The translations under genes and the position numbers were made by a program. This document shows positions 1 to 64,000 of a stretch of 64,000 nt of DNA, piece by piece (the first letter of the stretch is position 1; each line of letters begins with the position of its first letter). Source of the stretch: Escherichia phage vB_EcoM-UFV13. The stretch lies in the sequence record NC_031103.1; one strand, written 5' to 3'. The notes below the pieces were generated by a model. It did not search any database, had not been told where the DNA came from, and worked only from the letters and a program-made list of their open reading frames with translations.

Positions 1-2178
1 TTAGGCCGCAAGGGCCTTCATAGTTTTAGCGATTTGGGAAACTTCATCATCACTTAAAGAGTTGCGATAACCGATGAAGTCGGAAACAATACGGAATTTC
101 TTGGTAAACTCAGCAACCATTTTATCACTGTTTTTTGAAGCATTATTTGATAATACATCAAAAAGATTAGTTACTGTCCAGATATCATGACCGATGGTAT
201 CTTTTCCACCATTAAAATATACACCCTGTAATGAACTAACCATATTAGCAAGTCGTGTATATTCTTCAGAAACTTCATCTACACTGAAGTACTTCATCAT
301 AAAATCTAACTCAGGATACTTGATAATTTTATCAATATATCGTTTAGCTGAACTTGAATAACCTACATACTTATCATAATCTACATCATCAAAAGCATCT
401 ACATATAAATCACGCAAAGCTTCAAAAATACATTGGCACTGACCAAGCTCTTTTATCTTTTTCTGCAAAAGCGGACGAATAACATAAAATTCATTAATGC
501 CAATAAGATTAGCCATACGAGTCAAAATACTCGTAGATGGATGACAAAGCGATGTAGTACCATCCATAGAGAAAATATCAGAACGATGCATGTATGCTAC
601 ATAACCAGTAATTTCATCTGCTTCTGATGTAAGTGTAAATAATTCCTCTTTTTCCCAACGCCCATCTTTAATTTCAAACTTAAATGCTGTAGCAGCTTTA
701 GGACGAGGAGCTTTACTTTTAACTACCTTTGGAATATAGCTTTTAACTAAAGCTTCAATTTCTGACAAATAATGAATGTTAACTTCATCATTTTCAAACA
801 TTGCCATAATATCAGGGAGTAAATCAATCTGTGATTCTACTTCTGGATTAATAAACAGAAGACGCTCATTGTGATGAATATTTAAGGTGTTATTAAATTC
901 ACTATCATCTAATGCACGTGCTAATCCACGGACAATATTAACACGATTTTTAATATTATCAATAACAATATTAATTTTTGTCGTATTAATACCAAACAGA
1001 CGATAACTTGATGCAACGGCTGAAGTTTCATGGCTTTGTTTAATGCGTTTCAGTCGAGGGTCAAGATTTACTTCATACACAACTCCTGCATTGCATAACT
1101 TACTGTCAGGTTCAAACATACTCTGCATCTTCTTATATGACAGATTTTTAGTCGTGAATTTCACTGAATTGCTAATCATATAATCTCGAGCAGAATACCC
1201 CATCTTCATCAATTCACGGTATGTATGACGAGGAGATGTAGATTCTTTAAATCGTTTTACATCTTCATTGAATGCCTTTTCACTAAGCTCTTTAACTCGT
1301 TCAATAATATTTTTACGAGTACGATCATCTAATGAAAGAGCTTCGCGTGATGGAGCAATATCAAGTGAACCCATTGGAAACTTAATGTAATTCACTTCAT
1401 TGCGGATGCTTAACCAGTTGCGGTCTCTAATAACACCATCAATAGGATAAACAATACCGCCATAGATAGCATATAATCCACCACGATCAGGCCAGTATCT
1501 TTCTGGATTTACGCCGTAATAATCATCAAAATCCGGAAAATAATCAATTTCGCGGTCAAGACCATTAATGATAGCCAAATCTTTGAATGGTCGCATGATA
1601 TAAGAAACTTCATAAGCAAAGTTTCTAAAATCTTTTTCTTCAACTGGAACTACGATTTCAATACCAGTTTTATCATCTGGACCCATTTCTTTTACGAATG
1701 TAGGTTTAATCTGTGGACCATCACCATCCATATAAGCTACATAACCACGAATTTCACCTTTATGATACGAAGTAATACTAAATGTATCAGTATAACTAAA
1801 CGGAGATTTAGAACCTAAACCAAATCCGCCAATGAAATCGTTAGATTCAGCCTTAGATGAACTGAAGTATGAATTATACAGACCAGAAGAATTATCATCA
1901 CCCTGAATATCAAAATCACTCATACCCGGACCAAAATCTCGGCAAACAAATCGTGGATCTAAACGTCCAGGAACTTGAATGATAAATTTTTCAGGATTTC
2001 CATTGAGAGCATGGGCATCAATCATGTTGGTAATCAATTCACGGACTACTGCGCGAATTTTATTTGTATACAAATCAGATGACAGAATTTTAAATACTTT
2101 AGGATTTGCTGCGATGCTAAATGCTTTTGATTTAGAACCATTACCAAGAATTGTTTCTTTTTCAGTGGTGATAATCAT
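1..2178 (-). CDS. rIIA: rIIA protein (GHKL-type ATPase-like N-terminus)
   Basis: 725-aa ORF; length and N-terminus match T4 rIIA as recalled; stop codon at window positions 1-3. Confidence 0.85.
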
Positions 2179-2188
2179 AATTTCCTCA

Positions 2189-2392
2189 TTAATTCATATT
2201 ACGCTTAATAACTTCAGCAACTTCTAGTAGTTCATCTTTAGTTGCGGTGTCGGATTGAATTTTATCTCTAATATCTTTAAAGCGGTTTTTAAATTCTTCG
2301 GCTTCTCCCATATCGAAAAAGCGTTGAATGATTCTATATTCTCGATGAACTGCTTTATCAAAAAGTTCTAAATTTACTTTATATGATTTCAT
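2189..2392 (-). CDS. small early protein (T4 rIIA.1 position)
   Basis: 67-aa ORF directly upstream of rIIA; early promoter immediately upstream. Confidence 0.55.
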
Positions 2393-2417
2393 TCCAATAT
2401 CCTCATTTGCCCAATTA

Positions 2418-2447
2418 ATTATACCACATCCTTGTGGTAAAGTAAAC
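2418..2447 (-). promoter_or_regulatory. early promoter (GTTTAC-18-TATAAT)
   Basis: Minus strand GTTTAC then 18 nt then TGGTATAAT. Confidence 0.6.
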
Positions 2448-4264
2448 TACTGGCTCATCCATTCTTTACGAAGATCAGCATTATCTCCCATGAGCATTTC
2501 AAAAAGCTCTTTCCAGTTCTCAGGAAGTTTAACAACATCATATACCGGATTTTGAATCATCTCACGATATTCAGATTTTTCCAAAGAGCCAAGTCCCTTA
2601 ATATAACGGATGCTATGTTTAGGTAGAGCATCTTTAGCACTCTCATATTCAGCGACTGTATAAAACCATTCTTGTTTTTTACCGACCTGAGCGATGATTA
2701 CAGGAGTTTTGACGAAGCGAATTCGTCCTTGCTCAAACAATTCTGGCCAATTACTAAAAAATCCGAGCAGAGAAGGATAAATGCTTCCTAGACCATCATG
2801 GTCAGCATCAGTCATAATAGCAATATTATGATAATTCAAGTTTTCAGCTTTTTCACCGAGAACTAATCCAGTTATTGCGCAAATATCAAATAGTTCTTTG
2901 TTTTTAAGCATATCAGCATATGACATACCCCAACTGTTGAGAACTTTACCACGCAATGGATAACCACCATGAAGTTCTTTATCACGAACATCAATAAGAT
3001 ATCCGATAGCAGAATCGCCCTCAGTTAAGAATAGTGTAGTGTCAGCATCTTTACCACAAAGATTCGCTTTGATGTGTTTATGAACCTTAGCTTTAGAAGC
3101 CTTTTTAGCTGCTTTAGTTTCTGCTGCTTTTTCTGCTGCCAATTTACGGGCCAAGGCAGCTTCAATAATTGGCATCAAAATAGCTTCATTATTTAGAATA
3201 GCGCGTGAAATCTTTTTAGCATCAAGCTGAATATGACTACGAATTTCGCCAAATGGAGAAGTCAAACGCTCTTTAGTTTGAGAATCAAATCGCATGTTTT
3301 TCATATCACGAACAAACATAACGATAGTCAAACATTCTTTGACACGTGCTTTAGTTACATCAATTTTGAACTTACGTTTGATTTGTGGAATAAGGTCTTC
3401 ACAAATATCATCCATAACACAGTCAATGTGATGGCCACCATTCTTAGTGTGGATGTTATTCACATAAGTTAATTGACGAAATCCATCCGGTGAACGACCA
3501 ACCGCAATAGAACAATTTTCTTGTTCTTGAACAATAGCATGTTCATCATACTGTCGTGCATATTTCTTAAAATTGCCCTGAACCTTTTTACCATTAAAGG
3601 TAAATTGAATATCAGGATAAACAACAGCAAGTGTCTGGAGACGATCTAGTGTAATGTCAAGATAAACTTGAGACAATTCATTAGTTTCAAATGACATAAA
3701 ATCAGGAATGAAAGTAACACGAGTTCCTTTCCATTTTCCAGGAATATCTTCCCATGATTTATTTTCCATGCCATTTGAACAACGAACTACAATATTATTT
3801 TGACCATCGCCAGTTTCACCGACAAACATCACAGAAAAAATGTTTGTCAAACTAGAACCAACACCATTCATACCGCCGGTGACACGTTCTTTATCATCAC
3901 CGAAGTTACCACCTGCTTTTGGAATAGTCCATGCAGCAACAGGACCAGGAATTTCTTCACCGGTAGGTGTTTTGACCATCGCTTGTGGAATACCGCGACC
4001 GTTATCTTCAACTGTTACTTGATTGTTTTTAATAGTAACATTAATTTTATTTGCGAATTTAAACTTAGTACGAATACCTTCATCTACTGAGTTATCGATA
4101 ATTTCATCAATAAGCTTAACAAGACCAGGTACATACTGAACACTTTCCCATTTACCAAACAGAAAGCGCTCATGCATTTCATTAGCAGAAGAGCCAATGT
4201 ACATGCCACTACGCTTTTTGATATGTTCAATATCGCTCAGAATTTTAATTTCATTCTTAATCAT
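2447..4264 (-). CDS. 39: DNA topoisomerase II large subunit gp39, uninterrupted
   Basis: Track ORF 2447..4267 begins at GTG; ATG at 4264 gives MIKNEIK...; GyrB-like ATPase and Toprim regions; about 605 aa, continuous rather than split into 39 and 60 as in T4. Confidence 0.9.
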   Translation of the reverse strand: MIKNEIKILSDIEHIKKRSGMYIGSSANEMHERFLFGKWESVQYVPGLVKLIDEIIDNSVDEGIRTKFKFANKINVTIKNNQVTVEDNGRGIPQAMVKTPTGEEIPGPVAAWTIPKAGGNFGDDKERVTGGMNGVGSSLTNIFSVMFVGETGDGQNNIVVRCSNGMENKSWEDIPGKWKGTRVTFIPDFMSFETNELSQVYLDITLDRLQTLAVVYPDIQFTFNGKKVQGNFKKYARQYDEHAIVQEQENCSIAVGRSPDGFRQLTYVNNIHTKNGGHHIDCVMDDICEDLIPQIKRKFKIDVTKARVKECLTIVMFVRDMKNMRFDSQTKERLTSPFGEIRSHIQLDAKKISRAILNNEAILMPIIEAALARKLAAEKAAETKAAKKASKAKVHKHIKANLCGKDADTTLFLTEGDSAIGYLIDVRDKELHGGYPLRGKVLNSWGMSYADMLKNKELFDICAITGLVLGEKAENLNYHNIAIMTDADHDGLGSIYPSLLGFFSNWPELFEQGRIRFVKTPVIIAQVGKKQEWFYTVAEYESAKDALPKHSIRYIKGLGSLEKSEYREMIQNPVYDVVKLPENWKELFEMLMGDNADLRKEWMSQ

Positions 4265-4316
4265 CACTTATCCTCGTTTGGTTTCGGGAATATTATACTC
4301 CGGTAATCATAAAGCT

Positions 4317-4334
4317 AAAGGCCCGAAGGCCTTT
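4317..4334 (-). terminator. intercistronic CUUCGG-type RNA hairpin
   Basis: aaaggcc-cgaa-ggccttt; just after lipoprotein ORF stop. Confidence 0.55.
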
Positions 4335-4603
4335 TATTTAAAACGGATAGTCGAATCCTTGAAGAATAGACCAGAACACACAGTTCCTTCTACTTTCTGC
4401 CCGGTAGGTCCAATAGCACGAAATCCAGTATGTTGAAAATCATTTTCAGAGCAACCGAACCAGTTATATCCAGTGATTTCAATATTAGTAAAACCACTTG
4501 AAGACAAAACTTTGGTTGCATTATCAGCATCAGTACATCCTGCTAAAGATACTGCTAATACTAATGCCGCGATAGAACGATTAACATATTTCATAATTTT
4601 CAC
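4334..4603 (-). CDS. predicted lipoprotein
   Basis: Signal peptide ending in lipobox LAGC; stop followed by CUUCGG hairpin. Confidence 0.5.
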   Translation of the reverse strand: MKIMKYVNRSIAALVLAVSLAGCTDADNATKVLSSSGFTNIEITGYNWFGCSENDFQHTGFRAIGPTGQKVEGTVCSGLFFKDSTIRFK

Positions 4604-4971
4604 TTAAATTTAATGGCTTGAAGAAGACTAATAATTCTCAAACGGCTTCTTTCATCTTTAACCGTAAATGAAAGAGGGTCGCCAGATTTCATAGTGATGG
4701 TGCATTCAAAATCAAAATCTTCTGTAACTTCTTCGAATAGGTCAAATTCTTCATCATAAATTAGAACATTACTCTGACAACTATGAAGAATTTTTCCATC
4801 ATTTCCAGAAGCTGTACTAATCATCGTAACATTGCGACCTTTCATATCTTCAACGATAAATTCGCTTGTAGATATTACAGCATTAATAGAACCATTCCTA
4901 TAAATAGCAGACATTAGATATTTCTTTTCTTCGCCTTCGCGAATACGATACTTCTTACCGATTTTAAACAT
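4600..4971 (-). CDS. hypothetical protein
   Basis: 123-aa ORF in same-strand array. Confidence 0.5.
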   Translation of the reverse strand: MFKIGKKYRIREGEEKKYLMSAIYRNGSINAVISTSEFIVEDMKGRNVTMISTASGNDGKILHSCQSNVLIYDEEFDLFEEVTEDFDFECTITMKSGDPLSFTVKDERSRLRIISLLQAIKFK

Positions 4972-4973
4972 AA

Positions 4974-5150
4974 TTACCCTTTAAGTAAGTCGTAAAAACC
5001 ACCATTCACATGCTTAGGAGCAGAAGGCCGACGAGTAGACAGACGATGACATTTAGGGCAAACATCATTTTCTCGTTCAGAAATCTTTTTAATTTTTTCA
5101 TATTCATGCCCGCAATCTTCGGATTGGCATTTATAATCATACATTGGCAT
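4974..5150 (-). CDS. zinc-ribbon small protein
   Basis: 58-aa ORF not in track (below 60 aa); CxxC-x16-CxxC; stop 2 nt from downstream start; coordinates hand-derived. Confidence 0.4.
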   Translation of the reverse strand: MPMYDYKCQSEDCGHEYEKIKKISERENDVCPKCHRLSTRRPSAPKHVNGGFYDLLKG

Positions 5151-5152
5151 AA

Positions 5153-5572
5153 TTATTCCTTAAAATGTGCTTTCAACATCTGATACAAGGACCATGCCTG
5201 TTCATTATTTTCAATAGTAATTTTCATTACCGGGAATTCTGTGAAATCTTCTATCTGTTCTTGCTCTTCCTGCTCTTGTTCTTCAGCAGCCTGATATGGA
5301 TTTCCCACTTCATCAAAAAATTCGGCTTCGTTAGTAGAGAGCCAGATAAAGTTTTCGTCAAGGATATCACCATGTGTTGCATATCCAATTGTGCCAGTAA
5401 ATGACATAATTTTAGTAGGACGCCCAAGATGGTCAACATCTAAAATTTTAAAAGGATGCATACCTAAACGTCGTGCATAAATTCCGTTATCAGTATGGTC
5501 CTTGATAAAAGCTTCTTGAGCTTGTTTATTTTTAAATTGATACCATTTATTAACTTCAAATCTAATAGCCAT
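5153..5572 (-). CDS. hypothetical protein with acidic EQ-repeat
   Basis: 139-aa ORF; size and position would fit T4 goF but sequence not recognised. Confidence 0.5.
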
Positions 5573-5787
5573 TAATAAATTTCCTTCCAGTAAGTTGTAC
5601 CGTCTTCAGTGATTTCACGGAATACACCATAAATCGGTTGTTTATCACCAACCTTTTCATACACATAAACCGAAGTCAAGTGAGTAAACTTAACGGTATG
5701 CTCCTTTTGAACCACTACCAAATCTGGATCGAATAATACATCTTCAAATTCGTCATTAGTGCAATTCTGAACAATTTTGCGTTTCAT
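5572..5787 (-). CDS. hypothetical protein (71 aa)
   Basis: Size and position would fit T4 cef; sequence not recognised. Confidence 0.45.
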
Positions 5788-5800
5788 TACAATTTCCTCA

Positions 5801-6070
5801 TTAATTAAACAGTGGAGCGATGCGTTTCAGAAGAGTAGCAGCACCTTTAGCGAATTTTACATCATGAAAAACAGTTTCTTCTTCCGTTACAACACGAGCT
5901 TTAATGTTTTCACAATCCCAATTTTTACGAACAATCTTCAAAAGCTGCAGTAAATCTTTACATTCAGCAATATCGATAACACATCCACGAGAATCTTCCA
6001 TTATCGCACGATAACCGTAAGCCATACCATAATCGTTGAAAGATTGTTCGATGATAATTAAGTTTTCCAT
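5801..6070 (-). CDS. hypothetical protein
   Basis: Track ORF begins at TTG (6082); ATG at 6070 is preceded by GGAG. Confidence 0.5.
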   Translation of the reverse strand: MENLIIIEQSFNDYGMAYGYRAIMEDSRGCVIDIAECKDLLQLLKIVRKNWDCENIKARVVTEEETVFHDVKFAKGAATLLKRIAPLFN

Positions 6071-6094
6071 TTTATTCTCCAAGTTGTTTTCTAT

Positions 6095-6137
6095 ATCAGT
6101 AGTTGATATTGATATAGTACCATAATCAACTACTGAT
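6095..6137. repeat. 13-bp inverted repeat flanking a promoter -10 element
   Basis: atcagtagttgat / atcaactactgat separated by 17 nt containing TACTAT. Confidence 0.6.
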
Positions 6138-6167
6138 GTATATAGTTTTATGAAAAAATTTTAAACT

Positions 6168-6656
6168 TTATGCATAGAGAGCATTGCTATAGTGTTTAAT
6201 CCAACTTTCAGGAATGACTTTATATGTTCCTAAAAATACCACGTTGTACAACTTAACACCATCTTCTACCCATTGATCTGTAATGTATCCACACATAGCG
6301 CGAGTATAAGCAGCCTTTCCATCATCTTTGATAAATTTAAATTCGCAAGGAGCAATGAACTTAATAGCTTGACCGAGTTTCCACTTAAAGTCTACACCTA
6401 CATGTGAAGTATCAATCGTTTCAATTCCTTTAGCAGGAACAGCTTTCAAAAACGCAGATTCAAGAAATTTCGCACGAACATAGCCAAACTGAGGTTTAGA
6501 CTTTCCATCTTTAGGAATGATACGCACTTTTACTTCAGAATCTTCATCTTTAACGCCATGTTTAAGCTGAATGCTTACAATTTCAACCAATTTTCCTGCT
6601 GCTTTAGAGCGGGATTTATCAGATACACGAGCTAATTCACCAATATTAATAATCAT
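6168..6656 (-). CDS. hypothetical protein (T4 motB size/position)
   Basis: 162-aa ORF; C-terminal domain shared with the next ORF. Confidence 0.5.
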   Translation of the reverse strand: MIINIGELARVSDKSRSKAAGKLVEIVSIQLKHGVKDEDSEVKVRIIPKDGKSKPQFGYVRAKFLESAFLKAVPAKGIETIDTSHVGVDFKWKLGQAIKFIAPCEFKFIKDDGKAAYTRAMCGYITDQWVEDGVKLYNVVFLGTYKVIPESWIKHYSNALYA

Positions 6657-6700
6657 AGTTATCTCTCACTTGTTAAAAAGATTTTATACTCCACAGGACC

Positions 6701-6730
6701 ATTATACTCTGGTCCCAAGAGTTTGTAAAC
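6701..6730 (-). promoter_or_regulatory. early promoter
   Basis: GTTTAC-18-TATAAT on minus strand. Confidence 0.55.
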
Positions 6731-6732
6731 TA

Positions 6733-7266
6733 TTAATTTAAAATAGCTACCACCGCACTACGAGGTACTACACTAAAATCACCTGCATGAACAACGTTCA
6801 GAAGTTCAACACCATCTTCAATCCACTGGTCTGTTACCCAACCACAGACCGAAATAAATGGAGTCTTGATAGCTACCGCATGAGTTAGAAGGTCAGTAGG
6901 ATCGCATTCTTGAAAGAGGATGAACTCTGCTTCATAAACAAGGATTTTCTCTATTTTGTTATTGTCTAAACGACGACCGTGGACAATATAAGATTTAGTA
7001 AACCATTTACTTTTTTCAAAATCTTCAACAATAAATTCGCCTTCGCCAAAAACATCAGTCAGAGTTTTATGGCCGGAAATCAAGGCATTAGTTTTAATTT
7101 CAGGTTCAACCAGTTTGTAGGTTTTGCCGATTTCAATAGCGGTAGTCATAGTAGTTTCCTTAATTTCCAGTGGTTTAACAGGGCATACATAAGTGCTTAC
7201 AACATCAAAATCAATCAGTTTAGCTACTGGATTTGGTGTGTATTCAGGATTATAATTAAATTTCAT
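6733..7266 (-). CDS. hypothetical protein, paralog of 6168..6656 in C-terminal domain
   Basis: C-terminus CGWVTDQWIEDGVELLNVV aligns with CGYITDQWVEDGVKLYNVV. Confidence 0.5.
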   Translation of the reverse strand: MKFNYNPEYTPNPVAKLIDFDVVSTYVCPVKPLEIKETTMTTAIEIGKTYKLVEPEIKTNALISGHKTLTDVFGEGEFIVEDFEKSKWFTKSYIVHGRRLDNNKIEKILVYEAEFILFQECDPTDLLTHAVAIKTPFISVCGWVTDQWIEDGVELLNVVHAGDFSVVPRSAVVAILN

Positions 7267-7268
7267 AA

Positions 7269-7769
7269 TTATCTCATTTCAATAAAATCTACGAGTTCAG
7301 CATGCGATTTGCGGAACATTACTTGGTGCCCACCAATGATAACTTCATCTTCAGGAACTTCGTATACAGCGAGATAAAATCCTTTAGAAGATAATTCTTC
7401 CCGCTCTTCTCGTGTGAACCATCTCATCATATCATACTCACTAGCGAAAGCAAAATGATAAAGAGCTATAAACCATCCTGGAATATGATATTCTACTCCA
7501 ACATAATCTTTCTTGAACTTAGTATTAATTACTATATTAGCGTTTTTAACTAATAGTTTATCTTCGTGTGGTAAAGGAATTCTTTTATTATTATCGCTAT
7601 GATGCATAAAATTAGGTCTGTCATAACCTACGTGTAATAGCCACTCTTCGCTCCATGAATCTATTATACTCCTGTACGGCGTTATTTGAACACAAAGATT
7701 TCGACGTATTGTTATAGCATCTTCATAATCAAGAATACTAAACGATGATTCAACACGATAAATTTTCAT
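7269..7769 (-). CDS. hypothetical protein
   Basis: Track ORF begins at TTG inside promoter; ATG at 7769 preceded by GAGGA. Confidence 0.5.
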   Translation of the reverse strand: MKIYRVESSFSILDYEDAITIRRNLCVQITPYRSIIDSWSEEWLLHVGYDRPNFMHHSDNNKRIPLPHEDKLLVKNANIVINTKFKKDYVGVEYHIPGWFIALYHFAFASEYDMMRWFTREEREELSSKGFYLAVYEVPEDEVIIGGHQVMFRKSHAELVDFIEMR

Positions 7770-7796
7770 TTTATTATCCTCAGTAGCTATGGTGTT

Positions 7797-7826
7797 ATAA
7801 TACCACAACTAACCGAGGAAGTAAAC
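7797..7826 (-). promoter_or_regulatory. early promoter
   Basis: GTTTAC-18-TATTAT. Confidence 0.5.
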
Positions 7827-7832
7827 AACTTT

Positions 7833-8516
7833 TTATCGTTTTGTTGGAAGAGACAGAGGATCGCACTCTTCCTCTGACGGAGCATCTTCAAGACCCATAG
7901 CATATCGCAAAGCATACTTCATCATCAGAATATCTTTCGCACAGTCATGAATAGAATCATGCGCAACGAATCCATCCAATGTTCCTTTTGGAAGAGGACA
8001 TGTGGTCATATCACGAACGAGCAGAAGTGCTTCAATTCTGGTACGAATATCACGCTGATTCCAGAATTTACATGGTTCTAACTTAAATGTGTCAAGTTCA
8101 TTCTCAGAAACGCCATTAAAACGTTGAATATCGCGAATGAGATCGACTAAAATTGGAAAATCAAACGACATTCCACGGCACCAGCCTTGAGATTTCCAAG
8201 GATCGATGTTATGCGCATTGATGTAATCATTAAATTTTACAATACCATCGATAGTGCTTACATCTTCATCGGATGGTGCAATATTTTTTCTAGCTTCAGG
8301 GGATTGATTCTTCCACCATTCGATAGTGCTTTTAGTAAAAAGACGGTGTCCTTTTTGGCTTTTTAAATCAAATTTGATTTTAATGCCGCGTGAAACTAAT
8401 TCATCAAATGATTCAACGACTTCTGGATTAGGGTCAAAAGCAATTACAGCCAAATCAATAACAGCTGCTTTTTCACCACTTCCCATTGTTTCAAAATCTA
8501 TAATAAAATCAAACAT
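7833..8516 (-). CDS. dexA: exonuclease A (DnaQ-like 3'-5' exonuclease)
   Basis: 227 aa; DFETMG Exo I motif; size and position as T4 dexA. Confidence 0.8.
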   Translation of the reverse strand: MFDFIIDFETMGSGEKAAVIDLAVIAFDPNPEVVESFDELVSRGIKIKFDLKSQKGHRLFTKSTIEWWKNQSPEARKNIAPSDEDVSTIDGIVKFNDYINAHNIDPWKSQGWCRGMSFDFPILVDLIRDIQRFNGVSENELDTFKLEPCKFWNQRDIRTRIEALLLVRDMTTCPLPKGTLDGFVAHDSIHDCAKDILMMKYALRYAMGLEDAPSEEECDPLSLPTKR

Positions 8517-8773
8517 TAAACTTTCCTCGCTAAATCGCGAATTTGACCTACAGTATAATCTTGAATATAAACTTTATTAATAGGCTCATCCATAAATTTT
8601 GCCATAGATTCAATATCTTTTTGCATCTCTTCAAGACTGTATACTATCTTTAAAGCTTTTTCACGAATAGTTACATTTTCAGGTCCTGGATTTTCTTCAA
8701 TGACAGCTTTAACATTTGTCATAAGAGATTTAAACTGGTACCAACTCAACTCAATCATTAATAATCGCCTCAT
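8516..8773 (-). CDS. hypothetical protein (85 aa), tandem paralog family
   Basis: Shares pattern with next ORF. Confidence 0.5.
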   Translation of the reverse strand: MRRLLMIELSWYQFKSLMTNVKAVIEENPGPENVTIREKALKIVYSLEEMQKDIESMAKFMDEPINKVYIQDYTVGQIRDLARKV

Positions 8774-9011
8774 AAAGATAGCTAATTTCGCCTAAAACGT
8801 AATCATTGATTGTAACAGTTTTCACTTCACCACAAAAGAATTCTAACGCAATTAAATCTCGTTCAATTTCTTCTAATTGAAGCATCAACTTACTAGATTC
8901 AATTTTTACAGTTTCACGATTTTTACCATGAGCAATTTCATAAATTTCGCTAACTTTATCCTGAAGAAGATAAAACTGATCTTTAGTTATTTCCACGAAT
9001 AGCTTCCTCAA
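8751..9011 (-). CDS. hypothetical protein (86 aa), tandem paralog family
   Basis: Paralogous to 8516..8773. Confidence 0.5.
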   Translation of the reverse strand: MRKLFVEITKDQFYLLQDKVSEIYEIAHGKNRETVKIESSKLMLQLEEIERDLIALEFFCGEVKTVTINDYVLGEISYLYEAIIND

Positions 9012-9243
9012 ATTTAATTAGTAATTTACAGACACTTTCATCTAGTGTAATTACCGTATCTGTATTACTGTGATATGATTGTTTTTCAATTCGTTTAATT
9101 GCTAATATAGTATCACTTATAAGATAAAGCTTATGAAGGAGCTCAGCTCCTGTTACCATAACATTAAGATTATCTTGCTTATTAGTATGCTTCCTTATAC
9201 CATCTATTAGACGATTTAAATATTTTGAATTGATGTTAATCAT
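8983..9243 (-). CDS. hypothetical protein (86 aa)
   Basis: Third similarly sized ORF in tandem. Confidence 0.45.
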   Translation of the reverse strand: MININSKYLNRLIDGIRKHTNKQDNLNVMVTGAELLHKLYLISDTILAIKRIEKQSYHSNTDTVITLDESVCKLLIKFEEAIRGNN

Positions 9244-9249
9244 ATAGCC

Positions 9250-10569
9250 TCACACATAAAACACATCATAACGACCACGTGTTACACCAACATAAAGAAG
9301 CTGCTGAGCTAGTTCAGCATCTGCATAATGAATACAAGGCGTATAAATGAAAGCACGGTCTACAGACATACCCTGCGCTTTATGGAATGTTGATGCAGGA
9401 AGTGCTTTCACTTTACTGAACTGTGATTTAGCATCCCAAAAATCACTCCACGGAGCTTTTCCGCCTTTATTCCAGTTCTTATAAGTTTCTGCCGTTTTAC
9501 CTAAAAATAGGTTAAACTTATATAGCTCTTCATCAGATGAAATTATTTTAATCTTTTCGCGATAATATTCATCATCGCCGTAAGTTTCTACTGTTAAATC
9601 CCAATGACGAATTAGATATTCTCCAGAAACACCACGAGCTTTAACAAAGGTTGATGTATACTCTGCTTCTATAATACGAACTAATTGTCCATTATTAAAA
9701 ATAATTTCTGACACAGGCTTTCCATCAATTTTATATGTTTTAATTAATGGTTCCTGCATTACAATAATTTCACCGACAATAAAATCTTTATCAGTTTCAA
9801 AAATCTTTTTACGAATAATATTGTTTAACTTATCAACAGATTTATTCGTAAATGCCATTACACGATTTTCAAACAAATCATCTAGTGATTTGACGATTGA
9901 AAAATAATTTACCATAAAATCGCGTAAAGCGGTATCACCGGTAAATCCACGTACTCCATGACCGTCAACAACTTTATCATAAATCCACTTACCATTACGA
10001 ACGTCAGTAGCTACATCAATAATAGGAGCATTACTGCGTTTAACTTCAGTGAGTTCACACTGATAAAAGTCTTTGTGTGTAAAGAATGGACTGATATAAG
10101 CAGTATTTTCTCCTGGGTCAACAGGTCTAATTTGCTTATTATCACCTATTCCAATTATAGTACACCACGGCGGGATAGTTGAAAGCAGAATTTTAAATAG
10201 CTTTCTATCATACATTGACACTTCGTCGCAGATTAATACTCTGCATTTAGCCAAATCCGGTACTTCTTTTTGCTCAAAAAGAACGTTTTCTTCATATGTT
10301 ACTGGGTTAATTTTAAGAATACTATGAATAGTACTCGCTTCTTTCCCAGATAGTTTTGAAAGAATCTTTTTAGCTGCATGAGTAGGAGCCGCTAAAATAA
10401 TACCAGTTTCACCTGTAGATATTAGAGCTTCAATGATGAACTTAGTAAGAGTAGTCTTACCAGTACCAGCAGGTCCATTAATAGTTACATGGTGTTTCTT
10501 TTCTTTGATAGCCTTCATAACAATGTTAAAGGCATTTTTCTGGCCTTCGGTCAAATCATCAAATGTCAT
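9250..10569 (-). CDS. dda: Dda DNA helicase (SF1B)
   Basis: 439 aa; essentially the T4 Dda sequence as recalled; Walker A GPAGTGKT. Confidence 0.95.
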   Translation of the reverse strand: MTFDDLTEGQKNAFNIVMKAIKEKKHHVTINGPAGTGKTTLTKFIIEALISTGETGIILAAPTHAAKKILSKLSGKEASTIHSILKINPVTYEENVLFEQKEVPDLAKCRVLICDEVSMYDRKLFKILLSTIPPWCTIIGIGDNKQIRPVDPGENTAYISPFFTHKDFYQCELTEVKRSNAPIIDVATDVRNGKWIYDKVVDGHGVRGFTGDTALRDFMVNYFSIVKSLDDLFENRVMAFTNKSVDKLNNIIRKKIFETDKDFIVGEIIVMQEPLIKTYKIDGKPVSEIIFNNGQLVRIIEAEYTSTFVKARGVSGEYLIRHWDLTVETYGDDEYYREKIKIISSDEELYKFNLFLGKTAETYKNWNKGGKAPWSDFWDAKSQFSKVKALPASTFHKAQGMSVDRAFIYTPCIHYADAELAQQLLYVGVTRGRYDVFYV

Positions 10570-10877
10570 CGTAAATTCCCTGCAATTGGTATACTAACAA
10601 TACGCCCAGTATCTAAAATTCGCTGATATAATCTTTGTGTGTCTACGTCAGGCTTAACATGTTTAACTTCTATTTTATTAAACCAAAATTTACGTGGAGT
10701 CTCAACTAATCTTGGAATTCCCTTACCTAAAGCTAGTTGATACTGCTCTTTAAGAGTGGTAAATACTTTGTCAGCAATATTCCATTCAAAAAATACAGCA
10801 GGACGATGTTCATCAAGCGGAACTGGCGCCGTAAATCCGTCTTTGTCTCGGTAAACTATCGCATATACATAAACCAT
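10566..10877 (-). CDS. hypothetical protein
   Basis: 103-aa ORF overlapping dda start. Confidence 0.5.
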   Translation of the reverse strand: MVYVYAIVYRDKDGFTAPVPLDEHRPAVFFEWNIADKVFTTLKEQYQLALGKGIPRLVETPRKFWFNKIEVKHVKPDVDTQRLYQRILDTGRIVSIPIAGNLR

Positions 10878-10878
10878 A

Positions 10879-11625
10879 TTATCCTCGGATAAGTTTAAAA
10901 ATTGAACAATTTAGCGGGTATCCTCTTTTCAGTTTAAGTTTATCAATAAAAGACAAGTTTTGATACCGCTCTACACCTTGAATAATTTTATCACACATAT
11001 CATATTGCATTTCTGCTTCTGACAACTTTTTCACAGTTTTCCAATCCGAACCTTTAAGAAGAACGTTCAGTTTAACAACTTCAGCGCCTTCTGCTATGCG
11101 AGAACCATCAATACGAGCTTTAAGTGCTATAATTCTTAACTTAATGTCAGAGGTCTGTTTTGATTTAGAAAGCTGAGAAATGTGTTCAATTCGGTTTTCA
11201 CGTTTTTTCTGTATAGCTTTAATTTGATTATAAGTCTTTTTGATTTTAGCCCATTTCTTTTCATCTAAATTTAGTTTATGAACTTTTTTCGCAGATGAAC
11301 GACCAATTCGCAGAGCAAACAAATCACGTTTTTCAATTAACTCCTCTAAAGTATAATCAGAACGAAATGTATTATACTTTTTCTTTACTGCAATAACATT
11401 CCCTTTAATGTATCCAATGTTATTATCAAAACGTTCTAATGATAATTTCTCTCCTTCAATACGATTATCAAAAGGTTCTCCCGAGTAAGCACAAACTTTC
11501 TGATCTAAAATGTTCTTAATGTAATTGAAGTCTAAGTTAAAATCTTTAGAACGTCTTTTTGCAGATGCCTGAGTATGCTCTAAACGACGTTTAATTTTAC
11601 GAATTTGATTATTAGATAGTTTCAT
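10879..11625 (-). CDS. basic 248-aa protein (T4 srd position)
   Basis: Lys/Arg-rich; position between dda and modA; identity with Srd not verified. Confidence 0.45.
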   Translation of the reverse strand: MKLSNNQIRKIKRRLEHTQASAKRRSKDFNLDFNYIKNILDQKVCAYSGEPFDNRIEGEKLSLERFDNNIGYIKGNVIAVKKKYNTFRSDYTLEELIEKRDLFALRIGRSSAKKVHKLNLDEKKWAKIKKTYNQIKAIQKKRENRIEHISQLSKSKQTSDIKLRIIALKARIDGSRIAEGAEVVKLNVLLKGSDWKTVKKLSEAEMQYDMCDKIIQGVERYQNLSFIDKLKLKRGYPLNCSIFKLIRG

Positions 11626-11660
11626 ATTTTTCTCACATCTTACGGACGATTGACTACTAT

Positions 11661-11690
11661 ACTATAACATTTTTACTTTGGCTTGTAAAC
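11661..11690 (-). promoter_or_regulatory. early promoter
   Basis: GTTTAC-18-TATAGT between modA and the srd-position gene. Confidence 0.5.
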
Positions 11691-11747
11691 AATTTTATGC
11701 AAAAATGCTTTAAAACTTTCGTGGTATAATGAATCTAAGTCCTTTCA

Positions 11748-12350
11748 TTATAGATTAAATCCTTCAAAATCAAGAGTATAGATAGTGTATGTTGAATACT
11801 TTTTATACTCATATCTATCTGCAATTCTAAATACACTTCCAGCTGGTATCATTACTTCTTGTTCATCTGAAACTAATTCCATATTACGATAACGATGGCT
11901 ATCCGGAAACTTAAAGTTTGGATTGTATTCTTTACAGCGTAGAGCTTTTATAGCATACTCCTGGAAATTGAATACCATAGGAGCTTTGAATTCAAAAATA
12001 ACCTGTGTGTTATACTCTAAACCGGAAGCAAAATGTAGAGCTATATTTTTATCATATGAAGCTGATACTACTTTATCAAATGTAATAATATCAATTCCTT
12101 GATTTAATACTTGTTTAGTCTCAGCTGGAACACCTCTCCAAAGAGGTTTATCGTTTGGAACCAAACGAGATTTGATTATTTCATTTAACCAAGTATGGTC
12201 ATCTGGCTTATTAGTAATACAATGAATTAAAAGTTCAATTTCAGATAAATTAAACCCTTCAGAAAGCAATTCTTCACGAATAGAAGCACGCACCGATGCA
12301 TCCATTGATTTTATTTTAAAATCTTTTAGTTGCATTATTGAGTATTTCAT
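11748..12350 (-). CDS. modA: ADP-ribosyltransferase ModA
   Basis: 200 aa; R-S-EXE signature (LWRG, SAS, EQEVMIP); adjacent paralog. Confidence 0.75.
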   Translation of the reverse strand: MKYSIMQLKDFKIKSMDASVRASIREELLSEGFNLSEIELLIHCITNKPDDHTWLNEIIKSRLVPNDKPLWRGVPAETKQVLNQGIDIITFDKVVSASYDKNIALHFASGLEYNTQVIFEFKAPMVFNFQEYAIKALRCKEYNPNFKFPDSHRYRNMELVSDEQEVMIPAGSVFRIADRYEYKKYSTYTIYTLDFEGFNL

Positions 12351-12970
12351 TCAACTACCTCAATATCATAAACTTTAAATGTTCCAAACGAATCGTGTAA
12401 TTTTTCTTTTGAAATAGAAGTTATTCTATACTTTCCAATTGGAATCATCCATTCTTGTTCATGCACAATCATCATTAAGTTATCAGTACGTTCTGAATCT
12501 AATCCATCAGTATCTTCATATGTATACTTAAACTCAGTATTAGGAGAAGAAAGTATAATATCGCTGATATGGTCAGAGTAATTAAAAGCTTTATCAGTTT
12601 TTAAGCGAAATATTATTTCAGTAAAATATTCAGCATAAGAAAAAGAACACGCTGTATGCAAACTAGTAGTAAATGAATCTACCCTGTTCGTTGAAAACAC
12701 TTCTCCAACTTGTAAATCTTTAATAAGTTCTTTTGTCGATTTTGATATACCACGATATAACTGATAAGGCGATTTAGTTAAATGCTTTTTAACGATTTTA
12801 TTCAACTGCCGATGAAGAGCTTCATTCTTTTTGGCTTCCATACATTGCCAAAGAACTGACTGCTCAAAGTCAGTAAATTTTTCACAGACCTTTTTATACA
12901 TATCATATTGAAAATCGACACTTTCAGCTTTTATAGATAACTGTTCAACATCTGCAGGATTAATAATCAT
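12347..12970 (-). CDS. modB: ADP-ribosyltransferase ModB
   Basis: ATG at 12970 preceded by GGAGG gives 207 aa; R-S-EXE signature (LYRG, STN, EQEWMIP). Confidence 0.75.
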   Translation of the reverse strand: MIINPADVEQLSIKAESVDFQYDMYKKVCEKFTDFEQSVLWQCMEAKKNEALHRQLNKIVKKHLTKSPYQLYRGISKSTKELIKDLQVGEVFSTNRVDSFTTSLHTACSFSYAEYFTEIIFRLKTDKAFNYSDHISDIILSSPNTEFKYTYEDTDGLDSERTDNLMMIVHEQEWMIPIGKYRITSISKEKLHDSFGTFKVYDIEVVE

Positions 12971-12996
12971 GATAGCCTCCATATACTTCAGAAGCT

Positions 12997-13026
12997 ATCA
13001 TATCATCGTTAGAAAGGAAAGTAAAC
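12997..13026 (-). promoter_or_regulatory. early promoter upstream of modB
   Basis: GTTTAC-18-TATGAT. Confidence 0.5.
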
Positions 13027-13037
13027 AACTTTTTGAA

Positions 13038-13220
13038 TTATTTTGCCCAGGGAGCCCAGGGCGGAGGGTCAAGATGGTATGAAGCTAGTTCTTCTAGAAG
13101 AGCATCTGGGGCTTCAATTCCATAATTCTGTAATACTATACGGTATTCTTTCTTATAATCACTAGAATCATTCTGGATATTCGTAGAATGATTATCTTCT
13201 AACATCTCAAATAAATCCAT
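13038..13220 (-). CDS. hypothetical small protein
   Basis: 60-aa ORF. Confidence 0.4.
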   Translation of the reverse strand: MDLFEMLEDNHSTNIQNDSSDYKKEYRIVLQNYGIEAPDALLEELASYHLDPPPWAPWAK

Positions 13221-13228
13221 ATTAATTC

Positions 13229-13699
13229 CTAGCGATAAAAACCAAAATAACGATTAGTTTCAATAATCTTTCTTTCTTCTTCTGACATTCTCCAGCGTAG
13301 TCCAACATCAAAATGAGCCCAGACCATCTTAACAAATGCATTTATATCTTTAATATCTTCAATAATGAATGTTTTACTTTTCGAAGGTTGACTCACTAAT
13401 TTAACTTTATCATCTTCAAACATGTCAAAAAGACCATATTCATGAGCTCTTTTATAGCCTTTAATAGTTAAAGCTTCAGAAGAAGAAAACGGTGAATCAG
13501 TATCCTGCAAAATATCTTCAGTATGCTTTATAATTAGAATAACATTTTCTGGATATTTTCTTTCTTTTATATCTTTAATTAAAAGATCCGGATTTTCTGC
13601 TAAAGGAATAATTAATGAGCACTTTTTATCAAGTGTATTTACTGATTTACCTTCTTTGGACATAAATTCTATTGAATAATGTTTTGCTACTTCAATCAT
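13229..13699 (-). CDS. hypothetical protein
   Basis: 156-aa ORF. Confidence 0.5.
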
Positions 13700-13852
13700 G
13701 TGATTTCCTCTTGCCTACTAATGGGCCGTCAGGAATTTTGTTTTCCTGGATATATTTCTCATTTTCTTCCATCATTTTACTGCCAATTTTAAGAAGCAAA
13801 TCCAATGCTTCATTTGCTTTAGCCTTGGCCTCTTCTAGCGTCATATCTCTGT

Positions 13853-14056
13853 TCACGATTTATCCCCATAGATGTCTCTCATCAATTTAAGCGCTGAGCG
13901 TTCTAATTTCTTTTCTTTCTCAGCACTAATCATTGATTTCATCCATTCTTCTGATTCGTTCTGCATTTCTTTATTTGCTTGTTCAACCCAACCATCATCA
14001 ATGTACATTGAGTTTGGTCTACTGAACCATTCAAGCATTTTCTTCAGAACTTTCAT
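13853..14056 (-). CDS. hypothetical small protein
   Basis: 67-aa ORF. Confidence 0.4.
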
Positions 14057-14528
14057 TTGTTTTACCTAAAACAACAGTAGGAGCATCATTAAATTCATGA
14101 ATTTTTAGCAAATTTGGATGTAAACTATTCCATACAGAAGAAATAAAGTATGATAAAGCATCTTCACTCACAATTATAAATTTATTTCCTTTATCTATTT
14201 TCCAGCTATATACTGAATCATACGAATAGAAAGATAAAGGTTTATCATTATATTGTTCTGCGCTAACATTAATGTATTCGGATTTAGTAAATGCTTCAAT
14301 TGCTCTAAACGGAATATTTGGTACAGTTTCAATAATTCCGATCTTTTTAAGTTTTATTTCAGCATCTTCTGGAACTGGCATTGAAACAAAATTTTCTACG
14401 AGATACATTGGGTCACAATAACCCTTATCAATCATTACTGCTACGGTAATTGGAACGTCTTTAGCAAACGACATACTATTACTGCTAATATACATTTCAA
14501 ACAAAATCGCTTCCATAATTTTCCTCAA
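14031..14528 (-). CDS. hypothetical protein
   Basis: 165-aa ORF. Confidence 0.5.
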
Positions 14529-14866
14529 TCACAAGATGTAGATGAACAACTAGAATCACAAGAACTTCCACACGAATCGCCCGTCCATACATGAACAGGA
14601 ACATTAGTGTCATATGAATCAGAACTAGACTGTGTATTCTGCGTATTAGATGATGTAGTAGGTGTTGACCAGCGCCAAGGATTTTTATAATATTCTTGGG
14701 CTTCTTCATAAGTCATAGTAACTGCTTCTACTGTTCCATCTCCCATATAAACATATTCAACTACAGTTAAAGGGAGGTAGTCATTTGAAATAGGAACTAC
14801 ACCTTCTCCGGGAGTTGTAGAGAAAAAATCCGTAAAGAAACTTTTAAACCAATTAAAGATAAACAT
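14525..14866 (-). CDS. hypothetical protein with hydrophobic N-terminus and Cys/Ser-rich C-terminal tail
   Basis: C-terminus [18 protein letters not shown] encoded by imperfect short repeats. Confidence 0.5.
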
Positions 14867-15072
14867 TACAAAAAGCCTCTCTTGAATTCGACTTGCTTCT
14901 CGCCATAATCATATCGAATCTCTGCATTAAATTCGACAGAACCATCTGCGTACATCATAAATGAGTGCACAACAACTTCTGTAGACCATGACTGCAGTTC
15001 ATATTTCTTCATTACATGCCGTGAAATGATAATATCTAAATCTTCATTTGGTTTAATCCAACGATTTAACAT
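14866..15072 (-). CDS. hypothetical small protein
   Basis: 68 aa; GGAGGAG before ATG; early promoter upstream. Confidence 0.5.
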   Translation of the reverse strand: MLNRWIKPNEDLDIIISRHVMKKYELQSWSTEVVVHSFMMYADGSVEFNAEIRYDYGEKQVEFKRGFL

Positions 15073-15098
15073 AGTACTCTCCTCTATAAGATAATTCT

Positions 15099-15128
15099 AT
15101 TATACCATACTCATTTTGGAAAGTAAAC
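15099..15128 (-). promoter_or_regulatory. early promoter
   Basis: GTTTAC-18-TATAAT just downstream of soc hairpin. Confidence 0.55.
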
Positions 15129-15141
15129 CAGTAAAATGAAA

Positions 15142-15163
15142 AAGGACTCCCGAAGGAGTCCTT
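15142..15163 (-). terminator. intercistronic CUUCGG-type RNA hairpin after soc
   Basis: aaggactcc-cgaa-ggagtcctt. Confidence 0.6.
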
Positions 15164-15167
15164 GAAT

Positions 15168-15413
15168 TTATTCACCAGTTACTTTCCACAAATCTTCGTT
15201 TGCAGTAATCCATTCAGTACGTTGATTTTCTTCATATACTGTAGAATATGCTGCTTTTTCTGAAGGGAATATCTGGTAATGAGCTCCAGAAATTTTGTGA
15301 ACGTCAGAATAAAGAGGGAAAGCTACAGAAATTTCCTTTCCTTCAATTTTCTTATTTCCATCTAATTTCTGCTCAAATGTTTTGATATTAACATAACCGC
15401 GAGTACTAGCCAT
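15168..15413 (-). CDS. soc: small outer capsid protein Soc
   Basis: MASTRGYVNIKTFEQKLDGNKK... matches T4 Soc as recalled; late promoter upstream. Confidence 0.9.
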   Translation of the reverse strand: MASTRGYVNIKTFEQKLDGNKKIEGKEISVAFPLYSDVHKISGAHYQIFPSEKAAYSTVYEENQRTEWITANEDLWKVTGE

Positions 15414-15429
15414 GTAATTCTCCTTTTAT

Positions 15430-15639
15430 TTAAATTACATGATTATTTATAATAAATTCTCGCGGAACGTTAAAATATCCGATTTTAGTTAATATAACAA
15501 CATCACCGTTAATAACTACCGGAGAATAATCGTCTGGAGCATTAAACTTCCAATGAGCTCTAATATTATATCCATCAGAACCAAATGCTCGACTAGCCGG
15601 TCTCCCGGCTTTTTGCCATGCATAAAAATCAAATTTCAT
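15430..15639 (-). CDS. hypothetical small protein
   Basis: 69-aa ORF between soc and 56. Confidence 0.5.
   Translation of the reverse strand: MKFDFYAWQKAGRPASRAFGSDGYNIRAHWKFNAPDDYSPVVINGDVVILTKIGYFNVPREFIINNHVI
15444..15451 (-). promoter_or_regulatory. late promoter for soc
   Basis: Exact TATAAATA on minus strand about 30 nt upstream of soc ATG. Confidence 0.6.
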
Positions 15640-15836
15640 TTTGAATGCTCTATAATTAATTTTAAGGCTTCTTCATGCACCTTACCTAATTGTATATGTC
15701 CAGTTTTAATTGTGTAAGCTTTGTGGAGCTGATTAGATAAGAGCTCGTATGTGAGCTCCTTGTCATAATTTTTAAATAGCTGGTCAATACGTTTCTTGTG
15801 GGCTTTCTTAAGCTGGCGTTTATTTAAACGAGCCAT
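15636..15836 (-). CDS. hypothetical small basic protein
   Basis: 66-aa ORF between soc and 56. Confidence 0.5.
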   Translation of the reverse strand: MARLNKRQLKKAHKKRIDQLFKNYDKELTYELLSNQLHKAYTIKTGHIQLGKVHEEALKLIIEHSK

Positions 15837-16354
15837 TAATAACCTCGGTCTTGACGAGCGAAGTTTTCAGCATTTTTCAGATAATAAAGTTTAAAGATTT
15901 CTTCAGCTGACATTCCAAGAGCAATGAATTTATTCATGAAAAAGTGAAATTGATCAATCAATTCAAATTTAATTTCAAGTTGATCTTCAGGAGATAAATC
16001 TTGAATTTTCTTGGATTGCATTTCAGAATAACGTTTCTTCCAAGGTTTCCATACAGCAGAAGCTTCTTTTTCGCCATTGCTCATACCACCAAGAGAAGTA
16101 TATAGCTCGCGAGTTTCGTCTGCGATATAATCGTCTTGGTTTCGCAACCAAGCAAGAACTTCTCCTGCAGTTTCAAGTGAATCAGGATGACGATTTGTTT
16201 CTGGTTTATCATTAGCCAAACGAATCTGTAAATGCCGCTGCATATCAAGCATAACCTGCAGTGGGTCAATATTGTGCATAATATTCTCAGCATATGCACG
16301 ATTTGCTTTATCAACACCTTCGATCAAATGAGCACATTCATTAAAGTAAGCCAT
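15836..16354 (-). CDS. 56: dCTPase/dUTPase gp56
   Basis: Internal ATG at 16354 gives MAYFNECAHLIEG... about 172 aa, matching T4 gp56 as recalled. Confidence 0.85.
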   Translation of the reverse strand: MAYFNECAHLIEGVDKANRAYAENIMHNIDPLQVMLDMQRHLQIRLANDKPETNRHPDSLETAGEVLAWLRNQDDYIADETRELYTSLGGMSNGEKEASAVWKPWKKRYSEMQSKKIQDLSPEDQLEIKFELIDQFHFFMNKFIALGMSAEEIFKLYYLKNAENFARQDRGY

Positions 16355-16388
16355 TATTTTTCCTTTCAATTCATGGGTTAGTAGATTA

Positions 16389-16413
16389 ATTATACAATAA
16401 ATATATAAAGCAA
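16389..16413 (-). promoter_or_regulatory. middle (MotA-box) promoter upstream of gene 56
   Basis: TTGCTTTA then 11 nt then TATAAT on minus strand. Confidence 0.5.
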
Positions 16414-16425
16414 TAAGGAGGACAT

Positions 16426-16626
16426 ATGGTACAAAAATTAATGGCACTTGTTAATGCCATCAAAGGTAATAAAAAACGTATAGCTTTTACTATTTCTGCT
16501 ATGGTAGGAATTTTACTCTGGAACTTTATTTTATCACCTGTTGCAATTGCACATGGTATTAATATTCCAGTAGTTACTCTTGATACATTTGTAGATTTAG
16601 CATTTGCTTTAGTTGGGTTAATTTAA
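16426..16626 (+). CDS. small hydrophobic protein on the opposite strand
   Basis: 66 aa; AGGAGGA 3-4 nt before ATG; fills the 56-61 gap; no competing minus-strand ORF. Confidence 0.4.
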   Translation: MVQKLMALVNAIKGNKKRIAFTISAMVGILLWNFILSPVAIAHGINIPVVTLDTFVDLAFALVGLI

Positions 16627-17651
16627 ATCTTAGCATATTTAGATAGCCGCATTTTAGCCATTAACCCCTGCGCAATATTATTTTTCATATATTCCATAAT
16701 CTGTTCAGGGGTTGCACCTTCCTTTCTAATCATATCATTGACATCTTTTGATTTCCAGGGAGATTTATCCCAAAACATAACCCTTTCTCCTGCATCAACT
16801 AATTTAGTCATTCGCTTGATAGTGTCAGGGTGACGAGGTTCATTATCTAAGACCCACACTCGTCTATCTTTAAATGGAACAACTTCTAGGTCTAATTGAC
16901 CACCCGTAATAGCTATACCATTTTCAATAAAAAGCGAATCTATAGGTCCTTCTAGAACATATACATCACCATCTTTAACTCGTTCAACACCGTAAATTTT
17001 TGTTGCCTCAGGATAAGCTTTGATGGTGATATACTTTTGTGGAGCATCTTTCTTTAATGCACGTCCTTGAAAAGACTCAGCTTTTCCATTTGCATTATAA
17101 ATTGGAATAACAAGACGAGGCTCAGAAATTTCCTTTTTGTATGTTCCCGGTGCTATGCTATTAACTAATTTAGGCCATTCGGTTGTAAACCAAAGATATT
17201 TCCATTTATCCTTTGGAATACAACGAGCTTTTACATATTTTATAATTGGATGGTCTTCCGCCAGTTTATCTAATCTAACACATGACGGAAGAGATTTAAT
17301 TATTTTCTTCTCAGGTTGTTTAGGAAGTTCTTTAGGTTTTTCTACTGGACGACTTTTACCTTTTTCTTTTCTTATTTCAAAGATATACTCACGATATAAA
17401 TCAGGTTCAAACTCCTTTAAATATATTCCGATTGGTGCGTGATAGTTACAGTTATAACAATGAATATTTCCTTCATTATTATCACCATAATACCATCCAC
17501 GGGCTTTATTTTGGTCGGTTTTTGAATCTCCACAAACAGGACATCTAAACCGCAATTTAAAAGTTGAACTATTATTTACTTGTGTGAATTTAGGTAAATG
17601 AGCTAATGCACGATATGCAAACTCATTATCAATCCAAGGTATTGATGACAT
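16623..17651 (-). CDS. 61: DNA primase gp61
   Basis: 342 aa; N-terminal zinc ribbon CPVCGDSK...CYNC; matches T4 gp61. Confidence 0.9.
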   Translation of the reverse strand: MSSIPWIDNEFAYRALAHLPKFTQVNNSSTFKLRFRCPVCGDSKTDQNKARGWYYGDNNEGNIHCYNCNYHAPIGIYLKEFEPDLYREYIFEIRKEKGKSRPVEKPKELPKQPEKKIIKSLPSCVRLDKLAEDHPIIKYVKARCIPKDKWKYLWFTTEWPKLVNSIAPGTYKKEISEPRLVIPIYNANGKAESFQGRALKKDAPQKYITIKAYPEATKIYGVERVKDGDVYVLEGPIDSLFIENGIAITGGQLDLEVVPFKDRRVWVLDNEPRHPDTIKRMTKLVDAGERVMFWDKSPWKSKDVNDMIRKEGATPEQIMEYMKNNIAQGLMAKMRLSKYAKI

Positions 17652-17653
17652 TT

Positions 17654-17818
17654 TTACTCTTCTTTTTCTTTAGATTCCTCTTTTTTCTTTTTAGGAATCT
17701 GTTCAGGACCTTTATTTACTATAGCACCTGACGTTGTTCCAGTGGAGATATTTTCAGGATTACCACCTGAATCTCCAGCTACCATATCTTCTTTGATAAA
17801 TTCTTTATATGTTTTCAT
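17654..17818 (-). CDS. 54-aa protein with capsid-targeting-like N-terminus (T4 61.1 position)
   Basis: Hand-translated MKTYKEFIKEDMVAGDSGGNPENISTG...; not in track; TAATATG coupling. Confidence 0.45.
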   Translation of the reverse strand: MKTYKEFIKEDMVAGDSGGNPENISTGTTSGAIVNKGPEQIPKKKKEESKEKEE

Positions 17819-17819
17819 A

Positions 17820-18176
17820 TTAACCTCTATTCATAAAAGCATTAAAAATTTGGTCATCAATTGATGGAACAGCAACCTTTTCTACATCATTTAACAAATC
17901 ATTAATTTCATCAGATAGCATAACGCATGTACCTTTATTTCCTGTAATTGTTACTGCGCAATTACGAACGTTTTCTTTATCAAATTTTAGGTTAATATTT
18001 TCGTAGTGAAAATCCTTTAATGCCGAATATATTTTTAAAATGAAATTGTCTTTTACTACAATAAAACCGACTTCACTATTAAAACGCGGCTCATGAAAAC
18101 TGTAATAAACCTTTTCATCTATAAAATCGTATGAAATTTTTTCCATTTTTAAATATGAAAATTCAGAACTATACAT
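17820..18176 (-). CDS. hypothetical protein (T4 61.2 position)
   Basis: 118-aa ORF between 61.1-like and sp. Confidence 0.5.
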   Translation of the reverse strand: MYSSEFSYLKMEKISYDFIDEKVYYSFHEPRFNSEVGFIVVKDNFILKIYSALKDFHYENINLKFDKENVRNCAVTITGNKGTCVMLSDEINDLLNDVEKVAVPSIDDQIFNAFMNRG

Positions 18177-18188
18177 ACTAACCTCTAA

Positions 18189-18482
18189 TTACTCACCTAC
18201 CACTTCAGCGATGATATTTTTATTATTGAAGTTTTTATCACAATACAGAACGTAATTATACTGCATTACACCACCAGACTTAAGTTGTTTTTGCACTTCA
18301 GCTTTCATTTCAGGACGATCACGCTCAACGATATTCATAATATCCGCTTCAATTTGAGTTTCAACTTCAGTCTGATCTGCAGTCATAGACCATTCACACA
18401 AATCTTTGTCATAACCCGCCATAGCAGGCTGAGCAGCGCAAGAAGATAAAGCAAAAATTGCAGCAAAGATAAATTTTTTCAT
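18189..18482 (-). CDS. sp: Spackle periplasmic protein
   Basis: 97 aa; cleavable signal peptide MKKFIFAAIFALSSCAAQPAMAG; size and position as T4 sp. Confidence 0.7.
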   Translation of the reverse strand: MKKFIFAAIFALSSCAAQPAMAGYDKDLCEWSMTADQTEVETQIEADIMNIVERDRPEMKAEVQKQLKSGGVMQYNYVLYCDKNFNNKNIIAEVVGE

Positions 18483-18508
18483 GATAATCTCCTCAGTAGT
18501 TTATGTTT

Positions 18509-18538
18509 ATAGTATCTCAATTTTCAACAAAAGTAAAC
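18509..18538 (-). promoter_or_regulatory. early promoter upstream of sp
   Basis: GTTTAC-18-TACTAT. Confidence 0.55.
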
Positions 18539-18585
18539 ACTAGTAGAAGCAAACAGACAAATTGCAATAATTGGTGATTTCAGTT

Positions 18586-18780
18586 TCATTCTTCTCCTCC
18601 TTCATGTTGATGAACATATTCTTTTTCAAGTCTAGAGCACAAGTTTTCATATTCAACTAATAAAAATGAATCAAGTGCGTTATTTCTATGCTGACACCGT
18701 TCTTGTAAAGAATCCATCTCTGAACGTTGTTCTTGCGTTAATAATTGATAACCTGATACTTTAGACATTTTGTTCTCCAT
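18586..18780 (-). CDS. hypothetical small protein
   Basis: 64-aa ORF; alternative ATG at 18768 has better SD; own early promoter. Confidence 0.45.
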   Translation of the reverse strand: MENKMSKVSGYQLLTQEQRSEMDSLQERCQHRNNALDSFLLVEYENLCSRLEKEYVHQHEGGEE

Positions 18781-18804
18781 TTACTCGTTTGTTTTGATAG
18801 GTCT

Positions 18805-18833
18805 ATAATAACATGTTTAAAACAAAAGTAAAC
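18805..18833 (-). promoter_or_regulatory. early promoter
   Basis: GTTTAC-17-TATTAT. Confidence 0.5.
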
Positions 18834-19087
18834 TATTTTATTTCCTCAAGTTCGTTAATCAATAAAAGTTCTCTGACGCTAAAAACAAAGAAAAATGTGT
18901 TCCCATCAACCAGAGCATGACCGCTAATAGAACACCCTCTGCGGAATTTAGAAACTTCACAATCTAGAACTGTAAAGGGTTTTAATCCTATGACTTTAGC
19001 TGTGCGTCTATTCAGTTCACAACCACTTGCGAATTTTTCCAAATCTTCTTCTGATTTAAACTGATATTCTCTATTAACTAGCATCAT
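18833..19087 (-). CDS. hypothetical small protein
   Basis: 84-aa ORF with own early promoter. Confidence 0.5.
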   Translation of the reverse strand: MMLVNREYQFKSEEDLEKFASGCELNRRTAKVIGLKPFTVLDCEVSKFRRGCSISGHALVDGNTFFFVFSVRELLLINELEEIK

Positions 19088-19118
19088 TTTCTTTTCTCCG
19101 CGATTAGCTGATAGAATT

Positions 19119-19148
19119 ACTATAACACAACTCTATCAGCTTGTAAAC
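19119..19148 (-). promoter_or_regulatory. early promoter
   Basis: GTTTAC-18-TATAGT. Confidence 0.5.
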
Positions 19149-19150
19149 TA

Positions 19151-19393
19151 CTATTTTACTATCATCAATAACTGTTTCTCTAACTTGACTATTTTACGAA
19201 AATACCTTTTACACTGACGAATCTGTCGCTTCGTAGGACGTACAGCAAACTTAATAAATTCCACTCGACCAAATGGAGGACTTTCTTCTGCTGGAATATC
19301 TAACACCAATTCCCACGTATCGGCAATAAGTGCTTTGAATTGCGTATTTTTCCTGACGCTATACGGAGTAGGTTTAAATAAAACAATATGCAT
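19151..19393 (-). CDS. hypothetical basic protein
   Basis: ATG at 19393 one nt after dmd stop, preceded by GAGGA. Confidence 0.5.
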   Translation of the reverse strand: MHIVLFKPTPYSVRKNTQFKALIADTWELVLDIPAEESPPFGRVEFIKFAVRPTKRQIRQCKRYFRKIVKLEKQLLMIVK

Positions 19394-19394
19394 A

Positions 19395-19577
19395 TTATCC
19401 TCGGCAATCCACTTCACATACTTTCTTGTCATCAATGAAAGCTTTAACTAATGCTTTATTAACTTCAGCATATTGAGTAGTAGCCCATTGAACGTCATCT
19501 TTCATCATTGTGATTTCTTTAGTAAACATGCTTTCATTCTTAAACCACCCCATAAAAACTACCTTTACCAATTCCAT
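19395..19577 (-). CDS. dmd: Dmd, antitoxin against host RnlA/LsoA RNase toxins
   Basis: 60 aa MELVKVVFMGWFKNESMF... matches T4 Dmd as recalled. Confidence 0.9.
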   Translation of the reverse strand: MELVKVVFMGWFKNESMFTKEITMMKDDVQWATTQYAEVNKALVKAFIDDKKVCEVDCRG

Positions 19578-19606
19578 AACAATCTCCTCATTTAACCAAC
19601 AAGACT

Positions 19607-19636
19607 ACTATACCATAGTCTTGTCAGCTTGTAAAC
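19607..19636 (-). promoter_or_regulatory. early promoter upstream of dmd
   Basis: GTTTAC-18-TATAGT; -35 abuts gene 41 stop. Confidence 0.55.
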
Positions 19637-21063
19637 TAAAATTTTAATTCATTCGCCAAAGCATCTAACTGAGCTCGAGTCGATTCGTTTCTTTGATAGC
19701 GATTCTGTTCAGCCTGAATCTGTTGTGAACCTGCTACCTCACTCACTTCAGTTGGAGTAGAATCTTGTTCAATTTCTACCCATTTCTGATTTCCTTTTTG
19801 AACACCCATCAAAAACTTATTCCACTTATTCTTATCACCATATCGTGATTTGATTTGCTTAATGAGTTGTTGTTCAGCAGCTGCTAACTCCTCAGTTTCA
19901 ATGACCGCAAGCATAAAATCAGCTGTTGCTGGAAGACCGGCAGATTCTGCAATATCGCTCATGTTAACATCGGAAGAGTCCCAAGCTTGTTTACCGACCT
20001 GTGCTGCAGTCCAAAGAACAGTTTCTGTTTCAACAGCCAGAGCACGCAATTCCTCTGCAATAGCTTTAACAGTTGTGTAACTATTTTCTGAATAAACTCT
20101 AATGCGGCAAGATTTACAAATACCTAGATAGTCGACAATAATGATTGTTGGAACAAAATTCTTCTTGAGCTTCAATTCGTTTAAAAGTGATCGAAATGTA
20201 TTAGCATCTGCTCCACCAGTAGGATACTGTTTAACGATTAAACGCCCAAGAGTAGATTTCTCACGCCATTTTTCCATTTTTCCTTTATACTCAGCGTAAG
20301 AAATATGTCCATCATCAATATCGTCAAGAGAAACATCGAGCATATTAGCGTCAATACGTTTAGCACAGACTTCTTCTGCCATTTCCATGGAGATATAAAG
20401 AACGTTATGACCAAGCTGCAAATAATCTGCTGCTAATGAACAAAGTCCTAATGATTTACCAACGTTAACCCCAGCCATTAAAACGTTCAGTGTTCCAGTC
20501 TCAGCTCCGCCTTTAGTAATTTTGTTTAGAATTCTGAGTTTAAATGGAACCTTACGAGCTTTATTCATATAAGATAGCCAACGCGCTTCATAGTCATCCA
20601 TCCAATCATGACCAACGTAGCTATCAAATGAAATTGATAATGCTTGGCGCATGATGTCAGGAATAGCACCTACATCTGGCATTTTCTTATTTCGTTTTTC
20701 CGGAGGAAGCTCAGCATTGGTTTGAATTTCGATTATTTTAGACGTAGCATTAAACATCGCCCTTTGCTGAACATATTTTTCTGTTTCTTTTACTAACCAG
20801 CTGTGGTCTTCTGGAGAATCAGCCAGTTTTGAAATAAGTGTTTTTACACCAGAATATTCTGTTTCAGTAAATGAACTATTTTCTAATGCAACATTTAACG
20901 CATTAATAGATGGAACGCTATGGTACTCATTAACATGAGATTTAATTAATTTGAATGTATTTTTAGCTGGACCACTTTCAAAATATTCTGAATCCATATA
21001 TGGCCAAACTTTTGAAAAATAAGCTTGATCAAATATAAGATGAGAAAGAATAATTTCTACCAC
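19636..21063 (-). CDS. 41: replicative DNA helicase gp41 (DnaB-like)
   Basis: 475 aa; Walker A GVNVGKS; matches T4 gp41. Confidence 0.9.
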   Translation of the reverse strand: MVEIILSHLIFDQAYFSKVWPYMDSEYFESGPAKNTFKLIKSHVNEYHSVPSINALNVALENSSFTETEYSGVKTLISKLADSPEDHSWLVKETEKYVQQRAMFNATSKIIEIQTNAELPPEKRNKKMPDVGAIPDIMRQALSISFDSYVGHDWMDDYEARWLSYMNKARKVPFKLRILNKITKGGAETGTLNVLMAGVNVGKSLGLCSLAADYLQLGHNVLYISMEMAEEVCAKRIDANMLDVSLDDIDDGHISYAEYKGKMEKWREKSTLGRLIVKQYPTGGADANTFRSLLNELKLKKNFVPTIIIVDYLGICKSCRIRVYSENSYTTVKAIAEELRALAVETETVLWTAAQVGKQAWDSSDVNMSDIAESAGLPATADFMLAVIETEELAAAEQQLIKQIKSRYGDKNKWNKFLMGVQKGNQKWVEIEQDSTPTEVSEVAGSQQIQAEQNRYQRNESTRAQLDALANELKF

Positions 21064-21072
21064 ACTTACTCC

Positions 21073-21435
21073 TTAAAAGAATTTAAATTTTTTCTTTGAC
21101 CTTTTATTAAATGCATCTTGCAGTTGCATTGTAATACATTTTTCTACATGAGGAGCTAACTCAGCTTTTCTTTCTTGGTCAAGAACAGCAAAGCCCATTA
21201 CAACCTTTCCATCAACCCAATCTAATTTTGTCACATACACTATATGTGTAGAACCATCTTCTAGTTTAATGACAATCTCCTGGATAACATTTTCCATGGC
21301 AGATTTAATTATTTTAAGAGATTCATTAAAAAGACGTTCTTTTCTTTCTTCTTCCCCCTCCGAAGAGGGGGATTCATCGATAATTTCTAGATCTAAATCT
21401 AAATCATCTTTATTCATTAAATTCTTCCATATCAC
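21073..21435 (-). CDS. 40: gp40-like protein
   Basis: 120-aa ORF between 41 and uvsX as in T4. Confidence 0.6.
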   Translation of the reverse strand: MIWKNLMNKDDLDLDLEIIDESPSSEGEEERKERLFNESLKIIKSAMENVIQEIVIKLEDGSTHIVYVTKLDWVDGKVVMGFAVLDQERKAELAPHVEKCITMQLQDAFNKRSKKKFKFF

Positions 21436-22591
21436 TTAACTGATCTAGGTCAGTTTCTAAATCAGCTGCTGATTTACTTTTACTTTCTGGAGATTTAAAT
21501 TTTTCAACTTTTGAGTTAATCAATTCATCAACTTCCGCTTCAACAATTTCATTACTATCAATAGCACCTAACTGATAAGCACGTTTAATAGCATCTCGGA
21601 ACGGTTGATGCTTAAATAAAGGACCCCAGAATGTAGTGCAGTTGGTATCTTTTGCACGCCAAGATTTTTCTTCGCGAATCATCTCGCCGGTTTCTTCATC
21701 AAGAAATTCACGAGCATACCAACCATTTTTAGGTTTTACAACAAATCCTAATTCTAGAGCCATATCTAACAATCCAGAATAAGGATCGATACCACCGTCA
21801 AATTTAACATCAATAAAGAATTTACTTTTTTCTTTAACGGTACGAGATTTTTCTACATTTAGAACAAATTGATACCCCTGAAGATCAGAACCATCTTTAA
21901 TCTGACGCTTACCGATAATGAATACGGTATCAGCCGAATACATTACGCCTGTACCACCTGTCATCACGGTTTTACTGAACATTTCAATTGTTTCAATTGT
22001 ATGGTTAACCGCAACACATGGAATATTTTTAATACTAAAATAAGGAGTAACAATACGGAATAATGACTTCAGTGATTTAGCGCGAGTCATATCTGCCACA
22101 GATTTTTCATTCAAGGCATCTTCCGTTTCTTTCTTAGAAGCCATATTACCGATTGAGTCGATGAATACAATAACCTTTTCACCACGCTCAATAGCTTCAA
22201 GCTGATTCACCATGTCAATTTTCAGTTGTTCAACTGACTGGATTGGTGTATGAATTACTCGTTCCGGGTCAACTCCCATGGATCGCAAATAAGCTGGAGT
22301 AATACCAAATTCGCTATCATAGAATAGACACACCGCGTCAGGATATTTGTTCAAATATGCCGCAACCATAGTCAAAGACATATTTGATTTAAAGTGTTTA
22401 GAAGGCCCTGCGAAAATAGTTAAACCAGACTGCATACCGCCATCAATCGCACCAGAAATAGCAATATTAAGCATTGGAATTTTTGTACGAATTACATCCT
22501 TTTCATTAAAGAATTTAGATGTAGTCAGTTCAGCAGTCATTTTAGAAGTGGAAGCTTTAATCAAACGGGATTTTAAATCTGCAATAGACAT
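21410..22591 (-). CDS. uvsX: UvsX recombinase (RecA-like)
   Basis: 393 aa; near-identical to T4 UvsX as recalled. Confidence 0.95.
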   Translation of the reverse strand: MSIADLKSRLIKASTSKMTAELTTSKFFNEKDVIRTKIPMLNIAISGAIDGGMQSGLTIFAGPSKHFKSNMSLTMVAAYLNKYPDAVCLFYDSEFGITPAYLRSMGVDPERVIHTPIQSVEQLKIDMVNQLEAIERGEKVIVFIDSIGNMASKKETEDALNEKSVADMTRAKSLKSLFRIVTPYFSIKNIPCVAVNHTIETIEMFSKTVMTGGTGVMYSADTVFIIGKRQIKDGSDLQGYQFVLNVEKSRTVKEKSKFFIDVKFDGGIDPYSGLLDMALELGFVVKPKNGWYAREFLDEETGEMIREEKSWRAKDTNCTTFWGPLFKHQPFRDAIKRAYQLGAIDSNEIVEAEVDELINSKVEKFKSPESKSKSAADLETDLDQLSDMEEFNE

Positions 22592-22668
22592 TCATTTTTT
22601 CCATAGGCATCATTATATTTTCCTCACTGGTTAAAGATAGAGTAATTATAACACAATAAATTTAGGCA

Positions 22669-23517
22669 TTAATCAACTGCTATTGGATGAATAGCATTAA
22701 ACTTATGAAATGCTTCTGATTTTTCTTTGCGCGAAACACACATGCGAAGAACCTTTAATGGTTCATCTTCTTCACCCAACGATTTTCGTTTTTCAATATT
22801 AGAAGTTTTCCAACGAGCTTGCTCTGGAAACTCTCTATTGATTTGCTCAAGCGCTCTATTATGTTTAGAATTACTGCGAATTGAACTGCACCCGCCAGGA
22901 GCTTGTGCTTTTCCAGATACAACCAGATATTTGAACAAGGCCAAATGCGGATAACCTTGATTAATTAAATTGAGAAATGCATACATATCTTCACATAAAT
23001 CAATTTTTCCATACCCAATTTGTTCTGTCGTAAGTTTTCCGAGGTCATACCATGTATTCGTGAATCCATATGAATTTTCACGATAATTACCCCAAGATGA
23101 AGTAATTTTAAAAATAGGTAGACGAGCATGGCCATGATAATACCCGCAATCCATGGCATCCTCAACATATTGAATCAATTCATAGAACTGTTCACGAGTC
23201 AATTGATTGACTTTATTCACACAACGACGATCATCTCTTTTTCGCATTGAACTCATACGAATAGTAGTATCATCGTCAATCATCCAGATTCGTTGACCTG
23301 CATACATATCAGTAATTGCTTTACGAGTACCAGCAATTCCGTTTACATCATCAGGAATAGTTACAATTTTAGCTCTAGACCCGTAAGCGTCATTATAAGC
23401 TTTTTCTTCATGTTCACGTACTACAATATGAGGTTCATAATCAGTAGGAAACATATCAAGGGCAGAAACTGCCCCAACACGCTGATAGCTTGGAATTACG
23501 AATTGAATCATTTCCAC
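22669..23517 (-). CDS. GT-A-type glycosyltransferase at the beta-gt locus (probably beta-glucosyl-HMC-alpha-glucosyltransferase type)
   Basis: 282 aa; DxD motif (IWMIDDDTTI); sits between uvsX and 42; unlike T4 beta-gt as recalled. Confidence 0.6.
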   Translation of the reverse strand: MEMIQFVIPSYQRVGAVSALDMFPTDYEPHIVVREHEEKAYNDAYGSRAKIVTIPDDVNGIAGTRKAITDMYAGQRIWMIDDDTTIRMSSMRKRDDRRCVNKVNQLTREQFYELIQYVEDAMDCGYYHGHARLPIFKITSSWGNYRENSYGFTNTWYDLGKLTTEQIGYGKIDLCEDMYAFLNLINQGYPHLALFKYLVVSGKAQAPGGCSSIRSNSKHNRALEQINREFPEQARWKTSNIEKRKSLGEEDEPLKVLRMCVSRKEKSEAFHKFNAIHPIAVD

Positions 23518-24248
23518 TCACCGTTATAATCTTTTTTCACAATATGAGTTTCGCCAGTATTCCACCAATGATCAACCAAGTAAAAATGACGAGAATATAC
23601 ATGAAGACTTCCAACATTCCATATAATAGAACCTGCTTTATACTGACGAGTTGAATCGCCGGCATTCAAATCAGATACTAATTTATCTAATACGTATTTT
23701 TGCCATGCATAATCATTACGGAATCCGAAGACCACATCATTTGAGCGCATGCTTACTACTGCATTGACTTTCTTATCACGAATCAGATACTGTACTGTAT
23801 TCGTACACATGAAATCTGACATACCATCTTTATTGTAGTCAAATTGCATTGATGGACGAGTATAAATCATGATACCACGTCGAGAATCAGGATTTTGACC
23901 AAGTTCAGCTAAACACATATCATATTGAGCATAGTTATCTTCTGACCAGATAGCCCAACCATAATTCGAGTTAATTTCGCCTTTAGAAGATGCTACCTGC
24001 TGCCAAATCTTTGGTGTTTCACCTGGAATATCTTTAACAAACAAGCTCTTAGATTTATACCATTCAAGTTCACGTTGAATGTATTCATCATTAAGAGCGC
24101 CAAAAATAAACGGTTCATCTGCTACAAATGATGCGCCAATAATTTCAATAGTTTTAACACCAGTTTTATCAACTACGAAATCTTTTTCTTTTAATGCAAG
24201 CCCCAAATGAAGACGGATTTCTTCAACTGTCATAGAGTCACTAATCAT
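23508..24248 (-). CDS. 42: dCMP hydroxymethylase gp42
   Basis: 246 aa thymidylate-synthase-like; matches T4 gp42. Confidence 0.9.
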   Translation of the reverse strand: MISDSMTVEEIRLHLGLALKEKDFVVDKTGVKTIEIIGASFVADEPFIFGALNDEYIQRELEWYKSKSLFVKDIPGETPKIWQQVASSKGEINSNYGWAIWSEDNYAQYDMCLAELGQNPDSRRGIMIYTRPSMQFDYNKDGMSDFMCTNTVQYLIRDKKVNAVVSMRSNDVVFGFRNDYAWQKYVLDKLVSDLNAGDSTRQYKAGSIIWNVGSLHVYSRHFYLVDHWWNTGETHIVKKDYNGEWK

Positions 24249-24255
24249 TTAAACC

Positions 24256-24405
24256 TCAATTGATACATTCATATTTAACTTGTAACAGTAATAAACCCCA
24301 ACCTAAAATAATAGTTGGAATCATAAGAGGAACCGTTACACTATAGTATATACTTATTATAATCATCAAGATTAAAAGCAACACTGCCATAATTTTGCTT
24401 TTCAT
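24256..24405 (-). CDS. small hydrophobic peptide
   Basis: 49 aa, hand-translated; ATGA overlap with imm stop; coordinates approximate. Confidence 0.35.
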   Translation of the reverse strand: MKSKIMAVLLLILMIIISIYYSVTVPLMIPTIILGWGLLLLQVKYECIN

Positions 24406-24653
24406 TCTTTCTCTCTGATGATAATTACTTGATTTGGCTGTGCAGCCTTTTTAGTTTCACCCGCAATTGACCAAATAAATGTAATAAACCAACCAATAAT
24501 TGACCAGTTAAACAGCAAAGATGTGAAAAAGATTCCTACTGTCGATTTTGACCCACGCATCAAGGCGATAAACCATGGAAGCATGTATATAATAATAGCC
24601 AACACACCTGAAACTAAAACCATAAAAATTGAACCTGCTACTAAAGTTTCCAT
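24402..24653 (-). CDS. imm: Imm superinfection immunity membrane protein
   Basis: 83 aa, two predicted TM helices; position as T4 imm. Confidence 0.75.
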   Translation of the reverse strand: METLVAGSIFMVLVSGVLAIIIYMLPWFIALMRGSKSTVGIFFTSLLFNWSIIGWFITFIWSIAGETKKAAQPNQVIIIREKE

Positions 24654-24660
24654 GTTTTCC

Positions 24661-25041
24661 TCACTTAGTCAAATTTTTTACGCATGAATTATAAGAATTC
24701 ACTACATACTCCATCGGAGCATTTTTACCAGTACGCCATTGGTAATTATTAGCCCAATTAGCCCAAAGCTCGGCGCAGTAGTTTTCAATTTTTTCTTCGC
24801 GTGTAATTACATCAGAATTACGATATGCTTGAGCAGATTCATCTGGACGAATAGCTTCGTCAAAATTCGCCTGCATTTGTTCTACTGTTTGCTTTGGAGC
24901 TTCTTTATAACACTTGACATTAGGATTATAAAACTTGCTTGAACAGTTTACAATTTTTCCTACATCAGATTGATTTACTACCGGTCCTTGAGCTACACAA
25001 CCAGTAAGACCTAATGCAATAACCAAAATAGCAATTTTCAT
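24661..25041 (-). CDS. predicted lipoprotein
   Basis: 126 aa; signal peptide with lipobox LTGC. Confidence 0.5.
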   Translation of the reverse strand: MKIAILVIALGLTGCVAQGPVVNQSDVGKIVNCSSKFYNPNVKCYKEAPKQTVEQMQANFDEAIRPDESAQAYRNSDVITREEKIENYCAELWANWANNYQWRTGKNAPMEYVVNSYNSCVKNLTK

Positions 25042-25053
25042 AATAATTTCCTC

Positions 25054-25305
25054 TTAAAACTTAACAAATAACTTTAAAGCATCTTCAGTTTTAATTCCTT
25101 TTCTTACACCTATAACAGAAATTGGCTGTGACTGAAATTTTCCTTTACCATTATAAATTTCTAATCCAGTAACCATTCCATTTTGTTCTATAATACCGTA
25201 AGTGTTACCTTCATTTTCAAATTCTTTAACTTTAAAGAGTTTATTAGCTTTTTCTGCGTTAACAACTTTTAAATTTTGAATAAAATTAGTTTGAATATTT
25301 TTCAT
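25054..25305 (-). CDS. hypothetical small protein
   Basis: 83 aa; GGAGGA SD; conserved promoter-leader cassette upstream. Confidence 0.55.
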   Translation of the reverse strand: MKNIQTNFIQNLKVVNAEKANKLFKVKEFENEGNTYGIIEQNGMVTGLEIYNGKGKFQSQPISVIGVRKGIKTEDALKLFVKF

Positions 25306-25342
25306 TTTGTGTTCCTCCGTAGTTGATAGTTGTATAGTACCA
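25301..25342 (-). repeat. 42-bp exact direct repeat, copy 1 (promoter -10 to start codon)
   Basis: Identical to 50258-50299. Confidence 0.7.
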
Positions 25343-25363
25343 TGGAAGAACAGTCCTGTAAAC
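25334..25363 (-). promoter_or_regulatory. early promoter with conserved leader cassette
   Basis: GTTTAC-18-TACTATACAACTATCAAC...GGAGGA. Confidence 0.55.
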
Positions 25364-25450
25364 AGTTTTGTGAAAAATTTTTTAGGGAATACAAAGGGTC
25401 CAGAATCATCTCTTTTTCATAAGTATAGATTTATATTACTTGTGTGAAAA

Positions 25451-25468
25451 AGGGACCCGGAGGTCCCT
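25451..25468 (-). terminator. RNA hairpin after gene 43
   Basis: agggacc-cgga-ggtccct. Confidence 0.55.
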
Positions 25469-25480
25469 AGATTTATTCTA

Positions 25481-28177
25481 TCAGCCAAACAGGAAGTCTA
25501 ACGAAGCTTTTTCTTCATAGTCCATACCAGCCGATTCACACATACCCGCAAGCGGTTTAACAAACGATTTTTGGAACAAAGTTGAGTAGTCAATCCAAGA
25601 CAGTACGTCAGAACGAATTTCTTTTGGAAGTTCTGTTCCCGACGGCCAAGCAATGCACTTGTCACCAAATGGATTTCCTTCACGTAATGGAAGAACCATT
25701 ACTTTATTTCCATCCAAAATTGGAGCTACACCCAGACCATTAACAGCTCGACGATAAGTTAGCACACCACGAATATGGAACGGACATTTAAATCCTGGCC
25801 AACCTTTATCATCATATTTCGCTATATCGTTCGCAGTTTTTACTTCAGCAATAACTTTATAGTCAAGTTGACGATATTCTTTCTCAAAGTTCTTATAATA
25901 TTCTTGGACAGACTCTTCGCCTTCCTGAAGAATACGACGAATACTTTCTTCGAGAGCTTCTTGGACCGCTTTAGGCGTTGAACTTTGCTGAGTTTCCATA
26001 CCCATGATTTTTAGATGCGGTTCAGCAAATCGCTTATCTTCCATATCATAAACGTTCAGAGCATAACGTTTTTTCGCTTTCCAAAATCCACCAACGCCCT
26101 TTGAACCAAGCGGAGGGCAAGAAATAGCTTCACGGTCCATATGCATCAGATGCTCGCGGTTATTCATATAATCACATAACTCGCGATATGCAACATCAAT
26201 CATAGGTTCCATCTTTTTCTTACCGAACTGATTCATAAATTCAACCAAATCGTTCTGTTCTTTGAATCGGTCAAGACCTACTTTTTCAATAACTTTATCT
26301 ACACAAACATATACAGAATCAGTATCACCTGCTGCGATGAAATCTTCGCCATTAGTTCCACATACTTTATTCAGATACTCATTAATTTTACGAGCAATCC
26401 ACTGAATACCAACTTGACCAAAAATTGTGATAGCAGTAGCATTTCGCAAATCATAGTAACGGAAATGAATATTACCAAGAGCACCGTAAAGGCTGTTAAT
26501 AAGAATTTTACGGTTCAGCTGATTTGTATTAGCAAGTGTAGCCGCTTTTTCACATTCTTCAATCAAACTATTGAGAACAGATTCAGTATAATTCGATAGT
26601 TCATTTAAGAAATCATCACTGAACTTAACATATCGTTCAACTTCAGGTTTAGTTGAACAAGACCCTGCGCCTTTCATAATAATCTTTTTAATAGCTTCGG
26701 CATTCATTTCTTCAGCGAACATTTTCTTTTTCCAATCTTTACGCTGGAAAAATACTTTAGCGATTTCCTTTGGAATGATACCTTCTTGATGCTTATCATA
26801 CATCCATCCATTCGGAGAACAAGAATATTCATCACTCGGTTTAGGAGCTGTTCCTGCGATATATTCATGAATTGGATGAACTTTAAACTGACCACGAATA
26901 GTCTCAGGACTAATGTTAACCTGACGAATAATGCTAGGATACAGAGACGTCAAGTCAAAACTCATAATATATCGACGAGCAATTGGTTTAGGTTCAAACA
27001 CAAATGCACCCGGAAAACTCTGTTTAACGTGCGAACCTTGTTGAGGAATAACCTTATGTTCACCTTTCAATGAGTTAAAAATAATAGCATCCCAGGTTTT
27101 AATAGGACTCATTACACCAGAAAAAGGCATTTTAGCGTAATAAGACATACTTAAAACTAGATCGATAAACCCGCGAATTTTATCAATTGCTTGAACTGAT
27201 TCTACGTCAATGATGTTATAACTAATGTATCGTTGATGATTAGTCTCACGAAGTTTATTAATAGGACCGTCGTATGGTAATTTACCTTTTTTGGTTTCAT
27301 GCTGAGCAACTGATTCCAAAGAGAATGACGGCAAATTAGTAAATGCGAATTTCTTATACAAATCTAAATAATCAAGAATAGATACGCCATCAATAGAATA
27401 AATTTCTTTGCTACCGTACATATTTTGGATAAGTTTAGATTTTACTCGACCGATTGGAGAGAAGCGTTTCATACTACGTTCACCGAGAACCATTTTAACG
27501 CGATTCATGATATACGGAACGTCAAATCCCTCAATATTCCAACCAGTAAAAATAGCAGGTCGTTTCTGTTCCCAGAGATTGATATATTCCATGAGCATAT
27601 CACGCTCATTATCGAATGGCATATAAATTACTCGGTCAAGAATTTCTTGAGGAACTTCATCACCACCTTCACAGTCAAGCTTAGCAGCTAACTTTGCATC
27701 CCATTTTGATACTGAACCATACATTGAATTCAAAAGGTCGAAAACATAAAAACGATCATCAATTGAATCGTAATGAGTGATAGCATCAATTTCATATTCA
27801 GCTTTCATTGGGTCAGGAAATTTATCACCAGTAACCTCAATATCACAGTTAGCTACACGAACAAATTTTCGGTCATAAACAATTTCTGAACCATATGTAT
27901 CACTGATATAAGCGAGTTTAAAATCGTTCATACCGAGAGCTTCGAGACCGATGTCTTCCATTCGTTTCATCCAATCTCGAGCATCTTTCATTGATGGAAA
28001 TTTTTGAGGAGCGCAGTTTTTACCATAAATGTCTTTGTACTTTGACTCTTCCTTACAATGCCTAAACATAGTTGGAAGATATTCTACTTCACGAGTACGT
28101 TCCTTTCCGTTTTCATCAATATAACGTTCAACAATGTTATTTCCGACTGTTTCAATAGAGATATAAAATTCTTTCAT
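25481..28177 (-). CDS. 43: DNA polymerase gp43 (family B)
   Basis: 898 aa; exonuclease and polymerase motifs incl. DTDS; matches T4 gp43. Confidence 0.95.
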   Translation of the reverse strand: MKEFYISIETVGNNIVERYIDENGKERTREVEYLPTMFRHCKEESKYKDIYGKNCAPQKFPSMKDARDWMKRMEDIGLEALGMNDFKLAYISDTYGSEIVYDRKFVRVANCDIEVTGDKFPDPMKAEYEIDAITHYDSIDDRFYVFDLLNSMYGSVSKWDAKLAAKLDCEGGDEVPQEILDRVIYMPFDNERDMLMEYINLWEQKRPAIFTGWNIEGFDVPYIMNRVKMVLGERSMKRFSPIGRVKSKLIQNMYGSKEIYSIDGVSILDYLDLYKKFAFTNLPSFSLESVAQHETKKGKLPYDGPINKLRETNHQRYISYNIIDVESVQAIDKIRGFIDLVLSMSYYAKMPFSGVMSPIKTWDAIIFNSLKGEHKVIPQQGSHVKQSFPGAFVFEPKPIARRYIMSFDLTSLYPSIIRQVNISPETIRGQFKVHPIHEYIAGTAPKPSDEYSCSPNGWMYDKHQEGIIPKEIAKVFFQRKDWKKKMFAEEMNAEAIKKIIMKGAGSCSTKPEVERYVKFSDDFLNELSNYTESVLNSLIEECEKAATLANTNQLNRKILINSLYGALGNIHFRYYDLRNATAITIFGQVGIQWIARKINEYLNKVCGTNGEDFIAAGDTDSVYVCVDKVIEKVGLDRFKEQNDLVEFMNQFGKKKMEPMIDVAYRELCDYMNNREHLMHMDREAISCPPLGSKGVGGFWKAKKRYALNVYDMEDKRFAEPHLKIMGMETQQSSTPKAVQEALEESIRRILQEGEESVQEYYKNFEKEYRQLDYKVIAEVKTANDIAKYDDKGWPGFKCPFHIRGVLTYRRAVNGLGVAPILDGNKVMVLPLREGNPFGDKCIAWPSGTELPKEIRSDVLSWIDYSTLFQKSFVKPLAGMCESAGMDYEEKASLDFLFG

Positions 28178-28235
28178 AGATATTCCTTAGTTTATAGCCC
28201 GAGTTATTAGGCTCTTGATATATTATACTCCAAAT

Positions 28236-28253
28236 AAGGGGCCGAAGCCCCTT
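28236..28253 (-). terminator. CUUCGG-type RNA hairpin upstream of gene 43
   Basis: ggggc-cgaa-gcccc. Confidence 0.55.
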
Positions 28254-28255
28254 GC

Positions 28256-28477
28256 TTAAATTAGTACTATTTGTCGGTGAAAAATTGTCATTCCATCTGC
28301 ATTAATTGACTTAACGACTGCAGTAAAATGTTTTTGTTCTGGGTGAACTAATTTTTGAAATTCTACCTGAAATTTTAATTGGAGGTTTTCTGGTAAATCA
28401 AAAAGTGTTTCTGTTGCAGAAAGATTATATTTTTCTTTAAGAGACGCCATGTATTCTTGCGGAGTTATAGCAGTCAT
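28256..28477 (-). CDS. hypothetical small protein between regA and 43
   Basis: ATG at 28477 just after regA stop; 73 aa; CUUCGG hairpin right after stop. Confidence 0.45.
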   Translation of the reverse strand: MTAITPQEYMASLKEKYNLSATETLFDLPENLQLKFQVEFQKLVHPEQKHFTAVVKSINADGMTIFHRQIVLI

Positions 28478-28478
28478 A

Positions 28479-28847
28479 TTAATTACCAATCGTATATTTA
28501 GGAACGAGTTTCCATTCATGTTTTTGTTTAAAAGAAATAACTCGGAAGTTATTAGTTAAATCTTTCATAAAAGTTCTTTGACCAGGGACGATTTCAATCA
28601 GTCCCCAATCTTCTAACAGCCATGCAATCGAATCACGACGAACTTCATCTTCTTCTGTCATTTCAACTTGACGGCCATCCATACGAAGCATTTCTTTAAA
28701 ATGAACGATATAGTATAGTCCTTTTTTCTGAAGAATATGACAGGACTGATACAGAACTTTATCTTTATTATTAGCAATTCCCATACGAGTCAAAGTTTCT
28801 TTTACTTTCAGAAAATCTTCAGGTTTTTTAAGAGTAATTTCAATCAT
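28479..28847 (-). CDS. regA: RegA translational repressor
   Basis: 122 aa; matches T4 RegA as recalled. Confidence 0.9.
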   Translation of the reverse strand: MIEITLKKPEDFLKVKETLTRMGIANNKDKVLYQSCHILQKKGLYYIVHFKEMLRMDGRQVEMTEEDEVRRDSIAWLLEDWGLIEIVPGQRTFMKDLTNNFRVISFKQKHEWKLVPKYTIGN

Positions 28848-28848
28848 T

Positions 28849-29412
28849 TTACCATTCCAATGCTAGTTTTTTAAGTTGTTTCTGTTCTTTTACGTTCTTA
28901 GTCACTTCTTTCAAAAAATCATCCGTGACTAAACCTTTTAGTTCTTTTAATACTAAAGGTAGTTTTCCATTTTTAGTAAGAATTGATTTATAGTTAATTG
29001 CATCATTTGTATTAACTTGATACCGCTTAGCAAGTAACTTAATAATCAATACTTCGGTGGAATCTTCAACTAGTTTTGCCCATTTACCATATCTTTTACC
29101 ACGAGGAACTGCAGCCATCAGATAATTAAAATGGGCTTCATCGCTTAAACCTGATCCAATTAAATTCATAGCATATACAGCTGGCATGCACTCTGGAAAT
29201 TGTGATAATGCATTTTCAACCATAAATTTTGAATAATCTTTTTGAGCAATAGAGCATTTAGTTTTATTATTAATAGCTCCAATTATTTCAAAAAACTCAT
29301 TTTCAGCTTTTTCTTTAAAAGAATCAGCAGCGGATTGGACAGCTGTCCAATCTTTTGAATACCAAGCAACTTGATGCTCGTTTAATTGAATATCATCTTC
29401 AAATAAGCTCAT
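28849..29412 (-). CDS. 62: clamp loader small subunit gp62
   Basis: Internal ATG at 29412 gives 187 aa starting MSLFEDD; coupled to gp44 stop. Confidence 0.85.
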
Positions 29413-29413
29413 A

Positions 29414-30373
29414 TCACTTCCACTGCATTTCACATGCTAACTGAATGAAAAGATAAGCTAAATGCAATTCAGTATTAGCTGCAATACCATGATACTGATT
29501 ATTTTCGCCGACAATTTCGTACATACGAATAATACTCTGTGGAGTTACACGTGAATAGATTTCTTCGGCAAGTTTACCCACGAACCACGAATAATCGGCT
29601 GCATATTTTGGTGCTAAAGCTCTGAGTTGTTTAACATCTTTATTTTTGAGAGACTCAAGAACATCATCAATAGCACCACGATCGTTAGTAACCAGTGATA
29701 AAATACCAGCATCCAAAACACCTTTAGATGAATAACTATCGAGCTCGCCAATAGTTTTACGAAAATCAGGAAAATTCTTTTTAACCAAAGCTGCTACAAC
29801 TTTCATATCAGCTATAGCAATTCCTTCATGCTTGCAGATTTCAGTCAATCGACGAATCATCTGCTTCATCATTTCAATTTTATCTTCATCGGTCGGTTGA
29901 CCGAACGTAATAACTCGACAGCGTGACTGAAGTGGTTTAATAATACCATCAATATTGTTAGCAGTAATAATAATACTACAGTTTGAACTATAAGCTTCCA
30001 TAAAGGAACGAAGATGTCGCTGAGATTCTGCTAATCCTGAGCGGTCAAATTCATCAATAACGATTACTTTTTGACGACCATCAAATGAAGCTGCACTTGC
30101 AAAATTAGTTAAAGGACCACGAACGAAATCAATTTTACAGTCTGATCCATTTACAAACATCATATCAGCATTTACATCATGACACAATGCTTTTGCTACA
30201 GTTGTTTTACCTGTTCCTGGAGAAGGAGAATGAAGAATAATATGTGGAATCTTACCTTTACTTGTAATAGATTTAAAGGTTTCTTTATCAAAGGCGGGAA
30301 GAATACATTCATCGATAGTAGATGGACGATATTTCTGTTCAAGAATGTGTTCTTTTTCATTTACGGTAATCAT
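29414..30373 (-). CDS. 44: clamp loader ATPase gp44 (AAA+)
   Basis: ATG at 30373 gives 319 aa MITVNEKEH...; Walker [11 protein letters not shown]. Confidence 0.9.
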
Positions 30374-30407
30374 AATTTCCTCATTCAAGTTTTAGTGTAA
30401 ATTATAA

Positions 30408-30421
30408 AGGGCCGAAGCCCT
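30408..30421 (-). terminator. CUUCGG-type RNA hairpin between 45 and 44
   Basis: agggc-cgaa-gccct. Confidence 0.55.
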
Positions 30422-30424
30422 CTA

Positions 30425-31111
30425 TTAAAAATCGTGGGTAGAATCAGCTTCAAGGGCTACTACATAATTCGCGTGTTCACCTTCAAATTTAGCAGCACCT
30501 TGTTTACCTTTTGCCCAGAGCAAAAGTTTATAATTTCCTGGTTGCATTTTCATATTTGCCATATTGATAATGAAATTAAATGTATTTTCACCATCATAAT
30601 CACCAAGAGTCAAAGAATATTTAACACGGGTCAGAGCAGAATCTTCTACTTTATTAAAACCGTTAATTACGATTTTACCTTCTTTTACCGTGATAGCAAT
30701 TGTATCAATCTGCAGACCACGAGATACACGCAACAGTTGTTGAAGGTCTTCAGCTTTAATTTCAGTAACAACAGATGCTACCGGGAATGGAATTGGTTTA
30801 TTAGGAGCAACTACTGTACTCGGATCGGCTGCTGGCCAAAAAATTGTTGAACGGGCATCAGCAATTTTAATATTTCCATCTTCTGACTGGGAAATTTCTG
30901 CATCATCATTAACTAGAGACAGAATACCAAGAAAACCGTTCAAATCGTAAATTGCTACATCAAAATCAATAGTGTCAGAAATATTTGCTTCCGCATAAGT
31001 TGTACCATTAACCGCACGAGTCATAATAAATTGACCGGATTTAAGCATAATACCGGAGTTAATAGTAGCGAAATTTTTAAGCAGAGCAGTAGTATCTTTA
31101 GACAGTTTCAT
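30425..31111 (-). CDS. 45: sliding clamp gp45
   Basis: 228 aa; near-identical to T4 gp45 as recalled. Confidence 0.95.
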   Translation of the reverse strand: MKLSKDTTALLKNFATINSGIMLKSGQFIMTRAVNGTTYAEANISDTIDFDVAIYDLNGFLGILSLVNDDAEISQSEDGNIKIADARSTIFWPAADPSTVVAPNKPIPFPVASVVTEIKAEDLQQLLRVSRGLQIDTIAITVKEGKIVINGFNKVEDSALTRVKYSLTLGDYDGENTFNFIINMANMKMQPGNYKLLLWAKGKQGAAKFEGEHANYVVALEADSTHDF

Positions 31112-31140
31112 GTAATTTCCTTCAATTCAAATGAGATTTA

Positions 31141-31166
31141 ATTTTATAACTAATTTAATAAAGCAA
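31141..31166 (-). promoter_or_regulatory. middle (MotA-box) promoter upstream of gene 45
   Basis: TTGCTTTA then 12 nt then TAAAAT. Confidence 0.5.
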
Positions 31167-31556
31167 TTAACGATTAAAATCAGCCGCAATTGTTTCCGCA
31201 ACAATTTGAGCAGCAACAATTAGACGTTCATCTGCATTACCACAATAATCATCTTCAAGGCGTTCACCACATGAAGTCATAATAAATTTAGCACCGGCGT
31301 TTAGGGATTCTGTAGTATGTTTGCGCATTAGTTCAATCCATTTATTACTTACTTCACGATCGATAGCTTCATAATACGCATGACGAGCAGGTGCAGATTT
31401 AATTTTGTTCTGAATAACTTCCATTGCGTTATCAGAAAGAGATAAAACCCATGCTCGACGAATTTTATTTTGGTTTTGTGGATTTGATTCAGAACGCACG
31501 TGTTTTGGCTGAATATCTTTTACGTCAACAGTATAATTCACAGTAATTTTAGTCAT
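31167..31556 (-). CDS. rpbA: RNA polymerase-binding protein RpbA
   Basis: 129 aa; size and position between 45 and 46 as in T4. Confidence 0.6.
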
Positions 31557-31565
31557 AATACACCT

Positions 31566-31754
31566 TTAGTCATAATAATCAGTAACAGTCCAAGCTTCAT
31601 TTCTATTGGACATTATTTTTGTATATTCTGCTTTAAATGCATTCCTAAGCATAGATTCAGTAACTATATGCTCTTCATTAGAAAAATTATTTCTCAGAAT
31701 ATATCGTTTTATTTCAGGAAAAGTTAATAAATGCTGTCCAGTTGAATATTCCAT
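31566..31754 (-). CDS. hypothetical small protein
   Basis: 62-aa ORF. Confidence 0.45.
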   Translation of the reverse strand: MEYSTGQHLLTFPEIKRYILRNNFSNEEHIVTESMLRNAFKAEYTKIMSNRNEAWTVTDYYD

Positions 31755-31809
31755 GTTTTTCCTCCATAGAGATTATACTCTAATAAATTAAAGCATAATC
31801 TCTTATAAA

Positions 31810-33492
31810 TTAAACCATTACAGTAAATCGACCAACTTTCTTCATTTGAAGGTGCTGACCATATGCTTGTGGGTCATGGTCTCTATGCGAAATAACAAAA
31901 ACATTAGTATTTTTTAAACTATCTAAAATAGTTGAAATAGCTTTTACACCTTCAACGTCGGTCGCTGAATCAAAAACTTCATCAAGAATTAGTGTGTTTA
32001 TTTTAACACCTGAAACTTTTTCAGCAATATCACGCCAAGTAAATAAAAGAGCAATATCAATTCGCGCTTTTTCACCTTGACTGAATGAAGCATAACTAAA
32101 ATCTTCACGACCACGGGATTTAATTGTCTCATTAAATTCTTCATCTAATGTAAACACATAATCCGCTTCCATTATTTTAAGATAATGGTTAATCTGCTTA
32201 TTAAATAATGGAATGTACTTTTTAATAATAGCACCTTTAATACCAGAATCTTTGAGCATATCAGTCAAAATTCCTCGGTGGTATTTTTCCATTACTAAAT
32301 TAGTTTTTGTCTTAACAATTTTATCAAGTTCTTCTTGAAGCAGTGCTATTTCATCAGCATGGTCAATAAACTCAGAAGATGCTTTTTCTATAGCTGCTTT
32401 AACTTTTTTAGCTTTATCTACCGTCGTGATTAGAGATTGCTTTTTATTGCGAATATCATTTGCCAACGACTGCTGGGTTTTAATATTATCTCGGTATTCA
32501 TCAACAAGAACTTTTAAATTATCACGATGTGTTGAAAGCTGGTCAAACGAATGCGTACATTCAGAAACTTTATCTTTAATTTTAGAAACAACTTTATCAC
32601 CAGAACTTAATTGTGACAAACAGGTTGGACATAATCCACCTTCGTGATACATATTAATGACTTTATTATACGAGTCAATTTTTGATTTAATTAAAACTGC
32701 TTCTTGACCGATTTTATTAAATGCATCAGTCGGGTCTTCATCCAAAACAATATTAACTAATCTTTCATTAGCTTCTTCTATTTCCGATTTTAGCGTTCTA
32801 GCTTCTTTTGCCAAATCATCATACATATTTTGTAGACGAGTAAGGTTGTCACCCGTTAATTTTTTCTGGCGTTCAACGTTATCATTATATATTTTAATTT
32901 GTTGGATAATACTATCTTTTTTAACATCAAGCACTTGGTTCTGCGAATTTAATTCACGTATTAGTGCTTTATTAAGCTTATCCATTTCAGCTAATGTTCC
33001 TACCTCAAGCAGGTCTTCCACAAGCTTTCTTCGCGCAGGGGTCGACAAACCCATGAAAGGGGTATACCCTGCTGTACCAAGGACAACAATCTGCTTGAAA
33101 CTGGCATATGACATTCCGATAAGCTGTTCAAATTCTGCTTGGAAATCTTTACTGCTGGCAGATTCATTAAGACGTGTACCGTTAACGGTGATTTCGAAAA
33201 CGTTTGGTTTTTGTCCTCTTTTGATATAGTACTTTTTCTCATCATATTCCATCCACAGTTCAACTAAAAGTTCTTTCTTATTTGTGCTGTTTATTAATTG
33301 ACCTTTCTTTACATCACGGAATGGCTTGCCAAAAAGCCCAAATGTGATGGCTTCTAACATAGTAGACTTACCACCGCCATTTCGTCCAGTAATAAGAGTT
33401 TTTTGAACCTTATCTAATTGAATGTCAATAGGATTTCCACCCACTGACATTATATTTTGATACCTAACTCGGTTTAGTTTAAAATTCTTCAC
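31810..33492 (-). CDS. 46: recombination nuclease subunit gp46 (Rad50/SbcC-like ATPase)
   Basis: 560 aa; Walker A GRNGGGKST; coiled-coil middle; C-terminal signature. Confidence 0.9.
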   Translation of the reverse strand: MKNFKLNRVRYQNIMSVGGNPIDIQLDKVQKTLITGRNGGGKSTMLEAITFGLFGKPFRDVKKGQLINSTNKKELLVELWMEYDEKKYYIKRGQKPNVFEITVNGTRLNESASSKDFQAEFEQLIGMSYASFKQIVVLGTAGYTPFMGLSTPARRKLVEDLLEVGTLAEMDKLNKALIRELNSQNQVLDVKKDSIIQQIKIYNDNVERQKKLTGDNLTRLQNMYDDLAKEARTLKSEIEEANERLVNIVLDEDPTDAFNKIGQEAVLIKSKIDSYNKVINMYHEGGLCPTCLSQLSSGDKVVSKIKDKVSECTHSFDQLSTHRDNLKVLVDEYRDNIKTQQSLANDIRNKKQSLITTVDKAKKVKAAIEKASSEFIDHADEIALLQEELDKIVKTKTNLVMEKYHRGILTDMLKDSGIKGAIIKKYIPLFNKQINHYLKIMEADYVFTLDEEFNETIKSRGREDFSYASFSQGEKARIDIALLFTWRDIAEKVSGVKINTLILDEVFDSATDVEGVKAISTILDSLKNTNVFVISHRDHDPQAYGQHLQMKKVGRFTVMV

Positions 33493-33752
33493 AAAAGATT
33501 CCTTTTAATGTATCTTTTAGACCATTCTATCATATCATCATAATCTAAAAAGTATTCATCAAATTCAGCCATGCAAACAACACCTTGTGCTGCTTTTGAT
33601 GTGATATAAATTATTCCAACATATCTAGAATCTTCTTCGGTGTAATCAATATTTGCTATGAATTCATCATTAATGTCAAATGTCGAAAACTTCACAGTAT
33701 GCATCCTTAATACAAGATACAGCCATATCTTGTAATGATTTAGGTGTGTCAT
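33489..33752 (-). CDS. hypothetical small protein
   Basis: Track ORF; true start may be internal (MHTVKF, about 33704). Confidence 0.4.
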   Translation of the reverse strand: MTHLNHYKIWLYLVLRMHTVKFSTFDINDEFIANIDYTEEDSRYVGIIYITSKAAQGVVCMAEFDEYFLDYDDMIEWSKRYIKRNLL

Positions 33753-33939
33753 TATCTAAAATGTTGAAGTTAAAAGATACAGCCCAGTCAGTGCAGACTG
33801 TAACCTTTTTAATACAATTATCTTCAACCTCTAACGGTTCAAACCAATATTCAATAATTTCTTTATGACCAATATCATCTTTTACTTCGCATTCAAAATG
33901 CTGACTCATCATAACATTTTTAAATTCATCAAAAGTCAT
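33676..33939 (-). CDS. hypothetical small protein
   Basis: 87-aa ORF. Confidence 0.45.
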   Translation of the reverse strand: MTFDEFKNVMMSQHFECEVKDDIGHKEIIEYWFEPLEVEDNCIKKVTVCTDWAVSFNFNILDNDTPKSLQDMAVSCIKDAYCEVFDI

Positions 33940-34955
33940 TGTGTTGCCTCTACATATAACTGATTTGAATATTGAATAAGTGCTTCACGGTCAGAATCAG
34001 TGATGTCTGGAATTGCATTAATGTATTCTTCCATCAATGTCTGAAGCGATTGAACTTCAACTTCTTCACTGTCATCTGACTCGACAGAGTTATCAATTTT
34101 TGACACAACTCGTAATGAATGCACAACTTTTTCTAGTTCAGATTCGAACTTCGTCAGATTTTTGTCTACTTCAGTTACTATAACACGTACTGATAGATTT
34201 GTAAAATCTTTATAGTCAATTTTTCCTTTAAATGGATAATGAATTCTACGATGCCAGGTAGTATTGTTTGGAATAAATTCCATTCGTTCTGTTTCTGTAT
34301 CAAACATCCAGAACCCACGAGGGTCATTCTCGTCACCTGCAGTTAGTGTCCATGGTGTCCCAATATATCTGACGTTAGCAGCCTCAGAGATAGTATGGAA
34401 GTGACCAGACCACACCTCTTTATAAGTCTTAAGGAAATCAGGTTCAAGACCATGAGATTTCATTCCTTTATAAAAATAAAATCCATTCAGTTCCCAGTGA
34501 CCAACACAAAAAGAAGCAGATGAAGTTTTGATGTGTTCAAGAATTTCACCAGTATTTTCTTCACACATCCAAGGAATTAAATCAATCAAACATCCGTCAA
34601 AATCTACTGTAGTAGGCTTATCATATACTTTAACATTGGGATATTTAGCCAAAAGCTCAGTAGAGGCATTTGGAGTTAAAGTATTTTTAAAGTGCATATC
34701 ATGGTTTCCTACAACAGTATGTAGGGTAATACCAGCATCATCAAGCATTTGAACTATTTCACGAGCAAACTCCATAGTTTTATGCGTGATTGCTTTTCGC
34801 ACATCAAAAATATCGCCGTATTGAATCCAGGTAGTAATTCCATTTTTCTTAGAATATTCTATTGCTTGTTTAATTCCATCCAACTGAATGGATTGAACCC
34901 ACTCATCATCGGCTTTAACGCCTAAATGCCAATCACCTAAATTTAAAATTTTCAT
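33936..34955 (-). CDS. 47: recombination nuclease subunit gp47 (Mre11/SbcD-like)
   Basis: 339 aa; phosphoesterase motifs GDWH, GNHD. Confidence 0.9.
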   Translation of the reverse strand: MKILNLGDWHLGVKADDEWVQSIQLDGIKQAIEYSKKNGITTWIQYGDIFDVRKAITHKTMEFAREIVQMLDDAGITLHTVVGNHDMHFKNTLTPNASTELLAKYPNVKVYDKPTTVDFDGCLIDLIPWMCEENTGEILEHIKTSSASFCVGHWELNGFYFYKGMKSHGLEPDFLKTYKEVWSGHFHTISEAANVRYIGTPWTLTAGDENDPRGFWMFDTETERMEFIPNNTTWHRRIHYPFKGKIDYKDFTNLSVRVIVTEVDKNLTKFESELEKVVHSLRVVSKIDNSVESDDSEEVEVQSLQTLMEEYINAIPDITDSDREALIQYSNQLYVEATQ

Positions 34956-35092
34956 ATATCAAGAACCGTCATTGAAATGCAAAATAAAATTATTGAAATA
35001 AATCCATCTGGAGTGCTAAAGAACCCAATCCAACATGCTCTAGTGAATAGATAAAATGCAAGAAAAAGTATCACATATCCAAGAAATATCAT
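34952..35092 (-). CDS. small hydrophobic peptide
   Basis: 46 aa hand-translated; ATGA overlap with gene 47 start. Confidence 0.35.
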   Translation of the reverse strand: MIFLGYVILFLAFYLFTRACWIGFFSTPDGFISIILFCISMTVLDI

Positions 35093-35115
35093 TATATCAA
35101 ACTCCGTATAAAGCT

Positions 35116-35133
35116 AAAGGGCCGAAGCCCTTT
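35116..35133 (-). terminator. CUUCGG-type RNA hairpin at alpha-gt 3' end
   Basis: aaagggc-cgaa-gcccttt overlapping stop codon. Confidence 0.55.
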
Positions 35134-36334
35134 ATTTTGTAATAATGTCAAACTGTTCTTTAAAGCAGAAGCTTGAATCTTGGTGCTGATACAAAAATTC
35201 ATATGCTTTTTCTCGCTCACGGTCATAAAGAGCTCGGTCAGATGACAGTTCTTTAATACGTTCAAATGTTGATTCCATGTCATTTTCATCAAACCAAATG
35301 ATACCGCTATCATGCGAGGTCAAAGGAGTATTATCAACACGGAATTTTAAATTTTCGCCAGTAGATTTCCAAAATACCGGAATTGTTCCACATGCACCAA
35401 GCTCGAGATGAGTATATTCTAAAGAACGTTGTAGATATTTTTTGTCCAACTTACTCAGCTGATAACCAAATCCGGATTTACTCATACGTTCAAGCATTTC
35501 GCTATTTACATAACGGTCAAGAATTTGCGTTGGCAAATTAGGAGCAATTTTAATTTGGTCTACTTGATGAAGACGATAATACTCGTATGGAATTCCTTTT
35601 TCTTTAATGGGAATGAACGCTGGAGAACGTTCCAGACCTTCCATAATAGTACTTAGTCCTGCAGGTTTAAGATGTTTTTCATGAAAATCAAACATCTGAT
35701 AAAAACCTTTCCATGTAGTCGTACGACCAATCCAACGGTTGATATTCATGTTAATTTCAGAAACATCTTTCCAGTATGTTGACCGAACCTTCGCAATATC
35801 CATAGGAGGCTGAAAGTTATATACTGTCGGTGCTTCTTCAATATCATCAAACAGAGAAACAGTTTCTGGATACCATTCTTTCATCAGAACTTTATTAAAA
35901 TCACCATTATCAGAATGGCTAAAAATAACATCAGCTCGACGAACAGTTTCTTCTAATCCCAAATTTCGACGCAAAGAAAGAGAAGAATGGTCATGTTGAT
36001 AAACTACAACACGAACAGAAGGTTTAATGTTATCAATAATTTTTTTATAGTTATTAATAGTGTCTTCTTCAACCGAAGTAGCAGGAACTGAATTGATAAT
36101 TAGAATATCACAATCATTTACCAGCTTAAGTGTTTTATCGTATTCTTTTGCCAATAAAACCGGAATTGAAAATGATTTATAATCATGCGCACAATTACGA
36201 GTAAATGATTTATCTTTAGCATAAACCAAAGTTACTTCATGACCATTTTTAATAAACCAATCACGTTGCTCAAGAGAAAATTTAGTTACACCACAACCTT
36301 CAAGACCTCGAGCCATAAAAATACATACTTTCAT
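35132..36334 (-). CDS. agt: DNA alpha-glucosyltransferase
   Basis: 400 aa; near-identical to T4 alpha-gt as recalled. Confidence 0.9.
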   Translation of the reverse strand: MKVCIFMARGLEGCGVTKFSLEQRDWFIKNGHEVTLVYAKDKSFTRNCAHDYKSFSIPVLLAKEYDKTLKLVNDCDILIINSVPATSVEEDTINNYKKIIDNIKPSVRVVVYQHDHSSLSLRRNLGLEETVRRADVIFSHSDNGDFNKVLMKEWYPETVSLFDDIEEAPTVYNFQPPMDIAKVRSTYWKDVSEINMNINRWIGRTTTWKGFYQMFDFHEKHLKPAGLSTIMEGLERSPAFIPIKEKGIPYEYYRLHQVDQIKIAPNLPTQILDRYVNSEMLERMSKSGFGYQLSKLDKKYLQRSLEYTHLELGACGTIPVFWKSTGENLKFRVDNTPLTSHDSGIIWFDENDMESTFERIKELSSDRALYDREREKAYEFLYQHQDSSFCFKEQFDIITK

Positions 36335-36358
36335 TTAATATCCTCTTTGTTTTGGTTT

Positions 36359-36383
36359 ATTTTACCAAAAATTTATAAAGCAA
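36359..36383 (-). promoter_or_regulatory. middle (MotA-box) promoter upstream of alpha-gt
   Basis: TTGCTTTA then 11 nt then TAAAAT. Confidence 0.5.
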
Positions 36384-36386
36384 TAT

Positions 36387-36402
36387 AGGAGCCGAAGCTC
36401 CT
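36387..36402 (-). terminator. CUUCGG-type RNA hairpin
   Basis: aggagc-cgaa-gctcct. Confidence 0.5.
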
Positions 36403-36571
36403 ATCCGCATAATACGCCATACAGAGGCTCGTTAGAACTTTTAAATTTTATGCGCTTATATGTTATAGTTCCTTCTGCTTTAGCTTTATCATGAGACTCT
36501 TTAAAGAGTCTCATCATTTCTACTTTAGAGGAACGAATTTTATTATCTATTTCACAAGTCTGGGCGTTCAT
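36401..36571 (-). CDS. small protein containing a 24-bp perfect palindrome
   Basis: 56 aa hand-translated; stop overlaps CUUCGG hairpin. Confidence 0.35.
   Translation of the reverse strand: MNAQTCEIDNKIRSSKVEMMRLFKESHDKAKAEGTITYKRIKFKSSNEPLYGVLCG
36491..36514. repeat. 24-bp perfect palindrome ATGAGACTCTTTAAAGAGTCTCAT
   Basis: 12+12 perfect inverted repeat, no spacer. Confidence 0.7.
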
Positions 36572-36574
36572 CTT

Positions 36575-36781
36575 TCACAGTTGCCACCATTTTTTGACTT
36601 GATAGGAATCAACCCACACTTTCATATTAGGGTCTGCTCTTACAATAGGAGGATTAACTTCTTTAATTGAACTATCATGGTATTCTTTTTCAGAAATTTT
36701 CACACAAAGATGACCATTCAAAGATTCAGTAAATCCTGCATTAATTTTAAGACGCTTGAATTTTACGTGTGTAAGCATCAA
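36575..36781 (-). CDS. hypothetical small protein
   Basis: 68-aa ORF. Confidence 0.45.
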   Translation of the reverse strand: MMLTHVKFKRLKINAGFTESLNGHLCVKISEKEYHDSSIKEVNPPIVRADPNMKVWVDSYQVKKWWQL

Positions 36782-37064
36782 TCATATCCTCAATCTGCGA
36801 TCTAGTAGTCTTCCAAAGAATACTGATGAGTTCATCGTTATATGGCTGTTTTAGAATATCCCGACTTTTCTTGATAGCATATTCGTATTGAGCAAAATTA
36901 TTATTTTCAGCTGCAATCTGAGCGTGCTTATAAAGACGATTCAGTTCGCGTTTGTTTTTAGACAATAACTTATTTGCTTTTCTTTCTGCTTCAAGACGGT
37001 TCTTTTCTTCAATAGAAGAAATAAGCTTTTCCACTTCATCATTAATTTCGGGTTTATCAGTCAT
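36747..37064 (-). CDS. hypothetical protein
   Basis: 105-aa ORF. Confidence 0.5.
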   Translation of the reverse strand: MTDKPEINDEVEKLISSIEEKNRLEAERKANKLLSKNKRELNRLYKHAQIAAENNNFAQYEYAIKKSRDILKQPYNDELISILWKTTRSQIEDMIDAYTRKIQAS

Positions 37065-37065
37065 A

Positions 37066-37284
37066 TTATTTCTCTAATATAAAATAAAAATCATCATCTG
37101 TTAAATGATACCGATAGTTTAATTCTACACCATTAGATTTAAAAGCGGTATCATACGGATTTTCTGGATCAATATCAATGTCAAGAGCTAAAACTTCCCT
37201 GAGATACATTTTAAGTAAATAGGGAATAGCTTCAACTTCAGGTATTTCTTCCAAGAATCCGGAGAGGTTAATCGTTAGCCTCAT
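37066..37284 (-). CDS. hypothetical small protein
   Basis: 72-aa ORF. Confidence 0.45.
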
Positions 37285-37831
37285 ATAAAAAATCCAAACT
37301 AGGAGAATCGTCTACAACACTTTTCTTTTCAGCCCCCGGTGTTCTATAGGTTGATTCTTCGTAATGCGTCATTTTATCGTAGATGTCTTGAATAAAAGTT
37401 TCATCTACTAACGCAACCATATCGTCGTCACGACTGTCATAGACATTGTGAACGAAGTAACTATATTTCTTTGCAACTTCCTTACGTTCTTTTTTAATAC
37501 GCTGGACGAATGCATTAAAACAAGCTTGAGTTATATATGCATGTGGGTTTTTATATTTCGTTTCATCAAAATTGTGAAGCCCCTTAATAGAAGCTTCTAT
37601 ACCATCTGCAATCATTTCTTGTTTCCAAGACTGGGTGTATCCTGAAAAGTTGAAACGTTTAGATAAGCCTTCTGCAATAAGCATAATGGCTAATCCGATA
37701 GTATCATTCTGACGAACTACTTTATTTGGGTCTTTATTATTTGCTAATTCTGTTTTCCAATCAATAATAGCTTGTAAAAGCTCTTTATTGTTTACGTAAT
37801 TATATTTAGGCTTAGTTTCTGACATTTTCAC
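37268..37831 (-). CDS. 55: late sigma factor gp55
   Basis: Track start is GTG at 37831; ATG at 37825 gives 185 aa MSETKPKY... as T4 gp55. Confidence 0.85.
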
Positions 37832-37903
37832 CTCTTAGCTCAATTCATAGATCTATTATATCATAATATTTGAAGATCTATCTTAAAGCATAGAGGATAT
37901 CAG

Positions 37904-38173
37904 TTATCTAAGTAAACAGTATGCTTGGAACACTTTTTCCATCATCTTTTTAAATTCATGAATATCTATGTAATGACTAGTTAAATCAGCATGATATAAA
38001 AAGTCTAAAAACTTTTCATGTGTACTAACATATTCACTTTCATTTAATTCAGAAACATGGCTTTCCCAATATCCAACACCAGTCTTATTTGGGAAAAATG
38101 AAATTTTCATGTATTGGTCAACATAGAAAATACCATAATTTTCAATAGTAATAGAAATATTAATAAATTTCAT
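37904..38173 (-). CDS. hypothetical protein
   Basis: 89-aa ORF. Confidence 0.45.
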   Translation of the reverse strand: MKFINISITIENYGIFYVDQYMKISFFPNKTGVGYWESHVSELNESEYVSTHEKFLDFLYHADLTSHYIDIHEFKKMMEKVFQAYCLLR

Positions 38174-38385
38174 ACATTCATCAACTTAGCCGCTTCAAGA
38201 GCTGCATCTAGTGAATCAAATTGATCAACATATTCAATCAATTCGCCGTAATTAGCGTATAACCACCATTGGCTAAATTCATACTCAAGGATGAATCCGT
38301 TTCCTTCAATTTGAGTTAAACCAATGCCATTTGTATTTACTTCATACCCAGCAAGACGTAAATCGTTAATAAGAGCTTCGTTCAT
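38170..38385 (-). CDS. hypothetical small protein
   Basis: 71-aa ORF. Confidence 0.45.
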   Translation of the reverse strand: MNEALINDLRLAGYEVNTNGIGLTQIEGNGFILEYEFSQWWLYANYGELIEYVDQFDSLDAALEAAKLMNV

Positions 38386-38387
38386 AA

Positions 38388-38714
38388 TTATACCTTAGTA
38401 ATTTTCAGGTCTGCAAATTTTTTCTTGCGTTGATTTTTCATGCGACGAATAGTCTTATCGGAAATTTCATGCTTTTGATAAGCTTTAGATTCTACACCAA
38501 AAGCTTTAACATCAAATTCTGACAAGATATATTGAACTAACAATTCACGGACAGTATTGCGTCCAATCTTCTGATCATTCTGTTTCATCGTCTGATGAAG
38601 CTCTTTTTCCCATTTATCCAAACTTTGAGGAGTTACAATATCGCCTTTTTCTAGCAAAGAAACTACTTTATCATATGCATAAGAATTGATGGCGTTTTTA
38701 ATTTGAATAGTCAT
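38388..38714 (-). CDS. hypothetical protein
   Basis: 108-aa ORF. Confidence 0.5.
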   Translation of the reverse strand: MTIQIKNAINSYAYDKVVSLLEKGDIVTPQSLDKWEKELHQTMKQNDQKIGRNTVRELLVQYILSEFDVKAFGVESKAYQKHEISDKTIRRMKNQRKKKFADLKITKV

Positions 38715-38752
38715 ACATTATCCTCAATTGCGTTAAAATTTTATTATCCAAA

Positions 38753-38768
38753 AAGGGCCGAAGCCCTT
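38753..38768 (-). terminator. CUUCGG-type RNA hairpin
   Basis: agggc-cgaa-gccct. Confidence 0.55.
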
Positions 38769-38967
38769 AGCTAAACTGTTTGGCACCCTTCCAGCCTTCG
38801 TACATCATTGCGGCTGATATTAATATTGCTCCTGAGCATTTTGAATATTTGTGATTCCAAAACCAGTTTAGAAAAACTTCGTCATCAATACCTTGGGCTA
38901 TCATATTTTCAAAGAACTGACGACGAGCTTCAGCAATTCGTTGCGATAATTTAGATTCAGGATTCAT
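38767..38967 (-). CDS. hypothetical small protein
   Basis: 66-aa ORF; preceded by CUUCGG hairpin. Confidence 0.45.
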   Translation of the reverse strand: MNPESKLSQRIAEARRQFFENMIAQGIDDEVFLNWFWNHKYSKCSGAILISAAMMYEGWKGAKQFS

Positions 38968-39099
38968 TTAAATTTTCCAGTTACCATTTTCATCAATAAA
39001 TTTAATCCAGTCATTTACTGACCACTTAGTTGTATCGCCTTTTGGAGTAACATTTAAAGTGTATAACCCCTGCTTAAAAAGCATTCGTTTGATATTCAT
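38968..39099 (-). CDS. hypothetical small protein
   Basis: Internal ATG of track ORF 38968..39183; 43 aa. Confidence 0.3.
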   Translation of the reverse strand: MNIKRMLFKQGLYTLNVTPKGDTTKWSVNDWIKFIDENGNWKI

Positions 39100-39106
39100 A
39101 TTTTCC

Positions 39107-39400
39107 TCAGCTGTAACGATAACACTCGTTTGATTTGCGCTTAGCAACTCGTTGAGATGTATTGTAATCAAAATCATCGTCAATGTAAACTGATTTTTTC
39201 AACTTTCTTACTTCACCACGTAATTGACGATTTAGCTCATCTTTAACTTCTGAATCAATGCCTTTCATTCTACGCCATTTATCAGAGCGAAAAATGTTTT
39301 CAACCATATCTTTATGACTTACACCATCAGGAGCTTTACGCTTTCCGAAATAGTCATAATCACGAACTTTTAAGTCTTTACGACGATACGTTTTACCCAT
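39107..39400 (-). CDS. hypothetical basic protein
   Basis: Internal ATG at 39400 (MGKTYRRK...). Confidence 0.45.
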   Translation of the reverse strand: MGKTYRRKDLKVRDYDYFGKRKAPDGVSHKDMVENIFRSDKWRRMKGIDSEVKDELNRQLRGEVRKLKKSVYIDDDFDYNTSQRVAKRKSNECYRYS

Positions 39401-39575
39401 GGAGTTTGATTTCCTTAGCAACTGAACTAAATACAGCACGGTCACAAATCATCTGTTTATGTAACTTGAGTATAAGATAATAAACTTCAAAACCGTTTAC
39501 ATAAGTAACACGAACAACATTACCATTAATAAAATAATATTGTCCCTTTTTAATTTCTTTATCAACCACAACCAT
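39393..39575 (-). CDS. hypothetical small protein
   Basis: 60 aa; early promoter upstream. Confidence 0.45.
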   Translation of the reverse strand: MVVVDKEIKKGQYYFINGNVVRVTYVNGFEVYYLILKLHKQMICDRAVFSSVAKEIKLHG

Positions 39576-39605
39576 ATCAAATCCTCAAAGGCAATTCATA
39601 TGTTA

Positions 39606-39635
39606 ATAATACCACAGTTTGAACTTCTTGTAAAC
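39606..39635 (-). promoter_or_regulatory. early promoter
   Basis: GTTTAC-18-TATTAT. Confidence 0.5.
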
Positions 39636-39733
39636 AACTTTGTGAAAAATATTTTAGGGAATGACAAGAAGGGAACGATAGCTTAGAATGGTAATATACA
39701 GAATGCGAGAAAGAAAGGCCCAGAGGGCCCGTC

Positions 39734-40042
39734 TTAATCTTCTATGATATCTCTATCATATCCAAGTGAAATGAGAGTTTCTTTGAAGTGTTTAATGTTC
39801 TTTTGTCTAGAATCATTAATGAAAATGACCGGATAACGAATGTTAAGAGATGTGAATCCAGCGCGTTTAGCAAGAGATACAATCAGTGGACGATCATACT
39901 CAATCTTACCATTATTTGTAAGAACTTTATAGAAAGTAAAAGGAGCATTGAGCTCCTTTAGAAGTTTTGTAACTGATTGACATCCAGGACAACGACCTAC
40001 TTCATCTGGAATTCCATAGACTTCAATCTTATTTTGTTTCAC
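39734..40042 (-). CDS. nrdH: glutaredoxin-like protein NrdH
   Basis: 102 aa; CPGC redox motif. Confidence 0.75.
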   Translation of the reverse strand: MKQNKIEVYGIPDEVGRCPGCQSVTKLLKELNAPFTFYKVLTNNGKIEYDRPLIVSLAKRAGFTSLNIRYPVIFINDSRQKNIKHFKETLISLGYDRDIIED

Positions 40043-40044
40043 AA

Positions 40045-40257
40045 CTATTCCTTACTAAGAGCAGCATTCAGCTTGTTAGTAATTTTATCCAAACGCTCAT
40101 TGAACTCACTAGAAGATAAGCCCTTTTCTGGAGAAATCAAACTAATCACGAAAAATATAGCAATAAAAGGAATAAGAAAAATAGCACCAACTGCCATGAA
40201 CAAAAAGAATGTTACAGTTGTAAGAAAATCAGCTAAACCTTTACGAAATTTATACAT
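40045..40257 (-). CDS. small membrane protein
   Basis: 70 aa with hydrophobic core. Confidence 0.5.
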   Translation of the reverse strand: MYKFRKGLADFLTTVTFFLFMAVGAIFLIPFIAIFFVISLISPEKGLSSSEFNERLDKITNKLNAALSKE

Positions 40258-40372
40258 ATTTTACCCTTAATTGATTAACCAAGCATTGATAAGTACTAAA
40301 CTATACTGTGAATAAAATTCTGGACCAAAATGAAAAATCATATCATTTATAGTATCCATAATATAATTCAAT

Positions 40373-40843
40373 TTAATCATGTGTCCACACCCCATCGGTA
40401 TTTGACCAAAGTCGCTGATTATCTGATCCTCGCCACAGCTTTTTGGTCGGAAGATTTTTCTCATACTTCCCATCAATAATAACATCAACATATTTAAGCA
40501 TTTCTAGTTGTTTAATATCTTCAAACTTATATCCTGTCCACAACCAAATGCTTTTACTGGGATAAAGATTTTTTACTGTTTGAACAATGCAATGAATCAC
40601 ATCTCTGTTATCAGGATAAAGAGGGTCACCCCCAGTTATAGTTAATCCTTCTATATAATCATTATTCAAACATTCAATTAATTGCTCTAGTGTCTCTCCA
40701 GTGAATGGAATACCATTTCTAGCATTCCATGTTGATTTATTATAACACCCTTCGCATTTATGCAAACAACCTGTAACGAAAAGAACGACCCTGCATCCAG
40801 GGCCATTCACAAAATCGCAAGGATAAAATCTATCATAATTCAT
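40373..40843 (-). CDS. nrdG: anaerobic ribonucleotide reductase activating protein NrdG
   Basis: 156 aa; radical SAM CxxxCxxC (CLHKCEGC). Confidence 0.85.
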   Translation of the reverse strand: MNYDRFYPCDFVNGPGCRVVLFVTGCLHKCEGCYNKSTWNARNGIPFTGETLEQLIECLNNDYIEGLTITGGDPLYPDNRDVIHCIVQTVKNLYPSKSIWLWTGYKFEDIKQLEMLKYVDVIIDGKYEKNLPTKKLWRGSDNQRLWSNTDGVWTHD

Positions 40844-42657
40844 TGGTGTTTAACCCTATGCATGATTTCTTTATTTTTGCCGAGATTAAATCCGCGTTCA
40901 TTCGGATTTCCCAAATAACCACAAGTTCTTCTTATTGTGTTCATCTTTTTAGGATCAGTTTCTCCACAAATAGAACAAACAAATCCGTTTTCAGTAGGAG
41001 TCATTTCATGGGTACTTCCACACGTAAAACATTTATCTACTGGCATGTTAACACCAAAATAATCTAAATGTTGTGCGGCATAATCCCATACAGCCTCAAG
41101 ACCTTTTAGGTTATTTTTCATATCAGGAAGTTCAACATAAGAAATGTGACCACCTGTCGCAATGAAATGATATGGTGCTTCACGAGAAATCTTTTCAAAC
41201 GGAGTAATATTTTCTTCTACTGAAACATGGAAACTATTAGTGTACCAGCCTTTATCAGTAACATCCTTTACACTTCCATATTTCTCAGTATCAAGTTTAC
41301 AGAAGCGATAACAAAGGTTTTCAGCAGGTGTAGAATACAAGCTAAAAGCAAAACCAGTTCTTTCAGTCCACTGCTTAAGACGAGCATTCATTTTAGTTAA
41401 AATTTCTTGTCCAATATCACGACCGACAAGAATATTCAATTCGTGAATACCAATGTATCCTAAGGACACTGAACTTCTACCGTTTTTAAATAACTCAATT
41501 ATGTCGTCATCAGGTTTAAGACGAACCCCGAATGCACCTTCTTGGTAAAGAATAGGAGCAACAGTCGCTTTAACTCCTTTTAAGGAACTAATTCTACACA
41601 TCAAAGCTTCAAAACACAGATCCATTCGTTCATTGAATAATTCAACAAATTTCTGTTCATTGAACTGTGTTCCAATATAAGAATCTAACGCGATGCGAGG
41701 AAGATTCAGTGTTACAACACCAAGATTATTACGTCCATCAAGAATTTCATTACCAGTCGAATCTTTCCATACGCTCAAGAAACTACGGCAACCCATTGGA
41801 GAAACAGGAACAGATGAACCAGTGATAGCTTTATTGTTCTTAGCTGAAATAATATCAGGATACATCCTTTTGCTTGCACACTCTAGAGCAAGCTGTTTAA
41901 TATCATAGTTCGGATCGTCTTTATAAAGATTAACACCTTCTTCAACGAACATAACAAGCTTAGGGAAAATAGGAGTTATCCCATCACGACCGAGACCTTT
42001 AATACGATTTTTCAGAATTGCTTTCTGAATCATTCGTTCAGTCCAGTCAGTTCCTGTACCAAATGTAATTGTTACAAAAGGTGTTTGTCCGTTTGAACTA
42101 AAGAGAGTATTTACTTCATATTCATAAGCTTGGAATGCATCGTATACGTCTTTTTCTGTTTTAGATTGAGCATAATTCAACGCATCAGCGATTTGCCATT
42201 TTTCTGCATCCTCAATATGTTTTGCATAGGTGCGTTTAACATAAGGAGAAAGTACTTTATCTACATTCGCAAAAGTCGTTCCGCCGTATTGATGGGAAGC
42301 AACCTGTGCAGTAATTTGTGCCATAATTGCAGTAGCAACACCGATTGATTTAGGAGTTTCAATCTGTGCATTACCAAGCTTAAATCCATTCTCAAGCATT
42401 CCTTTTAAATCTACTAAACAACAATTAGTAAATGGAAGAGCAGGGGAATAATCAATATCATGGAAATGAATAATTCCGCTTTCATGCGCTTTCATAATAA
42501 AAGACGGGACCATATTTTTGGCAATGTGCTTAGACACAATACCAGCCATAAGGTCCCGTTGAGTTGGAAAAACACGAGAATCTTTATTAGCATTCTCGTT
42601 TAAAAGGTCTTTATTAGTTTTATGAATCAATCCTTCAATTTCTTTTTCAATTGTCAT
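40840..42657 (-). CDS. nrdD: anaerobic ribonucleoside-triphosphate reductase NrdD, continuous (no intron)
   Basis: 605 aa; C-terminal zinc ribbon and glycyl radical motif RRTCGYLG. Confidence 0.9.
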   Translation of the reverse strand: MTIEKEIEGLIHKTNKDLLNENANKDSRVFPTQRDLMAGIVSKHIAKNMVPSFIMKAHESGIIHFHDIDYSPALPFTNCCLVDLKGMLENGFKLGNAQIETPKSIGVATAIMAQITAQVASHQYGGTTFANVDKVLSPYVKRTYAKHIEDAEKWQIADALNYAQSKTEKDVYDAFQAYEYEVNTLFSSNGQTPFVTITFGTGTDWTERMIQKAILKNRIKGLGRDGITPIFPKLVMFVEEGVNLYKDDPNYDIKQLALECASKRMYPDIISAKNNKAITGSSVPVSPMGCRSFLSVWKDSTGNEILDGRNNLGVVTLNLPRIALDSYIGTQFNEQKFVELFNERMDLCFEALMCRISSLKGVKATVAPILYQEGAFGVRLKPDDDIIELFKNGRSSVSLGYIGIHELNILVGRDIGQEILTKMNARLKQWTERTGFAFSLYSTPAENLCYRFCKLDTEKYGSVKDVTDKGWYTNSFHVSVEENITPFEKISREAPYHFIATGGHISYVELPDMKNNLKGLEAVWDYAAQHLDYFGVNMPVDKCFTCGSTHEMTPTENGFVCSICGETDPKKMNTIRRTCGYLGNPNERGFNLGKNKEIMHRVKHQ

Positions 42658-43127
42658 TTTAAACTCTTTCTAAGCTGCTTCTTAAATGAAGCTATTAATT
42701 GTGTTTTGGTGTCAGATTCATTATATTCAAATCCTCTTTGAAGCATCTCGGCCATCATTTCCTCTTTTCCTAAACGAGAAAATTCCTTTGATTTATCTCC
42801 AACGAAGTTAGGGTGAATATTATTTTGGGTGTAATCGGATTTTAAATAAGTAAGTAAATTTTCTAACCATTCAAGATAATCAACACCTTGTCCCTTTAAG
42901 CCAGAACGATTAAATTTATGCTTCATTTGACCTTCTGCGGCATTGCAGAGATTACAAAGCAATCCACGTACCTTTCCTGCTTTTGGTCCATTTAATTCAT
43001 GGTCATGGTCGAGGTGATTAGCTTGAACATCAGGATTTAGTTCTCGTTGGCAAATTAAGCATTTACCATTTTGTGCATCATAAAATTTCTGTTTTTCTTC
43101 TTTATATAATTTGCCAGTCAATAACAT
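42654..43127 (-). CDS. 49: endonuclease VII gp49
   Basis: 157 aa; matches T4 endonuclease VII as recalled. Confidence 0.95.
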   Translation of the reverse strand: MLLTGKLYKEEKQKFYDAQNGKCLICQRELNPDVQANHLDHDHELNGPKAGKVRGLLCNLCNAAEGQMKHKFNRSGLKGQGVDYLEWLENLLTYLKSDYTQNNIHPNFVGDKSKEFSRLGKEEMMAEMLQRGFEYNESDTKTQLIASFKKQLRKSLK

Positions 43128-43168
43128 AATAAACCCTTACCTTAAATAGATAAGGGTATTTATTATTT

Positions 43169-43654
43169 TCAAGTATTGTAAAACATTTGATTCAATCGCT
43201 TATATTGCCGAATCTTTTGGTCAGAAAAAGAAATTTGGGTTTCAAGCCATTCAATATATTCTGCCGCAGCTTGCATCAAATTTCCTTCATAGCCATCGTT
43301 ATTTTCTTGTGCAGCTAATTTAGCTAATGCATATGAAATACGTTCACCTTGAAAATCGGCTTTAGGCTTCTGAACAACTTGATTAGTTCGCTCTACAACT
43401 TCTTCAATTTCGCCATTTTCGACTGATTCAGTATTCCACAAGCACCAATACGTAATTGGCTTATCGTAGATGTTAATAATCTTTCCATCATAAAGTTCAA
43501 TTTCAATAATTCCAGTGTCAGGCTCTATATCATCTTCACATTCTTTTGCAAGTTCACGAACTTTAAAGACAGTACCTGCACTAAGTTCCGGCCAGTAATT
43601 ACACAGCCCTGTATCAGCACGATTAATTCTAAACCACTTATCTACTGTAATCAT
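43169..43654 (-). CDS. hypothetical protein (T4 pin size/position)
   Basis: ATG at 43654 gives 161 aa; identity with Pin not verified. Confidence 0.5.
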   Translation of the reverse strand: MITVDKWFRINRADTGLCNYWPELSAGTVFKVRELAKECEDDIEPDTGIIEIELYDGKIINIYDKPITYWCLWNTESVENGEIEEVVERTNQVVQKPKADFQGERISYALAKLAAQENNDGYEGNLMQAAAEYIEWLETQISFSDQKIRQYKRLNQMFYNT

Positions 43655-43777
43655 GTCCCATCTCCATATCAATTAAGTCATTTATCGTTGGTTCATTATA
43701 TACTGTTTCTTCATCAGTGTAAACCGGTTCTTCCGGCTCTGGCTCTACAGTTTCCCATCTAGCCGCCCACCAAGGTT

Positions 43778-44098
43778 TTATAGCGTAATCCATTCTCGTA
43801 CTGTCTGAGTTACTACACGTTCACGGGGCTCGACTAGTTCAACAGTCGGAACTGCATAATACCAGTCAGAATGATAAGAACCTGACCGAGATTCATTTAC
43901 AGCCACATGTACATTATGTTTTGGACTAAAGTAAACACACTGACGATATTGACATTTACCATCTTGCACCCAGTCTTCTATTTCGACAGGTTTAAGATAA
44001 TCGGAAAAATCGAAATCATAGTTTTCCGAAAATGCATCATGGTCTTCAATGATTTCGCTCAGAACTGCATCAACATCTAATTTATTTTCAATAGTCAT
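43778..44098 (-). CDS. hypothetical acidic protein
   Basis: 106-aa ORF. Confidence 0.5.
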   Translation of the reverse strand: MTIENKLDVDAVLSEIIEDHDAFSENYDFDFSDYLKPVEIEDWVQDGKCQYRQCVYFSPKHNVHVAVNESRSGSYHSDWYYAVPTVELVEPRERVVTQTVREWITL

Positions 44099-44108
44099 TT
44101 TTCACCAA

Positions 44109-44279
44109 TTAATTTCGCAATTTATTAAGTTCTTCATCATCAATCCAGGATTCTAGTCCTGATGGCAGGTCACATTCAATTTCCCAAAGAAGTTCTTCAA
44201 TTTTCTGAAGACGATCTAGTTCTTCGGCTGGAATAGTAACCATTGACGGAGCTCGTGATACATTAATATCGTAAATCAT
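44109..44279 (-). CDS. hypothetical small protein
   Basis: 56 aa hand-translated; coordinates approximate. Confidence 0.35.
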   Translation of the reverse strand: MIYDINVSRAPSMVTIPAEELDRLQKIEELLWEIECDLPSGLESWIDDEELNKLRN

Positions 44280-44281
44280 AT

Positions 44282-44497
44282 TTACCCCAATTTAACCATA
44301 CAATCGCCGTATTTCCACTTAGAAATAGACTTTTCACCATTAGAATAATAAACTTCGAGTTTAGCACGATTATTTTTAATTTGAATAACCTTGGCTGTCA
44401 TCAAAGTTCCATACCCATAATAAACTGCAACTTCATCACCTACATATACCGTGCTTCCGCGGTAATCATGAATATAGTCAGTTCCTTCGAGCATCAT
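44282..44497 (-). CDS. hypothetical small protein
   Basis: 71-aa ORF. Confidence 0.5.
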   Translation of the reverse strand: MMLEGTDYIHDYRGSTVYVGDEVAVYYGYGTLMTAKVIQIKNNRAKLEVYYSNGEKSISKWKYGDCMVKLG

Positions 44498-44757
44498 TTA
44501 AAATATTCCCGCAATTGGTCAAATCCACCAATATGACTTCCATCCGGAGCAAATACCTGGGGCATTGTCAAGCCGATTTGAGTATCACGACCTAGTTTAG
44601 TCAGAAGCTCAGCGATTTTCTCATCATCAAAAACACCTTTTTCCGGCATAATGTTGATAAATTCAAACGGTTGTTTCTTCACTGTCAAAAGACGTTTTGC
44701 ATTATCGCAATACACACATTTATGGATGTTGCTATCATAACCATATACTTTAAACAT
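44494..44757 (-). CDS. nrdC: glutaredoxin/thioredoxin NrdC
   Basis: 87 aa; CVYC motif; matches T4 NrdC as recalled. Confidence 0.9.
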   Translation of the reverse strand: MFKVYGYDSNIHKCVYCDNAKRLLTVKKQPFEFINIMPEKGVFDDEKIAELLTKLGRDTQIGLTMPQVFAPDGSHIGGFDQLREYFK

Positions 44758-44758
44758 A

Positions 44759-45016
44759 TTATTCCTTAATTCCTAGTACTTGTTTAAAAGTCTCGTCGTA
44801 ATCAAGACTTTGGCCCGTTTGTTCTTTATGTTTGTATATAATATCACTTACTTCTGATAGCATATTTTTATATGAACGAGTTAAAGCAGATTTAAGCACG
44901 CTGTATCTATCAGGAAATTTACCGTGTTCATTATAATAAGCTATTGCTAATTCACGGACTGCCTTTTCAGCAGTCTCCATATATTCTTTACGTTTGGTCA
45001 TTTTCTTCTCGGTCAA
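44759..45016 (-). CDS. hypothetical small protein
   Basis: 85-aa ORF. Confidence 0.5.
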
Positions 45017-45305
45017 ATCGGTGTTTACAATGGCGACATTTATAACGAAGATTATTAGTCTGCCAATGGACTAATTGCACCTGTTCAGTACCGCATTCAG
45101 GACAATTAGGAACGTTTTTAGAAGCTCTTTCACGTCGCTCAACCATAACCATAATAGCGTCCCAGGCTGGCGGTTTAAAATCTAAATCGTCACAACCATG
45201 AATCTTTCCACGCATTTCCAAATCGTCTTCTTCACCAGCCATAATAATTTTAATTAGACTAGAATTACTTGAAGCTGCAATGTCTTCTAATAAACGCTTT
45301 TTCAT
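44988..45305 (-). CDS. zinc-ribbon protein
   Basis: CPECG...CRHCKHRF; start uncertain. Confidence 0.45.
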
Positions 45306-46231
45306 TTCAATACCTCAATAGCATTACGTAAACCATTTGCTTTGGCAGTTAAAGTCTTAAGAACTTCAGTTTGCTCTTCAATCTGTTTTTCAACTTCAAT
45401 CAAACGGGCATTGAGATATTCACGTTCTTCACTCAGATTATCAACCTTTTCTACTTTAGGCTCTTTTACAACTGTCTTATATGTATTAGGGTTCTTCAGT
45501 TTAATTAGAATGCGTGAACTGTATAACATTAAACCATTATCTTCGGTTTCGTCATACATTTCCACTACGTCCATGATTTTTAACATCATGCGGAGTTTAT
45601 AAGACAACGAACGAATAGTTTTGTTGTGCTTATTAATTTCTTTAGCTGTCATGGTGCCAAGATTACGTGAGTAATAATAAGGAACCTGGATATTAATTAA
45701 TACTGATGAACCACCTGGCTTGTGTGTTACTTCATCAGCAATAACCCAGTCCTTAACATGAACTGTATTTGTACGGTCATCGCCCGCGGTAAATAGTTTA
45801 CGAGCATGCTTAAAAAGCATATTCACTTGGTCATTGAATTGACAAGCGAACTTATCAGCAAATTTAGTTTCAGGAATGGTAGATAACCAATCAGCCAAAT
45901 GGGTCTTTTTAACATCGTTAACAATAGTAAATTCAACCAAATCGGTTATAGATGTCGCAGATTTAATGAAGCTCGGCTTCATAAAGTTTTCAATGTTATC
46001 ACGAGCTACAGTAGAAGATAACATACGAGAACGTTTAAACCATTCAAGCAAATTGCCTACCGAATAAGAATAAGCGTTTTGAGTATCTTTACAGATATGA
46101 TTTTCCTGGCCAACATATTGAAGAAAATCACGAAGAATATTATTGATTACTGCTCTGTGTCCGATTTGATAATTACGGTGTTTAGTAATAAGACTGTCAA
46201 AATAATCAATATAATGCTTACGAGTTTTCAT
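45302..46231 (-). CDS. coiled-coil-tailed protein, paralog family member A
   Basis: 309 aa; shared internal motif and C-terminal heptad-repeat tail. Confidence 0.55.
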   Translation of the reverse strand: MKTRKHYIDYFDSLITKHRNYQIGHRAVINNILRDFLQYVGQENHICKDTQNAYSYSVGNLLEWFKRSRMLSSTVARDNIENFMKPSFIKSATSITDLVEFTIVNDVKKTHLADWLSTIPETKFADKFACQFNDQVNMLFKHARKLFTAGDDRTNTVHVKDWVIADEVTHKPGGSSVLINIQVPYYYSRNLGTMTAKEINKHNKTIRSLSYKLRMMLKIMDVVEMYDETEDNGLMLYSSRILIKLKNPNTYKTVVKEPKVEKVDNLSEEREYLNARLIEVEKQIEEQTEVLKTLTAKANGLRNAIEVLK

Positions 46232-46283
46232 GTTCTTCTCACTTGGTTAATGATTTATACTCCGAGCCATCCTTGGCTTTAAA

Positions 46284-47285
46284 TTACTTAATTAACTGTA
46301 AAGCTTGTTCAAGACGATCCAAGCGATTGACAGATTCTTCCCAAATCTTTTTAGCCTGCTCATATTCTTTCTGCGCTTTATTAGAAATTTCTAGAACTTC
46401 TTTATAAGCTTTTTCTAGTGCAATAACTTCTGGACGAATTTCTGCCGGTTCAGGCGAATCATCAAGATTATCCATTAGTTCCTCAAGGGTAGTTTCTTCT
46501 TTAGGAGTATTCACAATTTCCTCACATTTTTGTTGATAAATTTCTTTATCAGTAGGTGAATAAGCACATTTCACTTCACGAAGACTAATTACAATTTTAT
46601 ATCCTTCCCATCCGCATATATTCTTAAAAGGATATGTATGAATATTTTCTACTGTTTCCATACAAAGTAATGCAGTCTCTAACTGACGAGTTATAGTGCT
46701 AGCAATTGAGAAAAATTTATTAATATTCTTTTGGTTAGTTTCTGGTGTAAAAAATCCATAATTCACAAAAATAGCTACTTTATTTTTATCAAGCTCATAT
46801 TCTTTTACGATAATCATATCAGAAGCCAAAGGATGAATTTGACGATAATCGCCATAACATAATTTAGAAGCTGATTTTAGAATTTGTCCTTTGAAAAGTC
46901 TGAAATTACTAATCCAACGACGAGTAAAAATATTCTCAGGGTCTTCTTTATTATTAAGATGATAAGAATTAACATCACCGAACCAATTATATCCTACTAC
47001 ATCTTTAGTTCGTTTAATTTCTTTCCCAAAATTACCAAGAATATCCCGATTAACCAAATATGAAAGAAGACGAGACTCTTTAAAGGTTTTCTTGATAACA
47101 TCTTTATCTACACGGCTAGAAATTTTACGAATTTCATGAATAAATTTAGCAGAAGAAACAATACTTGCATCAACACTATTGAGCCATTGATTGATAATAG
47201 AAAGAACGATATTTTGACCAAACATCGGTATAGCTTTATCATCAATAACGCTATTGAATGATTTGATATATTCGGTACGAGTCAT
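46284..47285 (-). CDS. coiled-coil-tailed protein, paralog family member B
   Basis: ATG at 47285 preceded by GAGGAG; track start is TTG inside promoter. Confidence 0.55.
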   Translation of the reverse strand: MTRTEYIKSFNSVIDDKAIPMFGQNIVLSIINQWLNSVDASIVSSAKFIHEIRKISSRVDKDVIKKTFKESRLLSYLVNRDILGNFGKEIKRTKDVVGYNWFGDVNSYHLNNKEDPENIFTRRWISNFRLFKGQILKSASKLCYGDYRQIHPLASDMIIVKEYELDKNKVAIFVNYGFFTPETNQKNINKFFSIASTITRQLETALLCMETVENIHTYPFKNICGWEGYKIVISLREVKCAYSPTDKEIYQQKCEEIVNTPKEETTLEELMDNLDDSPEPAEIRPEVIALEKAYKEVLEISNKAQKEYEQAKKIWEESVNRLDRLEQALQLIK

Positions 47286-47313
47286 AATAATCTCCTCAGT
47301 AGAAAGTAAGAAC

Positions 47314-47343
47314 ATTATACCACATCCTTGTGGCAAAGTAAAC
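47314..47343 (-). promoter_or_regulatory. early promoter
   Basis: GTTTAC-18-TATAAT; near-identical to promoter at 2418-2447. Confidence 0.6.
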
Positions 47344-48368
47344 TAGTTCAGTGCATTTAGTGCATTGTTCAGTTTAGAACGTTGCTTCGTAAGATTTTTG
47401 ACTTTTTCTTGAGCTTTTTCCAACATCTTTTCAGCTTCTAGCACTTCATTAGTTGCTTTAACGAGTTCATCATCTACTGCCTTGATAGACTTCTCAATCG
47501 CATCTGCATGCCATTTTTCAACAGGTTTAAGACTCGGATTTTCAATAGGAAGAAAATTCACTTTATTGAATTTCCATGCATCTTTATTACCTGAACTATA
47601 CATCCAAAATTTAGGATCGTTTGATAAGTAATTGGATAAATTTAAATTTAAGTTATCTTGTACTTCCTGCTTTTTCTCTTGCGGGACTTCGTCCTTTCTC
47701 AAAAAATCATATTTAAATGAAACAACCATATCAAGTTCATATGTTGTTGTGTCTAATTTAAATCGTTCAAAACGAGGTAAAATCTTAGATTGAACAGCGG
47801 CAACAACATCCATATACTTAAATGCTTCTGTCAACTGTGATTTAAGGCATTCACAAATTGAAAGAGAATTTTTAGTATTAGGCTTAAAGCTAATTCGCGC
47901 AGTTCTATTATTTTCCTTTAATGGTCTTACTTCCATCTGAAGAGTATAACCATCAAATTTAAGATTCTTTAAGTTAATATCAGAACCTTTTAATCGACTA
48001 GCAGTAGACAAAATTTGCTTTAATTGTCTACGGAACAGAGCAATAAATCTCCATTCAATACGATAATGATTTGGATTGAAAAATCCAGATGATAAATCGA
48101 CCTTACTTTGACCAACGCCTTGAACAAATAGAGGATTTTTATAATCAATAGTTTTACAGAAATCGGTGAGCTGCTCACGAGCAGTCATTTGTGTAATATA
48201 TCCCGCTTTACTAAAATGACGTAACCATTCACTGCTATTCATATATTTAAAGTGAATATCACGATTAACTTTATCAGGGTCTAAATTATTTTGGCACAAA
48301 AATGTCATAACATCACGAGTATAGCTGGCATTACGAACCATATCTTCAATTTGAGAACGAGTTTTCAT
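47343..48368 (-). CDS. coiled-coil-tailed protein, paralog family member C
   Basis: 341 aa. Confidence 0.55.
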   Translation of the reverse strand: MKTRSQIEDMVRNASYTRDVMTFLCQNNLDPDKVNRDIHFKYMNSSEWLRHFSKAGYITQMTAREQLTDFCKTIDYKNPLFVQGVGQSKVDLSSGFFNPNHYRIEWRFIALFRRQLKQILSTASRLKGSDINLKNLKFDGYTLQMEVRPLKENNRTARISFKPNTKNSLSICECLKSQLTEAFKYMDVVAAVQSKILPRFERFKLDTTTYELDMVVSFKYDFLRKDEVPQEKKQEVQDNLNLNLSNYLSNDPKFWMYSSGNKDAWKFNKVNFLPIENPSLKPVEKWHADAIEKSIKAVDDELVKATNEVLEAEKMLEKAQEKVKNLTKQRSKLNNALNALN

Positions 48369-48376
48369 GGTGTTCC

Positions 48377-49285
48377 TTAAGATTTAAGTAAATCAACAAT
48401 TTTAATTAATTTTTCACGCTCAGATTTAGCTTTACTACTCAATCCAGATAGTCTGAAAATTTCATCGTCATACTGTTGAATAGAAATATTCAGCTCTTCA
48501 ATTTGCTTATTAAAATAATCAATTTGTTCAGAATGTTTTTCATTACTACGAACTGGTACAGGTTTTGTAGGCAATTTAGTTGAACTGGATTCATCCGGGC
48601 GATAAATTAAAATACAACTTGAACCAATAGGGCATTTTGCACCAGACACATATTCTAATGTTCCAGCTTCTTTTAAAATTTCAAAAGCTAAACAGAGATG
48701 ATGACCCATATTGGCATAATCTGTAGAGTGAGCTCTGACGTAATAATCATCTCCACGAGTGCTAAATTTAAAGCATTTAAGGTCTTCTGTATTATTAGTT
48801 TTAAAAATCATTTGTTTATCTAGACCTTTAGCTAATCGAGCGCCTAATGCTAATAATCGTCGTTGATTTTCCCACAAATCCGCAATCATTTGGTCAAATG
48901 ATAATTTCGGCATTAGTCGACCATAAAGGTCGTATCCTTTATTATAATTGCGAAGGATTTCACTCGCGTTAATACGAGACAATGCTCCAATTTTATTAAG
49001 GGCTTTCATAATGCGATTAGATAAACTCATTCCAGATCCGTTTGTTCGCTGTAAATGTTTTTCTAATCCAAATCCAATATCAACTTTAAACTTATCTAAA
49101 ATTTCGGCATGAACATCTTTATCAATAACATTCAAATCCAAAGTTGGGTTAAATCTATGAAAAAATTTATCTGGCTCTCCACGACGAAGTACAGTCCATT
49201 CATTCAATTTTTTATTAACTAAAGATTTAATTACTGCATTGACATTATTAATTACTACTGACATATTTTCCTCACTCAATTTCAA
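48377..49285 (-). CDS. coiled-coil-tailed protein, paralog family member D
   Basis: 302 aa. Confidence 0.55.
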   Translation of the reverse strand: MKLSEENMSVVINNVNAVIKSLVNKKLNEWTVLRRGEPDKFFHRFNPTLDLNVIDKDVHAEILDKFKVDIGFGLEKHLQRTNGSGMSLSNRIMKALNKIGALSRINASEILRNYNKGYDLYGRLMPKLSFDQMIADLWENQRRLLALGARLAKGLDKQMIFKTNNTEDLKCFKFSTRGDDYYVRAHSTDYANMGHHLCLAFEILKEAGTLEYVSGAKCPIGSSCILIYRPDESSSTKLPTKPVPVRSNEKHSEQIDYFNKQIEELNISIQQYDDEIFRLSGLSSKAKSEREKLIKIVDLLKS

Positions 49286-49679
49286 TTTTACTAAATATAC
49301 AGAATATGATGGAAAAGACTATATAAGCACCACACACAGATTGAACTAATACCATTCCAAAGAACCAAACGATATTATCACACAATGTCTGTTTTACGTC
49401 GAAAGGACGTAAACTTACAGTAATATTATCACCTTTTTCTATTGATGAATACATCTCTGGGGAAATATATTCACTAAATCTATAACCGTCTTTGAGTTCA
49501 TATACGGCAATAAACGATAAACTAGACCCCTTTCCTTGTGTTCCTGTAAAGGTATTAACTACAGTAACATCATAATCTTTATAATGCATATAATCATTAA
49601 TAGCATAATAACCATATGCAACTACTACACATAAACAGCATATCAATAAATTCAATCTTTTAATTATCAACTGTTTCAT
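49272..49679 (-). CDS. membrane protein
   Basis: 135 aa with two hydrophobic segments. Confidence 0.5.
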   Translation of the reverse strand: MKQLIIKRLNLLICCLCVVVAYGYYAINDYMHYKDYDVTVVNTFTGTQGKGSSLSFIAVYELKDGYRFSEYISPEMYSSIEKGDNITVSLRPFDVKQTLCDNIVWFFGMVLVQSVCGAYIVFSIIFCIFSKIEIE

Positions 49680-49734
49680 AATAATCTCAATTAAAAGGGC
49701 TTAGAACCATTATACCATCCTTGGTATAAAGCGG

Positions 49735-50262
49735 TTATGCGAGTACCGTCTTTAACCGTTCTTCAAACTTCCGAAGAGTATTTTGGCGTTCAGCTCTTTG
49801 CTTTTTGTAAGTTTCAATACGCTCTGAAATGAGAGTGTATCGTTCATTTACTGATTCTTTCATAAAATCAGGAATTTCACGAGAAGCTTTAATCTCATCA
49901 AATTTATCAATAACAGCTTGCTCTTCAGCAATTAAGTTATCATACATCAAAATATCTTTCTTGATGAACTCAATATCTTCTTGAGTTACACGAGATAATT
50001 TAGATGCTTTATCCTTTTTGTACTGTTCATTAGTATCACGAGACCAGTGTAATGTACGATTTTTATTCGTATTTTTGTAAATTTCTACAATACCAATCTC
50101 ATCGATAATAACGATCCAATTCCAACGGGATTTGTAAATTTGTCCTCCATCAACCGTGATTTCACCTCCGATTGAGATGTCATTAAAGAACTTGCTTTGT
50201 GCTTCTGATTTAAATTTACCATCGTTGTAATTTACCAGGTTGAAAATATCTTTAGCGTTCAT
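49735..50262 (-). CDS. hypothetical protein with C-terminal coiled coil
   Basis: ATG at 50262 after conserved promoter-leader cassette. Confidence 0.5.
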   Translation of the reverse strand: MNAKDIFNLVNYNDGKFKSEAQSKFFNDISIGGEITVDGGQIYKSRWNWIVIIDEIGIVEIYKNTNKNRTLHWSRDTNEQYKKDKASKLSRVTQEDIEFIKKDILMYDNLIAEEQAVIDKFDEIKASREIPDFMKESVNERYTLISERIETYKKQRAERQNTLRKFEERLKTVLA

Positions 50263-50299
50263 TTTGTGTTCCTCCGTAGTTGATAGTTGTATAGTACCA
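50258..50299 (-). repeat. 42-bp exact direct repeat, copy 2
   Basis: Identical to 25301-25342. Confidence 0.7.
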
Positions 50300-50320
50300 C
50301 AGAGGAACGGTCTTGTAAAC
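50291..50320 (-). promoter_or_regulatory. early promoter with conserved leader cassette
   Basis: GTTTAC-18-TACTAT; leader identical to cassette at 25301-25342. Confidence 0.55.
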
Positions 50321-50322
50321 AA

Positions 50323-50625
50323 CTAAAAGAAACTTCTTTCACAATTTTTTCCACTGAACCATGCGCTCACTGCTTTCTTAGTCTCAGGAGCAGTGTTATC
50401 CATAAACCACTCAAAGGCAGCCTTTTTATGATTCTGGAGGGCTTCTCGGGCTTTAATCTGCTCACGGTCTATTAACACTAACATATGAGCCTTTCTTGTC
50501 ACCAAGGGCTTCTTATGATTCTTGGAGTATTCCCAGTCATTTGTCCAACGCATTGTCGTTGCGAACTGAAATACTGCGTCTTTAATTTTAGTTTCATAAA
50601 TTTCACGAGCCTTTGAGTATAACAT
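50323..50625 (-). CDS. hypothetical protein
   Basis: Track ORF 50323..50637 has N in codon 4; ATG at 50625 preceded by GGAGG. Confidence 0.45.
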   Translation of the reverse strand: MLYSKAREIYETKIKDAVFQFATTMRWTNDWEYSKNHKKPLVTRKAHMLVLIDREQIKAREALQNHKKAAFEWFMDNTAPETKKAVSAWFSGKNCERSFF

Positions 50626-50726
50626 CANTACCTCCATTNACCAGTTTAATTCTANTCATCTTTTTNATGGCAGTCCATATAATCTATTTCTGAACTGCCT
50701 TTTTGTCATAGAAGTCCTCTTATGAA

Positions 50727-51695
50727 TTATTTCAGAAGAGTAACCTCAGCAATTTCTTCCCAACCGTTTTTGTCGGTCATAATAAAGTCAGCAAGATAAA
50801 GTGCAGTACGCAGTGAAACATTGCGTAAACGATTAACATTGACTTTCATCCATGATAATGCTTTATAAGTTTCTTCATCAGAAAGACCGCGCTTTTGCAT
50901 CATGTCAGTTGAAAGAATAACATCTTCAACCCTGACCATAATTTCTTCATTAGTGTGAACACCCAAATCTAAATAAACTGAGCGGGACACTAATGCTTGT
51001 AAATGTGGAGCAAGTTTAGTACCACGGTCTAATTCGCGGTCAATGTCAACGTTTGTGATAAAAACAATCGTTCCTTTAAATTCAAACTCGCGCTCAATGC
51101 CTTTTTCTTCTAAGTAAGAAGATGCAGTGCTCCAGCAGACTTTACGGGTCTCTCCGGTGTCCAGAGCAGCTTTTAGAAGATTAAGAATGTCCATATCAGA
51201 GAAAACATCCACATCATCAATCAAAAGGACAGAATTCTCTTCACGATTATTCCAAAGCTGCTCATAAAGACCAATACCAGAGATTTTACCATTAATGCTT
51301 TTATACTCAATGTATCCAATATCATTTGCTTTATTTAAAGCTTTATCTAAAGAATACGTTTTACCAATACCTGCTGCACCAGAGATAATTAATGAACGAA
51401 TGTTTCCGTTAATAATACCATTCGTCATCATTCCCATAACATTAAATCTTTTATTAATGCGGGTTTTCATATCTTCATACGATTCTTTAACTTCTTCAAC
51501 TTTTACACCATCATATGAAATGTCTGATTTGTAAACCCAAACACCGCGACGTTTACCGTCAATTTCAACAAAAACTTTACCATCTCCTTGTGCATCTACC
51601 GGAGCATTATCTGGGAACCACTCACCTAAGAGTTCAAAAGTTCCAGAGATTTCTTTACCGAAGTAGATACCCTTATTGATAGTTACAGTTTTCAT
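50727..51695 (-). CDS. P-loop NTPase (AAA-like ATPase)
   Basis: ATG at 51695 (MKTVTINKG...); Walker A GAAGIGKTYS, Walker B VLLIDDVD. Confidence 0.6.
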   Translation of the reverse strand: MKTVTINKGIYFGKEISGTFELLGEWFPDNAPVDAQGDGKVFVEIDGKRRGVWVYKSDISYDGVKVEEVKESYEDMKTRINKRFNVMGMMTNGIINGNIRSLIISGAAGIGKTYSLDKALNKANDIGYIEYKSINGKISGIGLYEQLWNNREENSVLLIDDVDVFSDMDILNLLKAALDTGETRKVCWSTASSYLEEKGIEREFEFKGTIVFITNVDIDRELDRGTKLAPHLQALVSRSVYLDLGVHTNEEIMVRVEDVILSTDMMQKRGLSDEETYKALSWMKVNVNRLRNVSLRTALYLADFIMTDKNGWEEIAEVTLLK

Positions 51696-51729
51696 TTTAT
51701 TCTCCAAATCCGTATCAGTTGATAGTTGT

Positions 51730-51759
51730 ATAGTACCATAAAGCTTTATGCTTGTAAAC
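51730..51759 (-). promoter_or_regulatory. early promoter upstream of P-loop ATPase gene
   Basis: GTTTAC-18-TACTAT. Confidence 0.55.
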
Positions 51760-51790
51760 TGTTTTGTGAAAAAATTTTTGAAATAAAAAA

Positions 51791-51808
51791 GGGAGCCCGA
51801 AGGCTCCC
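51791..51808 (-). terminator. CUUCGG-type RNA hairpin between NTase and ATPase genes
   Basis: gggagcc-cgaa-ggctccc. Confidence 0.6.
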
Positions 51809-51810
51809 TA

Positions 51811-52824
51811 TCATTTATAATAACTTCGGTGGTTTTCAAGATAAACCCTCTCAAGGAAGTCATCCCAGAAACCCATGTCTACTTTTTGCTGCATACCGTT
51901 CTTAGAAGCTTCAGTAGATGCTGCTTCTACTTGATCGACCACATCTTCCAAAAACTCTTGAACCGTTTTAAATGGATGTTTACCCAACTTCACGTCGAGA
52001 ATAAATGGAGCGTCTTGAAGTGGATAAACCAAGTCACCAGTTTTGTAAATTTCCAATAGTTGGAGTCCACCACGGCAAGCATGACTCAGAGCTTTCCAGT
52101 CAATACCTTCATTGGCTTCGGCCTTACGAGCACGTTCACCATATTCAGCATCTAATTTGTTCAGTGACTGCTTAAGCTCAATAAGAGAAAGCGTTGTCTG
52201 ATATTTACGACCCAACACAGTGTAGAACGTTTGTGGGCCTGTTTTCTCATGATTATGGAACACCCATTCACAGAATTCGTTTTCTGGAAGACGATGCTTA
52301 ATATCTTCAACTTTAGTACGACGCTGCTTAATAGAACCATCTTCTTGGTAATCAACCCATTGCTCGGGGATTTGATTAACTACTTTCAATACATCACGTA
52401 ATGCAGCCAAACGAGAACCCTTGACACCGTATTTAGAAGCTTGCTTGCGGACATATCCTAAATATGATTTCATGTTAGTCGTATAAAAACGAGAACGGTT
52501 GTCTTGAATAAACTTCCACACATCAGGCAAATCAGATTTAACCACTAGCTCAGGTGGAGTGTGAAGCATATCCAACGCTACAGTTTCACCATCTGCTGCC
52601 AATTTAAAGAAATATTTAAGACTGTATAGTTCATGGTCAATATCATCTTTAGTGTTTTTAGATGATGTATTGTTAGTGTTTTTACTCATATGCTCTTTAA
52701 CATTTCCGATAAGAATATCGCGAGCAGGAGGAACAAAGATTTCTTTAAAATCTACATCAGATTCTGGAGTAGAAGTTCCATAAAGATGACTACCAAAATA
52801 GCTTTTCATTACTGTTTTCATCAT
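51811..52824 (-). CDS. nucleotidyltransferase-fold protein (Pol-beta/minimal NTase superfamily)
   Basis: N-terminal GSHLYGTSTPESDVDF = G-S-x4-G-x5-S-D-x-D signature. Confidence 0.6.
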   Translation of the reverse strand: MMKTVMKSYFGSHLYGTSTPESDVDFKEIFVPPARDILIGNVKEHMSKNTNNTSSKNTKDDIDHELYSLKYFFKLAADGETVALDMLHTPPELVVKSDLPDVWKFIQDNRSRFYTTNMKSYLGYVRKQASKYGVKGSRLAALRDVLKVVNQIPEQWVDYQEDGSIKQRRTKVEDIKHRLPENEFCEWVFHNHEKTGPQTFYTVLGRKYQTTLSLIELKQSLNKLDAEYGERARKAEANEGIDWKALSHACRGGLQLLEIYKTGDLVYPLQDAPFILDVKLGKHPFKTVQEFLEDVVDQVEAASTEASKNGMQQKVDMGFWDDFLERVYLENHRSYYK

Positions 52825-53282
52825 TCAGCCTTATATTCAATAACAGGACATACTTTAGCTTTACGGGCTTTTAAAAATTCGACGATAATAGATTTCTTGG
52901 GTTGAATAGGAGGTAAACCTTTATACGCCCTATCAATATTTTCTACATGTAAAGCATAATCCTTTTTCCATTTATAATCTTTATATTTTTCATGCAGTTG
53001 TGCAGGAATAACAAATGAACCAATAATAAGTAAAACAAGCAAAATGGCAAGTATAAATGCTGATGGAATAAGAGTCCATAAACTACCAAAAATAAGCCAT
53101 TTCTGCATGATTTCTGCGCAGATAATAGTTAGACCTGCGAGTATAGTACATCCGAAAAAAGAAACGAAAAATGTAGGAATAACAACAGACCAAAAATATG
53201 CACACAGTGTCTTAGGTCGTTTCCATTCATCATTAAACATTTTGAATAATTTATAGTGCCAAGAGTTTTCATTAATAATCAT
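52821..53282 (-). CDS. membrane protein
   Basis: 153 aa; multiple hydrophobic helices. Confidence 0.5.
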   Translation of the reverse strand: MIINENSWHYKLFKMFNDEWKRPKTLCAYFWSVVIPTFFVSFFGCTILAGLTIICAEIMQKWLIFGSLWTLIPSAFILAILLVLLIIGSFVIPAQLHEKYKDYKWKKDYALHVENIDRAYKGLPPIQPKKSIIVEFLKARKAKVCPVIEYKAE

Positions 53283-53284
53283 AA

Positions 53285-53806
53285 TTATCCTTTCATTGAA
53301 GGTGTAACAGTTGTTAAATACTTAATCATAGCTTCAGCTTCTGATTTTGATAATGAAATTTCTCCATTGTTTTGACGAATAGAAATAAAATCCGGATGAC
53401 GGTCACCACCAGCTTTTAAAATACACATATAAGTATCAGTTTCATCTTCAATATCTGAAATGATTGAAGCAGTTCCGCATGAATGTGGTTTTTGATAAAT
53501 CAATGCAGCTTTTCTTCCACCGTTTGACTGTTCATAAACTTTTAACACATCAAACAAATCACTTCTTTTATCAATAGCTAAGATGTTGTTTTCATCTTCA
53601 ATGTTAAATCCTTCGGATACTTCATAAAGTGTCACCCATAAATCACCGATGTCAATAACAGCATTTCCTTTTCCACGACTTTCAAGAATATGACAAATTT
53701 TCTTGATTTCGTCATAACTCATTTTAATAATATCATCTCCTTGAATAAGGAAGATGTCATTTTTAAATTTAACGCGAATTAAACCACTTCCACTTGAAAT
53801 AAACAT
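53285..53806 (-). CDS. hypothetical protein, tandem paralog
   Basis: C-terminus resembles that of next ORF. Confidence 0.5.
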   Translation of the reverse strand: MFISSGSGLIRVKFKNDIFLIQGDDIIKMSYDEIKKICHILESRGKGNAVIDIGDLWVTLYEVSEGFNIEDENNILAIDKRSDLFDVLKVYEQSNGGRKAALIYQKPHSCGTASIISDIEDETDTYMCILKAGGDRHPDFISIRQNNGEISLSKSEAEAMIKYLTTVTPSMKG

Positions 53807-53812
53807 ATTTCC

Positions 53813-54370
53813 TCACTTTGAAATCATAGTTGGAATGACAGAATCAAGATAAGTCTTTAGCGCAATGGCTTCGTCTTTGGTAAATGTGACAATATGTGAT
53901 CGAAAATCGTCAATTTGGCGAATAGTTAAGACATCTCCCTCTTCATAACATTTTGATACATTTAAAAGAGTTTCATCATTCTGATTGCAATCGTTAGTAA
54001 TAATAGCATTGCAATTTTTGAGCCATTTTAAACTATGTTTTCTTTCATTAGAATAATAAAAATATTTAATCTTAGCTATAAAACTATCCCAATGAATAAC
54101 TGATAAACACATTGACTCACTTTTAATATTAAATCCTGGGCATGAAGAATAAAAATGAATTTTGTGCTCATCATTGATGCTTACTATTTTATCAGTATAA
54201 GGATATTCAATTTGGGTTAAATGAATGATTTCACTAGGCGTAAAATACAGCATATCGTCTTCTTGCGTCAAACGATACATGTTATTTACTTTTTCTATAG
54301 CCAATTCACCAAAAAGCGGACTAACTTCTAATACTAATCGTTTCATATTGATTCTCTTCGACTCACTCAT
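53813..54370 (-). CDS. hypothetical protein, tandem paralog
   Basis: 185 aa. Confidence 0.5.
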   Translation of the reverse strand: MSESKRINMKRLVLEVSPLFGELAIEKVNNMYRLTQEDDMLYFTPSEIIHLTQIEYPYTDKIVSINDEHKIHFYSSCPGFNIKSESMCLSVIHWDSFIAKIKYFYYSNERKHSLKWLKNCNAIITNDCNQNDETLLNVSKCYEEGDVLTIRQIDDFRSHIVTFTKDEAIALKTYLDSVIPTMISK

Positions 54371-54505
54371 AATTACATACTCCTTTGAATAATATCAATA
54401 ATGTTGTTCACCAGATTATAAGTAAACATCGGGTGATAATATTGAATCATCACATACACAACAAACAAAATTTTCATTCTCTTCTCCTTGGCAGTTGACA
54501 AGATT

Positions 54506-54535
54506 ACTATACCATAACCTTGCCAACTTGTAAAC
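54506..54535 (-). promoter_or_regulatory. early promoter
   Basis: GTTTAC-18-TATAGT. Confidence 0.45.
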
Positions 54536-54537
54536 CA

Positions 54538-54711
54538 TTAAATGACGTTTTCAATAAAATTCTGAAGCTTTGTGTGAGCATCAACCATGATTTTCATTTC
54601 TTCCTTTGCGAAAGCTGTACCTCTTTCTCGAGCAGAATACTCATAGTCAGAAACTGCATTAGCATATTCTTCAATTAGCTTCATTAAAAACATCTGCTTT
54701 TCAGTTTTCAT
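54538..54711 (-). CDS. hypothetical small protein
   Basis: 57 aa hand-translated. Confidence 0.35.
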   Translation of the reverse strand: MKTEKQMFLMKLIEEYANAVSDYEYSARERGTAFAKEEMKIMVDAHTKLQNFIENVI

Positions 54712-54895
54712 TATTCCACCTAATCATTTCAAGATATTGAACTAACTTAGCTTTGGATTTATCCAAATCCTTTTTAGCTGCTTCTATGGCATCGTACGAA
54801 TATCCTTCACAATGCTCAACTGCCAATTGGTATGAATCTATTTCAATATCACGTGCTAATTTAATGATCTTTTCAAACTGTTCACGTGTTAGCAT
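54701..54895 (-). CDS. hypothetical small protein
   Basis: 64-aa ORF. Confidence 0.45.
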   Translation of the reverse strand: MLTREQFEKIIKLARDIEIDSYQLAVEHCEGYSYDAIEAAKKDLDKSKAKLVQYLEMIRWNNEN

Positions 54896-54897
54896 AC

Positions 54898-55137
54898 TTA
54901 AACTCTCGTATTATGATCGATAATTTCATCAAGAAACATATCTAAAGCTTCTACAGCATTATCAACTTTAGCTTCAAGTTCTTCAGCGCCTTTATTTGCA
55001 ATGCCTGCCGAAAACCAAGCAAAGTCACTAAGTTCCTCGTCTGCTTTGCGAATTAAAGCTACCAATTCTTTAATTTTATCTGCTTGTTCGATACTAATCA
55101 TTATTCCACCACATATGAAAGAGAGAATATTGCACAC
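54898..55137 (-). CDS. hypothetical small protein
   Basis: 79-aa ORF. Confidence 0.45.
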
Positions 55138-55289
55138 GCCATGTGAGTTGCAACTTCATCACACATATTATAACGTTTCTTAAGAAGTTCTACCAGTTCT
55201 TCACTAGTAACTTCATCCATGTCGACGAAAAAATCACCATTGATGATGACGTAGATATTTCCTTCTTGATTGAGTGCTTCAATTTTCAT
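55101..55289 (-). CDS. hypothetical small protein
   Basis: ATG at 55289 preceded by AGAGGAG. Confidence 0.45.
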
Positions 55290-55317
55290 GATGTTCTCCT
55301 CTTTATCCGATAGTTGT

Positions 55318-55347
55318 ATAGTATCACAGCCCAAACGGAAAGTAAAC
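55318..55347 (-). promoter_or_regulatory. early promoter
   Basis: GTTTAC-18-TACTAT downstream of hairpin. Confidence 0.55.
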
Positions 55348-55362
55348 CGGTAAAATGAAAAA

Positions 55363-55380
55363 AGTCTCCCGAAGGAGACT
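55363..55380 (-). terminator. CUUCGG-type RNA hairpin
   Basis: agtctcc-cgaa-ggagact. Confidence 0.6.
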
Positions 55381-55384
55381 AATG

Positions 55385-55771
55385 TTATTCGAGGGAAAGA
55401 AGATACTTACTCTGGTAAAACATCCCAGTAATATCATCTATCGTGCTTTGAATGGCTGGAGGCATTTCTTTATAAATGCTGTTAGATTGGTCTAGTATGC
55501 GATCAATCATTTTAATTGTGTCGGTAGGAAGTTTACTGGCATCTGGAATTGAAGGTGTGTATTTTCTACCAGAATACCCCAAATATTGCTCACCAAATTT
55601 ATCAATCAAATCTGGCAACTCGGAAAAAATAAAATCGTATGCTTTGTGTCTAGCATAACTTTTAGTTTCAAAATGTGCAGAATGAAAATAAGCTTGTGCA
55701 GCCATTAATAAACCTAAGTATTCATCTGCCTTTGAAGGTTTTCCACTTTGTGAAAAGTCGCTGAATTTCAT
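55385..55771 (-). CDS. hypothetical protein
   Basis: 128-aa ORF. Confidence 0.5.
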
Positions 55772-56061
55772 TCAGTCTCCAATTTAATGTTCATAATTCT
55801 AGCGTATGATTGTGCCATCTCCGCGCCTCGCTCTATACATTCAAAATCAGAAGAGCACGGGTCATTTTTATAGGTCGTTCTCATAAAACTATAGAACTGT
55901 TCAGATGATTCTACGCTTTTATTTTCAAAAAGCATATAAACATGTCTAATACCAGATTCCATAAATTTATCAAAATGAGGATCGACATTCGCTTCAATTG
56001 GTGGAGATAAAACAAATGACAATCCTAGCATGGCAAAAAGTGCCGTTGCTTTTAAGGCCAT
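55768..56061 (-). CDS. rI: lysis inhibition regulator rI
   Basis: 97 aa; matches T4 RI as recalled. Confidence 0.9.
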   Translation of the reverse strand: MALKATALFAMLGLSFVLSPPIEANVDPHFDKFMESGIRHVYMLFENKSVESSEQFYSFMRTTYKNDPCSSDFECIERGAEMAQSYARIMNIKLETE

Positions 56062-56073
56062 AAAGGCCTCCTA

Positions 56074-56286
56074 TCATTTTTGTCCTGTATTTACTTTATG
56101 CCGATGCACGGCCTTAACTTTATCAAGGTATTTTTCAAAATTTCGCAATCTAGTATAGTCTGCCGGAGATTGGTTGAGTGATACTTCTCGACGCAAAGCT
56201 GAAATGATATTTCCAACTTCCCTACGAATTTCATCTAATTGAAGCACAGTAAGATTGCGAAGTTGCTTTTCAGTTAATTGTAGCAT
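56074..56286 (-). CDS. hypothetical small protein
   Basis: 70-aa ORF. Confidence 0.45.
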
Positions 56287-56328
56287 ATATACCCCTTTAG
56301 TTAGATAAATCTATTTATAACTTTTGCA

Positions 56329-56910
56329 CTAACCGAGCTTTTTAGTTAATTCATTCCAATGTTTTCTACACAAAGAAACATAAATTTCATCACCAATACA
56401 GATTTGATTGCCTTCTTTAACTGGTGTTCCATCTTCCATCAATCGAGCTGTCATAATCGCTTTTTTGCCGCAATGACAAACTGCCTTTAGTTCAATAAGT
56501 TTATCTGCAATCGCTAAAAGTTCTTTAGAACCTTCAAACAATTTTCCAGCGAAATCAGTCCTTAACCCATAAGCCATAACAGGAACATTATATGTATCAA
56601 CAATTCGACTCAATTGATGCACTTGTTCAGTTTTTAAAAACTGGGCTTCATCTACAAATACGCAATGAATATCTTTTTGTGCTTCAGCCCATTTATAGAA
56701 CTCGAAAATATCCATATCATCTGTAATAATATTCGCTTCCTGTTTAATTCCAATGCGAGAAACAACTTCACAGACAGAATCACGAGTATCAATAGCAGGC
56801 TTAAGAACTAATACACTCATTCCACGTTCTTTATAATTATGTGCAGCAGTCAAAAGAGAAGCAGATTTTCCAGCATTCATTGCTGCATAAGTAAAAATTA
56901 AACTCGCCAT
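56329..56910 (-). CDS. tk: thymidine kinase
   Basis: 193 aa; P-loop AAMNAGKS; matches T4 Tk. Confidence 0.9.
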   Translation of the reverse strand: MASLIFTYAAMNAGKSASLLTAAHNYKERGMSVLVLKPAIDTRDSVCEVVSRIGIKQEANIITDDMDIFEFYKWAEAQKDIHCVFVDEAQFLKTEQVHQLSRIVDTYNVPVMAYGLRTDFAGKLFEGSKELLAIADKLIELKAVCHCGKKAIMTARLMEDGTPVKEGNQICIGDEIYVSLCRKHWNELTKKLG

Positions 56911-56919
56911 ATCACCTTC

Positions 56920-57105
56920 TTAAAGCGTATTCACATAAGCTATTAATTCATTTTCTTTCTTATCAAACCGATCAGCAAATTCTTCCTGCTGTTCGGGAGA
57001 TAGCGGGCCGTATTCATTATAAAAGGTGTTTGCTTCTGTATGCTCATCTAGAAGTTCATGGATAAGCTCAAAAAATTTATCTTTTTGTTCTTTGCTTAGA
57101 CTCAT
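56920..57105 (-). CDS. hypothetical small acidic protein
   Basis: 61-aa ORF. Confidence 0.45.
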   Translation of the reverse strand: MSLSKEQKDKFFELIHELLDEHTEANTFYNEYGPLSPEQQEEFADRFDKKENELIAYVNTL

Positions 57106-57275
57106 ATATTAATTTCCAGGAGTTTTAAAATAATTCGCTTTTGCTTAAATATTTCCATAGTTAAATGACCAGTATCTTTTTGACCGATTCCAATGGCAAA
57201 ACCTTTATTAACAGCGAGTTCAATTAAATTATCAAGCTCACGTAACACTTCGTATTGTAACTCAAAACTATTCAT
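57102..57275 (-). CDS. hypothetical small protein
   Basis: 58 aa hand-translated; ATGA overlaps both neighbours. Confidence 0.35.
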   Translation of the reverse strand: MNSFELQYEVLRELDNLIELAVNKGFAIGIGQKDTGHLTMEIFKQKRIILKLLEINI

Positions 57276-57499
57276 TTTGGTTTACCTTCTTTAACGAAAT
57301 CAGGATAAGGGTAAAATCCTGAATAAAATCCTTCACCTTTATGATTGATGCATCCTTTATTAGAACAATAGCACCAATAATCGAAATCACAAGCCATTTC
57401 ATCGTTGCATAAAGCAAAAACAACCGGCCACTTACACTTTTCACAGTGGGCATTTTTAAGAATACTAGTTTGGCTCATAACCATGTAACCTTTAAGCAA
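57272..57499 (-). CDS. cysteine-rich small protein
   Basis: 75 aa with 9 Cys (CEKCKW...CNDEMAC...CYC...C). Confidence 0.5.
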   Translation of the reverse strand: MLKGYMVMSQTSILKNAHCEKCKWPVVFALCNDEMACDFDYWCYCSNKGCINHKGEGFYSGFYPYPDFVKEGKPK

Positions 57500-57687
57500 T
57501 ATTCTTCTACATGTTGTTTACGACCTTTCTTATCAATAAAGGTATATTCAACGAATGTTCCAATGTAGTCTTTATCTACATCATGTGGACTATTAATTGG
57601 ACATTTAGTACGGCAAATGCGTTCCCATTGACGAATAATTTCCACTTTGTTTTTAGGATCAAACGGATGTGGGTAATGTACTTTCAT
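57475..57687 (-). CDS. hypothetical small protein
   Basis: 70-aa ORF. Confidence 0.45.
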   Translation of the reverse strand: MKVHYPHPFDPKNKVEIIRQWERICRTKCPINSPHDVDKDYIGTFVEYTFIDKKGRKQHVEEYCLKVTWL

Positions 57688-58138
57688 AATCCACCACTAT
57701 TAAATCAATATCAGGAGTAAACATGTCGATTAATTTAGAAACCTTATCCCAATCGCCGCCAGCAATACCACAACCTATGCGTGGAATGTAAATTACTGGT
57801 TTAAACAAAAGGGTTTCTGCCTGTAGATTTAATTCTATCATGCAGTTTACTAAAGCACCATAATCAAGATTAGGACCTGGTTCGTATTGCGTATACAAGT
57901 TATAACATATGCCAAAACCATTAGGTTTATGTTTAAAAACAATAGACATATCACCGAGTTTTTCACGCGAACCATATTCAGTTGTGGTTTTATCTATTTC
58001 TAAAATTTTGGGATAGGCTCTTGCTAATTGACCCGCTACACCTGAACCCATAGTATGAAAACAGTTACACCCGTGCGCAATAATATTACCTTNAAGAAAN
58101 AGGGCGACAATATCGCCCTTGATATATTTTACAATCAT
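57659..58138 (-). CDS. macro domain protein
   Basis: 159 aa; glycine-rich GSGVAG and GCGIAGG loops; two N-derived X residues. Confidence 0.6.
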   Translation of the reverse strand: MIVKYIKGDIVAXFLXGNIIAHGCNCFHTMGSGVAGQLARAYPKILEIDKTTTEYGSREKLGDMSIVFKHKPNGFGICYNLYTQYEPGPNLDYGALVNCMIELNLQAETLLFKPVIYIPRIGCGIAGGDWDKVSKLIDMFTPDIDLIVVDYESTLPTSV

Positions 58139-58482
58139 CTAGTACTCAATCCTCGATTATAAGAATCTACTAAACGGTCAACCATTGAATGACAAGCGGC
58201 TTTATCTTTCTCCTCCGCAACTGAACATTCTAAGGTATTCCACTTTTTAGCATATCGTTTTAATAATGTATCGTTTTTGTATCTGCTTGATTTATCTCTT
58301 TCTCCGTCTTTATATGCATATATTAATTTCTGTGCAAATTCAGCTTGGCATGCTTTATTTTTCCCACAATAATCTGCCGCAGTGCGGTTTACATATTCTC
58401 TAATTTCAGTATATGATGTATCTGCTGACGCAGAAGCAGAAAATGAAATTAATCCTATACATAAAACCAAAATTTTAGTCAT
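58135..58482 (-). CDS. secreted small protein
   Basis: 115 aa; signal peptide MTKILVLCIGLISFSASASA. Confidence 0.5.
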   Translation of the reverse strand: MTKILVLCIGLISFSASASADTSYTEIREYVNRTAADYCGKNKACQAEFAQKLIYAYKDGERDKSSRYKNDTLLKRYAKKWNTLECSVAEEKDKAACHSMVDRLVDSYNRGLSTR

Positions 58483-59020
58483 TTACTATTTCCAAAAGTT
58501 TATTATTTTTAAGGTAATTAGCCTTTTCTAGGACTTCAGAAGCATATTTAGAACCAGCTTTAACATTCCATCCCGAATTATAAGAGGATATTGCTTTTCT
58601 TATATCGCCCTTATGTATATTTAACCAATAAGAAAGTTCAATGTACGCCCATGAAGCTGAATTGGATCGTTTATTCAACATTCTTTTTATTTCAGCATCG
58701 GTCATATTATAACCAAGTTCCTTAACTCTTGCTCGCATAGTAGGCAAATAATTTTGGAACATTCCATAGGCGTGATGCTTTGGTTTAGATTTTAAATTAA
58801 CTCCGCCAGAGCTTTCTTGCCATAAAATAGCAGCCATTATATGACCTAATCCGCTCTTATGGATATTTTTGTGTGTTTTATATTTTCCATCCTTAGAAAA
58901 TTGTTCCCCGAATTGATACGCGTAACGCATGTTATCGAGTTGGACATTACTGAAAGTATGCTCGGAGCTATGTGCCATCATTGAAATGGCCAATAGACCA
59001 GCGAGTAGTGCTTTTCTCAT
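58475..59020 (-). CDS. secreted lytic transglycosylase-like protein (SLT domain)
   Basis: Signal peptide; catalytic E-S (WQESSGG), GMFQ, SYNSG motifs. Confidence 0.7.
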   Translation of the reverse strand: MRKALLAGLLAISMMAHSSEHTFSNVQLDNMRYAYQFGEQFSKDGKYKTHKNIHKSGLGHIMAAILWQESSGGVNLKSKPKHHAYGMFQNYLPTMRARVKELGYNMTDAEIKRMLNKRSNSASWAYIELSYWLNIHKGDIRKAISSYNSGWNVKAGSKYASEVLEKANYLKNNKLLEIVND

Positions 59021-59027
59021 GCTTACC

Positions 59028-59489
59028 TCATTGAGTTTTAATTACTGCTTTAGAAGCCTTTCCTGGTAAACGACGACTGTTAATAATTGCCATCCTGCAT
59101 TGAAGCGACGGGTCTTTGAACTTCGCATTAGGTTTACAAACTGTAAATCCAAGCCAAAGATTTCCATCTGTGATTTCTAAACGTCCAGGACGATATTCAA
59201 CCCCATCAATAAAATCCTCGTCAATGTCAGGACGCGGAGGCATACTTAGGAATTCATTAACTTCTAAAACATGGTCTTTTATTTTATGGAATAATTCAAA
59301 AACGTATGTCTCATCAATCTCCCGTTGAATTGCGCGATCAAGAAGATGTTGAGAATATTTTAGATGAAACGATGAGACCCCTGCTGCTTTTGATGCCTCA
59401 CGAATCTCATTGTTAATTTGACGAAACTCCGACTCAAAGTGACGACGAAGCTTATTTCGACGGATAAAAACTTCTGTGTTGATAGTCAT
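59028..59489 (-). CDS. regB: RegB endoribonuclease
   Basis: 153 aa; matches T4 RegB as recalled. Confidence 0.9.
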   Translation of the reverse strand: MTINTEVFIRRNKLRRHFESEFRQINNEIREASKAAGVSSFHLKYSQHLLDRAIQREIDETYVFELFHKIKDHVLEVNEFLSMPPRPDIDEDFIDGVEYRPGRLEITDGNLWLGFTVCKPNAKFKDPSLQCRMAIINSRRLPGKASKAVIKTQ

Positions 59490-59516
59490 GTTATTCTCCT
59501 CTTAACTGATAGAAAA

Positions 59517-59546
59517 ATTATACCACAGTCAAGAGGAAAAGTAAAC
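59517..59546 (-). promoter_or_regulatory. early promoter upstream of regB
   Basis: GTTTAC-18-TATAAT. Confidence 0.55.
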
Positions 59547-59548
59547 AG

Positions 59549-59827
59549 TTATTCTTTAAATCTAATCAATTTATTCATAGACTTTGAAACTTCTGCACGA
59601 ACCTCATGTAAGTTTTTAAGCTGTTCAAGACGCTGCTCATAGTAAGCAATTTCATCTTCTTCGAGACAGTCCTGTGAATCTTCTTTAAGATAACGCGCAT
59701 AGTCCTGGAAAGCTTTACGGACTACTTCCTGGAAATCATCAAGACTTTGAATTTTCTTAGGAGCGGCAGATACACGACGAGGTGCAGTATAATACTCATA
59801 ACCAAACCCTGCGCTTAATTGAGCCAT
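59549..59827 (-). CDS. hypothetical small helical protein
   Basis: ATG at 59827 ([13 protein letters not shown]...); TAATG coupling. Confidence 0.5.
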
Positions 59828-60093
59828 TAGTATTTTTCCTCTGGTTGGAACACAGCACGACAAGCCCACATGCTGGCTTCTTTGAGTTTCGTTTTAGCAA
59901 TAGTTAACTGATCGAGACTTTCAGCATAATTCTTTGCGAATTCACAGTCTTCACACTTATCTAGTGCTTCCCAGAATTCATCATATAAAGCATCAAAGAT
60001 AAGTCCTAAACGAACTTCAGCGTCTTTAATAGCATTTACTTTACCGATTTTTTCGTCGGTATGTGGCTTATAACCTTTAATATCTTCAATCAT
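59827..60093 (-). CDS. hypothetical small helical protein
   Basis: ATG at 60093 preceded by GAGGAAG ([12 protein letters not shown]...). Confidence 0.5.
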
Positions 60094-60307
60094 ATTTGAC
60101 TTCCTCACCAGTACATAAATCGTATTCAACTAAACGAATAGGTTCATGAATGCCATATCCCTGAACAGAAATTTCTGTCGTAGGATAAATTCCATTAATA
60201 TCACCCATGTTCCATGCTTCGTTAAATTGCTGTTCGCCTGAATTACTAAACCATTCGGCGAAAGCATTTAGCACATCTTTAGAACCTTCAATAATTATCT
60301 TTGCCAT
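60086..60307 (-). CDS. hypothetical small protein
   Basis: 73-aa ORF. Confidence 0.45.
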   Translation of the reverse strand: MAKIIIEGSKDVLNAFAEWFSNSGEQQFNEAWNMGDINGIYPTTEISVQGYGIHEPIRLVEYDLCTGEEVKYD

Positions 60308-60669
60308 TACAGACTCTCAGTAAAGGTACGAGCGATAACGTCGCGCTGCTGTTCCGGAGTCAGAGAGTTAAAGCGAACTGCATAACCGGATACGCGGATG
60401 GTCAGCTGCGGATATTTTTCCGGATGCTTAACTGCATCTTCCAGAGTTTCACGACGCAGAACGTTAACGTTCAGGTGTTGACCACCTTCAATTTTAACTG
60501 TAGGCTGTGGCTCAATTTCAATTTCACGGGCATGCAAACCGTAGAAAATTTCTGGGTCTACAAAAGAGTCCTCTTTAAAGGTTTTAGAGACAATAATTCG
60601 TGCTTGAATACCATCTTCAAAATAAATAGTACCTTTATGCGTGCCTTCAAGAATTTGATATGCTTTCAT
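60307..60669 (-). CDS. autonomous glycyl radical cofactor (GrcA/YfiD-like)
   Basis: C-terminal half matches E. coli YfiD/GrcA incl. RVSGYAVRF; 3' half markedly more GC-rich. Confidence 0.85.
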
Positions 60670-60676
60670 ATAAACC

Positions 60677-61006
60677 TCAATTAGAAAATAAATTTATCCA
60701 AGATTGTTCTTTAATTAAAAACGGCTCAGAATCATATGCCATTAAACTCTGCGTGATTAGTCCTTTAAAAGGTCCATCAATAAATTCCATGGTAAAATAT
60801 GGAATTTTATTCATTAGCCGTGCATTAGGAGCAGTACACAAAACTCTGCATCCTTTGAATACGCCTTTTTGTAATTTGTATTGCTTAGGATAAAATTCGC
60901 TCAAGACGTTGTTATTTGCCAAAATTTCAAAATGATTCACCAATTTATTTTTAATAGTTTTTGGCGAAAAATAAAGATATTCGAAAAGCTGAGTGTCTGT
61001 CATCAT
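60677..61006 (-). CDS. hypothetical protein
   Basis: Internal ATG at 61006 (MMTDTQLF...). Confidence 0.45.
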
Positions 61007-61542
61007 TGCATTCCGATTACGAAAAACTGTGGACGAGTAATACCACCAATACAACATTTAATATTACAGCAGCAGTGTACAGTGTCAATATGGACACTAT
61101 AAATCTTATCCATATCAGGAGATTTGACAGGCTCATCAATTATATACAAAATTCGCGAAAGCGATAAACCTCTGAACTTGCTTCCTTTATTACCAATAAA
61201 ACTGCGCACAGAATCAGTAAATAAACGAAAACGTATATCATCATTAGAATAACGCGAAAATTCATTTTTAATGTTATTTGCAGAAATTTTAGCGTAAGCT
61301 GAAGTATTAGAAAGAACAATAACTGTTCCGCCATCATACAACCAATTAGCAGCAAAGTTAGTCACAGCAATTGATTTACCGGATTGACGTCCACCATCTA
61401 TACGAAGTGTGCAATACTGTTTAAGTAAATCTTCAAATGGTGGGATATAATCGTTTTTACAAATTTCTTCTACTCTAGCATCAGAATGGTGTGTAAAAGC
61501 ATTCATCAGGGATAGATAAGGACCAGTTAAAAATGTTCTCAT
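61003..61542 (-). CDS. small P-loop NTPase
   Basis: Walker A GGRQSGKS, Walker B ILYIIDEP; start assumed at ATG 61542. Confidence 0.5.
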   Translation of the reverse strand: MRTFLTGPYLSLMNAFTHHSDARVEEICKNDYIPPFEDLLKQYCTLRIDGGRQSGKSIAVTNFAANWLYDGGTVIVLSNTSAYAKISANNIKNEFSRYSNDDIRFRLFTDSVRSFIGNKGSKFRGLSLSRILYIIDEPVKSPDMDKIYSVHIDTVHCCCNIKCCIGGITRPQFFVIGMQ

Positions 61543-61708
61543 TTTATTCTCTCTAAATTTGGGCCATTCCATGGCGCATGAATTGTCCATTTCTGTATTT
61601 ACCCATTACCGCACTTGGGCTCGACCTTATTACAGGTTGGCGGGAATCCCTCACAGAATCATGAGGTCCAGCTTGTTCCCATTTTATTTGAATGTAAATA
61701 GGTCTGAG

Positions 61709-62284
61709 TTAGGAATTACGGGCTGCATTAGCAACGGCGTAAGCGTACTGAACATTAGCGTCTTTAAACGTACCTTTAGAGGTATCTATTTCTGCCTTAA
61801 AGCCGCCTTTAGTCATAACATCGGCAAATTCTTTACGGAAAGCCATTGCATCAAGACTTCTCCATGATGATTTGTGCTTGGCGAATTCAAGACCAGCGTA
61901 GTTGACAGCCTTAGCTAATTTATTATCAATAACCCATTTACCAGCTTTAGGCACAAACACCGGGCCTTTCTGTTTAGAGAATAGTTTTAAATTCCAGCGA
62001 CGAAGGTCACCGTCAGCTTTAACAAAAGCTGCGTCCAAATTACTAGCAACAACATCTTGAATATGGCCAAATTTAAGCCCATCAACTTCAATATTTAGAT
62101 CGGTACGCCAGCGAAGTCCTTCCCAAGCGAAAGCTTTAAAGTCAGAAGCTTTTGTAGCTAAGTATCGTTCAATAGGGGCTGTTTTAGGGTCAAAGCCGTT
62201 TCCTCGGTAAGTCCACTCATCTTTATTAATGCCTTTGGCCTTTTCCACAGAAGCTTCAGCGATAAATTCTTTATACGTTTTCAT
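61709..62284 (-). CDS. internal protein with capsid targeting sequence (IPIII-like)
   Basis: 191 aa; N-terminal MKTYKEFIAE. Confidence 0.7.
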   Translation of the reverse strand: MKTYKEFIAEASVEKAKGINKDEWTYRGNGFDPKTAPIERYLATKASDFKAFAWEGLRWRTDLNIEVDGLKFGHIQDVVASNLDAAFVKADGDLRRWNLKLFSKQKGPVFVPKAGKWVIDNKLAKAVNYAGLEFAKHKSSWRSLDAMAFRKEFADVMTKGGFKAEIDTSKGTFKDANVQYAYAVANAARNS

Positions 62285-62298
62285 GTGTTTCCTTTATT

Positions 62299-62613
62299 TT
62301 ATTCTTTAGGGAAGTTTTTAGAATATGCATCATAAAGCTTATTTCCAATACGGCGGAAAACTCTAGCCGCAAAACGATTTTCAGGGTTTTTAATCATGAT
62401 TTGCATCATGTAAGTTCCTGCATCCGAAAGAGCTTCTTCATAGTACCCATTAATTTCTTTAAGAGTCCTACGTTTACCACCAGGACCATCAACAGTAATT
62501 TTCCATTTACCTGTAGAAGTGCGGCTCGGTGGTTCAACTTGTTCAATCCAAATATAACCGCCTTCAACGCGTTGTCCGGCGGATTCTGCAATAAATTCTT
62601 TATATGTTTTCAT
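62299..62613 (-). CDS. internal protein with capsid targeting sequence (IPII-like)
   Basis: 104 aa; N-terminal MKTYKEFIAE; own early promoter. Confidence 0.7.
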   Translation of the reverse strand: MKTYKEFIAESAGQRVEGGYIWIEQVEPPSRTSTGKWKITVDGPGGKRRTLKEINGYYEEALSDAGTYMMQIMIKNPENRFAARVFRRIGNKLYDAYSKNFPKE

Positions 62614-62643
62614 TTTTGTTTCCTTGTTTGTTTTGATAGAGTA

Positions 62644-62673
62644 ATTATACCATATTAATACTTAAGCGTAAAC
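62644..62673 (-). promoter_or_regulatory. early promoter upstream of IPII-like gene
   Basis: GTTTAC-18-TATAAT. Confidence 0.55.
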
Positions 62674-62676
62674 AAT

Positions 62677-62935
62677 TTAAGCTTTACCGCCAGAAATAAT
62701 TCCGAAGTTGTTAAAATCGTATCCAATATCGTCAACATCTACTTTAGTACTTGCTACAACATAAGCAATTTCACTACGTTTTGCATAGGTGTTGATTTCT
62801 TTACCATCGCCACCTAAGAAAGTACCCATTACGTTTTAATGAGCCAAAGTCTTCCGCATCACCAATGAAAGCTTTAACTTTAAATTTAGGACCTTTGGCA
62901 TCTGCTTCAACGATAAATTCTTGATACATTTTCAT
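62677..62935 (-). pseudogene. internal-protein-like gene with apparent +1 frameshift
   Basis: MKMYQEFIVE... terminates after 44 codons; reading continues in another frame to 62677; shift near C-run about 62825-62827. Confidence 0.45.
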
Positions 62936-62941
62936 TTTTCC

Positions 62942-63355
62942 TTAGTAAATTGATTTACCATAGTATTTGTACCAAGTCGGACGTTGAGCAATTTTTTCAT
63001 CTAAGCGTGCTTGACTTATCGCAATGGACGCTTCAGACGGGACGTAATTATTACGAAATTCTACAGGAATGTCGGAAATATCCTGGACTGTCGTGTCCTT
63101 GATTTTGAAACCACGTTTCAAACATTCAGCGATTAGCTCGATTTGACGTAAACGTAAAAATTCGAGTTTGTCGTAAAAGAATGTTACGTGACCTGTGCCT
63201 AAGATAAATGTTGGAGAGATTTTAAAATCCTTTACACGTTTACCGTTTTGAACATGTTTACGGACTGCACCAAATACGCGTGGTAATTCACGATACTCAG
63301 CCATAAGATGTTGGTCGGTCAGTTCAGAAACAAGTGTTAAATTGATACGAGTCAT
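62942..63355 (-). CDS. denV: endonuclease V (pyrimidine dimer DNA glycosylase)
   Basis: ATG at 63355 gives [12 protein letters not shown]...; matches T4 endo V. Confidence 0.9.
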
Positions 63356-63382
63356 AATTTCCTCCAAGTAGTTGATGAATGT

Positions 63383-63412
63383 ATAGTATCAAAACCCTTG
63401 GAGGAAGTAAAC
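63383..63412 (-). promoter_or_regulatory. early promoter upstream of denV
   Basis: GTTTAC-18-TACTAT. Confidence 0.55.
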
Positions 63413-63413
63413 A

Positions 63414-64000
<587 letters not shown>

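Follow-up and report, generated by a model that had tools for sequence, protein, structure and literature searches.

The minus-strand segment 62677-62935 of the analysed stretch (64,000 nucleotides of Escherichia phage vB_EcoM-UFV13, hereafter the window) is, as read from its sequence, a single gene: the UFV13 orthologue of RB69ORF125c. This gene belongs to PHROG 2667, an internal-head-protein family, and is frameshifted by the absence of a TT doublet that every relative examined has retained. The resulting allele was found in no other phage, and the same gene has been disrupted recurrently and independently in other phages. We consider it probable that the UFV13 allele reflects a recent, genuine and private pseudogenisation of a non-essential gene for an injected protein. 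The coordinates of the relevant features are collected in Table 1.

Table 1. Positions of the disrupted gene, its parts and its neighbours in the window.
Feature	Position	Strand	Details
IpIII-like internal virion protein, intact	61709..62284	-	191 aa, PHROG 5341, E 1.6e-116
Ip10-like gene, intact, CTS-bearing (MKTYKEFIAE...)	62299..62613	-	104 aa, PHROG 3966; downstream of the broken gene
Sigma-70/T4-early-type promoter-like site	62644..62672	-	TTTACG-17-TGnTATAAT, extended -10, 10/12 matches; consensus match only
Frameshifted RB69ORF125c orthologue (PHROG 2667, internal-head-protein family)	62677..62935	-	86 aa if TT present
ORF2	62677..62829	-	ATG 62829 to TAA 62677, +1 frame, 50 aa: MGTFLGGDGKEINTYAKRSEIAYVVASTKVDVDDIGYDFNNFGIISGGKA
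ORF1	62801..62935	-	ATG 62935 to TAA 62803-62801, 44 aa: MKMYQEFIVEADAKGPKFKVKAFIGDAEDFGSLKRNGYFLRWRW
Two-frame overlap	62801..62833	-	33 nt open in both frames; contains GGG and UAC UUU CUU AGG U
TT deletion site	62822..62823	-	junction GGGTA/CTTTC on the coding strand; relative to every relative examined
Capsid-targeting sequence (CTS), MKMYQEFIVE	62906..62935	-	Y4, F7 and I-V-E gp21 cleavage motif; read from the sequence
denV (endonuclease V), upstream gene	62942..63355	-	from the annotation of relatives
Internal head protein, intact, CTS-bearing	63414..63695	-	93 aa, PHROG 3499, E 1.2e-46; between e and denV

Two reading frames and a missing TT doublet

Reading of the minus strand, together with the list of open reading frames, resolved the segment into two ORFs of 44 and 50 codons that lie in different frames and jointly span 259 nt, or 3n+1. 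The coordinates, the hand translations, the length of 259 nt and the stop after 44 codons that had been given in the preliminary description were all correct when rechecked. The first 38 residues of ORF1 are authentic, and the remaining six, FLRWRW, are read out of frame. ORF2 starts at a fortuitous ATG located 29 nt inside ORF1, which is preceded by CATTAAAACGTA (upstream letters CATTAAAACGTAATG) and has neither an SD sequence nor a capsid-targeting sequence. In profile searches, ORF1 matched positions 1-43 of phrog_2667 (E 1.2e-10) and ORF2 matched positions 48-79 of the same profile; moreover, each of them aligned end to end with intact 86-aa orthologues. Since consecutive parts of one family profile are matched, the two ORFs represent one split gene rather than a chance arrangement.

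The nature of the split became apparent from the alignments. Compared with AV110, moha, RB69, FL44 and Pu-Krd-SF1/SF5, the window contains a single clean gap of 2 nt in DNA that is otherwise 98-99% identical. What is missing is a TT doublet between 62823 and 62822, in codon 39 and 2 nt 3′ of a coding-strand GGG at 62827-62825: the relatives read GGGTA-TT-CTTTC (Tyr-Ser-Phe) or GGGTA-TT-TTTTC (Tyr-Phe-Phe), and the window reads GGGTA-CTTTC. A comparison with the orthologous locus of related phages had been recommended in the preliminary description, and it is this comparison that revealed the 2-nt gap (GGGTA--CTTTC). A megablast search with positions 62600-63000 returned 204 phage records, most of them 95-99% identical, with a matched stretch that was 2-3 nt longer than the query. 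Restoring the doublet converts the sequence at 62827-62818, GGGTACTTTC, into the intact junction GGGTATTCTTTC and yields an intact 86-aa protein, MKMYQEFIVEADAKGPKFKVKAFIGDAEDFGSLKRNGYSFLGGDGKEINTYAKRSEIAYVVASTKVDVDDIGYDFNNFGIISGGKA. By tblastn, this repaired protein is 94-98% identical to the products of intact genes in more than 100 phage records, including RB69ORF125c, and its residues 1-84 match phrog_2667, "internal head protein", with an E-value of 1.2e-20. The full-length match to PHROG 2667 is thus a property of the repaired protein, whereas the frame as it stands in the window is interrupted after 44 codons. The residues K34, R35, N36, G37, Y38 and F40 that surround the break are invariant in the homologues from Escherichia, Shigella and Salmonella phages.

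The frame switch had originally been placed at the G-run. While the position assigned to the GGG was right, the alignments show that the run itself is unchanged and that the lesion is the loss of TT 3′ of it. A homopolymer error at the G-run, which had been proposed as one explanation, is not supported by the same alignments, as the run has the same length in the window and in the relatives examined, and the TT doublet is what differs. It had also been foreseen that one G fewer would give an intact 85-aa ORF. This does restore the frame (...RNGTFLGG...), but at the cost of the invariant Y38 and F40. As a candidate repair, the removal of one G was rejected, since it turns Y-S-F into T-F and does not recreate the ancestral state.

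An internal-head-protein-like gene downstream of denV

The window is a segment of a T4-like phage and, between rIIA and e, runs collinear with Escherichia phage W143. On the minus strand, the order of the genes is nudE, e (lysozyme), a gene for a 93-aa internal head protein, denV, the broken gene, an Ip10-like gene and an IpIII-like gene. The ATG of the broken gene follows the stop codon of denV at a distance of 6 nt, and its SD sequence is provided by the TAAGGA at this position. The orthologue of the 104-aa downstream gene in phage JS09 is annotated as "Ip10". The broken gene and the Ip10-like gene are separated by a 63-nt spacer, in which we noted a strong, near-consensus promoter-like site. 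Because of this site, expression of the downstream genes need not depend on read-through, and the Ip10-like and IpIII-like genes should therefore, as far as the sequence indicates, escape polarity. Two further features of the neighbourhood were recorded. The stop codon of e overlaps the ATG of the gene for the 93-aa internal head protein at 63692-63695 on the minus strand, and the same 4-nt overlap is present in AV110 and moha; this overlap suggests that the 93-aa protein is translationally coupled to e. In addition, a comparison of window positions 61590-61709 with W143 (29482-29784) showed that the window is devoid of ipII, which W143 carries between the vs.8-like gene and ipIII, W143 being about 530 bp longer than the window at this position. 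This agrees with the published absence of ipII from UFV13 (PMC5931544).

Three characteristics of the sequence mark the product as a putative internal protein, namely an N-terminal CTS, a gp21 motif and a location in the variable e/denV/ipII-ipIII region. Previous work on T4 showed that 10 N-terminal residues of IpIII are enough for packaging, that residues 4 and 7 of the CTS matter for targeting and residues 8 and 10 for processing, and that the gp21 prohead protease cuts after L/I-X-E at the end of the CTS (PMC9026906). In the UFV13 protein, gp21 is predicted to cleave after I8-V9-E10, with Ala11 as the next residue (MKMYQEFIVE/A). The same CTS pattern opens three neighbouring small genes, two of which have MKTYKEFIAE. 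By analogy, the PHROG 2667 protein would be packaged and injected and could have an anti-defence role, "internal head protein" being the label under which it is annotated.

A Pfam search gave no match for this protein, and a PDB sequence search gave no significant match, including to IPI* or to the mature domains of Ip2/Ip3. AlphaFold modelling of an intact orthologue on a shallow alignment resulted in a model of moderate confidence (pLDDT 70, pTM 0.62). The model consists of one compact alpha/beta domain (beta-alpha-beta...alpha-beta), in which strand 2 begins at the break; according to this model, neither half should fold alone. Foldseek comparison of the model with the PDB gave nothing significant (best E-value 0.6), and a search of BFVD with the model retrieved orthologues only. 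One of the BFVD matches was A0A192YBS2 of Morganella phage vB_MmoM_MP1, a structural homologue of 96 aa that is 30% identical (Foldseek E 3e-7). The RB69ORF125c family therefore reaches beyond the phages of Escherichia, Shigella and Salmonella to a T4-like phage of Morganella.

Probable origin and possible expression of the disrupted allele

The disrupted allele was searched for at several levels. When a 111-nt query centred on the lesion was used, 153 phage records matched and none reached 99% identity; among the 60 matches listed of these 153, all spanned 113 nt. A 47-nt junction query had no match in 50,697 phage records. Similarly, a 33-nt junction was absent from IMG/VR and the JGI metagenomes; as a positive control, the intact junction was recovered from IMG/VR. 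Neither ORF1 nor ORF2 had an exact protein match in the assembly index. In a protein-cluster search, the ORF2 product proved identical to the 50-aa protein ANA50157.1/YP_009290391.1, which is annotated as "internal head protein [Escherichia phage vB_EcoM-UFV13]" and known from one contig of 165,772 bp.

An allele present in only one deposited genome could have arisen during assembly, with the phage itself carrying an intact 86-aa gene and the TT doublet lost in the de novo assembly or in the manual re-assembly. Indeed, the genome of UFV13 was "opened" and then manually re-assembled with SeqMan, and both halves of the gene are free of further disabling mutations, an observation that fits a very recent event and an artefact equally well. 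Against an artefact stands the sequencing itself: Illumina reads, which have a low indel error, were obtained on the HiSeq 2500 to a depth of 570x, and SeqMan NGen was used for the assembly (PMC5146434). Furthermore, the loss of a 2-bp TT doublet is not a homopolymer miscount, and the locus lies more than 60 kb from the point at which the contig was re-opened. As a check on the quality of the window as a whole, every ORF of W143 was translated and compared with it by tblastn. Single HSPs covering at least 90% were obtained for 111 of the 117 W143 minus-strand ORFs of at least 60 aa, spanning 55.2 kb, and the remaining partial matches could be traced to ORF starts that were over-extended, to alternative-frame ORFs or to the edge of the window. 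The TT deletion was the only in-gene frame break relative to W143 across the 64-kb window, which leaves about 55 kb of compared coding sequence without any other. A single-base indel relative to W143 at about 4598-4600 breaks a W143 plus-strand antisense ORF of 186 aa; it is located in a 4-nt spacer between two minus-strand genes and has no coding consequence. As the doublet is missing from deep Illumina data and the 64 kb are otherwise clean, a real mutation is likelier than an artefact. We therefore infer that the deletion is biological, and we regard an assembly or consensus error as unlikely.

Provided that the deletion is real, could the locus still produce something useful from its two frames? 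One possibility, raised in the preliminary description, is that of two overlapping small genes, that is, a targeted peptide of 44 aa and a separately functional protein of 50 aa, the latter being annotated in GenBank as "internal head protein". Both ORFs do start with ATG, ORF1 retains the full CTS and its SD sequence so that a processed peptide of 34 aa could be packaged, and ORF2 appears as a CDS in the database record. However, ORF2 starts within ORF1 and is devoid of the SD and targeting sequences, both ORFs are fragments of one compact domain as predicted by the model, and no relative has this arrangement, so that there is no sign of selection for a two-gene layout. We consider it very unlikely that two functional genes are present. 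A +1 ribosomal slip that partly rescues the gene, for which the overlap of the two frames is the only suitable stretch, would involve either UUU_C (tRNA-Phe, moving from UUU to UUC) or the CUU that precedes AGG (tRNA-Leu). Either slip would lead to the same near-full-length product of 85 aa (...RNGYFLGGDGK...), one residue shorter than normal. The tRNA-Phe(GAA) can re-pair perfectly from UUU to UUC, no Arg codon is rarer than AGG in the genes of the window (1.08 per 1000 codons), and a slippery P-site codon beside a rare A-site codon is found here in UUU_C and CUU_AGG_U. Other observations speak against a rescue of this kind. The motif is an out-of-frame reading of a sequence that is in frame in all relatives, and is as such an accidental by-product of the deletion; the two-frame arrangement is unique to UFV13 and has no conservation among relatives (phage collection, IMG/VR, JGI metagenomes). 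The residue that would be lost belongs to the most conserved motif, and the only SD-like stimulatory element seen is the GGG, 3 nt upstream of UUU. The RNA near the possible slip has a structure comparable to that of shuffled sequence (z = -0.52). Moreover, T4-like phages including UFV13 have their own tRNA-Arg and tRNA-Leu, which reduces the codon "hunger". It is highly improbable that such slippage partly rescues the gene, and the probability that the deletion created a +1-prone GGG UAC UUU CUU AGG U at which slippage occurs at a useful rate, so that the 85-aa protein is still made and packaged, is lower still. In that case, hungry-codon frameshifting would maintain some function, and the locus could be called a "leaky pseudogene". 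Of the three options that had been envisaged, a real pseudogene of an internal-protein-like gene is consequently the best supported, the gene being the RB69ORF125c/PHROG 2667 orthologue with its capsid-targeting sequence.

For such a pseudogene, we propose the following course of events. By analogy with T4 Ip1-3, the intact protein would enter the prohead core, lose its targeting peptide to gp21 cleavage after I-V-E10 and be injected with the DNA into the host, where it would probably act as an anti-defence factor. Upon the loss of TT in codon 39, ribosomes that start at ATG 62935 would follow the authentic frame only as far as Tyr38 and terminate six codons further on, giving a 44-aa product with the targeting peptide, 28 authentic residues and the out-of-frame tail. 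Lacking both an SD sequence and a targeting sequence, the 3′ half would no longer be usefully translated. As ORF1 keeps its SD sequence, start codon and CTS, the phage may continue to produce the 44-aa precursor, and this peptide, 34 aa long once cleaved, might even be packaged. The pseudogene would be tolerated because internal proteins are non-essential accessory genes of the host-range type and because the downstream internal-protein genes appear to have their own promoter. If the phage was propagated on a host without the cognate defence, the loss of such a gene would be expected.

Recurrent decay and comparison with known systems

The same gene is damaged in other phages as well. An independent AA insertion about 30 nt downstream of the TT site, which changes ATCAAC to ATCAAAAC, is fixed in eight genomes from two laboratories (FL44, FL23, JM10 and Pu-Krd-SF1/2/5/6/7, from Danish and Russian collections). 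It is located at locus positions of about 440-450 in FL44 and Pu-Krd-SF1/SF5, and the records concerned annotate only a 5′ fragment of 59 aa. JS09-type phages (JS09/PhAPEC2) retain an in-frame remnant of 38 aa, MKMYQEFIIEAEAKGPKVDVDDIGYDFNNFGIISGGKA, which occupies positions 601-717 of the JS09 locus and has its own PHROG, 35655. In phage 236Ecol005PP, the RB69ORF125c orthologue has a C-terminal frameshift, and the ENA/Logan assemblies contain more truncated forms, including one whose frame shifts at the G-run itself, as well as a denV-ORF125c deletion fusion. Based on the AA insertion in eight genomes, the JS09-type remnant, the 236Ecol005PP frameshift and the truncated ENA/Logan forms, the gene is demonstrably expendable. 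The allele types that we came across also include a remnant fused to upstream sequence, a fusion of the denV N-terminus to the C-terminus of the gene, an in-frame deletion between two "KR" repeats and a KV duplication. The ORF125c locus thus looks like a hotspot for deletions and indels.

In T4, Ip1, Ip2 and Ip3 are non-essential, and each of them inhibits a different GmrSD type IV restriction enzyme (PMC12373910); more than 10 Ip families are known from the T-even phages (PMC12373910; PMC3012670). With the TT deletion, the list of independent inactivations of this small gene, which has been broken or trimmed time and again in T4-like phages, grows by one. Such repeated loss fits the view that internal proteins are host-specific and expendable cargo for counter-defence, dropped when the target is not met. 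We read the private and probably recent 2-bp deletion as a case of ordinary decay at an accessory locus that evolves fast, and it matters little beyond annotation hygiene: in the public UFV13 record, the 3′ fragment of 50 aa is entered as a CDS for an "internal head protein", and the locus should instead be marked as a disrupted gene. For a phage that has been proposed for therapy, the host range may, by analogy with the T4 proteins, narrow slightly on strains with a defence that is countered by this protein.

In relation to known systems, the broken gene is closest to the RB69ORF125c orthologues of Mosigvirus, some Tequatrovirus and the Salmonella S16-like phages, which likewise directly follow denV and have the same SD sequence, start and CTS-bearing N-terminus. 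These orthologues are intact in more than 100 genomes, whereas the UFV13 frame is broken at codon 39 by a private deletion of 2 bp. The decayed alleles of other phages (AA insertion, JS09 remnant, 236Ecol005PP) are similarly the result of independent inactivating lesions in a gene of 261 nt, in phages that are otherwise viable. They differ in lesion and position and are common to several isolates, while the TT deletion is known from a single genome. The programmed +1 sites of E. coli prfB (CUU_UGA_C) and yeast Ty1 (CUU_AGG_C) share with the UFV13 motif, CUU_AGG_U after UUU_C, the combination of a slippery codon and a slow codon, but the UFV13 motif is not conserved and shows no evident SD-like stimulator beyond the GGG. 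With T4 IpI, IpII and IpIII, which are non-essential, CTS-bearing and gp21-processed inhibitors of GmrSD that are injected, the gene has no detectable sequence similarity beyond the CTS. It does share with them the 10-residue CTS MKxYxEFIxE with Y4, F7 and the I-x-E site, the small size, and the location in the hyperplastic e-denV-ip region.
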